Below, one piece after another: positions 1 through 64,000 of a stretch of 64,000 nucleotides of DNA. How positions within the stretch are numbered: the first letter of the stretch is position 1; every line of letters begins with the position of its first letter. Source of the DNA: Mytilus edulis. Its lineage: Eukaryota. Where the stretch lies: NCBI RefSeq assembly GCF_963676685.1, contig NC_092357.1, positions 14,446,001-14,510,000 on the forward strand. The letters are read 5' to 3'. Both the position numbers and the translations under genes were made by a program. The notes under the pieces are model-generated. The model ran no database searches and was not told where the DNA came from. It saw only the letters and a list, made by a program, of their open reading frames with translations.

Positions 1-619
1 ATAAAAAATATTATCCATGTACACATATGAACACTAAAACGAACTAAATCATGGTAGACCATTAAAGCAAGCCATTGTTTCTGCTCATGAACGATGCTAT
101 ATATATGAACTAAATGATACGGGAAATGGGAGAAATATAATGAGACGGCAACCAAGAAATAAATATATTTGGTTGATATATATGTGGTGTAATTGCCTAT
201 GAGACCCATCAGAGACCAAATGACATAGAGTTTAACAACTATAGGGAATAATGTGTTCTTCAGCAATGAGCAAAACTGATACTGCATAGTCGGCTACAAA
301 AGGGCCCGAATTGACAAATGTAAAACAAATCAAACAAGAAAACTAACGGCCTAATTTATGTACAAAATACTGTTATGTCACAGCTTACAGTCATTTGAAT
401 TGGGACAGTCTCATACACATTGTGGTGGAGTTAAGCTAGTTCGGAGTCTAAAACCCTACCTCTAATCTGGGACAGTGGTGTTGCAGTACTACATAAGAGT
501 TGATATTTATGTTCTTAGAACTCTCTGTCTAACTTCGTTTTATTATCCCACTTGTTTGCTTTTAACATATATAATATATTGATGAGTGGGGATTAAAAAT
601 ATTGTCACCATTAATCTTC

Positions 620-1012
620 CAACTACCGGCATATAGACGTCCTTTTGGCTTTGTCACTGGGATGTCCAAGTTTGCAGCCTCGTGTTAAGAAAGTGCTTTC
701 CTCTCTTAACGTGAACCCCTTTCAACAATTTTCTAAGGGGTTCGTAGGTGGCCTGTTGGAAGGCAAAATTTTTGTCCCTATTAAATATACTTTCCTTTTC
801 CCATTGTTGTCATAATTTCTTCGACCTTCATCACTGAGGTCTTTATTACAGGAACTTCCTATTGTATTTATTAAAATGTTGATTTGTTCTCGTCCTGAAC
901 ATGCATGTCATATTTGCCAATGGAGGTAAAGCAACCAACAATCAATCAATCATAGAATTATTGTATGAAATATTTTCCACTGGACGTTATACAACCAACA
1001 ATCAATTAGTCA
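620..1012 (+). mobile_element. SINE-like fragment with (AATC)n tail, 3' end duplicated
   Basis: Ends ...gcaaccaacaatcaatcaatc at about 952, with a second copy of the tail at about 970-1012. Confidence 0.5.
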
Positions 1013-2265
1013 ATTTATCATTGAATTTAAAAGTTTGATATAGCAGTAACGTTTGTGAACAGTCCCCTTTCAACTTCGATTTAAAAAAGTAAATTGTTCA
1101 TCATGATATTTTTTATGAAGATTTTAAATTTCAGTTTGAAGTTAGAACAGGCAAAAGATTGTAGATAAAATTCATTTATCATCCAATTTTACTTGGTTTC
1201 ACGATGGTTAATTCCATGTTCACAGGTAAAGAACAGCAAGGATGTATAACTAACATATTCTAATATACGTCCTTGAGAAAGGCAATAAACGCTTTTTGCA
1301 CCAAATATCATTTTCAATCTATACCACTCTTGGCTATGGAGGCCGGTTAAGGGCATTTCGCGTTTTCGCCCTTCATACTCTAAAAGGCAGAAATGAGAAA
1401 TCGCGAAATATATTTTTATGTTTAAATGGGGTTTTAAGACTGTCAACAGTCTTCTGGAGGTCATATCGAATGGTAGTTAGATGGCGTCTAGACAAATATA
1501 CACACGAAATGTTGATATACATTGTTAAGTCTTTGCATTGTTAATTGCTAATTTTTGTAATATTTGAAATTTTGATATACGTTTTAGTATGTTATAAATC
1601 AAATATGAAATTTTAGTCAAATCGGTGAACTTGAATTTGACAGCTCATGTCTCTTTAATTTTTGGGACCAATTTGAAGTTGAATAATCTTAGTTTTAGCA
1701 CTTTAGTGTGTACTGTAATGTATGCAATTCCTCATATAGTGCTACATAAAAGGTAATGTTTAACTGTGGATTAATTTCATGATTACTAGGATGACAAAAT
1801 ACAAAATCAAGAAAATTATCAAACTACTACATGCAGAGGGGATGAAATGGTGCGTAATTTGTGTTCCTAAGTATATTAATTTCAAAGTCCCGTAGTATTA
1901 CCCTATTTGCGTATATTTTGTAACTTACACTAGGTAAACAGAAATGTACTAATTAACTTCGTCTAAGAAATTACTTCTCAGACTGCACCTTTACAATTCT
2001 TCTTACTTCCAAGAACATCATTCTATAACTAAATTTCGTAGGAAACCAGAAATGCTGTAAATAGCATGAGACAGGCGAACGTAATATATCACTCGTACTA
2101 CAAACGAGTAAATAACTTGTGTAAATTGTTTAATCTTATTTATTACATGTCACGGTATTTTATTCTATTTCCAAAAGTAGTCCAGACATATCTCCCACGC
2201 TCCTATCATCGTAATTAACAACAAAATAGATGTTTGAGGACAAAGACTAACAAAAGCAGATACTT

Positions 2266-2526
2266 GAGGGGAAGGACAGGGGTAAGGAGACAGGGAGAAA
2301 GGGGGTGGGAGAAAAGAGAAAGGGGTTGGGAGAAAGGAGAAAGGGGGTAGGAGAAAGGAGAGGAAGGCTGGGAGAAAGGAGAAAAAGTTGGAGAAAATAA
2401 AATATGAAAAAATAAAATATCTCTCTTTTTTCCGGTAAATTAAAAAAATAAAATAAGGAGAAGAGGGGTAGGAGAAAGGAGAAGAGGGTTGGGAGAAGGG
2501 AGAAGGGTACCCCCTGTCCTCCCCGC
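2266..2526. mobile_element. Small TIR element with purine-rich interior and 6-bp TSD (ATACTT)
   Basis: Termini ggggaaggacaggggta / taccccctgtcctcccc. ATACTT at 2260-2265 and 2527-2532. Interior made of GGAGAAAGG-type repeats. Confidence 0.8.
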
Positions 2527-3418
2527 ATACTTAAAGTACTCGCACTATATATGAAAGTTTGATGATTAATTCGTTTCTGTTATTTGTAAGCGTTACATTT
2601 GTTCTAAGTAAGCTTTGTTTTAATTTTGCATCAAAAGTACTTTTCATAAGGGACTTTCTGGGGTTCCTTCATTTCTGTTTTCTTTTAATTTCATGTCGTT
2701 TTTCTCAATTCTTTTAGATCACCTTGTTCTATATTCTTTATATATTAGCACCCCGCTATTCCGTATTCTTTTGTTTTATCAATTTTGTCATTTTTAAAAA
2801 AAAAAAAATGTTCGTTCATTATTCTCTTTTCTGTTAGCCCTATCCAGACTCTGTTTCATGCAACTGATCGTCATCGTCAGATATTTAGAACTTTGATCAA
2901 GCCCGCCTTTAACAAATGTATTTTTTAATACGAAAAAATCAAGTGTAATTAGATATATAGCAATGTAAATGATCTTGATTAATGGCAAGCCATTGCTATC
3001 AGTGAAAAGCTATAATCAAAATGACGTTAATTCGATTTTATTTTTTCTACGATTTGTATTTGCATCCTGAAAGTCTTCGTTTACTTAGCATGTTGTCACG
3101 TGTTACAATATAATAAATATTAAAACAAACAAGTAAACACAAACACATTTGTAAGTCTTCTTTTATTTCAACATGTTCAATGTTTTCGCAATTTGCCGTA
3201 CAGATAAATGCATCAAGTTTCTTTCATTATTTTTGACCATTCAAAATTATGATCGCTATTTTGACCAATGAATTAGAAGGAGTTGATTTGCACCTTTTCT
3301 CTACAAAATATTATGACAAGACTTCATGTGATACCCTTTTGATAGGTTACCAAATTAAAGTAATAAAGCAATAATTCTGAATACACAATATCGAAATTAA
3401 ATATACACTGACATACAC

Positions 3419-3843
3419 AGCTACTTTGGTACAAGTAATCTTGATGTACAGTTCTAAAGATGCATATCAAATGTACATCTGTAAAGTTGTATATAAACTG
3501 TACATCTGTAAAGCTGTATATAAACTGTACATCTGTAAATCTGTATAAATATAAACTGTACATCTGTAAATCTGTATATAAACTGTACATCTGTAAAACT
3601 ATGAAAACTGTAGACAGATATAGTATCACACAAGATGCAGTGTAATGGAAGAATCTATATGTTTAGCGTATACAGATTTAAAAATGTGCAGTTAATGTAC
3701 ATTTTTACAGAGTTGCAGTTTATATACAGCTTTAAACATGTACAGTTTATATACAGCTATAAAAATGTACAGTTTATATACAGATGTACATTTGCTATGC
3801 ATCTTTAGAACTGTACATCAAGATAACTTGAACTAAAGTAGCT
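3419..3843. mobile_element. Foldback/MITE with long inverted arms built from 27-bp tandem subrepeats
   Basis: agctactttggtacaagtaatcttgatgtacagttctaaagatgcata... is mirrored by ...tatgcatctttagaactgtacatcaagataacttgaactaaagtagct. Internal aaactgtacatctgtaaatctgtatat repeats occur in both orientations. Confidence 0.85.
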
Positions 3844-4047
3844 TGATTAATTTCAAGAAAATGGGAAAATTGCCCCCAGGGGCTAGTGCGACAATATATA
3901 ACTGCCCCCCCCCCCCCCAATACATATTGAATACCGGTTTCCAAGCATCTGGCCACATTAAAAATGAAATATAACAAATATTACAACAACAAAAAGACAG
4001 CGTAAGACAAGAACGTTTTCCGTGTTATTTAGACTGGGCTATTGTTT

Positions 4048-4302
4048 TTGGTCCCATTTATGGGCATTATGTTTTCTGTTCGGTGCGTCTGTTCTCCCGT
4101 CTGTCCCGCTTCAGGTTAAAGTTTTTGGTCAAGGTAGTTTTTGATGTTCAATCATCTTGAAACTTAGTACACATGTTCCCTATGATATGGTCTTTCTAAT
4201 TTTAATGCCAAGTTAGAGTTTTGACCCCAATTCCACGGTCCACTGAGCATAGAGAATGATAGTGCGATTTGGGCATCCGTTTACTTTGGACATATTCTTG
4301 TT
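4048..4302 (-). mobile_element. Copy of the HINE/pearl-like element
   Basis: Reverse complement of the 44874-45110 element. Confidence 0.7.
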
Positions 4303-5367
4303 TTCATAGAAATAGAATGGATCAGACCATAGATATGATAACAAACACAGACCAATCTGTCATCAATACCAAAATGTCATAACTGCTTTATATGGTGTCT
4401 GTTATTCATACATCGGTAATTTTGTTGAAAGCATCGTCTTACGGCCTTTCATGTTGGTACTTAGGAAAGTAATCGTAACTACCAAAACTCTAATTTTATT
4501 TTTATTCATAATAGAAATATTTCTTAACATACGTGTTTACAAATATTTATTGTTGTATTTGGTTATCGCTGTAGCGATGTGATTCATTGGCTTCATGAGA
4601 AGAATAAAAAAAATTTACAAGGGTAACGTTCCAACATTTATCAAATAGATAATGGACTCGTGCAAAAGATCCCCTCACTCAATTTACTGTAATGCAGTAT
4701 TTCTACAAAAAAGTTTTGTTACAAGAATGCGACTGAATAAGGCAAATTGAATGCCATATTGTCCCTCTCCATGTAAGAGGAAATTTTAACATTAAGAAGT
4801 CATGGATGTTTTGTTCTGTATCAATTTGTTGGTCGAGTATCCTGGAATAAAAAGATTAAACATCCTACAAATGTGTCCCAATGTCATGAATTCACCGTTT
4901 CCGAATCTAAATCTTTCTAGTAATATTTCTAAATGCGTCCACTAAAACGTTGCGATTGATTAAAACGTAAACAAACATAGTTAACCCCCATCACTTTCTG
5001 TAAGTGCCGGGCTTACGTCAGGAGTGTAATTCAATGGATATCATGCTTTTCATCATATTTGTATGTTCATTGTTTTTTGTATAAATTGTGTCATTTGGGT
5101 GCGTTTATACATAGCTATGCGAAATGGGTTTTGTTTATTGTCAGAGACCGAACGGTGATAACAGTTATTAAATTCTATACAATTTGGTCTGTGGTGGAGA
5201 ATTGTCTCATTGGCAATTATACCACATCTTCTTAATTTTAAACATTTAACCAATGGCGAATGGTTATTTTCAGTTTTTTTGTACAAACCGTGAAATTATT
5301 CAAAGTAAAATTATAGATTATACAAAAAAAATTCTTAAAACCTTCTCGTATTTCGTCATCATTGTTA

Positions 5368-6879
5368 GTTTAGTTTAAACATATTTTATTTGCATAAGTA
5401 GCAAAAGGGATTGGACACAAGTTATAACAACATTAGAGACGTCCTCTCCCAATATAAATATAAACACAAAGTACATTAGATAATGGCGAAAAAAAGAAAA
5501 AAAAACATAGTAGTAATGCATGTAATACATACTTCAAACAAAAATTAGAAATAAAAAGAAAAAAAAAATACAATATAATAAGGAATAATAATGAAACAAC
5601 TGGACTGGAGTGAAAGGTTGTAAAGTAGAAATTTAGAACGTTAATTGATTGTTTTAAATCTTTGTGTTATTCTGATATAAGATTGTACGGACTCAAAAAT
5701 GTCTTTTTTTTGCTGAAAAGAAAGGTCACCGTCACCAGCCAACAGAAGCTCAATGGATATGGCATAACGTTCTAATTTAGAAAACAGTATTTCTCTTGCT
5801 TCGTTGTGAAAAGCGCACTCTAAAAAATAGTGTATACTATCCTCAACAGGGTGGCCACAGCTGCATGCCGGATTTGCTTTAATATTAACACGATGTAAAT
5901 CTGAATTTAAAGAACTGCACATATTTCTCAAACGTGTATGAATGATATTAAGTTTTCTATCCCCACAACTAAAATAGGAAGGTGGCTGTATCAATTTGGA
6001 CTTCATCTTTCGTTTAAAAATATTTATATTTTTGGACGTACGTATGTCGGGGGTAAGTCTATTCCATTCAATAGTAGTGGATGGGAAAAAGGATTTTCTA
6101 GTTATGTCTAGTCTATAACCGGGTACTACATAATTATTACTGTTTCGCAAATCGTAGTTAGATACTTGACCAACAAGCGGGGGCATTAAATCACAGAGAT
6201 AATCAGGGGCAGTCCCATTATGTAAAGAATAAAACATATTGAGCTTTCTGGATTTTCTTCTGTCTACAAGCAATTGCCAGCCAGTTTCAAAATATATAGC
6301 TTCCCGACTAGCAAACACGGGCAACCCAGTTACTAACCTCCCTGCTTCTAACTGAACATGTTCTAAATTGTCGGCTTCTTGTTGAGTACAACCATCCCAT
6401 AACTCACATGCATATTCCATAACGGGTCTTATAAAAGTTAAATATATACGAGCAAGATAATTTCTATTCAATACATATTTCATTTTTTTAAGAACATTTA
6501 ATCTTGTGCTTGCACACTTTAAAATATTTTCTATATGGGTATGGAATTTACCATTGGAATCAAAAGTAATCCCTAAGTGTTTATGACAGGAGACAAATTC
6601 TACTAATTGGTTTTGAAATTCTATTTCAATATCATCTGGGGAAGTATGGCAGGAGAATATCATAGCCTTTGTCTTATTAGGGTTAAAATTAATAAGCCAA
6701 TCTTTAGACCATACTGAAATTTGTTCTAAATCGCTGTTTAAGACTTCCTCTATAGTGTAAGGGTTATTGCTGGAATAAGAAAGAGATGTATCATCAGCAA
6801 ACAATCGAGTTAGACTTGTCAAATTATCAGCTATGTCATTTACATAAATAAGAAATAGTAGGGGACCTAATACGGAGCC
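5368..6879 (-). mobile_element. 5'-truncated CR1/L2-group non-LTR retrotransposon (RT C-terminal half, 3'UTR, short AAACT tail)
   Basis: Uninterrupted frame GSVLGPLLFLIYVNDIADNLTSLTRLFADD...HLGITFD...YACELWD...CSCGHPVEDSIHYFLEC to stop at 5641. The 3' end is aataaaatatgtttaaactaaact. Candidate TSD TTGTTA at 5362-5367 and 6880-6885. Confidence 0.9.
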
Positions 6880-7149
6880 TTGTTAATTGAATATAAAATG
6901 TTTAACGGATTGATGAGTTTGATCATTTACAAGTTTACTAAACCAATTAAATTCCCCAAACTCTCCCGGCGCACACATCTACTTAAGCTTGTTAAATTTG
7001 TGATTTGGCCAATTTTAGGGGAACTACCTAAATGTATAAATAGTAAGTCAATCAAACTTGGTATGCAGTTATATTACACATCTCAATGCTATGGAAATTG
7101 ATGATTGACTTTGAAACCTTGTCATAGTTTTATTACATGTTTTGCAGTG

Positions 7150-7530
7150 TCTCAAGAAAGAACAAAATTGTGGTCATAGTACACTCGCGCTATCATTTGC
7201 TATGTCCAAAGGGCCGTGAAATTGGGGTCAAACCTCTAATTTGGCATTAAAATTAGAAAGGTGATCTCATATAGAACATGTATACTAAGTCAGTCAAATT
7301 GATTGGACTTCATCTTCATCAAAACAACCTTGTTGAAGGCCGTACCTTGACCTATAATGGTTTACTTTTATAAATTGTTATTTGGATGGAGAGTTGTCTC
7401 ATTGGCACCCACACCACATCTTCCTATATCTATTGACCAAAAACTTGAACCTGAAGTGGGACAAACGGAGGCCAAACGATCGAACGGATGCACCGACCGA
7501 AAAACATAATGCCCCTCAGTGGGACATAGA
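7150..7530 (+). mobile_element. Copy of the HINE/pearl-like element, interrupted by a nested repeat fragment (about 7333-7432)
   Basis: Matches 44874-45110 on both sides of an insertion located at accttg|...|ttgaccaa. Confidence 0.7.
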
Positions 7531-8261
7531 AAACATCATTCGGAACTGTTTCAGAACATGAAAATGTAGTTTGCATTTCCTGAAATTTCTAGCACAAACC
7601 GCGTACAACGCAACATTTATTCTAAAACCACTGTGGTCAAAGGGTTAATTATGTTATTATATTTTGGCCTGAGGGAAAACACCTCAATTCAACGTAAAAT
7701 ATATTCGCTTGTTTCTCTAATCGTTTAGTTCAATCCAAGAATCAGTTACCAGATCTTTACTATCAGGGTTTCAACCAGGTTACACGAATTAAAATGCAAT
7801 TAAGCAGAGTAAATGAGGTTTCTGATTGGTTAATTACACGCGACATAATGATAACATTTAACTCTTTAGAGTCTACGAAATAAATCATTAAAATTCTGCA
7901 AAGAACAGTGTCAAGGCAACGGATATATCTTGATAATATGATAATAGTTGGAGAAAAACAAAACAATTAAGATGAAAATCGTGTACTAAAAGCATATTTT
8001 TAACAAGGAAATTTAGTGCCATTTAAGTGCGAGCACAGTGTTTAATACAGGTGACTTTTTTAACAAACAATTAATCGATCGACCTGGATATTGATTTGTT
8101 TTACAGCTGCAATGAAAGCGGCATGACTTTGTTTTCGGTACATCGCGATTTAGGTAGTGGTGATTTTTCTATTTTTATTCTCTAAATAACGATTTCTTTT
8201 AGTTTTTGCAAGACTGAGTCTACTAGCAAATTATGCACGTTTTGACAAAATGTTATTACCT

Positions 8262-9830
8262 GTAATTCCAAACACATCTCATAGAAGAAGGTCTTAAACC
8301 TGAAACCTCATAAAGCTACTGGTCCACACTCAATACCATCCTGTTTACTAAAGGCAGTAGCAGAACTTGCTTCTATACTCACAGACACAGACCTATACCA
8401 AGCATCATTAAACACTGGCGAAGTCCCGCAAGATTGGAGAAATGCCCATGTAGTTCCCCTTTTCAAAAAAGACGAAAGGCACTTAGCATCTAATTACAGA
8501 CCAGTATCTCTAACTTCCATCACATCTTAGGTCTTAGAACATATTGTACATAGCAACATTATGGACCACATGGACAAAAATAAAATACTTACTGATGTAC
8601 AACACGGATTCCGCAAAAGACAATCTTGCGAAACCCAACTTAATACATTATAACCATCAACGACATTGAATCAAAACTGAAAAGCAGCAGCCAAGTAGAC
8701 ATCATCCTGATAGACTTTGGAAAAACTTTTGACAAGGTACAACATCACCGCCTGCTACACAAGCTGTAATACTATGGCGTAAATCCCAAAATCAGCAAAT
8801 GGATTTGCTACTTTCTACATAGCAGAAAGCAGAGCGTAATACTAGAGGAAGCTGCCTCCACGCAAGAACCAGTACTCTCTGGTGTACTCCACGGTACAGT
8901 CCTTGGACCATAACTGTTCCTGGTCTACATTAACGACATTCCAGAAACAGCATCAGAGACCAAATTATTCGCGGATGACAGCCTACTCTTTTGTACCATC
9001 ACCAACCAAATAGACAGTGGACTTCTCCAGAAAGACTTATCGGCAATGGGAGACTGGCAAAACAAATGGCAAATGAGTTTCAATCCAAAAACAAACCTTG
9101 TCATTAGAATATCACAAAAATACCATCCAGTGATACAAACAACATACAAACTATACGGTCACAATCTAGACAGAATCAAAGCTAGCAAATACCTTGTAGT
9201 GACCATCAGCAACAATCTAACCTCGGATAGACACATAGACAATACAGTAAGCAAAGGTAATAGATCTCTTTGATTTGTACTTAGAAATATATAAAAGGCT
9301 GTACAAAACCTTTAAAGGCATATAGTATGGACCCTAACGACCAAAAATAAAATCAAGGCAATTTAACAGAAAAGAGCAGCAAGATTTATGAATAACAACT
9401 ACACAGACCGAACACTTGGCTGTGTCACAAAAATGGTAAACACTATAAATTGACCTCGAAGAACGGAGGAAAACAAACAGACTATGCATGCCATTGAAGA
9501 TCCAGAATGATCTTATAGACAAAGACCATCATCAATATTTAACCCCAAATAATAACCGAACCAGAGGATAAAAACGGCTTCTACCAAGAGAGAACAAGTA
9601 CAGATGCCTACATTGTACGACCAATCTTTCTTTCAGAGGACCATCAGGGATTAGAACAACTTACAAACATCAGATTCATCAGCCAAAACAATTGGGAGAT
9701 TTAGAGCTGTCCTAAAGGCATGCTCTGAAAGGAAGTAGGCAACACCAGTTGTACATAATTTTAATTGTATTATATTGCGAACGTTTTAATTGTAAATAGC
9801 CAAGAGAACTGTGTTGCCCAACAATTTACG
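8262..9830 (+). mobile_element. Decayed CR1-group LINE reverse transcriptase fragment
   Basis: Recognisable motifs EVPQDWRNAHVVPLFKK, NYRPVSLTS, QHGFRKRQSCETQL, DFGKTFDKVQH, GVLHGTVLGP*LFLVYINDIP, KLFADD, with multiple stops and frameshifts. Confidence 0.88.
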
Positions 9831-9839
9831 CCGATAATC

Positions 9840-10300
9840 TAGTGAACATAGAATGAATTGACAACAATGACCTGGTTTGAATAGTCAAGTGAAGAATATA
9901 TTATCACGTGCTCATCATAGAATAAAGTGACAATAGTAACCTAGTTTAAATAATCTAGTGAAGATATTATTCCGCATGCTCAGCATATATAAAGCGACAA
10001 CAGTAGCCTTGTTTAAATGAAGAGATAATATTATATATTAATCTCAAATGCTCAACATTGAACTATGTGATAAGAGTAGCCTAGTTTAAATACTTAAGAT
10101 ATATTTACCTTACATGCTCAACATATAATTAATTAAAAACAGTGGCCTACTTGAAATAGTCTATTGAAGATAGTACATTCACATGCTCAACATTGAATAA
10201 AGTGACAACAGTGACCTAGTTAAGATAGTCTAGTGAAGATATTCAACATACAATGAAGTGAAAACAGTGGCATACTTTAAATAGTCTTGTGAGGATATTG
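9840..10300. repeat. Degenerate ~68-bp tandem repeat directly after the decayed LINE
   Basis: Recurrent gtgaagatat...catgctcaacat...aaagtgacaacagt.gccta.tt.aaatagtct. Confidence 0.75.
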
Positions 10301-10313
10301 ATGTTATAAATAA

Positions 10314-11040
10314 AAAGTAAAATCACATATAATAAAACTATACTCCGATAAAAATTCAAAACGAAAAGTCCCTTATTAAATGGCAAAATCAAAGATTCGA
10401 ACACATCAAACGAATGGACAACAACTTTTCCTGACTTGGTACGTACATTTTCTTTTGTTGAAAATATGGATAAACCTGGTTTTTAATCCCGGTTTTATAG
10501 CTACATGTAGCTAAACATCTCACCTGTATGACAATAGCATTAAATTCCATTATATGACAACGATTTGTAAACAAAACAAACGGACATAATAGGTAAAATG
10601 ACAACAATAGGGATACAGCAGTCATCATTGTGTTATTACCTAAATCAGACAGACATGTAAACAAAAATGTACTATGACACAATACAACAATGACGGGATG
10701 TATAAGAACAGAGCCACGTCATAGGTATCAAAGAAACACAAAAAGGCATAAAGAAAAAGCATATAAGCAAAAGTGAAAGACAAAATACTAAAATTATCAC
10801 AGCACAATAATAATATGACGGAATGTATAAGTACAGAGCCACGTAAAATGGATACCTCAAAATTAGACTAAACAGTAAAAGTAATTTTCGTAAAGACATA
10901 TAATAGAATAATACAGCATGTTATTTTAAAGATGATAAACAACGTCAGTATCCAGAATCTATATTTCAAGCCCATCATGTATTATTTGTGAAGCTGATAC
11001 AGAATATTAATCAACAAAGTCGTGGTACCTTCCAATGAAC
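10314..11040 (+). repeat. Longest copy of an abundant dispersed repeat (aaaagtaaaatcacaaaaata...tcaaatggcaaaatcaaa...cctgacttggtac)
   Basis: The same terminal ~150-250 bp recurs at about 15640-15775(-), 33590-33720(+), 38165-38230(-), 38247-38420(+), 40875-41045(+), 43075-43270(-), 43470-43560(-), 44130-44320(+), 46345-46465(-), 59040-59100(-) and 60762-60862(+). Confidence 0.85.
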
Positions 11041-12744
11041 TTTTTTTTTAGAAAAATGACAAGACTTTCTTTGAACTACTCCAAGGTCATCAACTTTCTA
11101 CCCAGACACTGGTGACGTTTCACAAAGTCTAAGTAGTTGCTGCATGCTCTTAAATACCGAATAAGTTGGGGAAATATAGCTTCAAAGTTGTAGATGTAAT
11201 GATTTAATGATTGTTTTCATGTAAACAAAAGCCAAGCTAACAAACAGTTTAGGAAAATAAATCTATTAAACGTTTGAAAATTAAAGAAATTGGAAAAACA
11301 TCTTTAAATCATTTTCAGAAAAGGTATTCAAATAAAACAAATCATTACTTTATTTAGGTCATATCACGTTGAGTTTGACATAGTCCTTTGTTGTTATCTT
11401 AACTCAATTGAATAGAAAATATACCAGAAGATCAAAAACAACCCTTTAATCGAAGCAATATTTGAGGGTCCGTGTGGAGTTTATAGAATAAAAGAATAAT
11501 GTGTAAATAAACTTTTAAAAAATGTACTAAAATGAAGAAAAATATTTGAAGAAAAGAGAAAAAAAAAAAAAATACAAGACAAAAAGAGAAAGAAACATGA
11601 AGAAAAGAGAATAATAGACAAGATTTTATTCAGTAAGAGTGTAAAATGAAATGCATAATTAGGAATACAGTAGTGAAGACCCTCACTAATACCCTCACAT
11701 TTTATCGAAATAATATTTCGATGTATGACCAAGAAAGTCAGTTTCTGAATCAGATAGTCTTTAGAGTGGCAAAGTTATAATTATATAGAAAACGTATTTG
11801 ATCACATGAGGATAAATCAAACAGACTAATATTTTTTTCGTCTTTGATGTGTCTGCTTTAGAGTAGCTACTACATATTCGAGGGTCTAGTTGGAGGTTAC
11901 AAACACCAGATTAATGGGACAATACTGCATAATATTTGGCCAGAAAAAAAGAGAAGAAAACAAAAAGGGGAAACAGAATGGTGTACTGAAACATAAAGAT
12001 TAGAGAATAATGGACAAACAAAATAAAAAAGCTAGGGAATAAAATTCAAACTTAAGTAAAAGTAAAGAATTTAGAAATATGACATAATTTAAATTAAAGA
12101 ATACAGATTGAAGGACCACTACCCCCATCTAGAGCCTCATATAGCTGTCCAACAAGTGAGTGATTATATATATACAACCAATGAGCAAATAGAACAAGAT
12201 ACTAGCTTACTTTGTTATCTTTATAACTTAATGGTGTAACCTTAGTAGCAATCATTTAAAATTTGGAAGAGAATTATAATAGGAAATATGATCCAATTTA
12301 AGTGTACCTAGGTTAAGTTACCCTATAAAGTTGATTTAACGCTATTACCCATTATACCTAATCTGATAGCCGAAACTGGATGTATTCAAAATGAAATCGG
12401 GGAGTTCTATGCGGTCTCTGCTTTCAAAATTCACTTTTCCGGAAAATGGCAAAGTTTAATAATGATGTAAACGGCGATGTGTTTGACCATTATGAACTAT
12501 GATAAAAGTATATTAGAAAGAGTGAATTAAAGTTAAAACCTCACGGGATTAAAAAACACAAACAAATATAGTAATATAACATTGAAAACAAAAACATATA
12601 TAGACTTAAATGTATAGACATCCATTCACTAAATATCACATAGAAAACCAGAAATATAAAATATTCAGGGGTACCAAAACTCATACGTGAAAGCCAGGAC
12701 AGATAATACAACAGTCAATTAAGCACATGACAAACAATAAAGAT

Positions 12745-13850
12745 TTTAATCCCTCCAATAGCAAATTGATAATCTGATCTACAAATCAAATTATAGATAA
12801 AAGAGGGAACGATTTTATGTCCTCCAAGTATCTGATCTACAAATCACATGACAAATAATGGAGGGAATGATTTCGAGCTCTCCAAGAATCTGATCGACAA
12901 ATCAAATGACAAGAAAATGATGGGAATGATTTCGAGCTCTCCAAGAATCAGATCGAGAAATCAAATGACAAGAAAATGATGGGAATGATTTCGAGCTATC
13001 CAAGAATCTGATCGACAAATCAAATGACAAGAAATTGGTGGGAATGATTTCGAGCTCTCCAAGAATCTGATCGACAAATCAAATGACAAGAAAATGGTGG
13101 GAATGATTTCGAGCTCTCCAAGAATCTGATCGACAAATCAAATGACAAGAAAATGGTTGGAATGATTTCGAGCTCTCCAAGAATCTGATCGACAAATCAA
13201 ATGACAAGAAAATGGTGGGAATGATTTCGAGCTCTCCAAGAATCTGATCTACAAATCACATGACAAATAATGGAGGGAATGATTTCGAGCTCTCCAAGAA
13301 TCTGATCGACAAATCAAATGACAAGAAAATGGTGGGAATGATTTCGAGCTCTCCAAGAATCTGATCTACAAATCAAATGACAAGAAAATGATGGGAATGA
13401 TTTCGAGCTCTCCAAGAATCTGATCGACAAATCAAATGACAAGAAAATGATGGGAATGATTTCGAGCTCTCCAAGAATTAGATCGAGAAATCAAATGACA
13501 AGAAAATGGTGGGAATGATTTCGAGCTCTCCAAGAATCTGATCGACAAATCAAATGACAAGAAAATGGTGGGAATGATTTCGAGCTCTCCAAGAATCAGA
13601 TCGAGAAATCTCATGACAAATAATAAAGGGAATGACACAAAATGGAGGACAACTCACATGACAAATAATAAAGGGAATGATTTCAAGCTCTCGAATCATT
13701 TGATCGAAAATCACATGATACATAATGGAGGGAACAATTTTAATCCGTCAAAGTATCTCATCGTCAAATCACATGACAAAAAATGCGGGGAAGGATGTTT
13801 AGCCCTCCAAGAATCTGATTGTCAAATCACATGAATAATAAAGGCGAGAA
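12745..13850. repeat. 59-bp minisatellite, about 18 units; near-identical core at about 12865-13610
   Basis: Unit gaatgatttcgagctctccaagaatctgatcgacaaatcaaatgacaagaaaatggtgg repeated head to tail; units degrade toward both ends. Confidence 0.95.
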
Positions 13851-15404
13851 ATCTTTCTTATTCTCTATACGGATACATTATAGCTTGTGCATAAGTGGCA
13901 CCCGCATATATTGTTTTCAAAACATTACATACACAGGTACTGTTTTCTGAGACAAATGCATGTGATTACTTGTCAGGAATTTGAACTGTGACCTAATAAC
14001 ATGTGGTTTTAACTATTCTAAAATATAATGATTTATGCTCTAATATTCTAATGTAACTATAAATGTTGATCTTGGTGACGGCAAACTGTTTCTACATAAT
14101 ACTCCTTTTTCTGTGAATTGATAATACAAAAACAAATAAGGTATGAAATGTAAGGAAACATAGGAATCTGGCATAAATAACAAACAAAATAGTTTATAAT
14201 TAAGGACAAAAAAATACCAATTGCTTCGATGCTTTGAAGCTTATGTCCTCTACAAATACTTACATAATGCAAAACAATTAATGTCACATAAATAGCTTAG
14301 CCAGGATGATATTGTCATCACGACAAAAGTTTTAAGAATAGTCGACTGACGACTTGTTTATCATTTAAACATGTTTTTGTTTGTTATTTGTCTTTTAGAG
14401 CACCTGCTGTTAGTCGCAGTTTTAATTGAAATTATCATAGTTTTCCAAGCTTTATCTAACTGCTTTCTGTTTTCGCTATTCATGTTGGTCCGTGTACCCA
14501 CCTCGTCGCCTTTATCCATATAGTTCGATATCCATATACCATTTTTCCTCCTGACATACAAGAAAAGAGGGGCAAAATATACCAGAGAAACAGTCCATAA
14601 TATGTTCAGCTAGACTCGTCGGTCAATTTTAATTGTACTTGCAAACATGTCAATCTGTGAGCTCAAAATAAGTTCAGTATAATAATAAAAAAAGCTTCTG
14701 CAATGACCCTTTGAATGATAAGTTATACAAAGCTGAATCGACCCGACAAAAACACCACATGCATTCATTTTTCTTTCAATATTGCCTATACAGAGGGATC
14801 ACAGATAGACATATAACAGTAAATGTGTAATTACCTCCTATATGTTGATTAGCAAATACTTTTAAACCCTCAATGCAATATGACACATTAACCATTAATA
14901 CTGTAAAATTATCCTTTCGTTTTTTAATGTTTCGTAATTTATCGTTAGAACTAACCAGTCACGTCCATGGCATGCGATGCTCTGTTTCATTGACAAGTGC
15001 TTATTAAATATATCTATAAACCTTTCAATCAACTCTGGATTGTCACGAACGTGTCTATTGCTTCGTGATTTTTAAAGTTGATTTCATCTACAAAAACATA
15101 AATATAATATTACAATTGTGAGTAGATATAGAAGAAGCTTCTCAATTTCATTTATCTTATAAATTGTACTAGTTACTTGTTTATGCCTGTAACATGTCAT
15201 GCAATCTGGACCCATGTTGTAAATTCTTGTTTAGTATCTTTGTTTGCAGTTTATTTTCCTTTGGTCGTTTATTTTTCATATATTAGTTACAACGGCTCTA
15301 GGATTGAGTAACGGATATCTAATAAAAAAAAATATACTGGTCTTTTTCCCCCTCCATAAGACAGTTTTACGCTTGACGTTTACAAGCTTGATAACGTCTC
15401 GTGT

Positions 15405-15490
15405 CACATTGTGACGTCGCTGATAACGTCTCCTTACACATTGTGTCGTCGCTGATAACGTTTCCTTACACATTGTGACGTCGCTGATAA
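15405..15490. repeat. 32-bp tandem repeat, about 2.7 copies
   Basis: cacattgtgacgtcgctgataacgtctcctta at 15405, 15437 and 15469. Confidence 0.9.
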
Positions 15491-18400
15491 TGCCTGCTCT
15501 CGTTTCAAAGCTGTGATACGAGAAGCACGGAGAGACTGAGAAGGGTAATATAGACGACGGGAAGAACAACAGGATGGATTTTGATGTGACTGTCATACAA
15601 TTGAGAGGTTTAGCTAGTAATACAACCATTTTCTATATAAGAAAATGCATTCACCAAGTCAGGGGTATGACGGTGGTTATCCATTCGTTGGATGTGTTTG
15701 AGCTTTGATTTTGCCATTTAATTAGGGACTTGTAGTTTTGAATTTTCCTCGGAGTTAAATATTTTTGTGATTTTTAATGTTGTATTGGAATCAATGAAGT
15801 ATACATCATAAAAAAAATCTTCTGGAGCAACACTCAATCAATTCTTACATCAATGCCATTCAATGAACCCAAAAGTTCTCCAATGACGACTAAGTTTTAC
15901 TATGAAGGATACGAATTAAGAAAAACGAATTCTTCCAAAGAACATTTAGAGCAATGGGAATTATTTGAAAACAATTTTTTTGTGAACTTCTTACTTGTTG
16001 TTGCTTTGCTGAAGATCGACCAAATAGTTTTAGATAGGTGATGTTTCGAATTAGATTTGAGATAATGTTACATATGACTAATGGCAATGGTCATCATCTA
16101 AGAGTTACCTGGAGAAAAAATAGATTCATAATTTTAAGTATTAATAGTATATAATACAAAAAAAACAAAGGATATGGGATATCTATCCATGAAAAAAACA
16201 AATAGGTTCATGCACAGCACAAAATCTCAGAAATTATGTGATTCTGTAGGTTCATTTTTGGCTTTCAAATAATCGACTTGGAGCAGGTTATTAAAAAAGT
16301 GATTCAAACGCATTCACTTTATAAAGTGCTGTTTTATATGTTGTGTGTTATAGAATTCAGATGTTGCAGTTACTGAAAGCAATCTCAATGTAATTTACAT
16401 AATGATATGATTCATGCCCTCAACATGGTTAAATGAGAATCCTTTTTAGATAATTCATCAGTACAAGTGGGTTTTTTTTAATTTTTAATTTTAATTGGCT
16501 AAACGACAAGTCATATGATTCCTCCATATGTTTTAATCTTGTACGAAAACAGTCAAAGTAACTCAATATTTATAGAATTATAAGCTCAGTTAACCCACTA
16601 GAAATTAATCAACAATTTTTTGGAATTGTACGTGTACGTCGTGCAAACGATATGCGTTAAAATTTAATAATTGATATAGATATATGAATACAATATTAGC
16701 GACTATGATATATATGTATAATGATGAAAGAAATTTGATAAATATTTCGTCAGCTAACAACATGACACATTATAATTAATTTCGCATGAAATGATACAGC
16801 TTACAACTCACTGGACAATTCTCCCAACGTTTTGTTTTTAATTTTTTACCCTCAAAATGTTTAATACATATTTTTTTCTTCTTCCTAAAATTGAAATTGT
16901 AAATATATTTGAAGAATTGTATGCAGGTTATAAAAGCACGTTTCACGGTAGATATTTTGAGCGATTTGACTTGTACACAATGAGTTCTACTAGCTGACTA
17001 CTTACCGTTCAGGGACAACTAGTTTTATCCTGACATGGGTTTATATTGCTCAATCTGATTTTCTATCTCTATGTTCGTGTTGCCCTATATGATATTTGTA
17101 CAATGTGTTTGTCTATTCCTTGCTTTTCATTTAGTCATTGTGTTGACTTTGTCTTGATTTGTACACGAAGAGTTCTTCGAGCTGATAATTAACTGTTTAC
17201 CTTCCTGCATAAGTTCAGCGTGGATTTTAGTTGTGTCCATGTGTTCTTCTCGCACTTTCACACTGTGTTTGTTTTCTTTAAGTCATTGTGTTGACCGTGT
17301 CTCGATTTTAACACGACGAGTTCTGTCAGTAAGAAAGGAATTTCCTAATTTTCCAGAGCGCAAATATCCTGGCTTTTTGTTATGTTCTTGTGACTCAATG
17401 CTGTTTTTGAAGATTTGTTCTATTTGCTGTAATTCTTGCATTCGTTTTGTTTTGACGTTTTGTGGTCTATACATTACTCCTTCGATGTCTTTATCATCTT
17501 TAATTGGTTTTAGTGGTTCCCAAACGCATATTTTACAAATTATTATGTATGATATAGGGGCAAGTACTATTTTGAGAAAGAAAAAAAATCGTTATAAAAT
17601 TTGAAAAAAACCTTTGAAACATTATCTCTCTGAACCGTTGTCTGAACTAAAATGCTGACACGGATCTTTTATATGCCTTTGTCGTGCAGTTAAGTTTTGC
17701 TCGTGGTGAAAGGTCGTACCGCAACTTTTAATATTTGTCTGTTTTGCTGACATAATAAATATGAACAGAAAAAGGAAACCCATAAAATGTCCGCTTTGTG
17801 TGCCTAGTTTTGTACCTTGCAACAACAGTATAATTATATGATTTGCAATAATAACGCCTATACCAAAGATCTGGTTAAATTGAGGAAAATTTCTTGATGC
17901 TAATAAACGATAATATAAAAATGTTTATAAGTACCACGAAGAATTATTTAATTTCAGAGTATGAGACATTTAAGAAAAAAAATCATTAAATTTTGTTTTT
18001 GCAACCACTTTGAATAGAAACTAAACATTTTTTATAATGAACATATTGCATAGAGTTCGCATCCAATAGTATCTCCGGTTCTTCCAATAAAATGTAATTT
18101 ACTAATATGTATATGACGGAAGACTTTATGCTATTATGCAAAAAATCATTTCACTAACCCGGATGTGCATTAGACCAATCTTCCTAAATGACACGGCTTC
18201 AGCATATCAAATCCACGCTGTCTACTTCTAATTACAAGACAAAAGTAATATATTACATAAAAGATCATCACTAATAGTAAGACAAATTATCCTCGTTCTG
18301 CATAATACACCAGAGCAAAGGGATATATTCCTTTGAGTAATACTATATTCTTTGTAGATATTATATATGTTGCACTAATAGAACACGATGGCTTTCAGTT

Positions 18401-20609
18401 CAACTTACGAATCAATTGTTTTCGTTGATGTTGCTTTGCAAGCATTACATACTATAAAACCGTGTCATATATTACGGGGTATATGAGGGTCTGGAGGGGT
18501 ACTTTTCATTTTTGTTATCTTTAATTTTTATGTTATTTTTAATTCTGCATTGTTTTTTGCTCCTTAATCATGTTAATCTCAGTTCTTAATATTGTAGCAA
18601 CCAATTATTCTCATTTTGTAATTATTCTAATTTTACCTATTCTTTCTTATTTTGGTTCAATATTCTCTTCATTATTAATTTCATCCCGGATCTCGTATAT
18701 ACACCTTTTACAAAGGGGACGATTACGAAAAATATGTTAGTTAAATAAGGTCACAAGGGAAATAATTATTGAACCTTTACAGGGAAAGAAACGGCTTTGC
18801 AATATCATCCCACAATGAACCTCCGTGGAACTCAGATTATCCAGAAAAACAATAATTTTGAATCAACTGGTAGTATCACGTTGGGCAACTACTAGTATTT
18901 TAGTTTCTGATGACATTGAGGCTTTCATATAAACACTATCAGAATTTATAGCAGCAACAAATAATAAAAGGCAATGTATTTTCTGGTAAATACTTAATGT
19001 TCCTATCGTAAAACTTTGTCTGTGAGCATTTACAATGTCGATGAAGCATGTAAAGCAGGACACGCATATTTTGTCCACCTGGGTCTGACTCTGTTTTGAA
19101 TTGGTGTTATTCTTTGAGTTCTTTCGTTTCAGTTTTGAACATCAGTTGGCTTGAAACTTCGGACTCGGACGCATAAAATTTATCAGCGTTGTTTTCCTTC
19201 AATTCATGTGCGCATCATCAGCCCTCAATACTCCTGTTTTAGACAGGGCTTCGTGTTGAAGTTGTGTTCTGGTCTATAATGGTTTACTTTTACAGATTAT
19301 GACTTGGATGGAGAGTTCATATCTATAACATGATCTATAAGAAATATTTATGGAATTGTCTGTTTATTAATTAAAAAAAATACAAAGACACTTGTGTTTC
19401 AACTTCCTAGGGCAAAGTTAACCTTAGATAGTTTGGGTTATTTCATTAAAGTCTTTTATTGTTCATATAGTTCTTTAACTTTTTATGTTCCTTTACATCG
19501 TTGGCTTTCAAATATACGACCTTGAGCAGTTAAATAAATAAAAAAAAAAGTGCTTTAGACGCATGAAATTTATAAAGTGTTCTTTTCATTTTTTTTGCTT
19601 CTTATATATAATAGTGTTTAGATAGGCAGACAATTAAGCTGGCTTAACAATGCATTTTTAATACGCAAATAATCATAAAGACAGCAAATGTAACTTTAGT
19701 CTGAACAAATATGATTCAAGTATTTTAATTATATATAATTAGTATTGAGATTAACAAAATAGAAATATTTGAAATTTAAGAATCTTGTGATGTAAAGGGA
19801 AAAAAGAGATGGGCGTTTTGTGTACGTCAATAAGACATTCAGATCACTGCATAACCTTCAACGATTGACACGCTTCAAATCAATATGTCAATATTACAAT
19901 CGGTATGAATCTAGACAAAAAAAGGAAAAGAAGACCATGATTTGGTCTTTATGACTTTTGATTCGAGCGTAACTGATGAGTCTTTCGTAGACCGAACGCT
20001 CGTCTGTCATACAAAGTGTTAGTTCTGTTATCGATAATGAATTTAATTGTACTAAAGAACCATTTGAAAGCCACGAGTAACATCTAAGTAAAAGGAAGTC
20101 GCTTACACACAACAGTCTATACATAATACTACACAAAAGACTAAGGACTGGCTAACACGAACGCAACACAATCATGACAATAAAGGACGTGGATTTAGGT
20201 ACTTTGGACTGGTTCCGCTGGTCATTTAAAAGAAAAGAAAAAAAATATAATATGACATCTATAAACGAGAGGCAAAAGATACTACAGGAACATTCAAACT
20301 TATAGGTCGAAAAACAAACTGGCAACGACATTGCAAAACACGAGGAGGAGCATAATACAAACAACTGTACACAAAACCCAACATAGAAGACTAAAATAAT
20401 AACTTATTTAATACTCCAAGGGTATTGACTTATTTCTGGACAGGTTGGTAATCCTAAATGAAATGCCAACACGATATAGATAGATGCAGTATGAGTGCCA
20501 ATATGACAACTCTCACAATTCGTAAAAGTAAACCATTATAGTTCAAAGTACGGTCTTCAACACGCAGACTCTGCTTGATAAAGACATAACATAATATCTA
20601 CATGTGCAA

Positions 20610-21300
20610 CAACTACAATGTGTAGGCAACAATTACAGCTGTAACTGTCACGACTTTACTTAATCAGGGATATGAGTTTTATTTTACTGTTTTCGATTTG
20701 TTTCCTCTCTCTGATATAGTAGAGCGTTTGATTTTGTCAGTTTATATGTACTTCCTTTTGAATTTACGTTCGAGTTTGGTACAAAAAGGAATAAATATAT
20801 CATGATGATTTGGTGGCTGCTCAGTATTCAGCCGAGTCTTTATATTTCATGTAGTATTTTGTAGACTCTCTCTTTGTTGTTTTTCGTATTTACAACGGCT
20901 TTGTTCGTATATCTGCGAATTATGAGTTTAAATATCAATGTTACAAATATAATGTGTAGGCAACAATTACAGTTGTAACTGTCACGACTTTACTTAATGA
21001 TCGATATCTGTTCACTGTTTTCGATTTGTTTTCTTGGCTGATATAGTAGGGCGTTTGATTTGGTCAGGTAACATGGACCGCCTTTTTAAATTTTCGTTTG
21101 AGTTCGGTACAAACAGGAACGAATAAACCATTAGGACTTAGTAACTTAATAGAAAGTTAATAATATATACAGCCGAGTCTTCATATTTCTATGTAGTGTT
21201 TAATAGACTGTTTGTCTCTTTGTTGTTTTTGGTGGGTTTTTTTTTGCAATGGCGTTTTCAGTTTGCCTTCGACTTATGAGTGTAAAACCCTTTTCGTATC
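20610..21300. repeat. Imperfect ~335-bp tandem duplication
   Basis: aatgtgtaggcaacaattacag.tgtaactgtcacgactttactt at about 20617 and 20951, with downstream similarity through cagccgagtctt. Confidence 0.8.
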
Positions 21301-22549
21301 TTCCGCATCTTCAACATTGATACTTCTTTATCTTCTCTATTTACTTATGATTTTTTATCGGATGTATTCATTTCAGCTCTTTTTTTATCTGGTCAATACA
21401 TGAAGTTCAATTCATTGACTTTACTGAATTTCTGCCTTGTATTTAGTCCAATTTTGCTTCCACTTTGTTTCGTACTCTCGCCGATACATTTAGTCTATTT
21501 CATTTAGGTTCCAACTGATATATCTGGAGAGTAAGCTGTCAAATGAACTTTTCCTGTGAATTCAAATGAAATATCAACTTAGTCCGATAGATATATACTT
21601 TAGGCTAATAAATATCCATACATCTTTTAACATGCAGTTGTAATTAACATTTGTTCTTATGACGTTTTGGATATCATATTATACACCGTTGGGATCTTCC
21701 TCGTTCATTATTTTAATTCTTTTGATTAAGTTTTTGGCCTTTTCAGTTATCACCTCTACGTGTACTAGGTTTTGGATTTTCACAAAGGCATTATCCAAAT
21801 GCTGCAGAAAAATTGGTTCTGTTTACGTTCTTGCAAAGGTATAATCGCTATCCTTCTCATAGTTTTGTGTTTGCCATTACTCCTTTGTGTTATGATTATT
21901 TATATTTTAACTAGAAGAGTTCTCCGACAATCCAATGTCTTTTCATTACCAGAATTTTAAAGTTATCTCATTATAATACTTGATTCATTTATTTGATTCG
22001 AAAAAAATGAGCCTGGATTAAATCTTAAGTATTAAGTAACACTTGGTTTATTGTGTATATGAATTGCAATTTTACTATTTGTAAACTTGCAAGAGTGATG
22101 ATTTAAAAAAAAATCTGCTTCACTCTTTTTGATTTTCGATTTCATATGTTTGAACCAATACTTGTATACAAAGTTTACAAAACTATGAATTGTTCAAAAT
22201 AGTCAGGATTTCTGAAATCAGGAATCGATAGCCTCAGTTGGCAAAACTTTTAGAAATCTTGGATCATCAATGATCTTCAACTTTTGACTTTATTTGACTT
22301 TTTACATGTTTTGATTTTAGTGACAACAATGAGTGTTTTAAGACGAAACATGAAGCTGACGTGCTGAATTTATAAGCTTGGTATCTGATGAGTTTTCCAA
22401 ATTATTCAATCTAAGCTGTTACTAGAAACAACTCTTAAAAAGTACTGCAGTTTCCTCATTTCACGTATATGTATTATACAATAGTGATTGGAAGTACTTA
22501 ACTGATGGCTGAACAGTAGTTATTTCTTAGTCTCCGATTTGTTTGAATA

Positions 22550-22770
22550 AGAGAGGCAAAAGTTACCAGAGGGACATTTAAATTCATAAGTCGAAAATAA
22601 ACTGACAACGTCATGGCTAAAAAGTTCAACATTCACACAATAGTACTCGAAATAAACATAGAAAACTAAAAACTTAGCAACACGAACGCCACCAAAACTT
22701 GAGGGCTGTCTGGTGACCCAGAAAGGTAAGCGTGCTCCACATGTGGCACCCGTCGTGTTGCTCATTTGAA
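22550..22770 (+). repeat. Dispersed repeat family (gagaggcaaaag...ggtaag...ctccacatgtggcacccgtcgtg)
   Basis: Related pieces at about 20270-20400(+), 33260-33320(+) and 34330-34530(-). Confidence 0.65.
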
Positions 22771-25319
22771 CATTTTTAAGAAGACGATGTGACCATGTAC
22801 AATCGAGGTTAAAACAGAATGGTCAAAGAACATGCATAATAAATTATACAGAAACGTACGAATTTAATAACAAGAACCTCATTAAAGTCAGACAGTGAAC
22901 TCGAGTACATCATTCCTAATTACTAACTCACGTCGGTCTATTCATGTTGAATATCGATGATTAGTGGGTTAAACATAATAAAACGAGTTGTATGTGCATA
23001 GTTTATTCAACAAATTTTACTAAATTACAATGCTACAGGTTATGAAAATTATGAAAATTTACTTTTTATATTTTGTGAAAAAGCTGAAAATTATCCACTA
23101 AACATAGAAAAACATTATATACACATCAAGTACAAGTATTCAGTTTAACCAATAATACTTAGTCTTTTGGTTTTGGGGGACAGGTGGGTTGGTCATAAGA
23201 ATATTGATATTAACGCAAATCATAGTTTCCCATTGAAGTGGTGTCCAAATCTTTCTTAGAAAAGAAAAGTAAATATCTGGTATCTTTTATAGTCATTTAA
23301 ATTTTTAAATTTTTAAATGAAATTCCCTTGAACATTATTTGAAGTGTTCAATTTTGTCACAATGCTGTTTGATATATCATATTCACTTATTTCCATTACA
23401 CGAATTCCCCATATCCCCAAAATTGAATACAGGTAATTATAACAACGCCAGATAGGGAAGAAGTGTGATGATAAAACAGTAATGCTATCACAGTTTGACA
23501 ATGTCATATGAACACAAATAAAAAATGTCAGCCTTGATTTTTGGAATGTCTGTACATTAATGGGACTTACATGTGATATGGAATGCTTTTATAATTGTAC
23601 ATAACCCGTGAAATTACAATATAGTCAATGCTCTATGTAAGAAAATATCCCTTAAGACAAAAGAGATTTTCAAAACAAGATTTCATATTATCGTGTTGTA
23701 CGAGTATCATATAATGAAAACATGTCACATCTGCGCTTATCTAATCATGTATATGAAAATAAGATTATGTAGCTTGATTGGTAATTGTCATAGACAAAGG
23801 TAAAAAGAAATATTATAAATTCAGGCCGTCTAACAACATGCTACAAATGTACTGACTCACTCTACCTTAACTTTGACTTATAATGATAGCGGATCGGATC
23901 AGTTAGTAAATGCTGTTCATTTAATTCAAAAGTAATTAGTAAATCTCAAAATAAATGCTTTTAACAATAACGCTTGGATGAAGCTACTTTTAATGTACTT
24001 ATTTCTCAAAACTATATTAGATTTATTAAAATTTCATACTTCCAAATAGATACGTTGACCTGATTGTGGTGTTGTCTCTGGATGATTTGTTATTATAAAG
24101 AAAATAGCTAATAAAACAAGACATATTCATTATCTTAAATGTAAAAACTAATTTGTAATAATACGAACAGCTGCAGACACACAATGAGTACGTTTTAGTA
24201 CTCAAAAGGTACAATTAGATTTTAATAACCATCTCGGAACCTTTCAATAACGATCGCGGAACCTCACTCTGTGTTATAAAAGTTAAATTGTTAATATAAA
24301 CAAATTGAGAGCACAAAAGAAGCATAAATGACATTTTCGAGCCCCCTCCCCACAAACATTGATAGAAAAAATATAAAAAGGGAATCTTTATATATAAAGC
24401 GCATGTCCAAGCTATAAACATTATTATTGACAAATCACACAAATTTGTGAAATGTATTGTCTATTATATCCATACCTATTTGGTATCACCCCCTCCCCTA
24501 AACAGTAATAACGATAAGTTCTGATGATTTCTTTTGCATCAATGTAAGTTTATAGATCATGGTTTAACTCTGTCTTTAATACTTAACGATTTCTTTTTCG
24601 TCATGTTATTATTCAAAATCAAAATCATGAACTAGTTATTCTTTTAACACTTTACTCCCTAATGTCTTAAATCTTATGTCATTAACAAACACAACACAAG
24701 AGATTTTGATTCAAGTCACAATTATTGCACATTTTAAATAGATTCATGTTGAAGGAGATAATTCAATTAAAGGCATAAATGTTCGAATGATAACTTGATT
24801 TGGTCCATTACATTTGTTTTTGATGATTTGAGAGCAATAATTGTTGAATAATTTAATGGCGTAAAACTTTAAATGTAATTTAAACACTATGCAATGGTTT
24901 TGTATTATATCACGGTTGTGCCTGAATCTTGTTATAAATACAGCAAATGAAATCGTATTAATGACGATATCTTAATTTTTGAATCCCATGCAACTAAAGA
25001 AAATAGAAATCGCTCCGAGCTTTTTGGATTTTGTCAGGACTAAATTGGTGATGTTTTAGCTTGCATGCTAAATTTTTAAATCCAATTAATAGAGGGACGT
25101 ATACGTATCGACATTAAACGATTTTCAACATGAAAATACAACCTATGAGAAGCAAATTGGTATATTGCTGGTCGAGGCCGTAATCGGAGGGTCAATTAAG
25201 TATCAAAGACTTTACAAATGCTGGTTCTTTCATATATAACGTGGTCCGCTATTGTTTCCTCAAAACATTATGTCATATTCAGTAGATCAGCATTTATAAT
25301 AAAATGTCCATTTGCTATC

Positions 25320-25500
25320 TACTGTGGTTTCGTTATCATTAGTTGGATACCAATTTTCGTAGGTTTCAAATGTTCAACGAATTATAAGATTTCTCTAGGT
25401 TTTGTATGCAAAGATTTGTAAAACAACGAAATCAAGTATCCACGAAAATGCAAGTTTTCCTCAATCCACGAAAATTGGTACACACGAAAAAAAACGAGAG
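25320..25500. mobile_element. Partial mariner-like MITE
   Basis: Starts tactgtggtttcg...ttggataccaattttcgt; the mirror atccacgaaaattggtac lies near 25464-25482. Confidence 0.55.
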
Positions 25501-27945
25501 ATGAATGCAAGATTAATGTTAATGCTAATAGAAAAAGTTTTAATGATAAACTAGAACATTTGCATAATACATAAATAAGTAATAAATAAACTGTTTTCAC
25601 TGGTTTTATACTATGACCTGGTGATAACCAATAAAGAACCAAAAAAAAAGGAATGATCACAGTTTAGTGCTTACTACAATGAGATATCTGATTTGTATAA
25701 AAATCATGATTTGTACAATATTTACATAACATTAATGCTAAATACAAGTTTAAAATATATTCACAAGTATAGACTAGACATACATCCTATGATAAGATGG
25801 AAAACAGTATGTTATATTTAAAAGCAATTCATTGTTGAACACATTTCAGACACTTTTTAATTCCTATGTAAATGTTAGTACCCATAAATAATTAACAACA
25901 ACCCATCATGGTATTTTTTGAATCCCAAATTGATACAGGAGATCTTAAACAACTACTACGTTAAATAACGTGTTTAATAATATTACCCAGAATGCATCAG
26001 ATTCTGAAATTGAAAATACTTGTCGCTAGATCGTTTTCAGAGAACACCATTAATGTCATGCTTTACAATGGCAAATACTATTGCTGAGTTAGTTACTAGT
26101 TAACACAGGCATACTAAAGCATACATAAAAAAAAAATATGTTCATTAATTCTTTAAAAGGTTCGACTAAACTTATGTGTTACAATGTCAAAGTACAGTTT
26201 ATTTTAAACATGTTAGAATTAGTCTAATTTCAAATCACTTGTACAAGCTAGATTCGGTGAAACAATAAACAAATAACAAAATAGACAGTTTGCTAGTTCA
26301 AATTAAGCTATGTCTTAATAGAAAGACACACACTAATTTAATTAAAAAAATTAAATTTGAAGGAACAAAACCCGGCTATGTTATTTTCATTAATTTTTTT
26401 CCAAAACCATACATTTGCCCCAAAGTAAAATCTGATTAATCTTTATTAGAAGTATGAAGCGTCCTGGAATTCATTTTTATTTTGAATAATAAAAAACTGG
26501 TCAAAACCTCAAAAAACTTTTTCTCTTTTTTGAAATCATAGTACTATATCAGACCTTTTTTTCATATCATAAATTTGGATCAAAGAAATACAATTTTGTT
26601 TTTTTAACATTTTTATTTGCAATTGGAAGGTCAGAAATAATGTAGTTAATTGAAAATATCAATGAATAAATATATAGGCTACAGTAGTATACCGTTGTTC
26701 AGTAGTCATAATTCGATAATATATTATTTTACACAGGTTATCTGAAATTTAAAAGGTTGAATTTTGTAAAAAGATACTTAAAGGTATATATCTTTATGTT
26801 ATTTAATCTATACCGATTCCTTTAAAATCAAATGGTTTGATGGATATTTACAAATATGACTCAATGCTATAGCATGCTATATCGTGGCGTTTGCCTCATG
26901 ATGAATTATGCTTTATTGTGGCGACTGGTGATAACTAATTTGACAATCATATCATTATTTGGCAAACATATTACGTTTTTGGCAGATAATTAGAAATTCC
27001 AAATGTAAATATAATGAGTTATGAAAGTTATCTTTTCATTTTGAACAAGAAAGATTCATTATGAGGTTAACAAGATGAAATATAACAACTGTTTGCTGCA
27101 ACATGTCGTTATTTTAGAAAAATCATAAACTTAATCAATGCAAAAAGTAAAAGAATACTAGTTTTTAAGCTCAAATTGCAGTTGGGAAAGTGAATATATA
27201 CTACTGTGTATATGTATTGAAAAAAATATATAAATAGATTTTTTTTCCGAATATTTTGAGGTTATAAAAAAAGTACATCTTTCAGGTTTTATACTATGAT
27301 ATTCTATGTAAAAAGGCGTCAGAATGATGCTAATGATTTTGAAGGTTAGCACTATTACATTATTTGCTATTTCCGCCCATCATGTTCATAAATGAATGAT
27401 AAAAAGATGAGAATACATTAAATTTGAACAAGATATCGTAGTAATAAATGGTATATCTTTAGACTGTATATGTACTATGTTAAATTGTGCCATCTACAAA
27501 TAGGTACTTATTCAGAAGAAATTATAAAGTTCCATTTTGCATTGAATTTAATGCCAAAACCCCTTAAATTCTCTAGTCTGGTTTTGTTCGATGCACATTG
27601 TGAAGTTAAGATATGAATTTTTATGTCTGGGTTTTGATTTGAATATGTTTTTGTGATGAATATGTCAAAATAATATGCGTTATATAAAAACATTTTATGA
27701 TTTTGAATTTTGCATATGAATTGCTCCATTGCAATAATCATTGTTTTATATATAAATATGTATAGTTCTAACAAAATTTGACTTTGCTACATAGTTGTCA
27801 GAAAACAAGGCACATTGAATGGAAAAAATACAATGATATGCCATATCTGATTATGAGGTTTACATTCACATAACGATTACATTTTTTTAAGCGATCGTAA
27901 AAGAGTTTCTTTTATCTATTAATGATTGAATGATTAGTTTGACAC

Positions 27946-28023
27946 ATAGTAACTCACAGTAGAAACATGTTATAGTTACTCACAGTAGAAATATGTTATA
28001 GTTACTCACAGTAGAAACATGTT
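27946..28023. repeat. 26-bp tandem repeat, 3 copies, in the putative 3'UTR
   Basis: atagttactcacagtagaaacatgtt x3. Confidence 0.9.
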
Positions 28024-28830
28024 TTCTTGTTCATTATTGTTTTATCAACCTTTTTTTATTTTCCTTATTTTAAAGCAGCGCTTCTAAGTAAATTGTGTTT
28101 AATATTATTCATTTGGTGCTCAAAATTATCATGAATTGGAATTTTTGAGATGGTATTTTTTTTTTTAAATTTAAGTTTATTAGAGAAAATATAAAAATGT
28201 ACTTTCAACGGTACAAATTAAACCACGATCTATCATTTCCATCCAATTTTACATTCTTCAAATACATAATACAAACATATATAATTCTAAAAACTACCAA
28301 TAATCTATCCGATGGTTACTATTTACATTTTACAATTGAAATGTACATTTACTTAACATAATAAAATATGAAAACACAACTGCAAAATAAGTATTTGCAT
28401 AATATGCAATTTCCATCATCAATTCCATAATTATCTAACAACAAACAGCTGTCACGTGACTTGTCTCTTGAAATACAGTAGCACCGTTGGTTGGAAATAA
28501 CGAAACAATTTCCAGAAATGTGTATACATCACCTTCCACATTCTTTGAGGGTCTGAAAAGGTTTTTTTTTTATCTTATCGTTAATTTTTCTGCAAAATTT
28601 TATTTGCTTGATCTATTTTTTCAATTATTTTCTGTTCTTTATATTCAAGTATTTTTTTGTTCTGTATTCTCTAATCCCCTTCCAGACCCTCTGATATTAC
28701 TGTCATTCTTCGCTTAATTGGACGGTGATTCTTATTATTATGAAACATGCATTTATGTAATGATTAAGAGAAATGCAATGTTCAAAACACTGTTCTTCAG
28801 AGACTCGGAGTCTGTGTCTGCGCTAATTGT

Positions 28831-28992
28831 TTAAACCTCGGTTTCGAAAGATGATTGGCTGATATCACCATTCGGAAGGTTGAGATCATCTGATAGTAAA
28901 ATATCGGAAACTCTCTGACCTTGTGTACCTTCTCCATCATCAAATGCATAATACTGGATTTTAACAAGTTTCAGTAGTTTTTGTGCGGTTAG
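28831..28992 (-). CDS. inx: Putative C-terminal readthrough extension of innexin (53 aa, ends ETEV)
   Basis: After TGA (28995-28993) the frame continues CTA ACC GCA...GAA ACC GAG GTT TAA = LTAQKLLKLVKIQYYAFDDGEGTQGQRVSDILLSDDLNLPNGDISQSSFETEV*. TGA-CTA context; about 38% GC by hand count. Confidence 0.6.
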   Translation of the reverse strand, partial: LTAQKLLKLVKIQYYAFDDGEGTQGQRVSDILLSDDLNLPNGDISQSSFETEV

Positions 28993-30196
28993 TCAGACAT
29001 TACTATTGTCATCGCTGACCTGATTAGCATGTTTAAATAATGGTTTGTTTCTATAATGGTTCCATAGGTGTAAAACTATTTCTGACACTAAAACATCATT
29101 AGCGTTTTTACCTACAAGTCTCAAAACAAAAATGCCATCTTGTCGCAAATACTGCTCAGCGAATTTGACGGCCATTTTCTTGTCTAATTCTGATTTGTAA
29201 CATTCATTAATCCTGAGAAATTTTTTCAAATAACGAATTCGGTGTTGTCTAAATATCATAGTATAACACCATACTAAGAAATTCGCCGAACTTAAAATAG
29301 ACACAAATACAAGCCAAAACCAGATAAATATAAAAATCTTCTCATTAAAAAGATTTATTGGTAGTACACATTGTACAGTGTACTGTTGGAGTGTAGCGAG
29401 TTTACGAATTTTAAAATCACATAGTGTCACCCTTGGGAACCTTGCTGATTCGTCCCATTCTTCACCACTGGCCAGATGGCTTAATACTTCAAGTCCATAT
29501 GCGTTGTAATTTGTCCCTAGAAATTCATTTAAAATGAATAACTGTCCAATAGCATTCGACATGTATAGTAATTTAATAAACATATATATGGTGACAAGAT
29601 AATTTCCATAACGTTTTCCACATACTATACAACAGTATTTTGAAATAGTTTGACGCAAGCGTATAAAACATCCGGATCTATATTCACGTGCATTTTCCAA
29701 CCATCTGTCCATGTAACGTACTATGTGTTTTATAGTTCGTTCCCTATCATCTGGAGAAATATACTGTGTTTCCGCTGCAAGTGTGACTATTTTATCCAAA
29801 TTGACACCAGCCGACGCTGTTAAAATTCTCCACATAATACATGGGACCTTAAACAACAAGGCTTGGAATAACAAGATCATCGGAACCCACTGGTAGTATG
29901 TAATCTCGCTTTCATATCTCGCGTGATTGTACTTCGGAATATCTTTGTCAATATGGACGTAGTATGTATTGGATATCCAACATACATTGTTAGTGTAGTC
30001 AACCATAGACTCCTTGAATTCAGCCGGACACCAGCAGTGGATTGGCTCGCCCACATACTGCTTCGTACTAACAACAATGGTAAAAATGATGAAAATTATA
30101 GTCGTGTATAAATGATTTAACCTATCGATCCAGTCGTCATCGTAACGACCTTTTAACCTTGCATATGTGGCGAAGCTTCCGAGGACACTGTCAAGC
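28993..30196 (-). CDS. inx: Innexin (invertebrate gap-junction/pannexin family), main coding exon
   Basis: The ORF track protein (28993..30054) extends upstream in frame by 47 codons (LDSVLGSFATYARLKGRYDDDWIDRLNHLYTTIIFIIFTIVVSTKQY) to a pyrimidine-rich acceptor ttttatctttttAG|G at 30198-30197. Innexin signatures: DDWIDRL, QYVGEPIHCWCP, NVCW, YYQWVP, FPRVTLCDF, QCVLPINLFNEKIFIFIWFW; four hydrophobic segments; two Cys pairs in the extracellular loops. Confidence 0.96.
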
Positions 30197-32839
30197 CTAA
30201 AAAGATAAAAGAAAATGAAAAATTAATAAAATTGACTCTGAAATAGTTTAATGCAAATACTGGTATAACAAGTCGTGAAAGAAAGTACGTTTGAGTAAAG
30301 AGAAAATTCATATGCTATACTGGATATCTGCTTCACAGATATACATGTATTTTCAGTGGAGGTAGGGTAGCATGATACATACAGTCTCTAGGTATATGTG
30401 CATCCATGCGTGGAGCTTCGTATTGTACAGTAACTATAAGACATAATAACCTTCTCATGAAGTTCGATGATTACATTTTTTTTTTAAACAGCAAAACAAA
30501 AACAAAAAACAAAACACAACGAATATGTGTAGACTTATGCTATATATTATATTTATACATGATATATGCCAACATTTACAACGATCGGGTGAACAAGAAT
30601 ACTTAGAGCTAACACAATTCTTTTCTTTTTGCGTATTCGATGGATAATTAACTCAAAATAATACCAGCCTAGTTCATGGAGATTGCTGGTGATATCCTGC
30701 ATGCCAGATAGAAGATACATTACATTATTTAACAGACTGTGAATCTCCATCCTACTACAATTGGCGTTTTTAACATTTCAGATTCGAGCGTAGCTGACGA
30801 GTCGTTCAAAGACGAAACGCGCGTCTTGCGTACAACATTTTAATCGTTGTGTATATGATGCTTTTATCTTATAATACGTCAGCAATGATGTGCAATGCAC
30901 TATGTATGAAATTAAAAGCTTATTAATCATTTAACAATGAACAAAAGGTTTGATATGCAATTTGAATGCTCAGAACCACAACTTTTAGTAGTTGTTTTTA
31001 TTGTCGGTAGACAAGTAATAAAGTAATAGTGTTATTACATTTCAATGCTAATGAACAAAAAAGTACAGAATATGAAACGAGATCAATTTCCGTGCACTGA
31101 AACAACATCCTCTGTTAATGTCATGCGCAGCAATAGACATGCAAATTTAGTTAAATGAAAGACATCAGGTAATGAACCAGAGGAAGCATTATTCTTGTTG
31201 ATGAAAATTTAATATGGCGTTAACATGCATCGCATGTCCAGGGTGATTAAAATGTTTAATACTGCTATATTATAAGACATATCAATAAACACTTCCATGA
31301 TCTAGACCAGTTATGATGGCGGGATACAGTTGCGTCATCTAAAGTTGATGTTTAGGTAACTGTAAAACATGTTAATTAATTAATTATTTATTGTTGAACA
31401 ACTAATGAACTTTTAATACAATGAGACTTTTTTTTAATCTCTGGTTAACCAGTATGGAGTGTGCAAACTAGTTATGTTGGTGTTTGAGGTGAACAGCAGG
31501 AGATCATATACAAAATATCATTTTTGCATGATAGAAATCAATTTTCTATTGACAATTAATGTTATCATATTTTGACAGGTAAAAGTTATTGTATGATTCA
31601 ATAACATGGTATGACTAACCTACTGAGTCTGGAAAAAATATCATTTATCGGTTATTCAAAGTTGGATATCAAAAAGGGTTTCTGGCAATGTTACAGCTAC
31701 CTCTAATATCTTGTGTTTACAATTGTAAATTATTGGTTTGATTTTAAATAGACCATAGAAAATTGAAAACTGTGTCTTGAACGTAGAGTACAAACTCTAA
31801 TAGCCAATATATTCACATGTAAGGGCCTGTAGAACATATATAGCATGCATACCAAGTATAAATCTCAATGTTTATATCTTTGTCATGCGTTTAGTCAACA
31901 AAAAATAAATATTAGAAATGTATTTTTATATTAACAATTACTGTTAAAGAAATGTTTAAGGAAGTCCTTTTCTCTTTCCATATCTATTGTCGTGCTACTC
32001 AATATATAACAAATCAGAATTGGTTTGTAGTTTTGTAAGGTCTTTCCCTTGTTGCATCTAAAGCGTCAATTCTCCTTATTGTGCCCCATTTTATATAAAA
32101 CATGTTTGAATAGCAATTTTTGCCACAATGAAAAGAAATCCATTGAGATCAATAAAAGAGAATATTAGATAAAGAGTTAGCAAACATTATTGTCAATTTC
32201 TATTATTAATACCTAAATTCCAAATACTATTTGTGTTTGCTAAATATTGGTCTATTGTTTTGACGAGTGATTTATTACTAGTTGTATACTATTGATACAC
32301 AATCTAAAATTCTATAGAAAAATACTCCATGAATGTCAAAATTTAAATTTGCAATAAGAATGTTTTGATTTGATACGGGGATCTTCAATTACAATGGAAA
32401 TAATGACTTCGGTAAACATCGTCAAGAATCGCTAAACATCGGTTTACAATACTTGTACAAAATCCTATTATAGTTTTATTCAGCTTCAATTATTTTTGTT
32501 ATTTCTAAATTTTTGCAAAATCATGATTTTTATAACTTGCAATTAACCCACATGTTTTTATTTATTCAAGTTATCTAATGTAATTTAGAAATCGTCAATC
32601 ATAGCATCTGCAGATTCAACAAAGATAAGAGTTATTGAACTGAAAAAAGTTAATAGAAAATAGTGTTAGATTATTCTAATAATGTATTGCCATGAATGTT
32701 ACATGATGTATATATTGTTTTTTTCTCTATTTAATACGTTTGTTTAAATATGTTAGTTAAATGTGCACTTATCAAATGTATGTATTACATTTATTCTTTC
32801 AATCAGTGACATTTTTCTAATGAAAACGGTATCATGGTA

Positions 32840-33135
32840 GTTAGTTATCAAAGGTACCAGGATTATAATTTAGTATGCCAGACGCAAGTTTCGTCTACAT
32901 AAGACTCGCCAGTGACGCTCATATCAAAAATGGGATATACGTCAACAATGAGAAAACAAACCAGACAAAAACAATCACGTGATCAGTTATCAAAAGTACC
33001 GGGCTTATTATTTGATACACCAGACGCTCTTATCGTCGATACAAGACTCATCAGTTACGCTCAGAATATAACTAGTTAGAAAGCCAAACAAATATAACGT
33101 TGAAGAGCATTGAGGAACCACAATTCCAAAAGTTG
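32840..33135. repeat. Dispersed repeat family (ccagacgcgcgtttcgtctac...gactcatcagtgacgctc), internally duplicated
   Basis: Reverse-complement copies at about 19955-20040, 22250-22395 and 30770-30870. Confidence 0.7.
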
Positions 33136-35783
33136 TCACGTGTATACATCATTATATGTAAATATATTAACAAATGAATAAAATGTATTAAAAGCAGAAT
33201 ATTACATATCTACCATAAACACAAAGCACCCGTATCCCGCATAAAAAAGTGAAGGTAATCTTGGTTGCTCGGAACGGTAAGCAGATCTTGCTTCACGTGT
33301 GCCACCCGTCGTTTTACTCAAACAGGCTTATACTAATGCAACAGGTAGTTCTAACACATTTGTAAAACAAATCTCTCTCATTAGACTATTTCCATCATAA
33401 GCAGAATATTGTACTTTTCAGAACAAATATCTGTATTTTTTCGGCTGATGTTTTAAAGATAAGCAAATATTCAGATACAATTGAACTAATAACTGAGTAA
33501 AGATCTAATACGATCTGTAAACATCAGTGAACAAATTTGTGTTTAAAAAGTAAAAAAACAACAACAAAAAACGATCGGCTATTCATAAGGGAAAGTCCGT
33601 AATCAAAAGGCAAAATCAAAAGCTCAAACACATCAAACAAATTGATAATAAACAACTGTCATATTCTTGACTTGGTACAGACATATTTTTTTATGTAGAA
33701 AATAGTAGATTTAACCTGGTTTTAAAGATTTATACTAAACTTCTGTTCCAACTTACGGACTAATGCTTACATGAAAACACAATGTCCTTACTTTGACCTA
33801 TCTTGAGACTCGAGACAAGACACATCCGTGATAATAATTTACACCCTGTCTTCTCCGTTTGTTTAAAAGCATATAAAGCTGTCAATTAGCTTTCTTCACA
33901 TCTTTATACTCCTGTGTCTGTAACAAATTGTTTCCGTCACACAAAGTTGGTTCATTAACCAAATGAGGGAGACTTTTTTTCTTGTCTGCACTCATATTTA
34001 TTTTATTGTCTTCGAACAATGATACTAGCAAATAGATAATTTAATAAAAGTGACCGATTGAATCAATGACCCGAATGCAATGGCAAATATCTATCAATTT
34101 GAAAGATTGTAACACCTAACAGCAAATAAGGTATCCATGCTCACATTATGACAAGGTTCAGAAATTATAATAATAATACACCAGTTTTTCTTCTAATGAA
34201 TAGATTTCTGGACATTGTCCAACATTCAGAATCAGTTAAAATACAGATTTAGACATGTTAAAACAGACATAACTTGAAGCGGTACACATTAGAGGCAACA
34301 GTAGTTCTTCGAAGTTTAAATTTCATACATCCATCTGGAGCAGGAACTTCTTACCCTTCCAGAACTCTTGGGATTACCCCTGGCTTTAGGTCGGATTCGT
34401 GTTGCTCAGTCTTTAGTTTTTCATTGTTGTTTTTTTTAATATTATTTGTCTGTTTGTCGTTTTTCGTTATTTTGCCAGTTATTATCAAATTTTGTTTCGA
34501 CTTTTGAGTTAAAAAAATCCCAAGGATATCTTCCAATAATAAAATAATGATACAAAATAAAAGAGGACATCACATGAGCTCCGATGATTTGAACCAAATG
34601 AATGTTTTTTCAGCTTGTAACGTCACATTTTTCATTAAATAAAAAAAAAAGAATTACAAAATGTAATCGGTAAATAATCTTTTACTAAATCCTATGGTTA
34701 ACATCATATAAAAATTGTTTCAATAAATATTTAATCAATACTTTTCACTTTTGACATTGATTTTGAATAAGAGAAAACAGTTTTTAACTCCATTTAAAGA
34801 CATATTTTTTTTTTATCAAAAGCGAAACATAAAGGAAACACGAAACAATTAGAAATAAGTGCTCCAAATCAAACAGATTAATATATTGTGTATCGATTGT
34901 AAAAAAAAAAAAAAACAACCATGTTACAAATTCAATCTGGGAAATGGGGAAATAACTTGAAAACAAGCTTCTTAATAACAAAATAAGTGTGGTCCATCAT
35001 CCAGAATTTCTCATAAGTCATTTGTAGAATTATCTATCAACTGTAAACTATGTTTTGAAATCCGACTATCCAGAAATTATTTTAATAGCACATCTACATT
35101 AAAAATAGTATACCTTATAAATTCTTAATTCAAATAATTTTATTTTTATATATTTTAATAGGATATAAAAATCAATTCAACGATCTTTGTTCATCGCATG
35201 AAAGATATACTTTCAACAAGAAACATCAACTGACGATCAGTATTACAATTCATGAATATTTGATTTAAAATGGGATGGTTAATGATGCAAGTTTTAAATG
35301 CGTATGCACTTTACTCACAAAAGTACCAAAGACGAGTTTTTTTTCAATTTTTTCAATTTTATATGTCAGCATTATTTTATTTTGGAATTTTGAATTTTTC
35401 AATCAATTGATGGATAATGTTAGAACAACGCAACGACGTTAGGAGACATATGACCGAAAAAGACCTAGGTAGAAAAATATGTACGACAAAACTAATTATT
35501 ATTTTTAAATCGACTGCAATAAGTATATGTTTACTAACAAAAGCAACATATATTGATTAAATGAGACATATGACCAATTTCTTACAAGACGTTGAGAATA
35601 TCAAGCCATAGTTTGAACTATATTGTCTTAATTGTCAGTGTCGTACCACTTGAAGTAAGAATGCAATACCTTTGAGTTATTTACATACATTTGTTGCGTC
35701 ATTATTATCGATTCCAGATATCAGTCATACTGTCTCTGTATTTTACACAATTGTTTTATTTTCTTTTTAATTCCAAGGCTTAA

Positions 35784-36607
35784 AGGCCACACAAATAATT
35801 TCAGTTTTTTCTCTAGTTCTTCTTAACAATTAAATTTGCACCTTCCTAAAATTGTCAACGTTTTAAATGATTTGTAGTTTGATATAGGACAGGTGTCACA
35901 GTCAAATTTTCCACTGCATATTAAAGGTAAATTAATAAGGCAAATGTATTTATTAACATATCATTGCATTTTTCCCTCTCAGATTGTACTAATAAAATGT
36001 TTTTCGATACTTGATTGAAATATACGAGTTATGATTATTTTTAATTAAACTTGTCTCTTTCATTTTAAAAACTTTAGAAAAATATACATATATTTGGCAA
36101 AATGCTGAACATATATTCTATGTTTTAACAAAAGAGTCAGAAAAAAAAACAATTGGTTGATCCATTTATGTTATGTCAGTCATATTTTCCCGCATGAACA
36201 CATCGCTTTTTTGTGGTAATACAAATCTAGCATTTGTATTATCAGGAACTGATACCCATTTTTCAAGTTTGTTTAATTTTAAAAAATAAATATACGGAGC
36301 ACCATTGATACCCAATGGAATTACAAACTATAGTGATCTTTTAATCTTATAGTATACACCATTCACTCTTTATTGATAATGCCAGTTCCGCCAAAATAAA
36401 TAAATTGTAAGTTTTAATCAACCAGTATCATTGAACAAAAAATAATATCAGATTATAAAAAAAACTTCATTTTCACAAGGCGTATCAAAATGACACACGA
36501 ACTTTGCCAAAATATGTAACCATATCGTTGGATTCATTTTTTTCGCATGACAGATCAGGTGAGAATCAAAGTACCATCAAAATCTACGTATTCATTTGGT
36601 ATGGCCT
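35784..36607. mobile_element. Probable Kolobok-like non-autonomous element
   Basis: ttaa|aggccacacaaat ... atttggtatggcct|tttaa imperfect TIRs with TTAA-like flanks. Confidence 0.5.
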
Positions 36608-38527
36608 TTTAATTGAATTTCAGATCTATAATTGAAATATGAAAAAGACAATCAAAATAATTAGATTCTTGAGAATGATCATGTGTTTTGATAGAAAGCG
36701 TGTCATGTTACGTTTGAATTGATTTGTATGAAAATTTCTGTTTTTATAATGAAATAAACAAGAGGTTGTTGAAAGAAAATTGATTCGATTTCGTTTTTTT
36801 CAAGTAAGAAAGACGCCAAGAAAATGCATGCATAGGGAATTAAGCAATAATGTAAAATTATAAAAATCTATATTGCTAAAACTAACATTTTTGTTTTGTT
36901 TCAAACTTTGTATACTTTTCTAGTCGGGTATAATAAAGAGGAAACATCACTTTATTAATTACATGCGTTTGTAGCGCTTTCTATCTTCATAAGTAAAGCT
37001 CAAAGATAAGCATTTTAAAGCAACAGATGTATAAAAACCAAAAGATTGAAGGTCTTTATGACCAAAAAAGGACTTTAAAAAATATTACTAAATACGATCT
37101 AACTACAACTTTCCCTGAATTGAAATCTTAACTATCTTTTTGTAATTTGTAAAAGGAAAATGTTATATATGTTTCATTTAATTCATGTAAATAACGTTTT
37201 TCTAAAAAAAAATGTTCGTGTTAGGAGACAAAACATGAAAAAATATTGTTCTTGCGCTCTATTTGTTAGGAAAGACTGGTACTTTGCCACCTGATTGTTA
37301 ACTAGATAATTGAATTTCAGGAAGAAATTAAAAAGGCATAAAAAAACAAATCTTATACAGATTAAGCAGTTACAAGCATAATAAATAATTCAGTTTTCTC
37401 TATCGACTATCGCTTGTGGTAAATAATATAGACACAGAATAAGCGATTCATTTGAAACATTATTATTCCCTGTTAAATCTTTTAAATGTTGACTCATGAC
37501 CATTTACCCCATCATCCCTGTTCCGGATTAATAACGACCTCACATTAAAATCAGCCATAGGCAGTGATATAGTAAAGACTGAATTTTAAAATCAATGAAA
37601 TATCTATAGTAAGTAGCTGGTAGATAGATGTAGGCCCAGATAAAATTGCTATTTTTGTATGCACATACAAAAGTATTTTACTACTTTCTAATATTAATTT
37701 GACCACTGGGAATTAAACAATGATGTTTATAAAAGGCAAAAGTGATATATAACTTTTGTAGTAATTAGTTAAATGAGTCCCTGAAGTACAGGTCGCTCTA
37801 CCATTCTTTCTAGATGAATAATTTAGAAGGTTTTCTTAATGGATGAGTACTATCGTGTTAATATACCCAGATACCGTTTATGTAGTGAAATCAATACCAT
37901 GAATGAACACGTTCTTCTATATATATACGGTATAATTAAATCTCCCTTCAGTGGTCAAGCTTACTTTGTTGGGATTAGTATTTTCTGAACAAACGCAAAA
38001 GGTTTAAGACTCTAAGCTTATTTTGTTGGGATTAGTATTTTGTTAACAAAAGCAAAAGGTTAAAAGAAACTAAGCGAGATCAAACACTATTTTGTTTGAA
38101 AGAAAACAGGAAATAAAAACCAAATGTTAAACTCAAGTTTTATATGTATACCATTATTTGCTATTTGATAAGGGACTCTCCTTTTTGAATTTTTCCTCGG
38201 AGTTCACGATTTTTGTGATTTTACTTTTTTATATGTAGTAGTGTGTAAAAAGTAAAATAACAAAAATACCGAACTCCGAAGACAATTATAAACGGAAAGT
38301 CCTTAAGCAAATGGCAAAATCAAAAGCTTAAATATATCAAACGAATGAATTACAACTGTCATATTCATGAGTTTTTTTTATGCAGAAAACGGTGGATTAA
38401 ATCTTGTTTTTTTAGCTACCTAAATTTCTCTCTGTCATGTCGTTTAAGTCTAGATTGCATACAGTGGATGTATCTTTTCGTTCAGTTTTTCGTTAAAATT
38501 TACCACTCACTTTTTGCGTGTATTTAA

Positions 38528-38901
38528 GAGGGTGTCCATAGAAAAACCAGGCAGTGGATGGCACATGACATATTTTGTTTTCAAAATTTTTTCATCTATT
38601 TCATATCACAAATTCATTCTTTTAACTGCAACATATAAACAGAAAAAAAAATACATAGAAAGCACTGAAAATTCATTGAAAAGGGGAGATAACACTTCAT
38701 TTTGTACAAAATTTTGTTGTATTGTTAATGAACTTTAAAATCATTTTCTGAGCCATCCACTGTTGATTCAAAAATATCTTTGACATATATATCCTTTGTA
38801 TGATATAAACATTGCATTGGAACCAAAAATTCAGTGGGAAAAAAAATTATGTTGTGCCACCCATATTAAAGGATTTGCCTGATATTTACTTGGACAGCCT
38901 C
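38528..38901. mobile_element. TTAA-targeting non-autonomous DNA transposon (Kolobok/piggyBac-like)
   Basis: TTAA|gagggtgtcca...tggacagcctc|TTAA, with subterminal ggcaca / tgtgcc inverted motifs. Confidence 0.7.
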
Positions 38902-39409
38902 TTAAACGTTAGCTTAAGCATGTGATATGCGTATATGTCTTTCGGAAGCCGATTTAGCTAATATCCATCTGGTAATGATATGATTTCTTAAATTCAAAGT
39001 TTTCTTATGCTTGCTATCATATCTTAATCCTTTCTCTCAGGTGGATGTTTAAACTGTTCGAAATCTTGCCTCGTTCGGAGGATGCGTTTTTTCACTTCCT
39101 TTCAATTAAGGGTTTTATAATTATCAATTTCCATTAAATCAGTTATGCAATCGTAAAAAAACAAAAATCAATATGTCAGAATTTGTTTTCCATCTTCCCA
39201 GGATACATCTCAGCATGCAAGGTGAACTTTTATTACATGCACAAATCTGTTTTCCTTTTTAGATTCTTAATTTCTAACTTTTAAATAGCTTCCTTGGTAA
39301 ACAAAGTGTCAGAAAAAGTGTATATTTTAGCAGGAATGACAGGGGTTTGTCACCAACTTTTCAGAACTAATTTCGTTGACAGGATGAAAGTCAAAAAGTT
39401 ATGACGATA

Positions 39410-39592
39410 AATTCGCCGTTTCAGAATCTAATGCATCCTGGGTAATATTTTCAAAAGCGTACACCAAAGCGTTTTGATTGGTTTAAAACGTTATAAACAA
39501 TGGAAATTCAACCAATGACGTAACGTTATTTTCACTTTGGGGTACGAACAATGAAATTACCCATGATGCTTTAGATTCTGAAACGGTCAATT
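39410..39592. mobile_element. Short MITE
   Basis: ccgtttcagaatctaatgcatcctgggtaat / attacccatgatgctttagattctgaaacgg inverted repeats. A lone end is also present at about 25982-26009. Confidence 0.8.
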
Positions 39593-41675
39593 GGATTTGA
39601 CTATATCAAAAAATCAAACATTTCCAAATCAGTTCTACATATCACCATATCAAATATCTATATACAACTAAGCGCTATACATTTCAGATGAAGGAACTTT
39701 TAGACCTACATAACCGTTACGTCCTTTGCGAATTCATTAACCGATATGGTATACATTATATAATCACCAAAGATTAAACAAGAAAATATGATACTGTCAT
39801 TGTAGTGTACATTCATAGAATTTTTCTACATTGCCCAAGTGAAAATAAATAAGAGAAAAACAAAATTCAAAAGCGCCTTTTAATAATATATAAAAAGAAT
39901 TCGCTTGAAAAGAAAATAACAAAATAACAAAATCATGATTCGTACGAAACAAAAAAAAGACATAAGGTTAAAACTATCAATAATGAAGCAAATTTTACAT
40001 TGTTTAAACTTCTAGTGTAAAACAACATCTATGTTAACAGTTCGAAGTCATTAAAATAATGATTAAAATTATTGAAGCAGTAACAACATAAATATTTATG
40101 CCATCAATATATTACATAAGAGATTGTTCTGATCATTTTTCAGATAAGAACAATGCTGTACATTGCAACTGTGAAATGTCAAATTCATCAAATATTGAAC
40201 GTAAAATATAAGATCTGATGCAACAGCACACGTCCTATCAAAACATATATTCGATTGCACATGTGTCCTACTTCGGGGAACGACGGAATTTTTAAATTAG
40301 GTACCCCCAACCATCAATAAGTACAGAAAAGGTCAAAATCTTGGAATAGTACGATTGGGATTTGAGGGTAGCAAAAATGAAAGAAAAAATGAATACACAT
40401 TTCAAGATTCGATTATTAAGGAAATATTGGGAGACACAATAAGTAACCCAAAAGTGTAGAACAGTAATTTTGCTGACTTTTTACAATGCCACATAAAGAG
40501 AAGACAAGAATCAAATATATAAGATAATAGATTGATTTCAGTTTAAGTATATGAGTTTAGTCAAGGCAAAAATGTGATGAGTGGAGTCAAGATGCAAGAA
40601 TGATAAGTCTACTCAATGTATGGACAGACAAACAACATCAAAATAGAAGCAGTCAAACTAAGATTGTTTTTTTTTTACAATGAATGAATGTCAAAGTTAT
40701 ATGCATGAATAGCACGAGACGCACATGGCCGTAATTTATTTTTAAGTTCATGCGATATTTCAGTTTTAGTTTGATACCTTGATTATTCTATTGTCAATCG
40801 ATTTAAGAGATTTGAAAATGGGTAAACTACTGTTATATTTACTTATAGCATACATCGGTATATACCAAAATGTTAATCACAATATTACTGAACTCCGACG
40901 AAAATTAAAACAGAAAGTCTGTAATCATATGGCAACATCAAAAGCCCAAACACATCAAACGAATGGATAACAACTGTTATGTTCCTGACTTGGTACAGGC
41001 ATTTTCCTTAGACGAACATGGTAGACTTAACATGTTTTTATAGCTTGCTTGGTTGGCATATCCCCCAAATGCGTTTTAAAAGGATAAAACATTGATAAAC
41101 TATTGTCGCCTATTTTTCTTTTGTACAAATTTAAGAAAATATATATATATATATTCCCTGTAGCTGTCATTTACCAACCAGCAGTTGTAAATTTGAATTG
41201 ATTTTCGATTTTGAAACAACCCTTAAACAGCAAGACCCTGTTGCTAGAATAAAACTAATTAAAAAGTTAAGCGATGCGTGCATATTCATTACACATTCGC
41301 CTGTTTAAAACCAAATCTGAAGAGATGAAATGATTCTTTTCTAAAGCAATTTCTGATTAATCAAACTTTTAATTCGTCAACTAAATAAAATGGAATAAAC
41401 AAGTTATTTTCATTATTAGTAACTTAGATATCTAGTGAAGTAGAATCCAAGGTTAAATCTGTTCTAGTTTTATATTTGCTTGTTCATTATGTGTTGTAAA
41501 AATGATTTAATAGATATTATAAAACTTACAAAAGAAACTGCACTATTTGACAGTTATGGTATAATTCACTTATTAATATGCACGTACGAGAAAAGTTCAA
41601 ATGCTTTAAATAGCTCCTCAATCAAAGTGCTAACTACATGTTTCAAGAAATATATAATTTCAATAAGTGCATATA

Positions 41676-41910
41676 CTGTAAACCAACTTTTTTTTGCGAT
41701 CGATTTATTTTCGCGATCGATTTATTTTCGCGACTTTCGCGAGTAGGAAAATAACGCGAATATTAATTGTCGCGAATATGTAAAACTTGGATCTTTCCTT
41801 ATAACCCTTTATCAAGTAAATAAGAAAATCGCGAAAATAAATAGCCGCGAAGAGGTCAAGAAAGGGTAAAACGCGAAATAAAGTATCCGCGAAATTAAGT
41901 TGGTTTACAG
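41676..41910. mobile_element. Tc1/mariner-type MITE
   Basis: TIR ctgtaaaccaactt / aagttggtttacag flanked by TA. Interior rich in tcgcga / cgcgaa motifs. Confidence 0.88.
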
Positions 41911-42181
41911 TATATCAAATAATTGTCTTACTTTTCAATCTATAAAATAATTCTTTACGTGGAAAATCTCCAATTGACAACATATTCAAAATAAAGATGC
42001 TTCAATGACAGATATCGAGCTATTGTTGTTGTTGCTTTTATTTCAAGCGCTTGTTTGTGTTATATTGTATAGTGTGTGTGCTTTATATGATGTTATGAGA
42101 TCCACCTAGTTGACTGTTGACTTATTAAGTGCATTTGTCATTTTTTTGTAAACTTTCCCTATACTATAGAGGGGGTATATA

Positions 42182-42620
42182 GAATCATATTCAAAACAGT
42201 GTGGCTGTGGCCATTGAATGACGACCTAAATTATCCCTTTGACTGGGACAGATTATGTGAACGTTTGTCTGTAACGACCACGGCTCTTTAGGTACTTATT
42301 AAAGACACTGTAACTGTGGGGTCACCAAAGGTTCTCAAAACCTTAATAAAGTAATTCGAAAAATTAATCAGGAATAACACGATGTTTTGATTTACATCAA
42401 TAATATAAATCAAAACATAAAGGTTATTCCTGATTATTTTTCGATTTTTTCATTATTAAAGGCGTTAAGAACCTTTGGTGGCCCCACAGTTTAAATTCTA
42501 AAATAAGTGAGTAGTGAGCAGTGATCGTTATAGACAAACGTTCACCAAATCTGTCCCAGTCAATGGGATAATTTAGGTCGTCAATCAATGGCCACAGCCA
42601 CACTGTTTTAAATATGATTC
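42182..42620. mobile_element. Palindromic MITE (about 440 bp), TA-flanked
   Basis: gaatcatattcaaaacagtgtggctgtggccattga... is mirrored by ...tcaatggccacagccacactgttttaaatatgattc; the arms are about 200 bp. Confidence 0.9.
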
Positions 42621-42696
42621 TAATTGGAATAAAAATTATCCTATTTTGTAATACTAATTCACCGGACCAAAATAAAACAAAACAAAACAAAACTGA

Positions 42697-42769
42697 TATG
42701 TATCATGTGATTAGTTGTCGATACGTATCATGTGATTAGTTGTCGATACGTATCATGTGATTAGTTGTC
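42697..42769. repeat. 25-bp tandem repeat, 3 copies
   Basis: tatcatgtgattagttgtcgatacg at 42701, 42726 and 42751. Confidence 0.9.
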
Positions 42770-43569
42770 TGAGTCTTTAAAAGTCTTAGAACTAAATGTT
42801 CAATATTTCATTAATGTTTATTTGAAATGTACACGAAAGACTTTGTGGTGTAATACCATTTTAACACGCTACCGACATTAAGTTGGAAACTAAGTACTAT
42901 TAGATCTGAGACTAATAAAACCAAGAAAGATCTAGTCAACCTAAGATTATATCAAATGGTCTGCTGAATATGTTTGGAACATAAAGAGCGGGTTTGATTT
43001 TTTAAGAACTTTATTTTTTTGTACCCCTATTTGTGACATTTTGTTCATGCATCATTGTCGATATAATGGAAATTGATGAGAGGTTTGGCGCTATAAAACA
43101 AGATTCAATCCACCATTGTCTACATTTGAAAATGCCTGAATCAAGTCAGGAATATGACAGTTGTTGTCCATTCGTTTGATGTGTTTTATCATTTGATTTT
43201 GCCATTTGATTAGGGACTTTCCGTATTGAATTTTCATCGGTGTTCAGTATTTTTGTGATTTTACTTTTTTTTAATATCATAAGTTACTGTACAAACATTT
43301 ATGACAAATATTAGACTTAATATATTGTGATTAAGATTATAACACAACGAATACTATTGTACCCCTATGTTTGACATTTTTACATATTATGACTCTGTGG
43401 ATTGTACACACACCGTTGTCAATTTAATAGATTATTTTGTTACCGTCATACTTGTAATTGACAGGTATATCCATTCGTGTGATGTGTTTGAAATGATGAT
43501 CTTGACATTTGCTTTGGGACTTTTAAATTTTCCCCGCAGTTCGCTATTTTTGTTATTTTAGTATATACT

Positions 43570-43925
43570 GATAAATAAGAGGTAATGTATTTACTTTTCT
43601 ACATTGGTTAGAGGTATAGGGGGAGGGTTGAGATCTCACAAACATGTTTAACCCCGCCGCATTTTTGTCCAAGTCAGGAGCCTCTGGCCTTTGTTAGTCT
43701 TGTATTATTTTAATTTTAGTTTCTTGTGTACAATTTGGAAATTAGTATGGCGTTCATTATCACTGGACTAGTATATATTTGTTTAGGGGCCAGTTGATGG
43801 ACGCCTCCGGGTGCGGGAATTTCTCGCTACATTGAAGACCTGTTGGTGACCCTCTGCTGTTGTTTTTTATTTGGTCGGGTTGTTGTCTCTTTGACACCTT
43901 CCCCATTTCCATTCTCAATTTTATG
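43570..43925 (-). repeat. Dispersed repeat family (gagaatggaaatgggga...cccgcacccggagg)
   Basis: Second copy at about 52108-52265 (+). Both produce the same spurious MEMGxVSKRQQPD ORF fragments. Confidence 0.8.
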
Positions 43926-44873
43926 TATAGTTTATTGATGTTCAAATATGATTGATCCTTTAGAAATATGCAAATCAAGATAACATACAAAAACTTTTGG
44001 GATCCCATTAAACCCAGAAAGAGGTAGACTAAGTGCATCAACGGGGTAAGCGTCTCCGGCTAGCATGCATTTGCAGTCATGCAAATACGCAATTAAATTA
44101 TTCTAGATTTACAATGCATGATGGTAATTTAAAAAGAAAAATCACAGAATCACCGAGAAATATTCAAAAAGGAAAGTCTCTTATCAAATGGCAAAATCAA
44201 AAGCCCTTAAACATAAAAAACATCAAATGAAAGGTTAACAGCTGTCATATTCCTGACTTGGTACATGCATTTTCCTATGTGGAAAATGGTGAATAAAACC
44301 TGGTTTTATAGCCAGCTAAACCAATGCACATGAACACAGAATATATGAAAAGAAGATCACACAGTTATTATATATATATGTTTCAGAAGTGTATCTATAT
44401 TTAGAAATGTTTTTATAATAAGGAAATATTGCATATCAATAGATAAATTTTGATTTCCCAATCTGACATATGCTTCCAATCGTTTAATATATTTTGCTTC
44501 TTTTAAAGCTTTAGCCTCGGGATTCCTTTACATAAGACATAAAGGAAACACTTTTCCTGTGTACTCATATGTACCACATGCTTATTGTAATCACCCAAGG
44601 TTTATGGGATATAATGTCTTCAGTTCTAAAACTATTTAATAAAGGAAAATTAAAACTACTTCGGGCTAATATGGCAATATACTGCTTTGACTTCTATTTA
44701 TAGCTATTTTGTTTTGATGCACACTCAAGTTTAAAGCCTTTGGGTTTACAAACTGATCTTGTGTATTTTATTTCTGAAATTGCACCATGTGCAGTGTTAT
44801 ACAAGGAACTAACGAGAGACAACACAAAATGATCAGAGATAACCAACAAATATCTTAAATCAAGTCATTTAAA

Positions 44874-45110
44874 AACAAGAATGTGTCCTCAGTACACGAA
44901 TGCCCCACTCGCACTATCATTTTCCATATTCAGTGGACCGTGAAATTGGGGTAAAAACTCTAATTTGGCATTAAAATTAGAAAGATCATATCATAGGGAA
45001 CATGTGTACTAAGTTTGAAGTCGATTGGACTTCATCTTCATCAAAAACTACCTTGACCAAAAACTTTAACCTGAAGCGGGACAGACGGACGAACGGAGGT
45101 GGGGCATAAA
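44874..45110 (+). mobile_element. Helentron-associated (HINE/pearl-like) non-autonomous element
   Basis: aacaagaatgtgtcc start, ~150-bp core, GACG/ACGG microsatellite, ggggcataaa end. Other copies at about 4048-4302 (-) and 7150-7530 (+). Confidence 0.7.
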
Positions 45111-47113
45111 TATAGTGCCAATACAACCTGATATATTATGAAGTTGCAACCAACTATGAGAGGTCACAACAGAACTCTAAACGAATGTAATTTACTTTGT
45201 CCTCTGAAACCGTAAGTATAACAAACACTTACATTGAACAAATTGTACAGCTGTAGTTTTGGTCAGAAATTCCTCAATTGATCAAACATTTATTAAACCT
45301 TAGATTCATGAAAATCTTTTTCATGGAGTCATACATGCGTTTGCTTCCGTTGTACGTTAAAGATATATTCATGTCAGGTTTAGGATTTACGGACTACTTG
45401 TTATTTTGCCTACAAAACAGGGTTGAATATTTTGCCCCATTTCACCCACTTTTCTTTTCATAAAAGACTTCAATAGCTCACAAAAAGCTCATAAATTTTC
45501 TTACGATTTGAGACTCAAATAATGCTAATGCTACATTTAAGATATATAAATCTGATTCAGCATTTTCCCACTATTTTGTTAAAAGTTAAATATCCAAAAA
45601 AAAGGATACTTTTTTTTAGCTTATCTTATTCATAAGCCAATGCTCTTCTGGTTTAAAGTATCACTTTAAAATTCTAGTTTTTTTTTAAATTTCACCTGAC
45701 TACATTTTTACATCCTTATATATCAGAAAAAAAGATAGGAACGAGAGAATTGTAATGCAATGTCATGTTATCTACACATTCATCATTAGAATAATATTGT
45801 TAAAATACGTAATTACCCGTGAAATACATGTTTCTAAGATCAAAAATGTTAATTTTAATATTTATTGCTTATTTTATACAGATATATGAAGATTTTTTTG
45901 AATGATTATACATGTTTGCAGCATATTATCGGTTTCCAATGAAAATATTTTTGATGGAAAATTGTTTTATTGTTTCACTTGACAGAACGGTTTATTTGAG
46001 GTAAAGAAAAAAGATATAAAAATTATCAATATTTATTTCGAATGGGACCAAAGAACAGAAACTAATCAAATAAATTTTCTATCATCGTTAATAGATTTCA
46101 TTGATTTTCCCAGAAAAACAAAGTCTATTTGCACACCGACAGATTGATTAATTAGACATTAGTGGCAGCCATCTTCTTTACACATGTTTTGTGATGACAT
46201 CATTGGTTGTACTACTGTGAACTTCTGACTCAACTGACTGAATGATGTCATTCGTATCATGCGTCATGTCGATCATTGTGTCATCTGATATCTTAACAAA
46301 ATTCAAAATAAATGGCAATTTGAAATAACCAAACACAATATGGTTGTCAGGAATATGACCGTTGTTATCCATTTGTTTGATGTGTTTGAGCTTTTGATTT
46401 TGTCATTTGACTACGGACTTTCCGCTTTGAATTTTTCTTGGAGATCAGTATTTCTGTTATTTTACTCGTTTCATATATAAGGGACAAATGTGTGCCATAC
46501 ATGATGTAAAAAAAGGGAGATGTGGTATGAAAAAAAAGTTTAAGCCACATTTAACCCTTAATATAAAGCAAAAACAAATCAAAATCTATAATTTCTTTTA
46601 TTTTCATAAATCATGATGCATTGCCATAGCAACGAATTATTCTATAAATGAACATTCCTATTTTTGCAATTATTGTAGCTGATTTACGTAAAAAGGAGTA
46701 AATAAATATATCCTACATGAAAAATGATACATATTTTTAACCCAACCCTATAAACATATTTTATATCATTTTATTTTACGTAATGCCAACACGATAAGGT
46801 ATATTGTAATTTAAATGCAATATAAACTATAAATGAAACACGCGTTAATACAAAGGGAATGTGATATTTCATTAGAAAATAAATTACTAATTCATAACGT
46901 CACTGAACAGAAAAGGCATCAAGTCTGAAATTAACACACTAAAGGTCCAGGAAGTAACAAGTTCAGAGGTCAATTCTGATGTCACAGTCACATTCAACAT
47001 GAACTGATTGTACAAATGAATAAGACGTATAATTTATACAAAAAAAGGGGAGGGGAAGAAGTAACCTAGGTGTAACCAAAAACTTTAAGTCTATGAAAAA
47101 CAAACAAAATAAT

Positions 47114-47221
47114 AACTAAAATAATAAAAATCAACCCATGAAACTTTACAGAATCAAAAATACTGTTGCCTTTATTTTTGATTCTGTAAAGTTTCATGGG
47201 TTGATTTTTATTATTTTAGTT
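47114..47221. repeat. Perfect 49-bp inverted repeat with 10-nt loop
   Basis: 47114-47162 is the exact reverse complement of 47173-47221. Confidence 0.93.
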
Positions 47222-50027
47222 GCCTTTATTTACTATAGTGACAACATTTTAAAAAGTTGATGGAAACAAACAAAATTGCAATTTTCTTCTCAATAACGAT
47301 GTGTTTTATTTTAAAAACACCATTTGCATAAGTTTTCAATTTATCTAGTACATAGTTGAGCAGAACAATTCGATATCAAGTCGACGACATGGATATCTTT
47401 CAAGGTGGATGAAGAAAATGCATAACCTCCGATTTTTTTGAAAAAGTTACCACGGACGGAAAACATATCAATCCATAAGTTCAGTAATTTTCGAGTCTTC
47501 CCTTTTATTATGTGACTGAAGAAAAAATTCCAAAAAATGGGTAACAATTGTATTGAAAAGAAAAAATCGAGTGCACCTTTTTATGTTAGGGCGTGTTTGA
47601 GTTGCCAAACAAAACTATAAATAAAGGCAACAGTAGTATACCGCTGTTCAAACTCATAAATCCATGGACAAAAAACAAAATCGGGGTAACAAACTAAAAC
47701 TGAGGGAAACGCATATCAGAGGAGAACAACGACACAACACTACAATGTACTTAACACACACAGAAACGGACCAAGCATCAGACAAAACATAGATTGTTGC
47801 ATAAATTATACGTTTTATTCATTTGTGCAATCAGTTCATGTTGAAAGTGACTGTGACATCAGACAAAACACCTACTATCATCCCGGGATAAACACATGTG
47901 ATGAAAGAGAGGGATTCAGCATTTACACAAGTTATTTAAGTATTGATAACAGCAATGAAGACTAGTTTAAAATTTTCACGTTTTCAATTATTTGCATGTA
48001 AAATTTAACTTTTATACATTTAGGAATTACTTAAATGTATGGTATTTCTGCTTGCAACATTTTTGTGTAATATATTATAGATTTTTCTTTTATAAGTAAT
48101 TTGATTGTGGTGAAACCAAGACCTTGACAATTTGTCTGATCTCTTTAGTTCTATTCAGTTATTTGGCTTCACAGACAAGTGTGCAAGGCTAATTTAGAAA
48201 CACGTATCATGTCTTCTGCCATAGGTAGCATATGAATGTAACAAAAAACTAGTAGTTTTGTCTATTCCACTGAAAAAGATTTTCACATTCCCAATTCATC
48301 GTTTATACACTACAGCAAACTAGGTATGCCCTACACCAGGCAAGAAACCGCATTTAAGAATCCTCTTTTATGTTCAAATACAGTTCCCTTAAGATAGTAC
48401 ATTTGTCATTTCCCTTTTTTATTAATTTCTATGTTTTATGTAAGGGACAAAGAGAAGAGAGTTAAAATAGATTTTTAATTTTAATACTTTAGTTGTAATG
48501 ATTGAAAATTAAAGAAGGTTTCAGGGATGGAGCAGGAGGGTATTATTTCCATTCATGTGATATCTCATGACGTGTACATGTTACTTGCAAGAAGAGATGT
48601 GTAATCATGGTTTATTTTTTAAATATGTATGTGCTATTTCTAGATTTTGGATATATTTTATGTCTTTTATTACATATTATACTCAAAGGATTTGCCGAAA
48701 GCACCGGTGTGGTTTTATAACGTGACAAAACAATATAAAAAACATATGGGGATAGTAATTGTGGTTTCGAGACATCAATGATCCCATTTATTTGCTGGAA
48801 ATTCTAATTTCGATATTAACACCATAATTCCGGAAATAAGTTGTAAGAAAAAGCATATTAAATTTCTACCTAAAAAGAGGAGACGCTACCAAGGGGGCAA
48901 TCAAAATTCACAAGTCCAAGCCGCAATACATCATGAGGGGGAAACTAAAGCATCTTATTTCAATGATTAAACCTATTTTATTCAATAGCTTTAAATTATT
49001 TTTGGCTTTGCCCTAATTTCTTAATCGAATAAAAGAAGTTTGCTCATTTTAAATTCAGATATTATAAAAGATCTATTCCTTTGGAAAATTTCATACGAAC
49101 AATTCTTCACATTTAATGCTCATACACGTTTTGAAATCAATTTATAATCAATTTTGGTTGCCATGCAAGTTTAATGTATAGAAATATTTTCCTGGAAATT
49201 GTTATGGAAATATCTATAGATTTTTTGCAGTTACTTAGGCGAATTAAAAATTCCATTCACGTAGGGCGATGTAAAACAATAGATATAAGTCTAAATAGAC
49301 ATTCGAAAATATGTTATTTGTATGCGAAGAAGTTTTAAACCTCCAAAACTGCTTAATTTGTAAATTCTTATCTTTCAACATAAAATGAAAAAATTGAGCA
49401 GAATATAAACGATTTTTATTGTGCATCGTCATCGAAAACTGCTATCTAGTGGTTATATTTAACATGGTGTTTTTATTTGCCCTTTTAGTCAGGGATCCAT
49501 TCAACTCTCGGCTAGACGAGACGTGGGCACACATTTTATTTAAAACCATTAAATTACCCAATATAGAACTTTAAAATTGTAAGGTTCAGGACCTTTTTTG
49601 TATTTTTCTCTAGCTTCACTAGTAAAAACCTACGACTATCCCTATTATTAGTTAATATCATTGTTTACAGTCAGATAAAGATTATTTATTCATCATTTCG
49701 CAACGTAACAGACAAATAAAATATATTTTGCATAGTACGAGGGCCTGCAAGGAGTTATAGAATAAAGAATTATAGGTCCAGCCTACATGAAAATGAAAAC
49801 GAAGAGAGTAAAATAAGCCAAAAAAAGACTAGAGAATAATGAGGTGCTAAAATATATACAAAAAAAGAGGAAAAAATAGGCAAATTTTATATAGAACAGT
49901 GAAAATGGATTAAAAAGAAAACAGATTTGTATGACCCCTATCAAAGACCCTCTGTAATCAACGTTATTACACTATTGTTTTAATGGTACTGGCTATGTTT
50001 AGTTATTCTCAAAGATAGAAAGACTTG

Positions 50028-50225
50028 GTTATGAAATAAACACTTTTGGAATACATACAGAACCAATTCGACTGTGTACAGTACAAGGTAGCACAAACAA
50101 AAACAAAAGTTATGAAATAAACACTTTTGGAATACATACAGAACCAATTCGACTGTGCACAGTACAAGGTAGCACAAACAAAAACAAAAGCTATGAAATA
50201 AACACTTTCAAATATAAAGAACCAA
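50028..50225. repeat. 81-bp tandem repeat, about 2.4 copies
   Basis: gttatgaaataaacacttttggaatacatacagaaccaattcgactgtg... at 50028 and 50109, plus a partial third copy. Confidence 0.9.
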
Positions 50226-53200
50226 ACTGACTGCATTCAAGCTAACAAGAAACAAGAAAAAAAATATGTAAACAAATAATCAATAGATATGATCGAAACA
50301 TAACCTTGCAAGTTATAAACGCATGTCCATTAGGAAAAATATAGCGTAAACGCCATGGTCATTCGACGTTTTTATTTATTACTACTTGTATTTAATCATG
50401 ATGGATCGCCATCTAATGCAACCACCATCACAGAGACAAATCATTTTATCGATTAACACTTGCTTTGGAGTGTTTTGGATAAGTAGCCATATTTGTGCTA
50501 ATTGTTTGTTATTAGAACCGTGTCGTATATCATTGTTTTAGGAATGTTTTGGAGAAACATGTGATAGGTCGAATGATTTAAATGAAACATTAAATCAACC
50601 AGATAATTATCAAGAGGCATATATGTTTTAATGAGGCTCTTTATGTCTAAGTTCATATTTCATGTTTCTCTATTCCTTATATTCTTTATGTTAACCAATA
50701 TTCCCTATTCTTTATACTTCAAAAAATTGGTTTATGGTAAATTCCACCATTTCCATTCTCAAATTTATTCTTCAATCTGTTATTTACTATGTTTTTTCTA
50801 ACATTCTCTATTCTTTATGGTTCAGCAATACGTTATTTTCAGTACTTTTATTCGATGTTTTCTCTATACTTTACCCCCCCTCCAACCAATACCTCATCAC
50901 CACCCTCACCCATCCCTAGTTCTGTAAATCCCTATAGAAACCTTATGCTATCGGTGTGCCATCATTATCAACTCCTTTATCGCAAGACTACACGATTTAA
51001 ATTATAAAAACATTCATCCTTTATAATTGCAATGGCACAAAACAGAAACCATACAAATAAGACATCGAGAGGTCAATATAAGACTTTCAACAATAGACAA
51101 ATGTATGCAAAAAGTTAATCACCCCGAGTGTCGAACAGTTGTGAATAAATTGAACAGATAGTAGTACTATGGAATATTTGTGAGCACACCAACTCATCCT
51201 AATGACAGAACATTCAGACTTAATATAAGACAACCACTGACAAAGTTTGTGATTTGGGACGGTGTGGTGGGGATGAGTTATAGTTGATTTGATACTGAAT
51301 CTTACTATCTCAATTTATATCTTGATACTTAAATTATGTCGCTAGAAACATCAAAACAAGGAAAATGTATAGTCAATTGATGTTTTTAAGATTAATTGAA
51401 ATTTAAAATATATTTCAGCTTGAAATTATCTTATTCAGATGACAACTGTAATTTTTCACCCTTAAACAATACATTATATGTAAAAAGTATAAGTCAAACA
51501 TTTTAAAATTGCATAAAATATAAAATCGAATAATAGGATAAGAGGGTCTCTAGTATTGCAATTTTGTTTGAGTCTTGATTCTTTAAAAAAAACTTAAACA
51601 TTGTTATAGCACATGTTGTCCTATTTAACATGCATTTCCATAACTAGCCTTCGTACACTTATATATCCATTTTACAGTATGAACATTTTAATCTAAACAT
51701 GTTAAGCTAAAACTATAAGTCTATGAAAACAGACAAAATAATAACCAAAAGCCTATAAAACACTATACAGAAACAAACATTCCTACTAGCATCTGAGCTG
51801 AATGGGAAGGGTTCAACAGTTTTTGTTTAGTGACGTTAAAGCATTTTCAAAGTCTGATTAAAGTTCAGAGTTTTGCTATCTATTTTATGTAAAATATTTA
51901 AATAGAGATAAGAGATAATGTTAACATCCTTACCTTAATTTTTAATTCTACAATGACTACTTAATATGCAAGGTTTGTTTCATTTTCTTAAAGATTATGT
52001 GAATTGAGTCTCGCCTTAAACCCTAGTGGAGTACCAAAAGGAAAATTCAATGAGACAACTCAAAACATGCCAAAGTATGGTATGAAAAACATGTCACAGT
52101 TATTAATAAAATCGAGAATGGAAATGGGGAATGTGTCAAAAAGACAACAACCCGACCATAGAGCAGACAACAGTCGAAGGCCACCAATGGGTCTTCAGTG
52201 CAACGAGAAACTCCCGCACCCGGAGGAGAACTTCAGCTGGACCCTAAACAAGTATGTATACTAGTATATTAAGTATGTTGTTGAATGCCAAGGTTATATC
52301 TAAGCAGTATCTTTGTATCCCAGATGGCAAGTAAAAAATAGTTGCTCTTTGCGACCCACTAGAGGCTTAATAAAAAACTTGTAGACATTATGTTTACATA
52401 CAGAACAGGATAAGACAACTGAGGGAGATGACCTTTGTTGAACTCGGCATGAAATTAATGTGGTTTTTTTATTTGTTGATAAACATGGAACAAACATATA
52501 GACATTGACCGATTAATTTCTTAATTTATAGCAACAGCACACACAATACTTAATTCACAAATCAGGGTGAAAGCATGTCAGAAATCTGGTATAGTATACT
52601 AAATATTGGTACCAAAATATGTAAAGTAATTGTTTTAAAAATTTGACCTAGATTAAGGGGTACCAAAAGTAGTAGTCTAAGAAAAAGATGTTCAAAATAA
52701 AAACTGTTTCACTCTATTATTGTAAAATAAATGCTCATATTTAACAACAAATGATTTGTAATCTCAAAAATAAAACGATTTTAATTGTCATGATTTTCTG
52801 CAGTTGGTACAAACTACATTTCAGATGATAAGAAGACTAGAAATTGTTTAAAGCCTTTCGAAACCAAAGTTATTCTATATCATTCTAAAAATAATACCGT
52901 TAAGTGTTTCATTCCTATTTAATGGTATGGTCAGATCATTTACAAAAAGAAAAGTCAAGTCAAATACTATTGAAAAAAAGCAAAGTCGGAAAAATGTGTT
53001 TTGCAAATTTACACTCGTTTTATGTATTAACAAATTATGCCAACATAAACACTTTTAAAAAACACGTCTCTGTTTTATGCAATTGCAATTTTAACAATCT
53101 TCATTGAGGTTAAATGATTATTTGTTTAAATCAAGCACAGTTTAAGTGGGCAAATTTGGTTTCATCAGTTGGTTTAAGTCCCTTAATATACTATGGGTTT

Positions 53201-53754
53201 TATGTCACAAGTCAATTTCAAAGTTGGTTATTGAATGTAAATATAACCATTTTAAAATTAAGTCCTGTAGTTCAACCACTCATTACAATAACAACGTTTA
53301 AAAAATAATTATGGATATATAAATATATATCTCAAATGCACTCGTTTATTAAAAATTAATTGCAATATGAATGCGTGAAATAGCAAACATGTTATTTTAA
53401 TAATACTATGTTTTAAATATCGCTAGATGTTAATTGCTATGAAAAACGTTATAACAATAACTCGCGGATGATTTTAGACAAAATATAATATCTATAAATA
53501 TTTACAGTAGAAAAATAATAAATTGAGAAAGACAAAAATATATTTTCAAGATCAAATACAAATTATGTGTGATTGTTTATAATGAATTATTGGCTGTTAT
53601 TTGTGATACATGTTAATCGATGTAAACGTTGAATAAAGCTGCTATGCTACAGAATCAACGATAGATAATCAATGACAATTTCATATATAGCGTCCATATT
53701 AGAAAAACCAGGGAAGAAAAATCATAAGTAAAAAAATATTATAACAAAACTTAC

Positions 53755-53759
53755 ATCAT
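53755..53759 (-). CDS. inx: Innexin alternative first exon 1b, coding part (ATG AT); 5'UTR probably extends to ~54150
   Basis: Minus strand reads gacgaa ATG AT|GTAAGT, a perfect donor in phase 2. Joining to the G at 30196 gives ATG ATG CTT GAC = MMLDSVLG, a typical short innexin N-terminus. Intron 30197..53754 (23,558 bp); product 402 aa. Confidence 0.62.
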
Positions 53760-54148
53760 TTCGTCTTTAGGAATAGGTTTATACGCAAATTTCTTTCGAA
53801 AAAGAAAACATATCATTTCTAATTCAAATCCCTAGATGCAAATAAATCTCCACCGCCAATATCCTGCAACTCATTCTTAACTTCTATAATTATTCCTATA
53901 ACAATCCTGCTGCCTTTACTGAACAAAATCTGCCATACTTTATTCCGAAGGTATGTTCTTCCGAAGGTATGTTCCGAAGGTAGCAATCGATGCTTCTACC
54001 TTGTTCACCTATTATAAACTGGAATATATTTACATTCACCGGTTCCATTGCTATCGTTGGACATCAATAATTTAAACAGAGGATCGGAGAACGTGTAAGT
54101 AAATAGTAAAGGGTTATTATTGTATGCAGACCTGATGAATAGCGTTAG

Positions 54149-54310
54149 AACTGATAAATAATCAAAATCAATTATTCAGCAATAGTTTCGAATTTTTAAT
54201 GGCGGGAAAGCGTATTATGATCTCGTTGAATCATAATGAATTAGAAAGAGATGTTGCGTCATTTTACTAGATTGTATGGCAATAGTGCATTAGACAAAAC
54301 AACCACGTGG
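54149..54310 (-). promoter_or_regulatory. Candidate core promoter of innexin exon 1b
   Basis: TCAGTT initiator-like motif on the minus strand at 54154..54149, about 390 nt upstream of the exon 1b ATG. TGACGCAA (CRE/ATF-like) near 54255 and a CACGTG E-box near 54305 lie further upstream. Short motifs only. Confidence 0.3.
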
Positions 54311-56389
54311 GTTAATGTAAGAAATGTATAAGGAATGGTTTAATCATACTATGAGGTACACTCCTAATTCAAAATAAATGCTAATTAATACGTGAAGAAA
54401 AAATAATTTGTGAAAATGTAGTAAACATTTGATTAAAGGTCAATGAATTACGTAGTATTGAGATTTATTCCTTGTCATTTAAATCTTGTTTTTAATGTTA
54501 CAAGACTCCTGAGGCAAGGTTGAGCTTAATGATTTTTTGTTGATCTTTTCAGGTTTATAAATATTTGTTGTGATGCTCTTAAATGTTTTATGAGTTACTT
54601 TGAGACTTGCGCGTGCTGGATATAGGTTTATTATAGATGCACATGTTTATTTATAAAGTATTTATCATACTGACAGTTAATATAAAAACAAGAAGATGTG
54701 GTAGTATGATTGCCATTGAGACAACTCACCACACGAGACCAAATGACACAGAAAAAAGCAACTATAGGTCACCGTACGTTTTTTTATGATACTATTAGTA
54801 ATTTCTTTTTTCAGTTCACTAATTTGATATCTACTATGAAGATAAGAGAAGCGAAGAGTTCCCAAGATTTTAATCTGGAGTATGTTAGAGGCCATGGAAA
54901 GAAGGTCTTCATTTCTATGTGTTTTATTGTCTATGCTTTTGTTTCTCCAGTCTTGTTTTGGGAAATTAATCACTTTTTTTGTTTATGTCGTTCCATTTAT
55001 GCTTTTGACAACATTATTTAAGTTAATCAGATCCATTTTAAATTTAGATCAGAATGAGTTCTTTCTATATCGTCAAAAAACATAAGGTATTCTATATATA
55101 CATAATATTGACAGATTTTATTGAAAAGAAAGAATGATTATTCCTCACTCAGGTATATTTTAAGCTGTTGATATCTTCAAAACAGAGCAGAACTGAAGTG
55201 AGAAAAATCATTAGAACATTTATCATTCAATGTAGCTACTGAAACTTTTCTTGGCAGATTAATGTCAATTTAGGTGAGACAAATATATCTTAATGTGCAT
55301 CATATAGTAATGGATTTAAAAGAAAACATAAACAAGTCGATAGCCAATCATGTATATATTGGAGCTTGGTACAAAAATATGGTAATTCTTATCTTTTTCC
55401 GTCAAAATCTAACCAACCAAAAAGAAGCAAAAAAAAAACCAACCGCACACATGATGAATAAAACACGCTTAACAGTTTGACTTGTTCTTCTCAGTCTTCT
55501 TGGGAGCTCGGTGAAACTTTCCAAACGATATTTAACTTTGGTAACATTGTTCTGTTAACTTCGTGTTAACTCGGCACATTTCGGTTCTCCTTCTAACGAA
55601 TAGACGGAGAGTAGCGGATTCTCCCGAGAATTGCCGATTGTGTAATTATAGATGCTCCGGAAAAGTAATGTTCAAGTCATATTTTGCACGTCATATTGAT
55701 TCATATTATTAGTACAAGTATTTCACCTTAACGCTTGCAAAATTATCATGTACCTTCAGCATGATCTAGAAGTTGCTAGGCACTTTTTCGTGTAATTTCA
55801 AAATGACAGGCCATTTAAATATGTCACTTAAAGCTTTGAAATTTTGAAATGTTTCATCAAGTGGCGCCGAAGTACTGAAAATATGCTTAAAAACATGAAA
55901 TATTCTTTTTATCATCAATACTTAAAATTCTATTAATTTTCGTTTGAAGTAAATAAAATGATTATAATTTCAGAAAATTTTATTTATAACCACACATGGA
56001 CATATTTCAAAGAATATTTGAAGTTTTCATGTTTGGTTTTAAACATATGTTGTTTCTATTTAAGGCCCTTCGTGTGAGATAACTTTCATGATGGAAAAGA
56101 TTATAGAAAATAGCTGGAAGACTTAAAACTTTATCATTATACACAGTAATTAAATCTAAGGCAAACAATGTGCATGTAAGGAGATGTAAAAATAACACTA
56201 CAAGGACAAAATATAGTCTTCCACAATATAACCGGTGAACTAAAACAAATAAGCGAGTCTATAAAATCTGTAAATAATCAAACAGTTGATCATGTTGATA
56301 CCAAACCTCAACAGGTAACAAAACTTCTTCAAAAAAAGCAAAAACATTTAGAAAGTCACAAAATAACCGCTAACGGGATTCTAAACATC

Positions 56390-56474
56390 AACAAGATTTT
56401 ATTTTTTACGAAATTGTTTTTACTTTACAGCAACAAGATTTTATTTTTTACGAAATGTTTTTACTTTACAGCAA
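56390..56474. repeat. ~43-bp direct tandem duplication
   Basis: caacaagattttattttttacgaaat(t)gtttttactttacagcaa x2. Confidence 0.85.
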
Positions 56475-56675
56475 TCAATATAGAGTACTTGCCGCACTCA
56501 TAAAGATTGTCATGCATTTCAAACAGTGACGTCATTTCCGCTGTTCTGAATATCAAATTTACATTTGTTTTATTTCTCTTTAATCATTATAAAATACTTT
56601 GATATTTTATCTCAGTATACAATATGTTAAAATAAAGAACGGACTTTAATCTGTGGTTTCAAATTTTTTACAATG

Positions 56676-56901
56676 AGGGCCCTCATGGGGTTTTTGATTA
56701 TGTGATTACTTGGCCGTTTTTTTAATGATTATTTGATTATTAAGCCAAATATTTCATGATTATTTGATTACCTAGGACTGTATTTTTAGTTTATGATTAT
56801 TTGATTACTAAAGATAAATAAATATTTAATGATTATGTGATTATATTGGCAAAAAAATGGTGATTATGTGATTACTAGGACCCCCCCCCATGAGGGGCCT
56901 C
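56676..56901. mobile_element. Small TIR element with GATTA-type tandem interior and 17-bp flanking direct repeat
   Basis: Termini (g)agggccctcatgggg / ccccatgaggggcctc. tcaaattttttacaatg at 56659-56675 and 56902-56918. Interior tgattatttgatta repeats. Confidence 0.85.
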
Positions 56902-57221
56902 TCAAATTTTTTACAATGTTTGCTTAGAATCTTTTTGTAAAAGTTCTGAAATAGCAAAGCAAAGAAATGAAACGAGACACGGTTTGTGATATTCTATAGG
57001 AAACAGCGTATTTCAGAAATCTACTTTAAATTTCAAATGCAACATTCAGATATATAAAGTTGATATTATGCAGTTCTTTTATTTCAAATTTAATGGCGAT
57101 ATCGGATTTCAAAATCTAAATATCGCATTTGAAATTGTATTACAATGACGCAAATAAGATTTAAACGTTTATGTCGTACCTTTTATGGATTACTAAATCA
57201 ATTGTATCATATATAGAAATA

Positions 57222-57545
57222 AAAAGATGCGGTATGAGAGTCAATGAAACAACTCACCATCCAAGTCGCAATGCATAAAAGTTAACAATATTATAGTTAA
57301 TTATAGGTCAAAGTACGATCTTTAACACGGAAACTTGACTCACACCGAACAGCAAGCTCTAAAGGGCCCAAAAATAACTAGTTTAAAAAAAATCAAACAG
57401 GAAAGATCAACGGTCTAATCTATATAAACAAAATCGAGAAACACTTATGAACCAAATCAACAAATGACTGAGGAACAGGCTCCTGACTATGTGGAGCGGG
57501 TTTTAACGTTCTAACAGGTGTCAACCTTCACCCTAACCTGAAACA
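57222..57545 (+). repeat. Dispersed repeat family (agatgtggtatgattgccaatgagacaactctcca...)
   Basis: Related copies at about 180-495(+), 5040-5235(-), 7333-7432(-), 20480-20570(+) and 54690-54780(+). Confidence 0.75.
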
Positions 57546-59534
57546 ATAAAATGGCTTTAACAAGATAAAAAAAAAAGATATCTATATATATATGCTTTTA
57601 AGTAGAGAGTACAAAATCACGTTTAAAATGGAAATGTATACAGACAAGCAAGCAAGAAAAGGCATATGGTATATACTTATTTTAAACTGTAAGTTAAAGT
57701 CGATATTTGATTTGCATACCTGCCAACTGTCACTATTTGCGGGGGATTTCCCCAATGGAGGCTCTCAAATGGAAATTTTGAAAGAGCTATTTGGTCCACA
57801 ATTTTAAACAAAGCAATTAATTTGCAATGGCTATGGACTTGTTAAAGTATGAAGAAGCCAAAAAACAACATTAAAATATATTTTAAGGCCCTCTTGAAGG
57901 TTTTGTAGAATTATATCAGCCATCTGGCACGTAAAACCCCCATGAGCATTTTGAAAAATTGACAGGTATTGGTTATTTATGTCGACGGTGTTGCTGTCTC
58001 ATTGACCTATACCGACCTTTTGTTTTGTTGTTTATATTTAGACATGAGAAACTAACCTCTCGAAACCGGAACTGGCTTCAGGTGCTTTAAAGGGGGATAA
58101 GCAGATAAGGCTTCGCATCCGAAATCCATCGTATAAAGGTTGTAAAGTCATTTATTTACGTTAAAAGCTTTTTGCGAAGGATGGTTTACTTTATAAGTTA
58201 GTCTTAACTAAAAGTTTTCGTTTCTGAACTTTTTAATATTAGGGAAATGTTTCACTATTATTTTTCGCCGTTATTATCTATTCTTTATAGATAATACGTG
58301 CACCATCATTTTCCTTGGTGATAAGTTCGCCCAATTTTCTCTATTTCTTTATTTTTCAATATTTCAATATGTTTTATCTTTTCTGTAAACTTCATTCTCA
58401 CCCTCTAACTATGCTTTATAAATTAATGTCAAATAGGTATAAATACAGAAAGTTATTAATAGAGAACAGAAGCAGACGAGAATGGACAATAAAGGTGGAC
58501 AATCAGAACAAAAAAAAAAGATTATGTCAACTATCGAATTCTAAAAAAAAGATGAAGACAAAATTAAAAATTAAAAGAAATGACAAATGTGTATAGCTCT
58601 GTGCAAGAACGCGACTTTTTAAAAAAAAAACAATTACATTTCTATCCCCCATGGTATAAATCTCAACAAAATTAGTTCATATTATTCTAAATTTTTTTAT
58701 TTTGACAGTGCTGTCAACTAATATTATATCGGCTGACACAAAACTCGATATCATTTTGTTCTTGCCTGACATCACTAGATTAAACAAAAGTGATATGAGA
58801 CGTGTTTGAGTTATTAAACTATTAGTACAGTGTACCTTTTCAAGTTTCTCAGACCTCCTGACAAGGGTAATGAAATTTGGCAAAATTGCCAAGTGAACAT
58901 CAATTTGACTTCACAATTACAGTGATGCTGTAGACATAAGTGATCACCTTATAAGCCTCCTTGTGTTATAATTGCCATTACAAGAATCGGTCTGGTTCAA
59001 ACATTAAAAACTTGCATTGGCATTACGAAAGAGAAATTATTAGGGACTTTCCGGTTTGAATTTTCCTCGGAGTTCAGAATTTTTGTGATTTTACTTTTTA
59101 TACAGATTGCAGTGACCTGTTTTAAAAAATATAAAATGTAGCCTTCAAGAGTTCAGCCTTCTGTGCATGTGTCAAAATACGAGCTAGAATATCCTACCAA
59201 ACATCTAAAAAAAACTTTTTATATGTTGCAATCTACTAAAAATTGTTTTCCCATATATATTTTACTAACATATTCATTTTTCTGTTGGTAATTATTTACT
59301 ATTCATTTTTGGTGTGATCCCAACAGACCTTTCATGTAAATGAAGTGTAAAACTTGACAGCCATCTTTAGTCATGCGTGAACAAAAATAGAATCTTCATG
59401 TACAATTACGGATACGTTGTCATTGATTATTAAAAGTGGATTCTATTTCAATTAACCATATTAACTCCTGTCCTAAACGTGTAAACAAATCGATGATGAT
59501 TTTAATTATTTATGCAGATGTCCTTTTGGTAGTC

Positions 59535-59828
59535 AATGCAAGGACAACTTAAGCTTCAGAATAACATTGATTACACAACTTATTCATTGAAACGTTCTAT
59601 TATGGTTATGATAGCACCGACCATTTGTAGTTAAAAATGCAAGGACAACTTAAGCTTCAGAATAACATTGATTACACAACTTGGTCATTGAAAAGTTTTA
59701 TTATGGTTATGATAGCACTGACCATTTCTTGTAGTTAATGCAAGGACAACGTAAGCTTCAGATTAACATCGATTACACAACTTGGTCATTGAAACGCTTT
59801 ATTACGGTTATGATAGCAGCCGACCAAT
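59535..59828. repeat. ~100-bp tandem repeat, 3 copies
   Basis: aatgcaaggacaacttaagcttcagaataacattgattacacaact... x3. Confidence 0.9.
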
Positions 59829-61057
59829 GGTCGATAAAACAATGATCTTCCGACGCAGAACTATAAAGCGTTCCGTTTATTGTAAACGTCTGTTTACATT
59901 TTTTAATATCAATTTTTAACGATGCCTCGTAGACATATAAATCAATTAATATAATTTCTCTTTTGATAAGAGTTGTAAACATGAAAATTCAATATACAGA
60001 CCTTCGACGTCATTTTTTTTGGTTGTTTTTCAATTTCATTTAACATATCGTTTACATTAGTCATAAAAAGGAATACCGAGGGAAATAATTTGATAATTAA
60101 GTAAATGAAAGTTCAAATACAGTAGCATCAAATATAAGATAGACTTTACTTAGTACAAAAATGTTAAGCGTCAAAATATAGAGTTTTAACATGTTTATCC
60201 TCAGCATAACCATTAGTACTTTACAAATATTTACATGCAAAGAAAGCTTTCAAACTAAACACTGATTTAATAACAAAAGCCTGACTTTTAATTCTTCATT
60301 TTCAAATATTTTTTAAAACGTTTTATTTTAATAAAATGTATGCTCTAATTCGAATAATTCAGTCTCTCTCCGTGATCGACTATCTCACTCACAATGTATA
60401 ACCATGGAAGAGGGCAGCGTTATATAACAAATGCATTATTCATGTATATTTTTTTCATGATCTCAAACCATTGAAAACATACCCGCAACCATTCGAAAAA
60501 CAAAGAAATACAAGTTCGGATGAATCTTCTTTGCATCAATAATTTCGATATTCTCGGGACGTATTGATAGAATTAAACAACAATTAACATGACCTAATTC
60601 CAATCTTTTATGACGATTGCAACAATAATAAAATCTTCAGGACAGAAAAAAGGAAATTGTTCAGCGGATAAGACCAATAAAATCGACAAAGTTTTAATTA
60701 CTGTAAAGTACATCATTTTGTCTGGGACGAGATCGTTACTTCTTATGCAGCATTCGAGAAAAAAGTAAAATACCAAACATAACGAAAAATTCAAAACGGA
60801 AATTTCCTAAACTAATGGCAAAATCAAAAACTCAAACACATCAAACGAATGGATAACAACTGGCAAAGGAGAGTTTGGACGATATCACCTTTTCTATTAT
60901 CGGCGAATTTTTGCTTGTAAAATCATGCACAATGTTCAACATATGTATCGAAAATTCTAATGCTACTCTCAGATTGAAACAAAATTTCTAAAACATCGTA
61001 TTGTAATACTATCAAAAAATTAAATTAGAATATTTTCAAATGTAAGAACTGATTTTT

Positions 61058-61310
61058 GGAACGATGTTCATGTGTTTGGCTGTTTTGATTGGTCCAAATC
61101 ATCATTTACAAGGCATTATGGGAACGATGATGTTGGTTTTTTTTCGATTCTGATTGGTCCAAAGCATCATTTACAAGGCATTATGGGAACGATGATGGGT
61201 TATTTTTTTCCATTCTGATTGGTCCAAAGCAAAATTTACAAGGCATTATGGGAACAATGCTGGTTTTTAATCGTTTAAAATGATCCAAATCAGCATTTGC
61301 AAGGCAATGA
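61058..61310. repeat. ~64-bp tandem repeat, about 4 copies
   Basis: tgattggtccaaa.catcatttacaaggcattatgggaacgatg repeated. Confidence 0.88.
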
Positions 61311-62076
61311 TTGATGGAATAACGCTTGATTTGGCATTATTTCAAGGACTCAATACGATATAAGACCCTAGTATGTGCGATGACGCTGGGGAGGCAAACA
61401 TCAATCAATCATTTACAATGACGCTGGATTATCACAAAGTATGAGGACGCAAATATTTAGACTGGTCAGTTCTTCAATTTGTCGTCCAGCACATGTTGTG
61501 CCGTTAGATCTATAGCGGTGACGTATTTAAATTAACCAGTAAGAAAAGAGTGACAACGATAGATGTTTTAGGTTCAGTTTAAATGGCACATTGGCAGATA
61601 ATTACGTTAATCAAAAGACATTCTAACAGAAATCAATGAACAATGGCCAATAAATTGATGCCTCTGTTGATAATAAAAGGCTACCTTCAAAATAAAAAAT
61701 CTATTAACATTGTAACTTCAAAAGACAGAACAAAGGGTTTTTATTAAATCGGATAAAATTTCACTGGTTAATTAAAAAACACATCAAATGGTTATTAATA
61801 TTGTAACTAGAAGTTATGGTCAATATTTTGTAATGACATATATTAGTTGCTTTTGAATTTATGCATAAGAATCTATCAGGAAAACATCTGTAATTTCTTC
61901 TTCTTTTTTTATCTTTCAAAATTTAAAGAAAAATATGAAATATGCTAAACAAAATATATGTTTCACTTGATTCTTCGTGAATAACTTTTAGGAAGAAAAG
62001 GAAATATGGGGTATACGTCAGTGAGACAGCAACTGAACGACAAAGACAACTTAGTTTATCAGATATCGACTCTTAC

Positions 62077-62261
62077 CCGTCCGGTAAAAAGTAATCCATT
62101 AAAGGGGCTTGCAAATCGCCCATTGGTATTTCATGACCGGAAGGGTGGGAAGGATCTGACCCGCCACCACCTCCCGCTCCATCCTGGTGGCGACGCTCGT
62201 TGTGACGGTGATGGTGGTGGTGTCGACCCCCACCCCCTCCGCCTCCTTTTTTCCCAGGCAT
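62077..62261 (-). CDS. inx: Innexin alternative first exon 1a encoding a Gly/His-rich N-terminal extension
   Basis: GC-rich island. ATG at 62261 follows an in-frame TAA (62270-62268). Reads MPGKKGGGGGGGRHHHHHRHNERRHQDGAGGGGGSDPSHPSGHEIPMGDLQAPLMDYFLPD then GG|GTAAGA (donor at 62076, phase 2). GG+G(30196) = Gly, in frame with LDSVLG. Intron 31,880 bp; product 462 aa. Confidence 0.68.
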
Positions 62262-64000
62262 CACTATTTAGTATTAATCCAACTTCTAGACTTACATTTG
62301 TTATGGAGATTTCAGAATTTGTAGATCCAGGAAGTAATCCTAAATTCAAACATCCGAAAAGCTTCTCTAGAACTGAAAACCAGACTCTTGTCCCTAAATT
62401 TGTTTCACGTTTTCATAATACAGCTCTTAATCCTTTCTGAATGTTAAATTGTTTCTGTTACACTTTGAAACATAAATGCAAAATCTTTGAAAACAGTTCC
62501 AGTAAATTTGTGTTAAAACATTCATGACTTGCCTTCGTTGAGTGTTTGCCCATACAGATCAAAATGAGAAAGTGTCTTTATCCAGTAAAACACTTTCCAG
62601 ACGCCGTTCCTATTTCTCTAATAAAACTGGGTTACACTGTTTTTGTATAAGATATATGCCCAAGTTAATAGTTAAAAACAGATCCAGTACTAACAGTTAC
62701 TCTCAGAAAGACTTTCGGGTGAGGACATGTGCAAGACCTCAAGAAGAAGATCTTATATGGACGTCAAAAAATGCATAAATAATTGATACATTTATCATCA
62801 CCCAAGGGAGCGCTCATTTTATTCAATTATTCGTAACCCCTTGGTACATTTTACTAAAGAATATCTCCCCACTATGTATAAGAGATCAATTGGCGATGAT
62901 AAACAAAGAGTTATGAATTATATAATAAATCAGCAATAATTATTGTGCATATTAGGTGGAAATTTTCTTTATATTGTTTCAGTAAACGCCGACATCCCCG
63001 CGCGTATTCTTAAATGAGCACCTATAGAACCAGATTACTCTCTTAGGCAGGTTACATATTAATAACTGGTTAATTGTGACTAATGATAATTATTTTGTTT
63101 GTTTGATAAAAATGCAGATGTCCTCAAAGGGACACCGTCAGTGCAATTAGCCAAAATTTGCACATTCGGGAACTCTCTAGGGTTATTTCCTTCACAAATG
63201 TCGCGTTAATACGTGAATACATTCTCGTCATCAAATTACATGTACAAATCTAACGCACGAATATTTCGTCTCACGAAAACCAAAAGTGACCACTATGTCT
63301 CAACTTAGAATCTGCAACGGTAAGTTATCTTTTATTTAAGTTAAAAATACCTGTAAGATTGAAAGCCAAAAAATAAATCACAAAGCAGGAAATATATTTT
63401 TTTACAATTTTATAAAATGGCTGCATTAAACTGTTTTTGTAGACAGAAAAAGGGTTGAGAAGATATAATGTAAAAAGGTCTTTTTTTGTTTAATGTTTTA
63501 CAAACTCAATGTTTTCTAGTATCTGTCATTTTTTTTATACGCGTACCTTTTACATTTTATTTGGCCAATTGATAATGTTCAAATTCTTGTTTTTCAATCG
63601 CATACAACCAAGAACAAAAACATGTTGTTTAGTTCAATTTTACGTTCAACATTAATTTAGCAATATCAAGAAATTTACTGTTTTCAAAAGCAATTATGGC
63701 CAATTTGTTTTGTATTTTAGACAAAACTTGATTTTTTTTAAATATCCTTTCATGGCTGTAATGTATCTCTATTGACAACGTATTGTAAAATATAAATTCT
63801 ATTAATCAAATTAACATTCACTGAATTATAAATTTAGCATTACTCTAATTGTAATAAGCAAACCATATGTTACTATAAAGGGATCTAGGTCTCCGTAAAT
63901 TCCCACCAATTCAAAAATAACTTAAAATTAAAACCCTTACAGTCAAGATTATTAAAAAAAATTAACAGAAATAAAACGCTAACCTTTGCATTGGTTTAAA

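Follow-up and report, generated by a model that had tools for sequence, protein, structure and literature searches.

Conservation supports probable UGA-CUA readthrough in a bivalve innexin, with a predicted class I PDZ-type ligand at the end of the extension

A stop codon UGA with CUA after it is the smallest context for high readthrough, both in human cells and in a fungus (PMC4359377; PMC4207609). In the accessible part of a reporter study (PMC12233894), readthrough was 0.6 to 2.3% in one set, and another set gave 3.9 to 31% for several genes with CUA G. The readthrough products MDH1x and LDHBx share the UGA CU(A) context with the innexin described here, and also a conserved hidden C-terminal address (PMC4207609; PMC5133446; PMC4359377); as far as the available sections of these papers go, Trp or Arg is placed at the stop (both being inserted in MDH1, PMC5133446), and the motif alone is enough without RNA structure. 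Unlike the ligand predicted for the innexin, their address is a cryptic PTS1, which directs peroxisomal import of soluble enzymes and not scaffold binding. OPRK1 and OPRL1 have UGA CUA readthrough extensions listed with a class I PDZ end, as does the innexin (PMC4999894, in part); however, they are GPCRs and not oligomeric channels, and their motif is predicted only. Among innexins, Drosophila Inx2 and Zpg show footprints past the stop and are readthrough candidates (PMC4999894 supplement, attributed there to Dunn et al. 2013). The Inx2 extension starts with Leu, as does the bivalve one, but the Inx2 and Zpg extensions (41/34 and 14 amino acids) look unlike it by eye, and the portion of the source at hand gives no function for them; none of the 17 motif rows that the supplement gives for Inx2 is a PDZ motif, and rows for Zpg are absent. 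Inx2 and Zpg as readthrough candidates, and PDZ-type readthrough ends in OPRK1, OPRL1, and AQP4, are already known from the accessible parts of this literature. No innexin readthrough extension with a PDZ end is reported in the literature covered by our listing, outside which most subscription papers fall. Innexin and mollusc terms are absent from the main text and two of the three supplementary files of Jungreis 2016, and the Lymnaea innexin paper with its one supplement contains no 3′ sequence and no mention of PDZ.

We analyzed a window of Mytilus edulis DNA, by which we mean the whole stretch of 64,000 nucleotides. An innexin open frame of 409 codons lies on its minus strand (30222–28993), and a full-length match to the innexin profile PF00876 is found upstream of the TGA (348.7 bits against a cut-off of 25, E = 4e-104). 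The C. elegans INX-6 structure matches the main-exon product (E = 5e-51). The features of the gene are listed in Table 1.

Table 1. Features of the innexin gene and of its candidate readthrough extension in the window
Feature	Position	Strand	Remarks
Alternative first exon, coding end ATG AT then GT donor	53755..53759	-	Loose contig ends at 30196
Main innexin coding exon to first stop	28996..30196	-	400 codons plus one base; PF00876; contig starts at 30196
Short tail end S-N-V, part of DDNSNV; class I PDZ-type motif	28996..29004	-	Ortholog records
First stop with readthrough context TGA CTA ACC	28987..28995	-	Same 9 nt in window, L030, and L031
Extension start, 14 codons: conserved basic/hydrophobic segment LTAQKLLKLVKIQY	28951..28992	-	Predicted low-confidence helix
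Variable acidic linker, conserved N-G near its end	28846..28950	-	Predicted disordered tether, pLDDT under 50 (414–453)
Extended C-terminus E-T-E-V, class I PDZ-type motif	28834..28845	-	8/8 distinct extensions
Second stop TAA	28831..28833	-	TAA in L030, TAG in L031; conservation ends here
3′ UTR, at least this far	27500..28830	-	Contig cover

Assembled contigs bridged the TGA in all four runs (from four studies), and positions 28831–29004 were covered without another letter, a gap, or a joint. This transcript check comprised 4 of the 24 runs listed, the RNA status of which is the tool's guess, and contigs drop rare variants; in three of the four runs, the contigs extend beyond 30196 to upstream exons, as expected of spliced RNA. 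Three raw small-RNA runs gave no reads on the stretch, and a DNA-type run (X15) gave no cover. The loose ends of two contigs (X3 and X4) at 30196 match window positions 53755–53784 exactly. Splicing of this exon to 30196 encodes M-M-L-D-S-V, with a 23.6-kb intron splitting the second ATG, and yields a protein of 402 amino acids. Another first exon lies beyond the window, 74 kb from the acceptor (L062, G000:C14:14550094), and encodes M-V-H-S-F-H-H-H-H-G-L-L-D-S-V when joined to 30196; a further copy (L063) is present on contig C724. At least two alternative first exons therefore meet 30196 in phase 2, and the innexin gene is variable at both ends. Elsewhere, a unit of approximately 27 nt occurs in three head-to-tail copies within the 3′ UTR (about 27945–28025), and open frames at 5641–6882 (minus) and 8914–9273 (plus) resemble, by eye, remnants of non-LTR retroelement reverse transcriptases.

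The initial annotation read the short end as N-S-N-V and the extended end as E-T-E-V, both of the form S/T-x-V, and this reading is exact in the sequence. The codons AGT AAT GTC (S-N-V, 29004–28996) directly precede the TGA at 28995–28993 of the minus strand, CTA ACC follows as the start of 53 open codons (28992–28834), which close with SSFETEV and TAA. SNV and TEV both fit [ST]-x-[VIL] and, with a stop codon immediately behind each, would lie at a free C-terminus. In the predicted structure, pLDDT is under 50 at residues 386–404 and 414–453, which places both PDZ-type motifs in an unstructured tail. Class I ends are not unusual in innexins, as 3 of 18 paralogs in this genome and 26 of 120 search matches (15 of them orthologs) carry one.

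The short end and the stop were compared across 141 signature-bearing orthologs from 536 fetched proteins; these include isoforms and near-copies and represent 21 distinct tails over the last 30 residues. The named records, from oysters, scallops, mussels, clams, Solemya, abalones, limpets, snails, octopuses, and a chiton, bear out the description of N-S-N-V as the annotated end, and the last 26 residues of the window innexin equal those of an M. trossulus record (P0127). DDNSNV ends 127 of the 141 records and 13 read through the TGA; in the one remaining record, a divergent Mya arenaria copy (P0012), the tail has drifted to NSENDTIV, and its T-I-V end is still class I. All 13 records that read TGA as W end in ETEV, so the conservation of both motifs in orthologs that the initial annotation asked about is borne out. 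One of them (P0161), the W record checked against DNA, is L031 with TGA read as Trp.

At the DNA level, the sequence past the stop was available from three bivalve-type sources: the window and two clam-type metagenome loci (L030 and L031), which were the 2 retained of 208 candidates in a metagenome scan. The loci read AAC GTC/GTT TGA CTA ACC and end in SETEV before TAA or TAG. TGACTAACC is identical in all three DNAs, third codon positions included, and UGA then CUA, present in 3/3, matches the published minimal readthrough consensus. Position +7 is A in the three DNAs and G in a second paralog (L005); the strongest human context has G, which is not required. Because +7 is A and not G, a low rate of readthrough, possibly under 1 to 2%, is the sober guess. 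No conserved stimulatory RNA structure was found 3′ of the stop (z −0.2 to −0.8).

Several observations indicate that the extension evolves as protein. Its open length is 53 codons in the window, 51 in L030, and 49 in L031, so that only whole codons differ. Over 49 codon pairs, L030 and L031 gave pS 0.70 and pN 0.15 (pN/pS about 0.21) in the extension, compared with pS 0.96 and pN 0.03 in the innexin core; in the other two frames of the extension there were stops inside, and pN was at or above pS. The codon-position pattern was 0.80/0.84/0.55, and the local score between the loci fell from 124 for the extension to 24 for the next 147 nt. For the serine of the short tail, the window uses AGT and both L030 and L031 use TCT, which shows that the residue is kept and not the codon; likewise, ETEV (GAA ACC GAG GTT in the window) has three spellings in three DNAs.

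W-read database proteins supply an oyster-cluster extension of 48 residues, known from protein records alone, and further clam-type ones. The mussel-, oyster-, and clam-type bivalve groups split several hundred million years ago. All eight distinct extensions begin with L-T and finish with E-T-E-V, the sole four-residue block invariant among them, whereas the middle of the linker is weakly or not alignable across the three types. The window extension resembles the oyster- and clam-type ones better than any of 3000 shuffles, even after removal of the first two and last four residues; for the oyster and L030 extensions, significance was lost after the ends were trimmed (166/3000 shuffles). Of the window's 8437 in-frame stops, counted over six frames, 28 have the context TGACTA, 310 are followed by at least 49 open codons, and 69 lead to an [ST]-x-V end; only one, that of this innexin, combines the three, where the product of the rates is about 1e-6. 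This chance estimate is post hoc, so the weight is carried by conservation. A search by region with the extended tail returned only P0002 (1 of 13 candidates), the best 120 and 150 matches of searches whose alignment was dominated by the innexin core added no extension, and no locus with this innexin extension was found in the viral and prokaryote collections. From the sequence comparisons, the extension is very probably translated by readthrough.

A second innexin paralog (L005, G000:C14:5342876–5346256) has a parallel arrangement. At about 1463–1368 of its minus strand, GEDV precedes TGA CTA G, and an extension of 29 codons closes with ASTV-TAA. Of 29 innexin matches in the genome, 19 gave long frames, and TGACTA ends two of these, this gene and L005; a downstream [ST]-x-[VIL] end is found in both, as against 1 of the other 17 (Fisher p 0.018). 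An oyster-cluster record of this paralog (P0259) continues LGNG...VTHV past the stop, and only 3 of 3000 shuffles matched its likeness to the L005 extension. The PDZ-ended extension of this clade is thus represented by two sequences, one mussel (L005) and one oyster-type (P0259), and is not universal, as a cephalopod-like record (P0028) continues DRL...YNDE, without Leu or the motif, and a slug primer in the PMC8049302 supplement, in the part available and by eye, gives TAG after GEDV. The short tails of the L005 clade (EDV, ADV, and DDV) are not class I, so readthrough there would add the motif. A tree with the two readthrough paralogs as sisters was rejected (p-AU 0.0005; quick tree, 36 hand-chosen rows of 80), which means that the arrangement either had two origins or is an old one since lost elsewhere. 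Homology between the extensions of the two paralogs was not found (7 and 237 of 3000 shuffles, negative scores). Three other innexin paralogs (L018 and L019 at G000:C14:14.69–14.70 Mb, and L016) have a stop inside the match or short frames and are possibly broken or truncated copies. With both ends conserved, protein-level selection on the extension and both terminal motifs, and the parallel in the second paralog, functional UGA-CUA readthrough appending a class I PDZ ligand is, on evolutionary grounds, well supported.

Both terminal motifs have precedents as PDZ ligands. The ETEV tetrapeptide of HTLV-1 Tax, identical to the innexin's, was crystallized in PDZ1 and PDZ2 of human DLG1, and a free carboxyl is required (bioRxiv 10.1101/2023.03.15.532789, in part). 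The SNV of Kir4.1, the same tripeptide as that of the short tail, acts with PSD-95 and SAP97, the latter being DLG1 (PMC6920955, in part). These experimentally shown class I ligands belong to other proteins and hosts, with different upstream residues and no readthrough; the vertebrate precedents for the two tails overlap on Dlg-family scaffolds. The mussel genome contains at least 69 PDZ matches, LIN-7 and syntrophin types among them. When the short tail was modeled in complex with the syntrophin-type PDZ domain of this genome, the score was 0.57, compared with 0.16 for the best of three controls, and three runs agreed in at least 90% of contacts (partner pLDDT 61–64). In a benchmark without peptides, 51 of the 78 solved pairs passed the score mark, as did 2 of the 108 mismatched ones, and scores up to 0.60, the range in which 0.57 falls, include all four passing mismatches. 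As structures of syntrophin with peptides exist, the prediction may reflect likeness only, and it lends weak support to this modeled pairing.

How the two tails might work together depends on the assembly of the channel. The INX-6 hemichannel is an octamer. If the mussel innexin is one too, the share of hemichannels with at least one long subunit would be 8, 28, and 49% at 1, 4, and 8% readthrough, and all-long octamers would make up only 7e-5 even at 30% readthrough (computed). Long subunits would nearly always sit beside short ones, so the oligomer would amplify an infrequent event, with ETEV joining SNV and not replacing it. We consider it likely that ribosomes read through UGA-CUA in a few percent of cases, that a minority of innexin subunits thereby gain a tether of 48 to 53 codons ending in ETEV, a predicted PDZ ligand, and that these long subunits anchor the mixed channel to a scaffold. 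Each would be an added, stronger or farther-reaching handle (for a Dlg/LIN-7/MAGI/syntrophin type), and the other subunits of the channel would keep SNV, with no exchange of partner. Established work provides the leaky decoding of UGA CUA, the binding of ETEV to class I PDZ domains, and octameric assembly; the handle itself is what we infer here.

The initial annotation had instead proposed a PDZ-ligand switch, in which recoding would change the scaffold partner or its affinity and give a tunable ratio of two tails, for example at electrical synapses. In the form considered here, the two tails would have separate scaffolds, and channels would pass from one to the other as readthrough is regulated. 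Its premises hold in that both ends are class I and conserved, each motif separately, and that such terminal peptides are PDZ ligands elsewhere. Residues at −3 and −1 can alter PDZ preference, and these differ between the tails (N,N versus E,E). Readthrough also varies by cell type (PMC5133446; PMC4359377, in the sections available). The change of partner fares less well, because the tails are of the same PDZ class, with DLG1 shared by the Kir4.1 SNV and ETEV precedents, and because in the second paralog a motif would be gained and none swapped. The contention that recoding switches the partner rather than adding one finds no support in octamer mixing, where at 1 to 8% readthrough only 8 to 49% of octamers would hold even one long subunit, beside seven short ones, and the all-long form would be vanishingly rare. 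An added handle is thus favored over a partner switch, which we regard as unlikely, by octamer mixing and by the like behavior of AQP4ex.

Conservation of the 14-residue segment after the stop equals that of ETEV, so the extension may have a further function, or even its main one, apart from the PDZ end. AlphaFold predicts a low-confidence helix at 397–417, just past the stop (pLDDT about 50), followed by disorder to the end, and LTxxKxxxxxKxQ is kept in 8/8 extensions with a net charge of +2 to +3. The extension could accordingly act chiefly through this helix, in gating, membrane or calmodulin contact, or trafficking, with ETEV secondary. However, the helix is no more amphipathic than shuffles (p 0.23–0.44), ETEV and not this segment supplies the invariant block, and the L005-clade extension, which lacks the basic/hydrophobic segment, still ends in S/T-x-V. 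We judge a helix-first role improbable.

Other conceivable sources of the long form are A-to-I editing that turns UGA into UGG and alternative splicing that takes out the stop. A-to-I editing is common in some molluscs, and the 8-mer TGACTAAC resembles a branch point, going by the branch-point consensus. No A>G change at the stop was present in the contigs of the four runs, which drop rare variants, and no conserved splice acceptor followed TGACTAAC in the comparison of the window, L030, and L031; either route seems very improbable. That the UGA encodes selenocysteine, or that a conserved untranslated element mimics coding sequence, as the identity of the UGA and the conserved 9-mer would allow, has the slightest chance of all, given that an Rfam scan found no SECIS match in 25500–30300, L030, L031, or L005, that none of the 141 records is an extended ortholog with Cys, and that the codon-position pattern and the end of conservation at the second stop speak against an untranslated element.

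A place for the added handle may lie in the nervous system. Limax innexins 8 and 9 were cloned from the CNS, and primers of that slug study translate, by our by-eye assignment, to the tail of this innexin clade (PMC8049302, in part). In its supplement, as far as accessible, one frame of the reverse primers 3′ of innexins 8 and 9 gives, by eye, L-A-W-Y-K-V-F-K and P-T-P-E-E-T-H; the former resembles the extension start and the latter the run-up to E-T-x-V, a lead only that gastropods may keep the extension. A speculative and rather doubtful reading is that in molluscs, readthrough is a standing device that would give slowly evolving nervous-system innexins a scaffold handle, with neurons reading through more than other cells do and a few long subunits determining which gap junctions become part of scaffolded electrical synapses. 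Within it, and sharing that doubt, two non-sister paralogs would each append a class I ligand, either convergently or as an inheritance from the root of the molluscan innexin radiation. If true, this would be an invertebrate counterpart of Cx36–ZO-1, reached by the AQP4ex route. Little is known of how innexin channels are anchored at the junctions of invertebrates, and ETEV offers a concrete bait for the scaffold. A single base change removes or fixes the long form, which makes the case easily tested. Annotations of at least two molluscan innexins probably omit an isoform.

Most documented cases of functional readthrough come from flies, vertebrates, fungi, and viruses, and the present locus is a conserved molluscan candidate. 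The analogy of the initial annotation with vertebrate connexins that bind ZO-1 is loose. In the accessible text of PMC7179694, the C-terminus of Cx36 links this gap-junction protein to a MAGUK, SAYV binding PDZ1 of ZO-1, which agrees with that analogy; however, Cx36 is a connexin, innexins are not connexin homologs, SAYV is not S/T-x-V, and the ligand is constitutive. The closer likeness is to AQP4ex/AQP4x, an oligomeric membrane channel in which an S-x-V ligand (SSV) directly precedes TGA CTA (PMC6444679, in part). There, a minority long subunit assembles together with short ones, the channel depends on it for its placement, and endfoot localization is lost when the stop is tightened from TGA to TAA (PMC6444679, same part). 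AQP4 differs from the innexin in being an unrelated vertebrate protein with G at +7 (TGA-CTAG) and proven readthrough, and the end of its 29-residue extension is listed as class III, whereas that of the innexin is class I (PMC4999894, in part). The innexin would be a second, independent instance of the AQP4ex logic, in which rare long subunits steer an oligomeric channel.

What the first reader, a model, noticed from the sequence alone, without database searches (positions are those of the whole stretch)
28831..28995. Stop-codon readthrough candidate in an innexin: TGA-CTA followed by a 53-aa extension ending in a PDZ ligand (ETEV)
Seen: the innexin ends ...DDNSNV TGA CTA ACC..., and the frame stays open for 53 codons (LTAQKLLKLVKIQYYAFDDGEGTQGQRVSDILLSDDLNLPNGDISQSSFETEV) to TAA at 28833-28831. 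Established: UGA followed by CUA is the best-known leaky context in animals (UGA-CUA(G) in AQP4, LDHB, MDH1, OPRK1), and E-T-x-V-COOH is a textbook class I PDZ-binding motif of the type bound by MAGUK scaffolds. A rough estimate for a 53-codon open frame by chance in about 32% GC DNA is 1-2%, before counting the context and the terminal motif. Inference: programmed readthrough produces a minority long subunit (+54 aa) that could anchor or cluster the whole gap-junction channel. I am not aware of this being described for mollusc innexins, but I cannot search.
Basis: partly seen in the sequence, partly recalled or inferred. Interest (0 to 1): 0.92.

Follow-up and report, generated by a model that had tools for sequence, protein, structure and literature searches.

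The report
Conserved stop-codon readthrough tail on innexin
A mussel gap-junction (innexin) gene has a leaky-looking TGA stop followed by about 50 more codons that oysters and clams also keep open and protein-like, always ending in ETEV, so a longer channel subunit is probably made by ribosomes reading through the stop.

Summary
The unc-9-like innexin of this Mytilus genome ends ...DDNSNV TGA CTA ACC. The frame then stays open for 53 codons, ends FETEV and stops at TAA 28833-28831.

Two oysters (C. gigas, C. virginica) and two venerid-like clams have the same stop followed by a 48-49 codon open frame. It begins LT..K.....K.Q and ends [FS]ETEV.

- The similarity is frame-specific: z 6.6-11.4 in frame 0, about 0 after the second stop.
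- 10 of 17 residues shared by mussel and clam use different codons.
- Base composition switches to UTR-like at the second stop, not the first.
- CTA ACC G after the stop is invariant at the DNA level.
- UGA-CUAA is a validated high-readthrough context in human cells.
- Spliced RNA contigs keep the stop and show no joint. No SECIS, no downstream RNA structure and no repeat were found.
- 28 paralogues in the same genome have post-stop frames of 0-44 codons.

Translation itself (Ribo-seq, peptides, reporter) and PDZ binding are untested.

Verdict: a well-supported new member of a known kind (UGA-CUA programmed readthrough). I found no paper describing it for innexins or molluscs.

The parts
28996..30196 (-). 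Terminal coding exon of an unc-9-like innexin (400 codons 30195..28996; base 30196 completes a split ATG). Canonical product ends ...NQVSDDNSNV.
   Evidence: Pfam PF00876 E=4e-104. Differs at 1 of the 400 exon residues from M. trossulus XP_063410968.1 / P0143. RNA contig of run X3 is spliced exactly at 30196 and X1's contig ends there.
28993..28995 (-). First stop codon TGA, the proposed leaky stop.
   Evidence: No other letter is read here in four runs. TGA at the same position in L005:2526-2528. 'W' gene calls at this position in oysters and a second clam.
28986..28992 (-). Stop context CTA ACC G (UGA-CUAA...), identical base for base in mussel and clam.
   Evidence: the seven bases are invariant while synonymous sites just upstream differ (AAT GTC versus AAC GTT). 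CUAA/CUAG context: PMC4132726 and bioRxiv 10.64898/2026.07.14.738498.
28834..28992 (-). Readthrough extension, 53 codons. Conserved start LTAQKLLKLVKIQ (28954-28992), variable acidic middle, shared N-G (P-N-G in mussel and clams), end FETEV.
   Evidence: frame-specific similarity to the oyster and clam tails, synonymous turnover at conserved residues, CDS-like GC with codon periodicity, 0 stops in frame 0 against 2 and 5 in the other frames.
28834..28848 (-). Terminal FETEV; ETEV fits the class I PDZ-ligand pattern x-[S/T]-x-V-COOH.
   Evidence: E-T-E-V invariant in all five taxa. Its codons differ synonymously between mussel and clam (ACC/ACG, GAG/GAA, GTT/GTG).
28831..28833 (-). Second stop TAA (TAG in the clam L005).
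   Evidence: Composition and peptide similarity fall to background beyond it.
27000..28830 (-). Long AT-rich 3'UTR (at least this far), polymorphic.
   Evidence: X1 contigs tile 27000-30196 and stop at the exon boundary; 17 substitutions and 6 indels were seen here. GC 0.27. No Rfam match.
28954..29019 (-). Rejected rival: a possible 66-nt in-frame intron (GT 29019-29018, branch-like TGACTAAC, AG 28955-28954) that would remove the stop.
   Evidence: Seen. No joint in four runs. The donor GT is absent in oysters (Met codon, ATG) and in the clam (ATC).
53755..53816 (-). Upstream first coding exon (MICFLF...KDEM plus AT of the split codon) of the isoform seen in RNA.
   Evidence: peptide of P0143 found here. 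Loose end of the X3 contig at 30196.
62077..62261 (-). Alternative first exon with a Gly/His-rich N-terminus.
   Evidence: Resembles the long N-termini of the oyster isoforms X1 (P0145, P0146, P0148).

Best explanation
Programmed translational readthrough. Most ribosomes terminate at UGA and make the canonical innexin ending ...SDDNSNV. A fraction decode UGA with a near-cognate tRNA, helped by the conserved UGA-CUA-A context, and add about 50 residues. The added tail has a short basic, hydrophobic, probably helical segment, then a fast-evolving acidic linker that is probably disordered, then an invariant ETEV carboxy-terminus. Shown here: the anatomy, the cross-species protein-level constraint, the conserved context, and that the dominant mRNA keeps the stop. 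Inferred: that ribosomes actually read through, at what rate, and that the new end (E-T-E-V, class I PDZ type) replaces or re-positions the canonical S-N-V end so that channels containing a long subunit bind a different or additional scaffold.
For: (1) Open frames of 53, 48, 48, 49 and 49 codons follow the same stop in Mytilus, C. gigas, C. virginica and two venerid-like clams. The chance per species is about 3-4%. 28 paralogues reach at most 44 codons.
(2) Frame-0 peptide similarity has z = 9.6, 11.4 and 6.6, with 0 of 2000 shuffles as good. The other frames give z = 2.8 and 1.6 and hold 2-5 stops each. After the second stop z is about 0.
(3) 17 of 49 aligned residues are identical between mussel and clam, and 10 of these use different codons, including Ser TCA/AGT. 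dS is saturated. blastn similarity ends about 18 nt past the stop and nothing else in about 3 kb of 3'UTR aligns.
(4) Extension GC is 0.38 and 0.46, against CDS 0.36 and 0.41 and UTR 0.27 and 0.33. No UTR window reaches the extension's GC. GC1 is about 0.59 and GC2 about 0.30 in both species.
(5) CTA ACC G is invariant. UGA-CUA alone gives 1.5% readthrough and UGA-CUAG 7-31% (PMC4132726). CUAA was the only one of 765 variants that did not lower readthrough.
(6) The two oysters have identical tails (48 of 48), against 4 differences in 337 core residues.
(7) Spliced RNA contigs run through the stop with no joint and no other letter.
(8) There is no in-frame Met in the Mytilus tail, so it is not an independent downstream ORF.
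Against: There is no direct evidence of translation beyond the stop: no Ribo-seq, no peptide, no reporter. DNA is in hand for only two lineages, and the oyster and second-clam data are proteins from gene callers. Only bivalves were sampled, and nothing is known for gastropods, cephalopods or chitons, whose annotated proteins all end at DDNSNV. Contigs drop rare variants, so minor splice forms or low-level editing cannot be excluded. The tail evolves fast (dN about 0.63 mussel-clam; 9 of 49 residues differ between two clams whose cores differ at 1 of 287). No stimulatory RNA structure was found. The structure model of the tail has low confidence (pLDDT below 50).
Confidence: 0.78

Rival explanations
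1. The tail is reached by alternative splicing that removes the stop: in Mytilus a 66-nt in-frame intron (29019..28954), or another donor/acceptor pair elsewhere.
For: Mytilus has CAG|GTCAGC upstream of the stop, a branch-like TGACTAAC, and ...TCCAG|TAT 66 nt on, all in frame.
Against: There is no joint in four runs, two of which are demonstrably spliced RNA. The donor GT is missing in oysters (ATG) and in the clam (ATC). The 13 codons that would be intronic are conserved at the protein level with conservative replacements. None of the NCBI isoforms examined, from about 30 mollusc species, has another C-terminus.
Confidence: 0.06
2. The tail is not translated. The open frames and the conserved ends reflect a conserved 3'UTR element plus chance.
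For: An open frame of this length arises 3-4% of the time. The base-for-base conservation right after the stop could be a regulatory RNA site. A paralogue (L014) shows a chance-like TGA-CTAG with an STV tail that is not conserved.
Against: Conservation is frame-specific and visible at the protein level but not the nucleotide level. Composition and codon periodicity are coding-like up to the second stop in two species. Three deep lineages are independently open and all end ETEV-stop.
Confidence: 0.09
3. A-to-I RNA editing converts UGA to UGG (Trp) in part of the transcripts.
For: It would give the same product. Editing occurs in molluscs (own knowledge).
Against: No T>C at 28993 in four runs (contigs can miss minor variants). 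No stable structure around the stop (z -0.5 to +0.9). ADARs disfavour an A preceded by G (established knowledge). The conserved CUA context is explained by readthrough, not by editing.
Confidence: 0.04
4. UGA is decoded as selenocysteine.
For: The stop is UGA in every taxon seen.
Against: No SECIS or any Rfam match at E<=1 in window 22000-29300 or on the whole of L005. No orthologue has Cys at this position. A lone Sec in a disordered tail has no precedent that I know of.
Confidence: 0.01

Closest known systems
Vertebrate UGA-CUAG readthrough genes (AQP4, OPRK1, OPRL1, MAPK10, MDH1, LDHB, VDR)
   Same: UGA followed by CUA, with the context conserved base for base. The extension is conserved as protein across a deep clade. 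No downstream RNA structure is needed, and the short form is expected to remain dominant (PMC4132726, PMC12233894).
   Different: The seventh base is A, not G (CUAA is tolerated or better in MAPK10). The host clade is bivalve molluscs and the gene family is innexin. Efficiency is unmeasured.
AQP4ex, the readthrough isoform of aquaporin-4
   Same: An oligomeric membrane channel whose canonical end is a class I type S-x-V (SSV) that binds a PDZ domain only weakly. A minority readthrough subunit co-assembles and is required for anchoring (PMC6444679).
   Different: The innexin tail itself ends in a second, conserved PDZ-type motif (ETEV). No localisation or binding data exist here.
Connexin-36 SAYV binding to ZO-1 PDZ1 at vertebrate electrical synapses
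   Same: The C-terminus of a gap-junction subunit acts as a PDZ ligand that ties the channel to a MAGUK scaffold (PMC7179694, PMC8081524).
   Different: Connexins are unrelated to innexins. The ligand is constitutive, not produced by recoding. No innexin-PDZ pair is described in the papers I read.
Insect programmed readthrough (hundreds to about 1,400 Drosophila and Anopheles genes)
   Same: Detected by protein-coding conservation past the stop. UGA-C is enriched and the extensions are disordered and fast-evolving (PMC5100048, PMC13278127).
   Different: No innexin name occurs in the supplementary text held for PMC5100048. Many insect cases rely on RNA structures, and none is seen here.

Membership tests
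Programmed stop-codon readthrough, UGA-CUA class | In-frame open reading frame after the annotated stop, kept open in diverged species | tested here: met
   53, 48, 48, 49 and 49 codons in five bivalve taxa of three orders.
Programmed stop-codon readthrough, UGA-CUA class | Protein-coding evolutionary signature confined to the interval between the two stops | tested here: met
   Frame-0 z 6.6-11.4 against about 0 beyond the second stop. 10 of 17 identical residues use different codons. Whole-codon length differences. CDS-like GC periodicity. Only a few taxa; no formal PhyloCSF.
Programmed stop-codon readthrough, UGA-CUA class | UGA followed by CUA, conserved | tested here: met
   TGA CTA ACC G is identical in Mytilus and L005. 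TGA is inferred for the oysters and the second clam from W calls followed by L-T. The inference is validated on L005, whose W call (P0163) sits on a real TGA.
Programmed stop-codon readthrough, UGA-CUA class | Mature mRNA retains the stop (not removed by splicing or editing) | tested here: met
   Contigs of four runs, two of them spliced at 30196, run through the stop without a joint or another letter. Minor forms are not excluded.
Programmed stop-codon readthrough, UGA-CUA class | Ribosomes or protein product detected beyond the stop; reporter readthrough above background | not testable with these tools
   No Ribo-seq, proteome or assay was available.
Innexin (Pfam PF00876) | Match to the family profile over its full length | tested here: met
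   E=4e-104, profile positions 1-333 of 333; 83-91% identity to mollusc unc-9-like innexins.
Class I PDZ-binding motif | x-[S/T]-x-hydrophobic at the free carboxy-terminus | tested here: met
   E-T-E-V directly before the second stop in all five taxa. The canonical end S-N-V also fits. This is a sequence pattern only.
Class I PDZ-binding motif | Binding to a PDZ domain | not tested
   No complex prediction was sent. A generic PDZ dock would not have discriminated between the readings.
Selenoprotein | SECIS element in the 3'UTR | tested here: not met
   No Rfam match at E<=1 in 7.3 kb of the window or on L005.

The most novel reading that the evidence does not exclude
An ancient recoding switch, present at least since the common ancestor of pteriomorph and heterodont bivalves, lets one innexin gene make two C-termini. 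The bulk form ends -SNV and a readthrough form carries -ETEV on a flexible tether. The two recruit different PDZ scaffolds, so the readthrough rate sets how gap-junction plaques or electrical synapses are anchored. This would be the first conserved nuclear readthrough gene described in Lophotrochozoa and the first recoded gap-junction protein. It would also show that the UGA-CUA signal works across Bilateria.
Probability: 0.35. Interest if true: 0.82.

Novelty: new member of a known kind. Interest (0 to 1): 0.66.

Why it matters
Conserved programmed readthrough is documented mainly in insects and in about a dozen vertebrate genes. A case held across deeply diverged bivalves with the same UGA-CUA signal would extend both the phenomenon and its signal to molluscs. 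For gap-junction biology it gives a concrete, testable handle on how innexin channels might be tied to scaffolds. That has been worked out for connexins (Cx36-ZO-1), but I found no described case for innexins. It also shows that current annotation of every mollusc genome examined omits this product.

Tried and rejected
This is why gastropods, cephalopods, chitons, scallops, unionids and protobranchs are untested.
- A search with the tail region of P0002 found only itself.
- The one search of protein representatives was wasted. The profile kept all 389 columns of P0124 and returned generic innexins, and no hit aligned into the tail.
- Scans of genome contigs and viral contigs found no orthologue. 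The metagenome loci L006-L009 lack the C-terminus.
- Listing of further clusters gave no gastropod 'W' call.
- The 66-nt intron was rejected (see rivals). There was no SECIS and no post-stop RNA structure.
- A second candidate in paralogue L014 (TGA-CTAG, 29 codons, ends ASTV) has no support. Its orthologues end ...EGEDV, and the only other 'W' call (P0028) has an unrelated 20-residue tail. It serves as a negative control.
- Variants in four runs: none between 28675 and 29283, against 7 in the next 430 nt of UTR. This is too few to test selection.
- Papers: nothing on innexin readthrough or on mollusc nuclear readthrough. One search was too loose.
- Slips: one search used an off-by-one frame for L005 and was redone. 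Searches were format errors. (bacterial promoter scan) is irrelevant.
The window's pieces were searched apart, and only database proteins already carrying W were used whole. Complex prediction was not sent.

Full report
WHAT IS THERE. On the minus strand the window carries the large terminal exon (30196..28996) of an innexin. Pfam PF00876 matches at E=4e-104 over the whole profile. The exon differs at one residue from Mytilus trossulus innexin unc-9-like (P0141/P0143), so the genome is a Mytilus. The canonical protein ends ...NQVSDDNSNV. The stop is TGA (28995-28993), the next codons are CTA ACC, and the frame stays open for 53 codons (window:28834-28992:-), ending FETEV before TAA at 28833-28831.

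IS IT MORE THAN CHANCE WITHIN THIS GENOME? In this window an open frame of 53 codons or more follows 2.8% of stop triplets, and 3.7% of all positions. Twenty-eight other innexin-like loci of the same genome have post-stop frames of 0-44 codons with a median of about 13. The tail is single-copy in 1.37 Gb, so it is not a repeat fragment. Its GC is 0.38, against 0.36 for the CDS and 0.27 for the 3'UTR, and no UTR window of equal length reaches it. GC by codon position is 0.59/0.30/0.26. Frame 0 has no stop, while the other frames have 2 and 5.

COMPARATIVE TEST. The canonical end ...SDDNSNV is nearly invariant in bivalves, gastropods, a chiton and octopuses, and the NCBI isoforms differ only at the N-terminus. 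Some gene calls on Logan and ENA contigs read 'W' at the stop position and continue. P0124 and P0131 have a core identical to C. gigas, P0127 has a core identical to C. virginica, P0163 is a clam and P0447 is a second clam.

A 'W' there is what a caller using a TGA=Trp table produces. This was verified on the one case with DNA: metagenome contig L005, which is 97.6% identical to Mercenaria and is the locus behind P0163. It reads ...AAC GTT TGA CTA ACC, then 49 open codons ending SETEV, then TAG (L005:2526-2678). The tails are therefore 53 codons (mussel), 48 (both oysters, identical to each other) and 49 (both clams). Across the taxa L1, T2, K5, K11, Q13, one Asp, N-G and the final E-T-E-V are invariant.

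Global peptide alignment scores in frame 0 exceed all 2000 shuffles: z = 9.6 mussel-clam, 11.4 mussel-oyster and 6.6 clam-oyster. The other two frames give z = 2.8 and 1.6, and the 159 nt after the second stop give z between -1.0 and 0.5.

Between mussel and clam, 17 of 49 aligned residues are identical, and 10 of those use different codons: ETEV as GAA ACC GAG GTT against GAA ACG GAA GTG, Ser as TCA against AGT, and differing third bases in the N and G codons of P-N-G. dS is saturated and dN is about 0.63. At the nucleotide level blastn similarity ends about 18 nt past the stop, and nothing else in about 3 kb of 3' sequence aligns. L005 shows the same composition step as the mussel, at the second stop (0.46 against 0.41 CDS and 0.33 UTR; GC1 0.59, GC2 0.31).

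The two clams differ at 1 of 287 core residues but at 9 of 49 tail residues, most of them between similar residues. The tail therefore evolves fast, as readthrough extensions usually do, yet it stays open and keeps both ends. Mussels and oysters on one side and venerids on the other belong to lineages that separated in the early Palaeozoic (my own knowledge), so neutral 3'UTR would be unrecognisable between them.

HOW IS THE STOP PASSED? Splicing: Mytilus has a plausible 66-nt in-frame intron (GT at 29019, AG at 28954). However, contigs of four runs cross the stop without any joint. Two of these are demonstrably spliced RNA: X3 is joined at 30196 to the exon at 53755-53816, and X1 ends exactly at 30196 while tiling 3.2 kb downstream. 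The donor GT is also absent in oysters (Met codon) and in the clam (ATC).

Editing: no run reads another letter at the stop, no stable structure surrounds it (z -0.5 to +0.9), and ADARs disfavour an A that follows G (established knowledge). Selenocysteine: no SECIS or other Rfam match at E<=1 in window 22000-29300 or on L005. An independent downstream ORF is excluded because the Mytilus tail has no in-frame Met.

That leaves near-cognate decoding of UGA. The context fits. CTA ACC G is invariant between mussel and clam, although the synonymous sites just upstream differ. In vertebrates UGA-CUAG gives 7-31% readthrough, UGA-CUA alone gives 1.5%, and the first six bases are the universally conserved part (PMC4132726). 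In a scan of all 256 tetranucleotides, CUAA was the single variant that did not reduce readthrough (bioRxiv 10.64898/2026.07.14.738498).

WHAT WOULD THE LONG FORM DO? This part is inference. An AlphaFold2 model of the oyster read-through call P0124 places a short helix over the conserved basic and hydrophobic start, and leaves the last 35 or so residues unstructured. pLDDT is below 50 over nearly all of the tail, so this is only a hint. The invariant E-T-E-V-COOH fits the class I PDZ-ligand pattern, and so does the canonical S-N-V.

Readthrough would therefore not create a PDZ ligand from nothing. It would bury the first one and present a different one (E at -1 and -3 instead of N) about 50 residues further from the channel. 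The nearest precedent is AQP4: its SSV end binds the syntrophin PDZ weakly, and its readthrough isoform is needed for anchoring (PMC6444679). In connexin electrical synapses the Cx36 SAYV end binds ZO-1 PDZ1 (PMC7179694). No binding was tested here.

NEGATIVE CONTROL. A paralogue (L014) also ends TGA CTAG, followed by 29 open codons ending ASTV. Its orthologues end ...EGEDV, and the only other 'W' call (P0028) continues into an unrelated 20-residue tail. 'W' calls and TGA-CTA therefore do not by themselves produce conserved tails.

DNA is therefore available for only two lineages, and nothing can be said about non-bivalve molluscs. The runs laid were Logan contigs, which hide rare variants. 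No ribosome, peptide or reporter evidence exists. The profile search was mis-designed and uninformative. I built no joined or read-through protein from the window. Its pieces were searched separately, and only database proteins that already carry W were used whole.

KNOWN OR NEW. Full-text searches found no paper linking innexins with readthrough, and none on nuclear readthrough in molluscs. The supplementary text held for the Anopheles/Drosophila catalogue names no innexin. The mechanism is of a known kind, so I file this as a new member: UGA-CUA programmed readthrough in a new gene family and clade. Confidence is about 0.78 that the tail is translated by readthrough and maintained by selection, and about 0.35 that it acts as a PDZ-ligand switch.

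Noticed in passing
L014 (G000:C14:5342876-5346256), CDS L014:1462-2685:-, stop L014:1459-1461, tail L014:1372-1458:-: A paralogous innexin also ends TGA CTAG, followed by 29 open codons ending ASTV. Orthologues all end ...EGEDV, and the one other read-through call (P0028) has an unrelated tail, so there is no cross-species support.
   Followed up: yes
window 62077-62261 (-) and 53755-53816 (-): Two alternative first coding exons. One is Gly/His-rich and resembles the long N-termini of oyster isoform X1. The other encodes MICFLF...KDEM and is the one joined to 30196 in RNA run X3. The gene therefore spans at least 35 kb of the window.
   Followed up: partly
window 28996-29019 (-) and orthologues: The canonical C-terminus ...SDDNSNV is nearly invariant from bivalves to octopus and chiton, and is itself an S-x-V ending. 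One Mya arenaria paralogue-like protein (P0012) ends NSENDTIV instead.
   Followed up: partly
window 27000-28700 (-): The 3'UTR is long (over 2 kb covered by RNA contigs), is 27% GC and is highly polymorphic (17 substitutions and 6 indels among four runs). In contrast, 28675-29283 showed no variant.
   Followed up: no
G000:C14:46.39-46.66 Mb and C14:0.09-0.40 Mb (L011, L012, L015, L016, L018-L021, L023-L026): The innexin paralogues are clustered in tandem arrays on the same contig as the window. Two neighbours of the window's gene (L027, L028, at about 14.69-14.70 Mb) carry an internal TGA in the match and may be pseudogenes.
   Followed up: no
L017 (G000:C14:22935376-22938765): Another paralogue keeps a DDNSN motif internally and ends ...ENADSV, again an S-x-V type end. 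PDZ-type endings may be common among mollusc innexins.
   Followed up: no

Follow-up and report, generated by a model that had tools for sequence, protein, structure and literature searches.

Background

The rectification and pH sensing of invertebrate gap junctions are largely open questions (PMC7455501, PMC5146279). The closest described system for the locus analyzed here is UNC-7 of C. elegans, a single innexin gene in which alternative 5′ exons place many different N-termini in front of a shared core and in which these N-terminal heads carry oppositely charged clusters. Ten UNC-7 isoforms falling into six N-terminal groups have been described, with longer heads tending toward stronger voltage dependence; rectification requires the HKK and DDD clusters, and homotypic channels of each of the six isoform groups, whose N-termini reach 168 residues, were conducting (PMC7455501). 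The Drosophila isoforms ShakB(L) and ShakB(N+16) likewise differ at the N-terminal end of one innexin, in their case up to TM2 (PMC7455501). Nearer to the present gene, RefSeq contains sets of ‘innexin unc-9-like’ models, numbered X1–X8 in oysters and reaching X9 in Haliotis, X11 in Biomphalaria and X13 in Octopus sinensis, which have the same core and splice point and, in oysters and gastropods, include His-rich long forms. N-terminal isoforms of UNC-7 and ShakB, and His-rich long forms of this orthologue as automatic RefSeq models, are, therefore, already known. No paper describing the His-rich long isoforms was found in a search of literature outside subscription journals, and the accessible text of a Lymnaea paper (PMC7052179) gave no match for isoform or histidine.

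The mussel locus resembles UNC-7 in its general plan and departs from it in several respects. Each mussel head is one exon joined directly to a single-exon core, the exons extend over 100 kb, two of them encode His-rich heads, several classes turn up repeatedly within the molluscs, and the gene has a candidate readthrough tail; the mussel isoforms are known from gene models and sequence, whereas those of UNC-7 are known from channel recordings. Unlike the ShakB isoforms, all mussel forms share the N-terminal helix and every TM helix. The RefSeq sets, in turn, are automatic models in which a Mytilus long form is absent among the members listed, and the named models stop at the first stop codon without a readthrough tail.

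Results and discussion

An innexin core in a single exon

The window, meaning the whole 64,000-nucleotide stretch of Mytilus edulis DNA that was analyzed, encodes an innexin whose N-terminal helix, four TM helices and C-terminus are all carried by one exon (Table 1). This core matches PF00876 (E 4e-104, 348.8 bits against a curated cut-off of 25) and INX-6 (5h1q; E 4.6e-51) and is identical at 399 of 400 residues to Mytilus trossulus XP_063410968 and XP_063410969, while structure models of the innexin give a four-helix bundle with pLDDT under 50 for the N-terminal helix. The next best of the 32 innexin matches in genome G000 has 53% identity, and full-length orthologues across bivalves, gastropods, octopus and chiton are 78–94% identical. 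In a tree of 32 rows, from which 4 of 36 had been dropped as being without the anchor motif, 16 of the 17 LDSVLG-type rows formed one short-branched group (92/89) and the chiton row was unplaced. Three equally pyrimidine-rich YAG sites occur in 30196–62076, and a long frame follows only the one at 30196 (400 codons, compared with 2 and 10). Seven innexin core exons are clustered on one strand of contig C14 of the same genome at 46.39–46.66 Mb, and C14 carries most of the 32 matches.

Table 1 Features of the innexin locus; positions without a prefix are those of the window
Feature	Position	Strand	Evidence or description
Candidate readthrough extension, CTA ACC..., 53 codons to ETEV, then TAA	28831..28992	-	Homologous tails
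Shared exon, whole innexin core to DNSNV and stop TGA	28993..30196	-	PF00876, M. trossulus identity
Shared splice acceptor, T-rich tract	30197..30216	-	Only strong acceptor opening a long frame
Exon A, second alternative first coding exon	53755..53816	-	Identical to M. trossulus isoform X1 N-terminus
Phase-2 splice donor GTAAGA of exon B	62071..62076	-	Donor score, frame
Exon B, Gly/His-rich alternative first coding exon	62077..62261	-	Basic/His N-part; acidic, conserved junction-proximal part
AT/GTAAGT, Met-only exon end or start-stop uORF (ATG TAA)	62290..62297	-	Sequence only
Exon C, short His-run head	L005:125-94	-	Identical to M. trossulus X2
Exon D, MK...MH class	L007:6674-6598	-	Clam/gastropod class, 11 proteins among members listed
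Fifth first-exon candidate, MHSSLGR	L001:2586-2567	-	Loosely like MHSLTR class

Sequence, frame and donor of exon B

The first-pass annotation had singled out a GC-rich patch upstream of the innexin as a first exon encoding a Gly/His-rich N-terminus, and its description of the patch holds in each respect. Measured in 120-nt windows across the whole 64 kb, this is the strongest of four GC patches (0.66, compared with 0.52–0.55 for the others), its frame ends CGG/GTAAGA (the slash marks the exon end) in the phase that the innexin acceptor requires, and the G7, HHHHHRH and G5 runs are all present in the peptide. The exon comprises 185 nt, namely an ATG start, 61 codons and a final GG, which together with the first G past the acceptor at 30196 makes the junction codon Gly62, in frame with LDSVLGSFATY; the intron between them is 31,880 nt long and runs from GTAAGA to TTTTTAG. 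An in-frame TAA lies 9 nt ahead of the ATG, so the frame begins at that ATG. By a rough donor matrix of our own, the donor ranks first of 602 ATG/phase-2 candidates in window positions 30197–64000 and fourth of 2159 over 113.8 kb.

An origin from a microsatellite or other repeat was considered and rejected. TRF detected no tandem repeat in exon B, protein and DNA searches of G000 found it in single copy (the DNA search skips simple repeats), four different Gly codons make up G7, and GC by codon position is 0.75/0.51/0.48, highest at position 1. The codon-position GC and the mixed Gly codons have the look of coding sequence. Neither Pfam nor the ESM Atlas returned anything for the exon B head.

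Shorter products might also start from this region. The AT/GTAAGT motif lies 36 nt upstream of the exon B ATG, similar AT/GTAAG sites are found at 33772-33771 (-) and L001:2837-2836 (-), and such sites could yield a Met-only isoform like that of oyster and scallop. Within exon B, internal Met codons occur at 62120 and 62096 (-); only the second is present in P0228, the homologous frame described below, and leaky scanning could therefore give a short form.

A probable cassette of first coding exons

Exon B is very likely an alternative first exon of this innexin, as had been proposed, but it does not stand alone, the locus having at least four. First exons were sought by matching mollusc N-termini to ATG/phase-2 candidates; the sequence scanned was the window plus a further 80 kb outside it. 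Among the cluster members listed, 91 proteins carry N-termini ahead of LDSVLGSF, in about 80 distinct sequences, and the matching identified at least three first coding exons besides exon B, spread over 100 kb. Exon A encodes 21 residues including the junction Met. Exon C, 74 kb from the acceptor, encodes a short His-run head that Mytilus shares with Potamilus, Mya and Physella. Exon D, 100 kb from the acceptor, is a moderate match (scores 27–38), and the fifth candidate has the top donor score of the 2159; neither occurs in the Mytilus models listed. Several alternative 5′ coding exons thus lead to one acceptor ahead of TM1, two of them in M. trossulus models and two with mollusc homologues, the isoforms that support the cassette being automatic gene models. 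Exon B lies inside the innexin locus, since it is flanked by two first exons of M. trossulus models. The first exons would presumably have their own promoters and yield cell-specific isoforms.

Conservation of the exon B head

Homologous sequence was found in another genome (Logan, ENA) as P0228, a 60-residue ORF which has the G7 and a His run, keeps 23 of the last 24 residues and terminates at the same LPDG as exon B. P0228 appears to be a genomic frame running into the donor of exon B and gives no evidence on the junction. The junction is represented in gene models of other bivalves, where the heads of the oyster X1 models (three species) and of Solemya end in GEYVLPEG, GEYGLPEG and AEYVVPDG. 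When the last 10 residues of exon B were compared with the oyster and Solemya junction tails, exon B ranked first of 3307 open GT sites (27.3; the next site scored 17.0). Local scores of exon B against the three oyster heads were equaled by 0, 0 and 1 of 1000 shuffles, and the score against the Solemya head by 12 of 1000. A fusion of the head to LDSVLGSF, for which the first-pass annotation suggested looking in bivalves, is present as these homologous heads in oyster and Solemya gene models, but not among the Mytilus proteins listed.

Outside these groups the match is looser. With gastropod junction tails exon B ranked only 529 of 3307 and with clam tails 75, and between 0 and 298 of 1000 shuffles reached the score of exon B against gastropod and clam heads (Nucella 250). 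Because these ranks and shuffle tests are weak, it is architecture that supports orthology to heads outside oysters and Solemya: the gastropod and clam heads are long, end in [DEQ]G and run from basic to acidic. The head in gastropod gene models is a looser His-rich one. Heads of at least 50 residues ending in [DEQ]G were present in 18 of the 91 proteins, and 15 of these 18 contain 14–29% His (members listed, some rows being near-duplicates). The remaining three, from Mercenaria, Ruditapes and Mactra, have 2–6% His and are rich in Arg/Lys instead, so that His enrichment does not extend to all orthologous long heads.

Searches for the head itself gave little. No exact copy of the exon B ORF was present in the sequence collection searched, none of 18 longer candidate proteins scored for the head in a search of representatives (the isoforms of this gene share one 90% cluster), and in a 90-member cluster the 15 listed members include no Mytilus protein with the exon B head. 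Taken as a sequence, exon B is a constrained coding exon.

Transcript evidence in Mytilus

Four of the 24 runs listed were aligned over 53000–63200; exon B had a depth of 0 in all four, and such dips in filtered data are no evidence of silence. None of the runs listed is recorded as an indexed RNA holder. The 62077–30196 junction was seen in none of the four, of which the raw-read run placed only 9 reads. Exon A was itself seen in only one of the four runs; a 185-nt contig of run X17 matches 53754–53909 without difference and departs from the stretch at the exon A donor. That exon B is silent in this species, or belongs to another transcript, would fit the lack of coverage in every run and the absence of a long form among the Mytilus models listed. 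This explanation is highly improbable, however, given an intact frame, a strong donor and a conserved peptide, a position between two annotated first exons, and no competing strong acceptor with a long frame. We infer instead, with high confidence, that exon B is real and is spliced to the core at 30196 in M. edulis. Separately, short stretches at about 56.7, 57.7, 59.05 and 60.8 kb within 54500–61200 attract many diverged contigs; these stretches are dispersed repeats present in other transcripts.

How the head may act

The first-pass annotation had compared the head with the N-terminal isoforms of both UNC-7 and ShakB and pointed to the pore funnel; the likeness to UNC-7 stands, and that to ShakB does not. 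In INX-6, residues 1–6 are disordered and the N-termini build an 18 Å funnel (PMC5146279). Residue 23 of INX-6 aligns with core residue 19, which puts the ordered funnel within the shared exon, so that each head extends the protein ahead of the pore-lining helix. A ShakB-type exchange of exons through TM2 was not found, the core being one exon from 30196 to 28993. The long isoform with a disordered, His-rich head that had been envisaged very likely does have a long, mostly disordered N-terminus, as the oyster long-isoform model has residues 1–5 and 7–76 under pLDDT 50 and a low-confidence helix just before the junction, but its His-rich character is not general, with His scarce in three of the 18 heads.

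Charge is more uniform. All 15 long heads measured carry net positive charge over their first two thirds and net negative charge over the final third, whether or not His is counted, and oppositely charged clusters are, therefore, present although the UNC-7 triplets HKK and DDD themselves are absent. As 15 of 15 heads run from basic to acidic and three clam heads are His-poor, gating by charge of the kind described for UNC-7 is favored over a dedicated sensor of pH or metal. With exon B, a predicted-disordered segment, basic and then acidic, would precede a pore-lining helix that itself stays the same. By analogy with the C. elegans UNC-7 heads, this segment likely adjusts rectification or voltage gating, and His protonation may modify the effect without being its core. 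Our analysis leans, if only slightly, toward electrostatic effects on gating as the main role of the head. Two observations on UNC-7 count against a gating role: UNC-7S and UNC-7L gated alike, and the longest UNC-7 without Met121 gave no current in oocytes (PMC2694797).

The second of these observations bears on whether the head might serve something other than gating, such as trafficking, plaque clustering, partner binding or a role as a non-conducting modifier subunit in mixed channels. UNC-7L(M121L) gave no current by itself, and a modifying action on shorter subunits was suggested for it (PMC2694797). The exon B head is a low-complexity, charge-blocked sequence, and eight such heads amount to about 51 kDa, compared with a pore of 18–30 Å (PMC5146279); they are too big for the pore, so that the head would have to be cytoplasmic or displace the funnel. 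The homotypic conduction of all six UNC-7 isoform groups (PMC7455501) argues the other way, and we consider a non-gating head rather unlikely.

The His content invites a further alternative, in which the head is a dedicated pH sensor whose protonation during anaerobic acidosis closes or opens the isoform. Nine of the 62 head residues are His, compared with 2.5% in the core, and the computed net charge of the head changes from -1.5 at pH 7.5 to +3.5 at pH 6.0. The conservation of a separate short His-run exon in four genera (exon C) points in the same direction, as does the finding that none of 73 paralogous proteins has at least five His in an N-terminal extension, and the mechanism of innexin pH sensing is stated to be unclarified (PMC5146279). 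The Arg/Lys-rich heads of Mercenaria, Ruditapes and Mactra speak against this, however, and innexins in general are described as pH-sensitive (PMC5146279), so that a His head may not be needed. A dedicated pH sensor is, in our judgment, unlikely.

Runs of His are able to bind Zn, Cu and Ni ions, and the runs here (H5-R-H in exon B, H7 in P0228 and H6 in oysters) might make the channel metal-regulated or a metal buffer, as the first-pass annotation had also suggested. The His spacing varies freely between lineages, however, the heads contain no Cys, those of the clams are almost without His, and the run would lie in the cytoplasm, a compartment with very little free Zn or Cu. Metal binding is accordingly a very unlikely role, and electrostatic gating remains the reading we prefer.

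A candidate stop-codon readthrough tail

Beyond the core, the innexin stop lies in the context TGA CTA ACC, a UGA followed by CUA, which on its own is associated with 1.5% readthrough; CUAG gives more (PMC4132726). The full CUAG is not present here, the sequence being CUAA. On the same strand of the window, 18 of 1370 TGA triplets are followed by CTA, and the chance of 53 open codons past the stop is about 0.008 at local composition. Where the mussel gene has its stop, oyster records, the clam-cluster record P0163 and a third record, P0229, have a W followed by a homologous tail. The oyster tail (seven records) scored 88, compared with -12 ± 9 for shuffles, none of 2000 of which reached it, and that of P0229 was the best of three matches in the representative search. 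These tails share a Leu start, a helix-like first segment, an NG motif and an ET[EA]V end. The W would imply that the gene caller translated a TGA under a different code. In a model of the extended form, residues 399–418 are a helix with pLDDT near 50 and the remainder is disordered.

Explanations other than readthrough were considered. A splice around the stop is rejected because it would delete tail codons 1–13, which are conserved best. RNA editing of the stop may occur in Mytilus. No stable RNA fold was found past the stop (z -0.9). The conservation points to stop-codon readthrough, and it is likely that the tail is real and that TGA-CTA readthrough gives a C-terminally extended form. Readthrough would exchange the last residues SNV for TEV, both of which fit the class I PDZ pattern. 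In its UGA followed by CUA, its conserved in-frame extension and its nature as a membrane protein, the mussel innexin resembles the readthrough cases AQP4, OPRL1, OPRK1 and MAPK10 (PMC4132726), from which it differs in having A rather than G as the fourth base, in its longer tail (53 residues) and in being known by sequence. PMC5100048 does not mention innexins in its text or in two of its three supplements, a weak negative because gene lists may use identifiers.

Among paralogous innexin loci, 7 of 15 end in TGA and one of the 15 (L009) continues with CTAG. At L009:937-845 (-), near 5.344 Mb of contig C14, this closest paralogue reads GEDV TGA CTAG followed by 29 codons to STV and is a further candidate for readthrough, here with the complete motif. 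P0030, a homologue of this GEDV paralogue, has a different continuation past the stop.

Implications for a single channel gene

Taken together, the two ends of the protein raise a wider reading, in which one ultra-conserved molluscan innexin is a combinatorial channel gene with a first-exon cassette as old as the bivalve-gastropod split, including two His-rich proton-sensing gates, and a readthrough PDZ-ligand switch. We regard this reading as doubtful; were it true, a cell would be able to adjust the pH sensitivity, the rectification and the synaptic anchoring of its electrical synapses one by one from one locus. If the readthrough tail is indeed conserved, it would give this gap-junction protein a second isoform layer. 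The isoforms form a natural controlled series with an identical core and heads of 1 to about 130 residues, and since some lineages have His-rich heads and others Arg/Lys-rich ones, charge and protonation should be separable in oocyte pairs.

Published work on the slug Limax bears on where the orthologue is expressed. In its accessible parts, the Limax innexin paper reports variants for innexins 9 and 11 only and does not mention histidine. The INX9x1–x4 variants have a common reverse primer and different forward primers, and innexin 9 was considered as the orthologue and rejected, as primers and CDS length indicate innexin 8: the circINX08 primers match the core at 10 of 10 and 8 of 8 residues, and the INX8 CDS of 1275 nt has the length of the 424-residue gastropod isoform. 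Limax innexin 8 is, therefore, probably the orthologue of the mussel gene, and this orthologue is probably expressed in the slug CNS. The gastropod CNS is also where identified electrical synapses are studied.

Elsewhere in the window, reverse-transcriptase-like frames are present at 5641-6882 (-) and 8914-9273 (+), which we take, from their motifs, to belong to LINE-type elements.
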